Origin: an uncultured archaeon
Lineage (GTDB): Archaea; Asgardarchaeota; Heimdallarchaeia; Heimdallarchaeales; Heimdallarchaeaceae
Length of the DNA stretch: 13,322 nucleotides
Assembly: GCA_964534625.1 (NCBI GenBank)
Contig: CAZHRF010000064.1
Location: 1 to 13,322 of the forward strand
Direction of reading: 5' to 3'
In this document: positions 1 to 13,322 of the stretch, in pieces
Layout of the letters: every line of letters starts with the position of its first letter
Position numbering within the stretch: position 1 is the first letter of the stretch
The notes under the pieces: generated by a model
Told to the model about the DNA's origin: nothing
Seen by the model: only the letters and a program-made list of their open reading frames with translations
Databases searched by the model: none
Translations under genes and position numbers: made by a program

Positions 1-521
1 GACGCAACGATTGGTTGCATAAAATAACCACCCAACTAGCCGAATTGTATGATGTGGTTATCCTCGAAGACTTGAACATGAAAGGTATGCAACAATTTAG
101 TACGGGTGTTAGTAAATCGGTAACGTTAGACTTTCCATGGGGTGAGTTCGTACGGTTGTTGGAATACAAGCTCGAAGAACGGGGAAAGTATTTGGTAAAA
201 GTAGATAGATTTTTTCCTTCCAGTAAACAGTGTTCGACATGTGGATACAAACATAACGACTTACGATTATCAGACCGAGAGTGGAAGTGTCCCGTTTGTG
301 GTACATGCCATGACCGAGACGTTAACGCTTCCCGTAACGTATACTCTGAAGGATGTAGAATCCTTGAAGAGTCTGGTGTATCAATTCTACGTACTGTCGG
401 GACGACAGGAACTCTAGACGACGCTTGTGGAGAAGCGATAAGCCCTCATAGTACTAGTGATAGTACTATTGTTCTTGATTTTGAGGCTACTTCGTTGAAC
501 CAAGAAACCATCTGCCTTTAG
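1..521 (+). CDS. tnpB: IS200/IS605-family RNA-guided nuclease TnpB, C-terminal part (5' end outside window)
   Basis: Frame is open from the window edge (RNDWLHKITTQLA...). RuvC-II ILEDL, zinc ribbon CSTC...CPVC and RuvC-III HDRDVNASRN are present. Stop TAG at 519-521. Confidence 0.95.
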   Translation, partial: RNDWLHKITTQLAELYDVVILEDLNMKGMQQFSTGVSKSVTLDFPWGEFVRLLEYKLEERGKYLVKVDRFFPSSKQCSTCGYKHNDLRLSDREWKCPVCGTCHDRDVNASRNVYSEGCRILEESGVSILRTVGTTGTLDDACGEAISPHSTSDSTIVLDFEATSLNQETICL

Positions 522-536
522 GCTGTGGTAGTTCAT
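1..536 (+). mobile_element. Right part of an IS200/IS605-family element
   Basis: tnpB is followed by a subterminal imperfect hairpin ACCATCTGCC-TTTA-GGCTGTGGT (507-529) and then AGTTCAT. The right-end cleavage site is inferred after TCAT (~536). Composition turns sharply T-rich afterwards. Confidence 0.85.
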
Positions 537-556
537 CGTATTCAATCTAAGGTTAA
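390..556 (+). ncRNA. Putative TnpB omegaRNA (reRNA) scaffold plus flanking guide
   Basis: Hairpin CTGTCG/CGACAG (394-408); long stem ~423-504 (CTTG/CAAG, GAAG/CTTC, AGCC-CTCA/TGAGGCT) containing ATAGTACTA-GTGA-TAGTACTAT (448-469); terminal hairpin 507-529. It overlaps the tnpB 3' end, as known for omegaRNAs. Boundaries are approximate. Confidence 0.7.
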
Positions 557-608
557 TTCTCGTTTGTTCATTTATGTTTCTATGTTTCTTTTGCGTTTAT
601 GCTTATCT

Positions 609-627
609 GAAAACTTTTTTATACATA
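609..627 (+). promoter_or_regulatory. Putative archaeal BRE/TATA promoter for the threonine dehydrogenase gene
   Basis: GAAAACTTTTTTATACATA lies ~30 nt upstream of ATG 654, with no SD sequence. Confidence 0.45.
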
Positions 628-653
628 TTGATTCTTTGTTAGTTGAGACATAT

Positions 654-1595
654 ATGAAACGCGTTTTAATTACTGGTAGTTGTGGCCAGATAGGTCAAGT
701 TTTAACCCCTTTTTTAGCTAAGAGATATGGCAAAGGAAATATTATTGCTACAGATTTGTATAAACCAATTTCGTTATTTAAAGAAAAAGATCTCCACTAT
801 CATCGTTGTGATGTTAGAGATCAATCAAGATTACTTCAGCTATGTGCTGATTATGATATTGATATCCTTATACATAACGCTTCACTCCTATCAGCTACTG
901 GTGAAAAAAATCCTCAATTGGCTCATGAAGTAAATTTTGAGGGGTTCTATAACGCATTAGAAACCACGAGAAAGCTTCAATTAGACCAACTCTTTTCACC
1001 AAGTTCAATAGCTGCATTTGGACCTTCTACTCCCAAAACTAATACACCAAATGATGTAATTATGCGTCCTACTACTATTTATGGTGTAAGCAAGGTTTAT
1101 GTTGAACTGCTGGGTGAATACTATCATAAGAAATATGATATTGACTTTCGTTCTTTAAGATATCCGGGTATAATATCACCTGAAGAACCTGGTGGGGGAA
1201 CAACAGATTGGGCCATATGGGTATTCTGGGAAGCACTAAGGAATAAGCAGTATACCTGTTTCTTAGAAAAAGATACTAGTTTGCCTATGATGTATATGCC
1301 TGATTGTATTAAATCCACCATAGAATTAATAGAAACGGACAATGCTAAACTAAAGCATCGTTCGTTTAATGTGACTGCATTTAGTTTAGCTCCTAAAGAT
1401 GTAGTGGAACCAATAAAAGAACATATACCCGAATTCAAGATGGTATATGAACCAGATTATCGCCAAGAAATAGCTGAATCATGGCCAGAATCAATAGATG
1501 ATAGTTCAGCACGTGAAGAATGGGGATGGGAAGCTGATTACGATATACCAAAGATGACTAAAGACATGTTAGAAAAAATTTCTACTATGCTTTAA
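654..1595 (+). CDS. NAD-dependent L-threonine 3-dehydrogenase (extended SDR, epimerase-like family)
   Basis: MKRVLITGSCGQIG Rossmann motif, PSSIAAFGP, catalytic YGVSK, FRSLRYPG, PGGGTTDWA and LPMMYMPD are typical of SDR-type TDH. Start is reassigned from 525 to ATG 654. Confidence 0.88.
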   Translation: MKRVLITGSCGQIGQVLTPFLAKRYGKGNIIATDLYKPISLFKEKDLHYHRCDVRDQSRLLQLCADYDIDILIHNASLLSATGEKNPQLAHEVNFEGFYNALETTRKLQLDQLFSPSSIAAFGPSTPKTNTPNDVIMRPTTIYGVSKVYVELLGEYYHKKYDIDFRSLRYPGIISPEEPGGGTTDWAIWVFWEALRNKQYTCFLEKDTSLPMMYMPDCIKSTIELIETDNAKLKHRSFNVTAFSLAPKDVVEPIKEHIPEFKMVYEPDYRQEIAESWPESIDDSSAREEWGWEADYDIPKMTKDMLEKISTML

Positions 1596-1625
1596 AATGG
1601 AAAGTAGTAGTTAATGGACCTATCC

Positions 1626-1645
1626 TCTTGTTTTCAATTTTTTTT
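1626..1645 (+). terminator. Oligo-T archaeal-type terminator
   Basis: T-rich run (TCTTGTTTTCAATTTTTTTT) ~30-50 nt after the stop at 1595. Confidence 0.45.
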
Positions 1646-1707
1646 ACTAATCCCAAAAAAGAAAAGTCTTTAATTGAGTTATCAATTTTTCTTTTGGTGT
1701 CACAAGA

Positions 1708-4485
1708 ATGAAAATAGGTTTAACATATGATGATGTATTATTAGTTCCTAAAAAATCTCCTGTTAGATCTCGTAGAGAAGTGGATACTTCTACTAGATTA
1801 TCAAGAAATATCAAATTAAACATTCCCATAGTATCTTCAAATATGGATACTGTCACTGAACATGCTATGGCTATTACTATGGCTCAACAAGGAGGAATAG
1901 GAATCATTCATCGATTTATGCCAATTGAAGCACAAGTCAAAGAAGTTAATAAAGTTAAAAGATCAGAAATGATTCGTATTGATACGCCTTACTGTGTTAA
2001 ACCATGGCAAACATTAAGAGATGCTCAATCTTTTATGGACGAAAAAGATGTTTCAGGTTTGCTTGTCGTTGATAGTGATAACAAGCTTAAAGGCATTTTA
2101 ACCTCTAGAGATATGCGTTTCGAAGATAAAAAAGATGTACCTGTTAAGGATTTAATGACTACTGATCTTATTACTGCTTCACCTGATATTCACATGGAAG
2201 AAGCAAAAACTATTTTGAAAGAAAATCGTATAGAAAAATTACCGCTTATTGATGAGAGTGGGTATCTCCAAGGGCTAATTACAGCAAAAGATATCATGTT
2301 AGCTAAAAGTTTACCTAATGCTTCAAAAGATGCTAAAGGGCGACTTATTGTGGGTGCAGCTATTGGCGTAGCTGGTGATTATCTTAAACGCACAGAAGCA
2401 TTGATTAATGCTAATGTAGATGTACTAGTTTTAGATATAGCACATGGTCACTCAGATATTGCCATTAATGCGATGAAAGAAATACGAAAAAACTTTGGGG
2501 ATGTAGAATTAATAGTTGGAAATGTAGCTACAGCTGAAGGAACTAAAGAGCTTATTGAAGCAGGGGCAGATGGCATCAAGGTGGGTGTAGGACCTGGAAG
2601 TATTTGTTTTGAAAAAGATGCACTTGTAATTATGGGCGATTATTCAGTTAAAGAAATAAAAGATGTTCGAATAGGAGACCAAGTAATTACTCACAAAAAT
2701 AGAAAAAGGATCGTAACGAAAAAATACAAGCGTAAATACACAGGTAAAATACTGGAAATAAATGTAAAAGGTTCACCTGGTAAAATAAAGACAACTCCAG
2801 AACATCCCTTCTTTGCTATAACTCTAGATTCTGATGAAGAAAAAATAAAGAAATATGGATCAAAATATTATTTTGAGAAACAAAAATATAACAAAGGATT
2901 GAAATGGACGAAAGCTTCCCGTCTAAAAAAAGGAGATATTCTTGTTATCCCTAGAACAACTGTAAGAAAGGTAAAGGATAAGAAATTTGATTTAACAGAC
3001 TATTTAGATTGCCAGTTTGACGATTCAAAAGTATGGTCTACCAAAGTTGGTTTCAATCCTAATGATCAGAGCTATGAAGATTTAGCAAGTAAATTCTCTA
3101 CAACAAAAAGAATAATAGGTAATATTGTCCAAGGTGGTAAATCCGTTGATATGGAGTTAAACCATGTAGTTAATTCCTATCTGGATGATGTTCAATATCA
3201 GCGAGAAATTGAACCATTATCACTAAATCGACACATAGAACTTGATAAGGATTTAATGAAGCTCTTTGGGTATTTTATTGCAGAAGGTTATGTGTGTGGA
3301 GCTAAGAACAATAGAAGTTTACGTTTTGCCTTTTCCAGAGATGAAATAGAGTATCAACAAGAAGTAATGCAATTGGTTAAGAAGATATTTGGCTACGAAA
3401 ATTCGAAGATTAGGCATCATAAAACGAGAAATGCAACTGTCGTTAATGTTTACTCACATTACATAGCTTCATTTTTTGAACGTTTATTCCCATTAGGAGC
3501 TAAAAACAAAAAACTTCCAGAATTCTTACTCGAACAAGATACTGATAAAATAGTTAGTTTCATTAGAGGAGCAATTAACGGAGATGGGAGCATTAAAGGC
3601 AAAAAAAGAGTGACATATAAGACAGTGTCAAAAGATTTAGCATTTCAGTTTAGTGAATTATTAACTAGAGTAGGCTTCTTACCAACAATTTCTAAAGAAA
3701 AACCAAAAAACAAAAAATGGAGCAGTATATATAGAATAAATATTTCAGGTTCACAATATATTAGATTTATGAATATGGTTTATCCTGAGGTAGAAATAAG
3801 TGAATCAAAATCTGCACAACAAATATGGGCTGATGAATCGTATATTTATTTATCAATAATGAGTGTTACGTCAAAGCATAAGGAAACTGTTGTTTATAAT
3901 CTAGAAGTTGATGAGGACAATACATATTTGGTCAATAGAATTGCTGTTCATAATTGCATAACCAGACTTGTTGCGGGTGCTGGTGTTCCTCAGCTTACTG
4001 CTGTAATGGATTCTCGTGAAGTAGCCAAAGATTATGCTATCCCTCTTATCGCTGATGGTGGTATAAGAAGATCTGGCGATATAGCTAAGGCAATAGCTGC
4101 TGGGGCTGATACTGTCATGATCGGTAATTTACTAGCTGGAACAGAAGAAAGCCCAGGTACAGCTATATTGCGTAGGGGTAGTAGATATAAAATCATACGA
4201 GGTATGGCGTCTTTAGGTGCTACTTTAGGAAGAGAGGCTAAAGAAAAGAAAGGCTCATTTGATGATTTAGATCTTGATTCAGTTGTACCAGAAGGCGTTG
4301 AAGCTATGGTACCATATAGAGGAAGTGCTGTAGATATGCTTGTTCAATTAGTAGGTGGATTAAGAAGTGGTATAAGTTACTGTGGAGCCTCTTCAATCAA
4401 AGAAATGCAAAAGAACGCTGAATTTATCCGTATTACCCAAGCAGGAAAAAAAGAGTCACAAAGTCATGATGTGGAACTAGTTTAA
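1708..4485 (+). CDS. guaB: IMP dehydrogenase/GMP reductase family enzyme with CBS pair, containing an intein (925-aa precursor, 475 aa spliced); possibly a GMP reductase functionally
   Basis: [23 protein letters not shown], tandem CBS domains, DIAHGHS, GNVAT, GVGPGSI|[13 protein letters not shown] (reconstituted after intein removal), [21 protein letters not shown]. Confidence 0.92.
2605..3954 (+). mobile_element. Intein with LAGLIDADG homing endonuclease (450 aa, residues 300-749 of precursor)
   Basis: Block A CFEKDALV, block [19 protein letters not shown]-like motifs LFGYFIAEG and [10 protein letters not shown], block [13 protein letters not shown], block G VHN followed by extein Cys+1. 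Confidence 0.96.
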
Positions 4486-4514
4486 AAAATCCACAACATA
4501 AAGAGGTTGAAAAA

Positions 4515-5972
4515 ATGCAAAAGAAAACCCTCGTTGGTGTAGTATTATTTAAGAATGGACAAAAAGAGCATGATATTAAATTACTAATAACCAAAGATAA
4601 AAATGTTGATTTTTTGCCTGATTTTTACGGATCATTTGTTACAGAGGTAGAAGAGCGAGATAGAGCAGTATATAAGATATTAATTCAAGGACAGGGGGAA
4701 ATTGTTCCTAATATGCTTGAACGTATTACTGCCTTTAGATTACTTTATGAAAGAGGGTTTTTTAAGAAAAAGAAAGTAAATCTAGGTAGAAATGAAAAAT
4801 TTATGACGGGAATAAAAAAGATAGACCCTATATATCTTAATCTGATCCTCCAATCATTTTTTTTATGTAGAAAACAAATAACAATCTACCAAGAATATGA
4901 ATATTTAATTAATTATTTTATTCTAATACAGTCTCCACCATATAAATTGGGTTTTTTAAATTATTTTTTGAAGAATAATAAATTAATAAAGTCCCAAAAA
5001 TTGTTGAAAAAATACTATAAAATGGAGTTTTTAGTTGAACCTTTTATTATTGAGCTTCTCAAATTTAAAAGAGAAAATGGGGTGAGTTTTTTAGAAGCTG
5101 TAAGAGCAAAAAAGATGGCTTTTACAACAAATCCAGTTGAACAATATGAAATACTACCACATATATATCGTTTTAGCGTGGTATTTCCTGCCTTTCCAAA
5201 TTTACATTCAACAAACTGTTATGTAATAGGTAATAATAAAAAATACATTATTGACCCTGGAGCAGCAAATGAAAAATATCTGACCTATTTACTCAAGTAT
5301 CTTGATAGACACAAAAAACAGCTAGAAGGGATATTGATTTCCCATGAACATAGCGAACATAGCAATTATGCCCAATTTCTTAAAAAAAGATATAACCTAC
5401 CTATTTTTGCGTCTAAACAAGCTATAAAAACCTTAGAGCCAGATATAACAGTAAATGGGTACTTAAAAGATCAACAAATAATTAATTTGGGATACTATAC
5501 GCATCTGGACGATAAAAAATGGTCTTTAAAAATCATTGAGATCAAAGGACATACTAATGGTTCCATCGGTTTTTATGATAATAGAGGAATCATGTTTACT
5601 GGGGATGCAGTGCTAAGGGAGTTAAAAGGCGTAGTAGATCCATATAGAGGAGACTTAGATGAGTATGAAAAGTCATTAAAGAAAATTCATCTATATAAAC
5701 CAAAGTTTATACTCCCAGGTCATGGCGATGTGATAACTAAAATATCAAGAGAGATACGAGAGGATAGGAAGTGCATAAAAAAGAGAAAGAAATTAATTAT
5801 TAAATGCATAAAAGAGGGAAATTCACATCCTACAGAAATCGATCAACAACTTAAACCACATTTAGATGGTAAATATAAACGATTAACTAGACTTATCCGT
5901 CATGTGTATCTACAAAACTTGGTTGAAAATAAAGAGGTACATAGACGCGGAGAAAATTATTATTTGAAGTAA
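4515..5972 (+). CDS. Metallo-beta-lactamase-fold hydrolase (LACTB2/glyoxalase II-like) with a large N-terminal extension
   Basis: TNCYVIG, IIDPG, ISHEHSEH (variant HxHxDH), GHT, FTGD, PGHG and a C-terminal winged-helix-like end. SD-like GAGGTTGA upstream; 29 nt after the guaB-like gene. Confidence 0.8.
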   Translation: MQKKTLVGVVLFKNGQKEHDIKLLITKDKNVDFLPDFYGSFVTEVEERDRAVYKILIQGQGEIVPNMLERITAFRLLYERGFFKKKKVNLGRNEKFMTGIKKIDPIYLNLILQSFFLCRKQITIYQEYEYLINYFILIQSPPYKLGFLNYFLKNNKLIKSQKLLKKYYKMEFLVEPFIIELLKFKRENGVSFLEAVRAKKMAFTTNPVEQYEILPHIYRFSVVFPAFPNLHSTNCYVIGNNKKYIIDPGAANEKYLTYLLKYLDRHKKQLEGILISHEHSEHSNYAQFLKKRYNLPIFASKQAIKTLEPDITVNGYLKDQQIINLGYYTHLDDKKWSLKIIEIKGHTNGSIGFYDNRGIMFTGDAVLRELKGVVDPYRGDLDEYEKSLKKIHLYKPKFILPGHGDVITKISREIREDRKCIKKRKKLIIKCIKEGNSHPTEIDQQLKPHLDGKYKRLTRLIRHVYLQNLVENKEVHRRGENYYLK

Positions 5973-6069
5973 AACTATGACTATGAAAAAAAATGTATAA
6001 TTGTTAAGTGATAATTCAAAATATTATTGTCCCTAATCTTGTACGCAGTTTTTATGATATAACTTATCG

Positions 6070-6106
6070 GTTAAAAGTATATTTTTAACATAAAAATTTA
6101 TCAATA
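6070..6106 (+). promoter_or_regulatory. Inverted repeat plus putative BRE/TATA upstream of the rdhA-like gene
   Basis: GTTAAAA-N6-TTTTAAC (6070-6089), followed by AAAAATTTATCAATA ending ~20 nt before ATG 6127. Confidence 0.35.
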
Positions 6107-6126
6107 TGTATCCTACAAGTTGAATT

Positions 6127-7575
6127 ATGCCTTTATCTATAGGTCATGATTGTAATATTAACATGTGTAGTCAAGAATGTGTGAATATATGCCCTCAAAA
6201 TAAACGAGAAAAAGAAGCAATCAGAATAAATAAAGATACACAACTAGCTGAAATTAACAAAAAGCATTGTATTGAATGCTATAGGTGTATATCTGTTTGT
6301 CCATTACAAGTAATAACCGTGAACGATGGTCATGTTTCAAAGGCTCACCGTAGAAAAAAACAAGTAGATCAAAAACAAAAAAATATTATCTTCCAAATTG
6401 ATGAAGATTCATATACTCAAATGAGTGAAAGAAATACTGTTTTTGCTAGAGTTGGCTGGGATGAGGATTTTGAGGGCTATCATAAAGGTATATTTGAGAA
6501 TGCTCATAAAAAAATCCAACAAGGAATAGATGGTTATTCTGATATAGAACTAGCAGCTGTAAAAGCATCTTGGAAGATAGAAAACATAATCACCTATATG
6601 GAAAGGCAGCAAAGACAAAAGAAGGAGAAAGAAGAGAATATTGAAAAAGCGAAAGATGGACACAAAAATCTTTCTTCAAAACCAACAGAAAACATCCATA
6701 ATGAACCATCGAATAATAAGCAAAAAAGATATTCTATTGAAGATCCAGCTAAAATGACTTGGTGGTTGAAAAAAATTGCCAAGTTTTATGGATGTGATCT
6801 TATTGGTATAACTCCTTTAGATACAAAATGGTTATATTCTGAAGATAGAACGGGAGAACCATATGACTTTCCTGAAGAATTAACCTCTGCTATTGTTATT
6901 GCTGTTCAAATGGATATAGATGCCATTAATACTACTCCAAAAATGCCTTCAGCGATTGCTACAGGACTTGGATATTCCAAAATGGCTTTTCTTAGAACAC
7001 TAATCGCTGACTTTATTGAAAATCTCGGATATCAAGCTATACCAGCTGGAAACCAAGGAGGCCTATCGGTCCCTTTATCAGTATTAGCTGGATTGGGTGG
7101 ATATGGAAGAATGGGGCTGTTAATAACTCGAGAATATGGTCCAAGAATACGAATAGCAAAAATATTGACAGATATGCCCTTAAAACCTGATGAACCCGAT
7201 TATAAGTTTATTAAAGCAGTAAAAAGATTTTGTATGACTTGTAAAACTTGTGCAGAAAGATGCCCGAGTAACTCAATCCCATTACATGACGAGCCTAACG
7301 GAAAAATTTATAGCATAAGCAATAATCCTGGAGTGAAAGATAAATTTTACGTAAATGTTGACACTTGTTATATGTTTTGGCATGAAAATGGTGTGGAGTG
7401 CTCGCGTTGCATAGCTGATTGTGAATATAATCATGAGTTTACTTTACCGCATAAAATTGTTAACTGGTTGATAATGAATGTACCATTTTTGAATAGAATT
7501 TGGCCACGAATAGGTAAATTGTTGGGGTATGGTGGTAACAAATCAGCTAAAAAGTTTTGGGAAAAATATCAATAG
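6127..7575 (+). CDS. Reductive dehalogenase (RdhA)-family cobalamin/Fe-S protein with an extra N-terminal 2x[4Fe-4S] domain
   Basis: LKKIAKFYGCDLIGIT, WLYS, AIVIAVQMD, YSKM, FIENLGYQA, PLSVLAGLGGYGRMGLLITREYGPRIRIAKILTDMPL, FCxxCxxCxxxCP and Cx10CxxCxxxC. No twin-arginine signal. Confidence 0.87.
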   Translation: MPLSIGHDCNINMCSQECVNICPQNKREKEAIRINKDTQLAEINKKHCIECYRCISVCPLQVITVNDGHVSKAHRRKKQVDQKQKNIIFQIDEDSYTQMSERNTVFARVGWDEDFEGYHKGIFENAHKKIQQGIDGYSDIELAAVKASWKIENIITYMERQQRQKKEKEENIEKAKDGHKNLSSKPTENIHNEPSNNKQKRYSIEDPAKMTWWLKKIAKFYGCDLIGITPLDTKWLYSEDRTGEPYDFPEELTSAIVIAVQMDIDAINTTPKMPSAIATGLGYSKMAFLRTLIADFIENLGYQAIPAGNQGGLSVPLSVLAGLGGYGRMGLLITREYGPRIRIAKILTDMPLKPDEPDYKFIKAVKRFCMTCKTCAERCPSNSIPLHDEPNGKIYSISNNPGVKDKFYVNVDTCYMFWHENGVECSRCIADCEYNHEFTLPHKIVNWLIMNVPFLNRIWPRIGKLLGYGGNKSAKKFWEKYQ

Positions 7576-7636
7576 ATGAAAAAAGGGAGATAAAATTAAG
7601 AAAACAGAAAACAGTAGTCTTCTAATTAATCACTAC

Positions 7637-8692
7637 TCATTTTTTTTGCTTTTTGTTTTTAATCAATATACTCGCCCCCTCTATAATGAAGAAGGGCACA
7701 TAGATATATGAAAAGAAAACAATCAATCTAGTGCTAAATTGATCACCTGAAGCATAAATGTCGGTAATAACCTCGCCTAATTTTATCAAAGGATATAAAG
7801 CTGTATAACCCCCATTTGTTTTATGTTCGATATCGTATCCTGACCCACCAGCTTCATAGAGGTAAGAAGCATTTCTTGATTTTAATTGTTCAAAAATGGC
7901 TTCTTCAGTAAATTCTTCTGTTTTCAATAGAGTCCAACTATAAACTGTTTCTGGATAGTGCATGTCAGTACCTGTGATCATGCCGAGATCATTATCTTTG
8001 CAAAAATCAACAGAGACTTGATCATATTCATCTTCATTAATTACTTCAATATAATCAATCCCCCAGTCCAATAATATTTCACGGGAGGGCTGGTTTCTAC
8101 AAAATCGTTCAGACCAAGGATAATGATTAAGCACCACTACACCCCCTAAAGCGTGTGTATCATTTATTATTTGCTTGATTTCATTGTCTGTAGGTGTATA
8201 TGTATAAGAACTAGTGGGAAATAACCCACCTGAAGGTAAAAAGACATCAATGTCTTCAGCAGTTAAATTTGGTGGAAAGATTAAATTTAGATGAACACGA
8301 TCGGTTGTCCATTCAACTCCAGGTAAAACTTTTATCTTGTCGTCAAATTCAGTTCTTGCTATTTCGCGTATCTTATCTATCCCTTGCAAGGTATTATGAT
8401 CCGTTAAAACCATGGCATTGAATCCCATGGCGATATGCCATTGAATATTTTGCTTAGGAGAGAGATAGCCATCACTATAATACGTATGAGAATGATGATC
8501 TAATACAATATTATATTCTGAAATATTGTAATTTGGTGTGTAAGCATAGTCATCCCATTCATTATCTGCATAAACAAACTCTGATGGAGCGAGATATGCA
8601 AACCTGATAGCTACAAATAAAAAGAACCATACCACAATATTGAAGACGAGAAAATGAATAAGAAACTGCTTTAGGTGGTTGTTCATAAACAT
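7637..8692 (-). CDS. Membrane-anchored PHP-domain metallo-phosphoesterase
   Basis: DHHSHTYYSDG, LTDHN, GVEW, NH and GTDMH are PHP motifs, with hydrophobic segments at both termini. The start could be ATG 8686. Confidence 0.85.
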   Translation of the reverse strand: MFMNNHLKQFLIHFLVFNIVVWFFLFVAIRFAYLAPSEFVYADNEWDDYAYTPNYNISEYNIVLDHHSHTYYSDGYLSPKQNIQWHIAMGFNAMVLTDHNTLQGIDKIREIARTEFDDKIKVLPGVEWTTDRVHLNLIFPPNLTAEDIDVFLPSGGLFPTSSYTYTPTDNEIKQIINDTHALGGVVVLNHYPWSERFCRNQPSREILLDWGIDYIEVINEDEYDQVSVDFCKDNDLGMITGTDMHYPETVYSWTLLKTEEFTEEAIFEQLKSRNASYLYEAGGSGYDIEHKTNGGYTALYPLIKLGEVITDIYASGDQFSTRLIVFFSYIYVPFFIIEGASILIKNKKQKK

Positions 8693-8707
8693 GCTGGACT
8701 AAATTCT

Positions 8708-8715
8708 TTTATAAA
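8708..8715 (-). promoter_or_regulatory. Putative TATA box of the PHP gene
   Basis: TTTATAAA lies 22-29 nt upstream of ATG 8686. Confidence 0.45.
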
Positions 8716-8834
8716 TATGCTGTTCTTCTTATTTATTTTTATTGATAAAATAAACTTTGTTGGTAAAATCAGATAAGTTTCGGCCACGTTTTGACTCATA
8801 AATTCGAACACTTCAATGATCAAATTTACTCATT

Positions 8835-8878
8835 GAGAGTCTAAGGGGAGTAAGGTGTATATGTCCCCCTTGACACTC
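8835..8878. other. GC-rich intergenic stem-loop of unknown function
   Basis: GAGAGTCTAAGGGG ... CCCCTTGACACTC can form ~12 bp with one mismatch and one bulge. Confidence 0.45.
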
Positions 8879-9144
8879 GAAGATAGTTTTGAAGATGAGA
8901 GTGAATAGTGATCGAAAAGATAAAAAAAGCAAAACATGCACATGATACATTAAATGGGAAAAAGAGGAAAGATAAGAAAAAATGAGCGGTATTGAAGAAC
9001 ATAAATTTATTAGTACTTCTGAATTAAGTAAAAATTAGCGTTTTTATCCATCTAGACTGCATTTTTGCTTATGTGATCACAAAAAAAACACAGCATTTGA
9101 ATACTATTTCGGAAGTACTGAAAAGAAAAAAAAATATTTATGAC

Positions 9145-9651
9145 TTATTTCCAAGCCATTTCAAATCTGTGTACGTCGCCCACAGTCTCTGCTTTCATAG
9201 ATTTAAGATTATTTCCAAACATTCGAATTATACCTGTAAGATATCCTTCGATTAATGAGCTTGGTTGTATTTTTCCAGCTTCAATAATTGCATGTCCTTC
9301 TTCATATTCTATTGTGCGTGGGGGGTCTCTAGGCGGTGTGTCTTTTACGAATGCACCAAAGAATTTACCATAATCCTTTAGTATTGAATCTGCTGAAGAA
9401 TAACCTTGAGCTTGAAATGATTCCTTTGACTTTGTAACAATCTTTGTACCGACGCTTTTTGTAACTATATCACCCAATCGATTTGAAATTGCAGTAACTA
9501 TTTCACAATATTCATCCCAAGAGTACCATTTATTACCATCCATCTGATCTACTTTTTCTTTATATTCAGGAAAAATGACTTCAGCTGACAACAATGAATT
9601 CACGACAAATTTAAAAAATTGTCCGTATAATTTACCTGGCAATTTATTCAC
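9145..9651 (-). CDS. Hypothetical 168-aa protein, possible V4R/H-NOX-like small ligand-binding fold
   Basis: GTG start with a TATA box at suitable spacing. The pattern 'KWYS..EY', 'VG..I', 'P..LIEGYLTG' and terminal 'FEMAW' resembles V4R/H-NOX-like proteins; the fold is inferred. Confidence 0.6.
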   Translation of the reverse strand: MNKLPGKLYGQFFKFVVNSLLSAEVIFPEYKEKVDQMDGNKWYSWDEYCEIVTAISNRLGDIVTKSVGTKIVTKSKESFQAQGYSSADSILKDYGKFFGAFVKDTPPRDPPRTIEYEEGHAIIEAGKIQPSSLIEGYLTGIIRMFGNNLKSMKAETVGDVHRFEMAWK

Positions 9652-9673
9652 CGAATATAATTATACATTTAAA

Positions 9674-9690
9674 TTTATAAATATTGTTTT
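9674..9690 (-). promoter_or_regulatory. Putative BRE/TATA promoter of the 168-aa gene
   Basis: Minus strand reads AAAACAATA-TTTATAAA, with the TATA 23-30 nt upstream of GTG 9651. Confidence 0.5.
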
Positions 9691-9909
9691 GGTGTCAACT
9701 AAACGAAAAAGTATAACCCAGACGTGTATTTGAAGTGTTCATGACCGCCCATTTGTTAATTATCTTCAATATACCAACTATCATTCGCATCACAAATAAT
9801 ACTCATTGGATATAAACAATTATTCTTTAAAAACTGATTACACTTAAGATAATCTTTATATTATAACATTTATAGATACTAATGTAACAATTCCATAAAA
9901 GGTTTTCAG

Positions 9910-11103
9910 ATGGTAAATAAAGGCAAATTTGACATTGAAATAGAGAGTGATAAAGGGAAAGAAGATATTTTATCATTTATTAATAATCATAATTTTAATT
10001 TTAAATTAGAAGATGAAGAGAGAATAATCGAAAGATTACGATTTATTGCACGTAAAAACAATTTTAAGAATTTTGAGGAGCTTCTTAGTCTCTTTAAGAA
10101 GGACAAGGGTGTAGTTGATGATACGTTAGAATTTCTGAATAAAGGGGTTATATATAATCAAAAAACTGGTGATTTTTCGCCTTTAATCAAAAGAAAAAAG
10201 TCAATTCAAGATTATGTTGATGATAAAAGAGAACCCAAAAAAAAGAAAAAGAAAAAACGAAGAAGAAGGATTATTAATTCCCCCCAACAATCAGTTATTT
10301 TTAACAATCCTACTGATACAGAGAATATTAATCGAATTCTTCGTATAATGGAAAAACACAACATCAATCATGAAGTGTATAAAACAAGTTATCTAATGAG
10401 AAGATTACATCACAGAATGAGAAGACTAAATATTGATCGTTACTATGATTATGCTAGATATCTTGAAACTGATTTAAATGAGTCTAGTCATTTACACAAA
10501 AGCCTTTCTATAAATGTTACCCGTTTTTTTCGTAATAAAGATATGTACGAGATTCTTCGCGACTCTGTTCTCTCTGAAGTTTTCGAATTCAAAGGTTCCA
10601 TTAAAATATGGAGTGCAGGGTGTGCTGTGGGGTGTGAACCCTATTCGGTTGCCATGCTAATAGATCGGCATTTTAATGAAAAAGATAAAAGAAGAGTGAG
10701 TATTACTGCTTCAGATATAAGTTATGAGTTTATAGACAAAGCGAGAGAAGGACTATTTGGAAAAGATTTACTTAAAGAAACAGATAAACTATATCTTTTG
10801 AAGTATTTTCAGCTTAGAGGTGAAAAATATCGCATATCTCCCACTCTGAGTAGATACATCCACTTTAGAACACATGATTTACAAGTTAAGCCACCAATTA
10901 TTAATTTGAATCTTATTCTGTGTAGGAATGTACTTATCTACTTTTCGAAAGAACAAAGCAAAGAATTATTCGTAAATCTCGCTAATGTGTTAAAACCAGG
11001 TGGTTTTCTTATCCTCGGTAAATCAGAAATTATGCGTGGGGCTGTTCGAGACGAGTTTGAAGTTTACGATGCAAACACTAGAATATATCGAAAAATTGTA
11101 TGA
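9910..11103 (+). CDS. cheR: Protein-glutamate O-methyltransferase CheR with N-terminal extension
   Basis: YK..YLMRRL..RM, SINVTRFFRN, IWSAGCAVGCEPYS, ASDIS, LILCRNVLIYF, LKPGGFLILGKSE. Confidence 0.95.
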   Translation: MVNKGKFDIEIESDKGKEDILSFINNHNFNFKLEDEERIIERLRFIARKNNFKNFEELLSLFKKDKGVVDDTLEFLNKGVIYNQKTGDFSPLIKRKKSIQDYVDDKREPKKKKKKKRRRRIINSPQQSVIFNNPTDTENINRILRIMEKHNINHEVYKTSYLMRRLHHRMRRLNIDRYYDYARYLETDLNESSHLHKSLSINVTRFFRNKDMYEILRDSVLSEVFEFKGSIKIWSAGCAVGCEPYSVAMLIDRHFNEKDKRRVSITASDISYEFIDKAREGLFGKDLLKETDKLYLLKYFQLRGEKYRISPTLSRYIHFRTHDLQVKPPIINLNLILCRNVLIYFSKEQSKELFVNLANVLKPGGFLILGKSEIMRGAVRDEFEVYDANTRIYRKIV

Positions 11104-11124
11104 AATTACGTAAGAGTGATTTAA

Positions 11125-12231
11125 ATGGAAACTAAAAAAGAAATAAAAGTGTTTATTATTGATGATTCAGCCCTTTTTAGGCAATATTTAACTGAAGTAA
11201 TTGAAAAACATGGACAACAAATACGCGTAGTAGGATCCGCACCTAATGGAAAAGTAGCTCTTAACAAATTAAGCATAGAAAAATATGAATCAGATTTAGT
11301 TATTGTCGACATGGTTATGCCTGAAATGAACGGTGTGGAAGTAATAAATGAAATCATGAAAAATGATCCTTTACCTATTATTGCTATTTCAGCTTTTAAA
11401 AGTAAAGAAGAAGTAAACAAAGCATTTAACCAAATGGGCTTGGAATTATTTGAATCTGGTGCAGTAGAATTTTTGGAAAAACCTCTTAGTAGTAAAAAAA
11501 AGGATAAAACACGCTTTGAATCTCATCTAATAAAAACCATCATAGCTCACTCAAATATCAATCTGATAAGTTCTTTTACAAAATATAGAAAACCGTTACC
11601 TGAGGAAGAAAGAAAATCTACAGTTCAAACTATAGAATTAGACTGTACCCGAGTAGCTCCCGATAACCAACGGTTAATTGTTATTGGTGCATCAACAGGT
11701 GGTCCTAAAGCTATTTCATTTTTACTTTCACAATTGGGTGCCAAACATCCCCCCATTATTATCATACAACATATGCCTGAAGCAATGATGAAAACTTGGT
11801 CACGAAACCTAAAAAACAGGTATAAATCACTAAATATTCAATTAGCTAAAACGAATAATGGATTACGACCAAATCACATTTATGTTGTTCCTGGTGGGGT
11901 GCATTGTGATGTTGTTGAGGGCAATCGTCTTAAATTGTGGGCTGGTGAAAAAATAAATTATGTTGCTCCTTCAATTGATGTTACACTGAAATCAGCAGCA
12001 AGAATATATGGTTCTAATATACTGGCTTTAGTTTTAACCGGTATGGGACATGATGGAATGGACGGATGTCGAGCTGTAAAAGCTAATGGTGGAGTTGTTT
12101 TTACTGAAGATGAAACGACGAGTGTGATCCACTCAATGCCTCAAGCTATTATTGAAAATAATTTGGCAGATAAAATTGTTCCATTGCATAAGATACCTGC
12201 GGTTCTCAGAATAAATAAATGGACAACTTAA
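11125..12231 (+). CDS. cheB: Chemotaxis response regulator protein-glutamate methylesterase CheB
   Basis: Receiver domain (IIDDS, IVDMVMPEMNG, EKP) plus esterase triad motifs GASTGG, QHMP and LTGMGHDG. SD-like GAGTGAT upstream; 21 nt after cheR. Confidence 0.96.
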   Translation: METKKEIKVFIIDDSALFRQYLTEVIEKHGQQIRVVGSAPNGKVALNKLSIEKYESDLVIVDMVMPEMNGVEVINEIMKNDPLPIIAISAFKSKEEVNKAFNQMGLELFESGAVEFLEKPLSSKKKDKTRFESHLIKTIIAHSNINLISSFTKYRKPLPEEERKSTVQTIELDCTRVAPDNQRLIVIGASTGGPKAISFLLSQLGAKHPPIIIIQHMPEAMMKTWSRNLKNRYKSLNIQLAKTNNGLRPNHIYVVPGGVHCDVVEGNRLKLWAGEKINYVAPSIDVTLKSAARIYGSNILALVLTGMGHDGMDGCRAVKANGGVVFTEDETTSVIHSMPQAIIENNLADKIVPLHKIPAVLRINKWTT

Positions 12232-12281
12232 TACCGCTGGTTGGTTGAATAAAAAGAAGATTGAATAAATTGCATTTTTTG

Positions 12282-13322
12282 TCAGGATAGTAACTTATGA
12301 ATATTTGTTAATAATTCATTTTTTGAAAAAGGTTTTTGGAGAAATGCATCAATGTCTTGGGAAACTTCATTCATATACCCACTAATTACTATGATTGGTA
12401 TTTTCTTATGATATGGCTTATTTTTTATTGATTCGATTAATTCTTTTCCATCCATTATAGGCATCATTATATCAGTAATTATAAGTGAAAAATCAAAATC
12501 ATGTTCCAATAAAGAAAGTGCTTCCTGACCGTTTTTTGCGTCTATAACCTCATACCCATCGTTTTCAAGCATGGTTTTAATTAATAAACGGATATCATCA
12601 TTATCGTCAACAAGTAGAATTTTTTGATACTCTTTTTTCTTTTGTGTGTTAACACCAATTTTTTCCGTATTTCTAAATTTTATTGAAGAAGAATAAGTTG
12701 GTAAATATATATTGGCGCAGGTACCTTCATTAACCTCACTTTCGACATGAATATATCCTTTGTTTTGTCTGACAATACCATATGCTTGAGCTAATCCTAA
12801 TCCATAATGATTAGCTTTTGTTGTAAAAAAAGGCTCAAAAATATATTCTAGTACATTATCATCCATTCCTATACCTTCATCACTTATTTGTATATGTATA
12901 TAGAAACCATGTTCAATATCAACTATTTCATGATCTTTAACGTTTTTATAGTTAACCAGATCAATAGTGACATAAATGGTTGACGCTTTTTCTAGAGCCT
13001 CAGAGGCATTTCTTATAAGACTAAACATTAATTCATGTAATTGAGAGGAATCAATTAATAAAAAAGCTAAAGGTATTTTAGAACGTACTTGGATTTTTTC
13101 GATCATAGGGAATTTTAATAATGGAATAAAATCATCCAAAAAAGTATTAATCTCAATTACTTCAGTTTTATAAAAACTCTTTTGACTGAAATTCAGAATT
13201 TTTTGAATAAGTTCATGACCTTTATTTGTATTTCTTAAAATCATTGATAACAAATGACTATTTTCAGAACAACAGTCACTTTTTTTAATGATTTCAGTCG
13301 CACCAGATATAACTGAAAAAAT
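12282..13322 (-). CDS. Hybrid sensor histidine kinase/response regulator (HisKA-HATPase-REC), 5' end outside window
   Basis: Frame is open to the edge (...IFSVISGATEII..., the helix following an H-box). N box LIRNASEA, G1 ISDEGIGM, F box IFEPFFTTK, G2 GLGLA, receiver LLVDD / ITDIMMPIMDG / QKP. Confidence 0.93.
   Translation of the reverse strand: MFSVISGATEIIKKSDCCSENSHLLSMILRNTNKGHELIQKILNFSQKSFYKTEVIEINTFLDDFIPLLKFPMIEKIQVRSKIPLAFLLIDSSQLHELMFSLIRNASEALEKASTIYVTIDLVNYKNVKDHEIVDIEHGFYIHIQISDEGIGMDDNVLEYIFEPFFTTKANHYGLGLAQAYGIVRQNKGYIHVESEVNEGTCANIYLPTYSSSIKFRNTEKIGVNTQKKKEYQKILLVDDNDDIRLLIKTMLENDGYEVIDAKNGQEALSLLEHDFDFSLIITDIMMPIMDGKELIESIKNKPYHKKIPIIVISGYMNEVSQDIDAFLQKPFSKNELLTNIHKLLS

Follow-up and report, generated by a model that had tools for sequence, protein, structure and literature searches.

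Does the Fe-S domain at the N-terminus of an archaeal reductive dehalogenase (RdhA) derive from the same stock as that of a translation factor, and could it serve the enzyme as a built-in port for electrons? Both questions are raised by a gene in a 13,322-nucleotide stretch of DNA (the window) from an uncultured archaeon of the Heimdallarchaeaceae, which a preliminary description had read as an RdhA fused to an Fe-S domain of the type known from the ribosome-recycling factor ABCE1/RLI1. NCBI entries bearing the name 'reductive dehalogenase [Candidatus Heimdallarchaeaceae archaeon]' share 53-62% identity with the encoded protein, whose full-length homologues, found in Heimdall and Thor MAGs, measure 465-493 AA. 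The features of the gene and of its surroundings are collected in Table 1.

Table 1. Features of the fused rdhA gene and its upstream surroundings, in window positions
Feature	Position	Strand	Basis or remark
Whole gene: N-terminal 2x[4Fe-4S] domain fused to RdhA core, 482 AA plus stop	6127..7575	+	Translation, family HMMs, homologues
In-frame TGA immediately 5' of the ATG	6121..6123	+	Sequence
N-terminal ABCE1/RLI-like 2x[4Fe-4S] domain, residues 1-66	6127..6324	+	NCBIfam RLI, pLDDT, TM-scores
First cluster motif, C9-x4-C14-x3-C18-x3-C22-P23	6151..6195	+	Translation, conservation, half-domain profile searches
Second cluster motif, C48-x2-C51-x2-C54-x3-C58-P59	6268..6303	+	Translation; residues 49-56 lie within the modelled interface to the core
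Basic linker, residues 67-89	6325..6393	+	AF2: residues 68-79 of low confidence, 72-88 modelled as helix
RdhA catalytic core, PceA-like fold, residues 90-482	6394..7572	+	TIGR02486, PDB PceA 8q4h, Foldseek
Lys/Glu-rich insertion, about residues 150-205	6574..6741	+	Long helix, then low-confidence loop; varies among homologues
Y283, equivalent of PceA catalytic Tyr246	6973..6975	+	Alignment to 4uqu
N309, equivalent of PceA Asn272	7051..7053	+	Alignment to PceA
R342, equivalent of PceA Arg305	7150..7152	+	Alignment to PceA
Core cluster motif, C369-x2-C372-x2-C375-x3-C379-P380	7231..7266	+	Residues 377-382 lie within the modelled interface to the N-domain
Core second-cluster cysteines C414, C425, C428, C432	7366..7422	+	Residues 417, 420, 427 lie within the modelled interface
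MBL-fold protein, 485 AA, upstream same-strand neighbour	4515..5972	+	Neighbourhood comparison

The core is a true RdhA of the PceA lineage. Family model TIGR02486 matched residues 243-469 of the window protein with 177.7 bits, above its cut-off of 160.35, and it gave 165.8 bits in a six-frame search of the organism's own genome. A search of the PDB returned PceA with E-values of 2.9e-49 (8q4h) and 4.7e-45, followed by NpRdhA (3e-17) and QueG (6e-6), and Foldseek gave the same order (8q4h_A, E 2.6e-27, TM-scores 0.63 and 0.60; QueG, 5e-8); the AF2 model of the full-length protein reached a pLDDT of 90.7. Y283, N309 and R342 map without gaps onto the PceA triad in the alignment to 4uqu and are invariant in an alignment of 67 sequences, as are all eight cysteines of the two core cluster motifs. 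The window protein thus shares the corrinoid/Fe-S core fold, the cluster motifs and the triad with PceA of S. multivorans (4uqu) and with the Desulfitobacterium PceA2B2 (8q4h), and it differs from them by having neither Tat signal nor RdhB, by an N-terminal extension of 66 residues that carries two further clusters and by the Lys/Glu-rich insertion. Whether the core groups with RdhA or with the epoxyqueuosine reductase QueG, a check called for at the outset, was decided in favour of RdhA: QueG belongs to the same superfamily and likewise holds B12 and two [4Fe-4S] clusters, but its model TIGR00276 gave only 42.1 bits against a cut-off of 200, in keeping with the E-values above. A catabolic enzyme of the NpRdhA type was also considered and rejected, given the far better match to PceA and the absence of the extra domains expected of that type. 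NpRdhA (4ras/6zy1) and its relatives do resemble the window protein in being cytoplasmic, Tat-less and RdhB-less and in having an electron-supply module fused to the catalytic subunit, and the self-sufficient ones among the relatives carry a C-terminal NAD(P)H-ferredoxin reductase module. The window protein, by contrast, falls in another clade, its module is N-terminal and made of Fe-S clusters only, and it lacks both a flavin/NAD(P)H domain and a vestigial second B12 domain.

PceA is exported by Tat, and PceB and menaquinol serve to anchor or feed it. The enzyme described here probably takes neither route and is soluble and located in the cytoplasm. The first 60 residues contain no RR (Tat motif), the Fe-S domain beginning already at residue 9, and the protein contains no TM helix, its highest 19-residue Kyte-Doolittle mean being 1.34. 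The in-frame stop codon directly upstream of the start excludes a longer N-terminus and with it a hidden Tat leader. No rdhB-sized ORF is present at the locus in either the 154-bp upstream or the 61-bp downstream gap, and TatC was not found in the organism's own genome, which is 89.8% complete; the earlier claim that both Tat signal and adjacent rdhB are missing is therefore borne out. Nor did a search of the same 89.8%-complete genome find CobS, so the corrinoid would need to be salvaged. In the position that the Tat leader holds in the respiratory enzymes lies the ABCE1-like 2x[4Fe-4S] domain.

The cysteine pattern of this N-domain is as previously described, Cx4Cx3Cx3CP followed by CxxCxxCxxxCP, and 41 homologues, which are 20-74% identical to the window protein, have kept every one of the eight cysteines, which argues that the pattern is under selection and no product of chance. 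The domain is nearer to the ABCE1/RLI FeS domain than to generic ferredoxins. In the HMM scan, the NCBIfam RLI model aligned residues 8-65 to profile positions 11-68 of 592 with an E-value of 6e-10, and it was the top family in 41 of 41 members (best E 1e-14, the next family at about 1e-8); Pfam PF04068 (Fer4_RLI), by contrast, gave no match at E <= 1 on the window protein and matched only five of the 41 relatives at E < 0.01 (best 2.7e-8). Against the PDB, a profile of the full domain found its best single-stretch match in ABCE1, with 57 bits over the entire domain compared to 33-39 bits for small stand-alone ferredoxins. Within the organism's own genome, where a genuine ABCE1 is encoded at G000:C5:87118-88941 and has identical cysteine spacing, the N-domain and ABCE1 are reciprocal best domain matches (39.8 and 45.4 bits; next <= 33). 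Fold comparison points in the same direction, with query-normalised TM-scores of 0.72-0.77 for ABCE1 FeS domains and 0.45-0.68 for ferredoxins, although, as the N-domain modelled alone in AF2 had a pLDDT of 59 and its Foldseek E-values were all > 0.001, only the ranking of these TM-scores is usable, and that with caution; within the full-length model, the domain reached a pLDDT of 89-96. Besides the spacing, the N-domain has in common with the FeS domain of ABCE1/Rli1 (PF04068 plus Fer4; 6tmf, 3j16, 3bk7) a leading beta-strand, a tendency to C-x-P-x-x-C, a Glu before the third cysteine, and a CP followed by a basic or Gly-Lys stretch and then a beta-strand. The twin ABC nucleotide-binding domains and the hinge that follow the FeS domain in ABCE1 are absent from the window protein.

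This kinship may nevertheless be of a less specific kind. Conceivably, the N-domain is an ordinary archaeal 2x[4Fe-4S] ferredoxin subtype which includes both the FeS domain of ABCE1 and segments of DmsB/TtrB-like polyferredoxins, in which case shared ancestry or recruitment from a polyferredoxin would replace exaptation of a translation factor and the built-in ferredoxin function would be unchanged. The same genome indeed encodes a DmsB/TtrB-like ferredoxin of 143 AA (L006:1378-1809, minus strand) that has C-x4-C-x3-C-x3-CP in a very similar context, and hence the motif is not exclusive to ABCE1: of the preliminary assignment, the ABCE1 domain as closest relative by profile and fold stood, while the uniqueness of its spacing did not. 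With hhalign, the family profile scored 70.2 (E 3e-14) against the domain of the organism's own ABCE1 and 61.3 (E 3e-11) against this ferredoxin, and a profile of the first half-domain even placed the ferredoxin (25.3 bits) slightly above the own ABCE1 (23.3 bits). The failure of Fer4_RLI on the window protein and most relatives fits such a broad subtype as well, as does a tree of 80 FeS domains (RdhA N-domains, ABCE1 and own-genome ferredoxins; 68 columns), in which 46 of 77 branches were unresolved, so that descent from the translation factor cannot be shown and nesting within ABCE1 is undecidable. On the other hand, full-domain scores in the same genome put ABCE1 ahead by 12-24 bits in both search directions. 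When the half-domain profile was run against 1.84e9 proteins, it retrieved only RdhA fusions, ABCE1 and six repetitive proteins; about 70 ABCE1 sequences were found at E <= 1e-3 and not one polyferredoxin of the kind postulated, and the PDB matches of the profile were to ABCE1/Rli1 only. Furthermore, the likeness to ABCE1 is greatest in the fused branches that diverge most deeply (P0043, P0132), and both of these match Fer4_RLI. We regard the broad-subtype origin as possible but rather unlikely.

If the N-domain is to deliver electrons, it should dock at the cluster loops of the core, and the structural models support such a docking. Complex prediction of the N-domain and the core as separate partners gave an ipSAE of 0.64, the best control reaching 0.00; among solved complexes 58 of 80 attain this mark, and among mismatched pairs 2 of 110, counts that apply only roughly here because own alignments and accompanying 4Fe-4S ligands were used. 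The docking runs agreed in at least 75% of contacts, with a pLDDT of at least 86 for the partners. In the modelled interface, core residues 377-382, 417, 420 and 427 are set against residues 23, 26-27, 29 and 49-56 of the N-domain, which suggests that the cluster-binding loops of both parts face each other, as they do in electron-transfer chains. Many solved oxidoreductases contain ferredoxin-like domains packed on Fe-S domains, and the docking score may therefore partly reflect model memory. The predicted arrangement accords with the earlier proposal of a built-in electron entry port.

We consider the protein to be, on balance probably, a cytoplasmic corrinoid/Fe-S reductive dehalogenase of the PceA lineage whose ABCE1-like N-domain docks on the core to form a four-cluster electron wire. 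The eight invariant cysteines of the N-domain would hold two [4Fe-4S] clusters, and the domain would pack on the surface of the core at its two clusters, such that the cluster bound by C48, C51, C54 and C22 faces the C375-C379 and C425-C428 loops. From a soluble donor, perhaps a ferredoxin or a hydrogenase/oxidoreductase partner, low-potential electrons could then pass along the four clusters to the corrinoid, where Tyr283, Asn309 and Arg342 would aid the reductive removal of halide from a putative, probably aromatic substrate. That electrons enter via the N-domain, as well as the nature of donor and substrate, we infer from this arrangement.

It counts against such a wire that the FeS domain of ABCE1 acts mechanically on the ribosome and has no documented role in electron transfer (PMC7196836). 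By analogy, the N-domain might be a structural, sensing (oxygen or redox) or partner-docking module that takes no part in a relay, with electrons passing straight to the core clusters; unfused RdhAs of 350-410 AA without an N-domain do exist in Asgard archaea and Bathyarchaeia, and the core accordingly has no strict need of it. We find this doubtful, as the modelled interface places the cluster loops face to face, the cysteines have persisted over deep divergence and the enzyme has neither an RdhB/quinol route nor another built-in donor. The analogy to ABCE1 could also be taken further, in that the N-domain might retain some docking to the small ribosomal subunit or to RNA and the enzyme might use B12 to reduce a substrate linked to the ribosome or to RNA, with no part in organohalide metabolism. 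QueG, from the same superfamily, offers a comparable action on tRNA, and across the lineage the gene is nearly universal and keeps its synteny. Among the small-subunit contacts that we checked (R2, K15, N17, E19, K59, P25, R28 and S29 of S. solfataricus), E19, P25 and the basic position 28 are kept, as E17, P23 and K26 of the N-domain; R2, K15 and K59, however, are lost, their equivalents being P2, M13 and a non-basic residue. In addition, the surface with which ABCE1 touches uS12 corresponds to the side that is modelled as buried against the RdhA core, and the PceA-type active site is intact, so that a ribosome- or RNA-linked role appears highly improbable.

For the Heimdall sequences, a respiratory dehalogenase that is associated with the membrane and depends on quinone has been suggested, with the extra domain opening further electron paths from the quinone pool (PMC12219181), and the core is indeed nearest to quinone-dependent PceA types by both phylogeny and structure. 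Nevertheless, we hold this to be improbable for the window protein, in view of the absence of Tat motif, TM segment, upstream extension and adjacent rdhB at the locus, of TatC not being found in the genome and of the single copy per genome, which sets these archaea apart from typical organohalide respirers. The four-cluster wire in a soluble enzyme would, instead, constitute a testable electron route for a cytoplasmic dehalogenase that has no RdhB, quinol or NAD(P)H module.

The architecture, which the preliminary description did not know as characterized, has already been described: Tat-less Asgard RdhAs with a further 4Fe-4S domain at the N-terminus were published for Thorarchaeota (Manoharan et al. 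2019, PMC6737245) and for Heimdallarchaeia (Microbiome 2025, PMC12219181). It had counted a grouping with generic ferredoxins in an already described architecture as speaking against its proposal; the architecture has been described, whereas the grouping with generic ferredoxins was not found. The published Asgard RdhAs are like the window protein in having an N-terminal Fe-S domain and a two-cluster core, no TAT or RdhB, PceA as nearest characterized enzyme and the Tyr/Asn/Arg triad, and the window protein is a further member of this family; as the fusion is published and its function remains a prediction, no new category is established by it. Nearly all Asgard archaea have one Tat-less RdhA homologue, to which the two-cluster domain is added in the Heimdall and Thor lineages. 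Both papers name the domain generically, as 4Fe-4S (pfam00037) or ferredoxin, and make no link to ABCE1 (PMC6737245, PMC12219181), and our literature search for a dehalogenase linked to ABCE1/RLI or RNase L inhibitor returned no such paper. What is new here is the evolutionary link of the RdhA N-domain to ABCE1, unpublished so far in the literature searched, and this kinship represents a rare case in which a redox enzyme carries a module otherwise confined to ABCE1.

The fusion is conserved and apparently of a single origin in Asgard archaea. It is retained in 24 of the 30 genomes of the organism's own family and also occurs in other Asgard families, mostly in single copy, and in a tree of the core only, the fused sequences, that of the window included, form one group. 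The Thor versions are without the Pro of the first motif. An ancestral split state was not seen upstream of the unfused sister P0042, where no stand-alone N-domain gene is present, and no redox partner gene beside rdhA is common to the Heimdallarchaeaceae, LC3-type Heimdall, Hodarchaeales and Thor loci. The neighbouring MBL-fold gene does adjoin the fused rdhA conservedly across the Heimdallarchaeaceae, and a functional link between the two is putative. One candidate free ferredoxin, the 78-AA P0113, lies close to a contig end behind the usual MBL gene, and it probably represents a truncated rdhA instead.

The core of the window protein (residues 90-482) is a bona fide PceA-lineage reductive dehalogenase (RdhA), as judged from its family score, the ranking of its relatives and a mapped residue triad. 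The protein reaches 177.7 bits against the NCBIfam reductive dehalogenase model TIGR02486 (curated cut-off 160.35), and its C-terminal 283 residues match two PceA enzymes among PDB sequences with E values of 2.9e-49 and 4.7e-45. In an alignment to 4uqu, the first block of which is gap-free, Y283, N309 and R342 correspond to PceA Tyr246, Asn272 and Arg305, and all three are invariant in a 67-sequence alignment. With 67 homologues as input, AF2 modelled the full-length protein at a mean pLDDT of 90.7 and a pTM of 0.79. Two other identities of the core were ruled out: that of QueG, whose model gives 42 against a cut-off of 200 and whose PDB match to the C-terminal 283 residues has an E value of 6e-6, and that of an NpRdhA-type enzyme, which matches this segment at E 3e-17 compared to 2.9e-49 for PceA. 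Foldseek ranks these relatives in the same order.

Translation of nucleotides 6151-6303 agrees exactly with the N-terminal motif spacing given in the preliminary description, C9-x4-C14-x3-C18-x3-C22-P and C48-x2-C51-x2-C54-x3-C58-P, both within the first 59 residues. Together with C369/372/375/379 and C414/425/428/432, these four cluster-type motifs take 16 of the 17 cysteines of the protein. Since the eight N-terminal cysteines are invariant in 41 aligned N-domains with only 20-74% identity to the window protein, their pattern is selected rather than due to chance. The absence of a Tat signal and of an adjacent rdhB was also correctly noted: no RR pair occurs in the first 60 residues, an in-frame TGA at 6121-6123 precludes a longer N-terminus, and the intergenic gaps on the 5' side (154 bp) and the 3' side (61 bp), the latter followed by a gene on the opposite strand, leave no space for rdhB. 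No hydrophobic segment was found in the protein (highest Kyte-Doolittle mean over any 19-residue window, 1.34). TatC (PF00902) was not found in the 89.8%-complete assembly (3.37 Mb, 120 contigs, 32% G+C), and Tat export seems absent from this genome. CobS (PF02654) was likewise not found in the assembly, so any corrinoid enzyme would need complete cobamides to be salvaged.

That the N-domain (residues 1-66) resembles the FeS domain of ABCE1 is borne out by several searches. Pfam assigns generic Fer4 families only, and Fer4_RLI (PF04068) has no match in the window protein and matches 5 of 41 relatives. The best NCBIfam match is the RLI/ABCE1 model (E 6e-10; residues 8-65 on profile positions 11-68), which recognizes all 41 relatives (best E 1e-14; next families, ~1e-8). 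With the whole-domain profile, polyferredoxins rank first in the PDB, only because many repeats are summed; over a single stretch, ABCE1 6tmf_d matches best (57 bits, positions 4-65), with small stand-alone ferredoxins at 33-39 bits. A profile of the first half alone (45 positions), which excludes the generic CxxCxxCxxxCP motif, gave 98 matches at E <= 1e-3 among 1.84 billion representative proteins. Sorted by BLAST against the ABCE1 of the genome and the window RdhA, these comprise fused RdhA members or fragments, ABCE1 proteins (either complete, at 552-630 aa, or N-terminal pieces that extend into the ATPase domain of ABCE1) and six repetitive proteins whose matches are confined to short repeated stretches; no generic ferredoxin was significant in this search. 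Against the PDB, the half-domain profile retrieved 11 sequences at E <= 1, all of them ABCE1/Rli1 from archaea, yeast and mammals. The genome carries one rdhA copy and, at another locus, a true ABCE1 gene whose product shares the CX4CX3CX3CP spacing; within this genome the two domains are reciprocally related: the best foreign domain for the fused-family profile is ABCE1 (39.8 bits; next, 27.9), and the best non-ABCE1 match of the ABCE1 FeS profile is the RdhA N-domain (45.4 bits; next, 32.7). An AF2 model of the isolated N-domain, of low confidence (pLDDT 59), has its top query-normalised TM-scores to ABCE1 FeS domains (0.72-0.77; rmsd 1.5-2.1 Å, identity 30-33%), compared to 0.45-0.68 for ferredoxins.

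The likeness to ABCE1 has its limits. The CX4CX3CX3CP spacing is not specific to ABCE1: a DmsB/TtrB-like ferredoxin of the same genome has it in a context very similar to that of the N-domain, so that it also occurs in polyferredoxins. In hhalign against the fused-family profile this ferredoxin scores 61.3 and the ABCE1 domain of the genome 70.2. Derivation of the N-domain from the translation factor is not demonstrable, as most branches lack resolution in a maximum-likelihood tree of 80 domains (68 columns): the N-domain may have come from ABCE1, or both may have come from one archaeal ferredoxin subtype.

The N-domain has a pLDDT of 89-96 within the full-length AF2 model, compared to 59 when folded alone, with low confidence in linker residues 68-79. 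When residues 1-70 were offered as a partner to core residues 85-482, four 4Fe-4S ligands included, the predicted complex scored 0.64, and none of three controls exceeded 0.00. Among solved complexes, 58 of 80 reach this mark, as do 2 of 110 mismatched pairs; these counts are only a rough guide here, since custom alignments were supplied and small molecules included. Contacts agreed by at least 75% between runs, and partner pLDDT was at least 86. The confidently predicted interface would join N-domain residues 23, 26-27, 29 and 49-56, surrounding the cluster of C48/C51/C54/C22, to core residues 377-382, 417, 420 and 427, surrounding C375/C379 and C414/C425/C428. Cluster loops lying face to face are the geometry of an electron-transfer chain, and since the modelled loops do so, the prediction supports, without showing, a four-cluster wire from N-domain to core. 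Ferredoxins packed on Fe-S domains are common in solved enzymes, and the docking score may therefore partly reflect model memory. The preliminary interpretation is partly supported: the self-wired enzyme gains support from modelled docking, but its architecture has been described before.

The N-domain was also compared with ABCE1 in function. In the archaeal post-splitting complex, its FeS domain touches rRNA via R2, K15, N17, E19 and K59 and uS12 via P25, R28 and S29 (PMC7196836). A half-domain PDB alignment indicates that E19, P25 and R28 are kept in the window protein as E17, P23 and K26, whereas R2, K15 and K59 are replaced by P2, M13 and a non-basic residue. As these equivalents are lost, and as those of the uS12 patch (23, 26, 27 and 29) are modelled against the RdhA core, ribosome docking is unlikely.

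Thorarchaeota RdhAs that bear an extra N-terminal 4Fe-4S domain and are without TAT signals and B proteins were described by Manoharan et al., who identified PceA as the nearest characterised enzyme with Tyr246/Arg305/Asn272 conserved (PMC6737245). A 2025 cold-seep study found complete N-terminal 4Fe-4S ferredoxin domains in 5 of 11 Heimdallarchaeia RdhA-like proteins and speculated that electrons might take additional routes from the quinone pool (PMC12219181), and close homologues are already named "reductive dehalogenase" at NCBI. The window gene is hence a further member of a known, uncharacterised family. In the literature searched, no paper names a dehalogenase alongside ABCE1 or RNase L inhibitor, and the ABCE1 relation appears unpublished there. 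What the present analysis adds is modest: a quantified relation to ABCE1, a predicted interface and a distribution that fits a single origin.

Homologues that carry the fusion at full length (465-493 aa) are 47-85% identical to the window protein and come from MAGs of Heimdallarchaeaceae, Hodarchaeales and other Heimdall lineages. Those of Thorarchaeota, at ~39% identity, no longer have the Pro that follows the fourth Cys, and forms of 350-410 aa without the N-domain occur in Bathyarchaeia, Jordarchaeia and other Asgard groups. In the phylum, 262 of 400 genomes encode a homologue (E <= 1e-20), mostly in single copy, and so do 24 of 30 in the family, where every full-length match listed starts at query residues 4-9 and so includes the N-domain. 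In a tree restricted to core columns, the 39 fused sequences all form one group (SH-aLRT 81), joined only by a fragment truncated at its N-terminus; this is consistent with the fusion having arisen once.

Coordinates of the fused rdhA gene, its neighbours and features of related loci
Feature	Location	Strand	Remarks
TnpB/Cas12f-like protein, C-terminal part	window 3-521	+	Cas12f1-like TNB domain, E 2.6e-25; cut by window start
IMPDH/GuaB-family gene	window 1708-4485	+	925 aa; interrupted by large intein-like insertion
MBL-fold protein	window 4515-5972	+	485 aa; Lactamase_B, residues 231-403
Fused rdhA ORF	window 6127-7575	+	482 codons, uninterrupted
PHP-domain/CehA-McbA-like metallohydrolase	window 7637-8692	-	directly downstream of rdhA; hydrophobic N- and C-terminal segments
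168-aa ORF	window 9145-9651	-	no family match
CheR-CheB gene pair	window 9910-12231, 12282-13322	+, -	flanked by hybrid histidine kinase/receiver and 168-aa ORF
DmsB/TtrB-like four-cluster ferredoxin	L006:1378-1809 (same genome, contig C76)	-	143 aa; C-x4-C-x3-C-x3-CP
Aromatic amino-acid ammonia-lyase (PF00221)	L017:4337-5857 (LC3-type Heimdall genome MDVS01000150)	+	directly upstream of fused rdhA
Thorarchaeota cluster	L015:4902-7841, L019:2920-5857		divergent from fused rdhA; PAS sensor, ferredoxin, acyl-CoA dehydrogenase, nitroreductase

Beside the CheR-CheB pair, the window holds no other che genes. The metallohydrolase gene is not kept at the same position in L012 or L014, two further Heimdallarchaeaceae loci, and their IMPDH/GuaB orthologues (478-482 aa) are without the insertion. 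The Heimdallarchaeaceae order, window included, is epimerase - IMPDH - MBL-fold protein - rdhA. The MBL-fold gene, whose N-terminal extension of ~230 residues matches no family, immediately precedes fused rdhA, in the same orientation, in the window, in L012 and L014 and on the contig of a probably truncated 78-aa homologue (P0113); this synteny may reflect an operon or merely close kinship. Neighbourhoods vary from lineage to lineage, and a redox partner common to all was not found among those of Heimdallarchaeaceae, LC3-type Heimdall, Hodarchaeales and Thor. The ferredoxin of the Thorarchaeota cluster is of the 2x[4Fe-4S] type (107-127 aa). In L012 and L014, genes for formiminotransferase-cyclodeaminase and a DUF72 gene follow a few genes further downstream; together with the ammonia-lyase of the LC3-type genome, they may hint at a connection with histidine or aromatic amino-acid catabolism.
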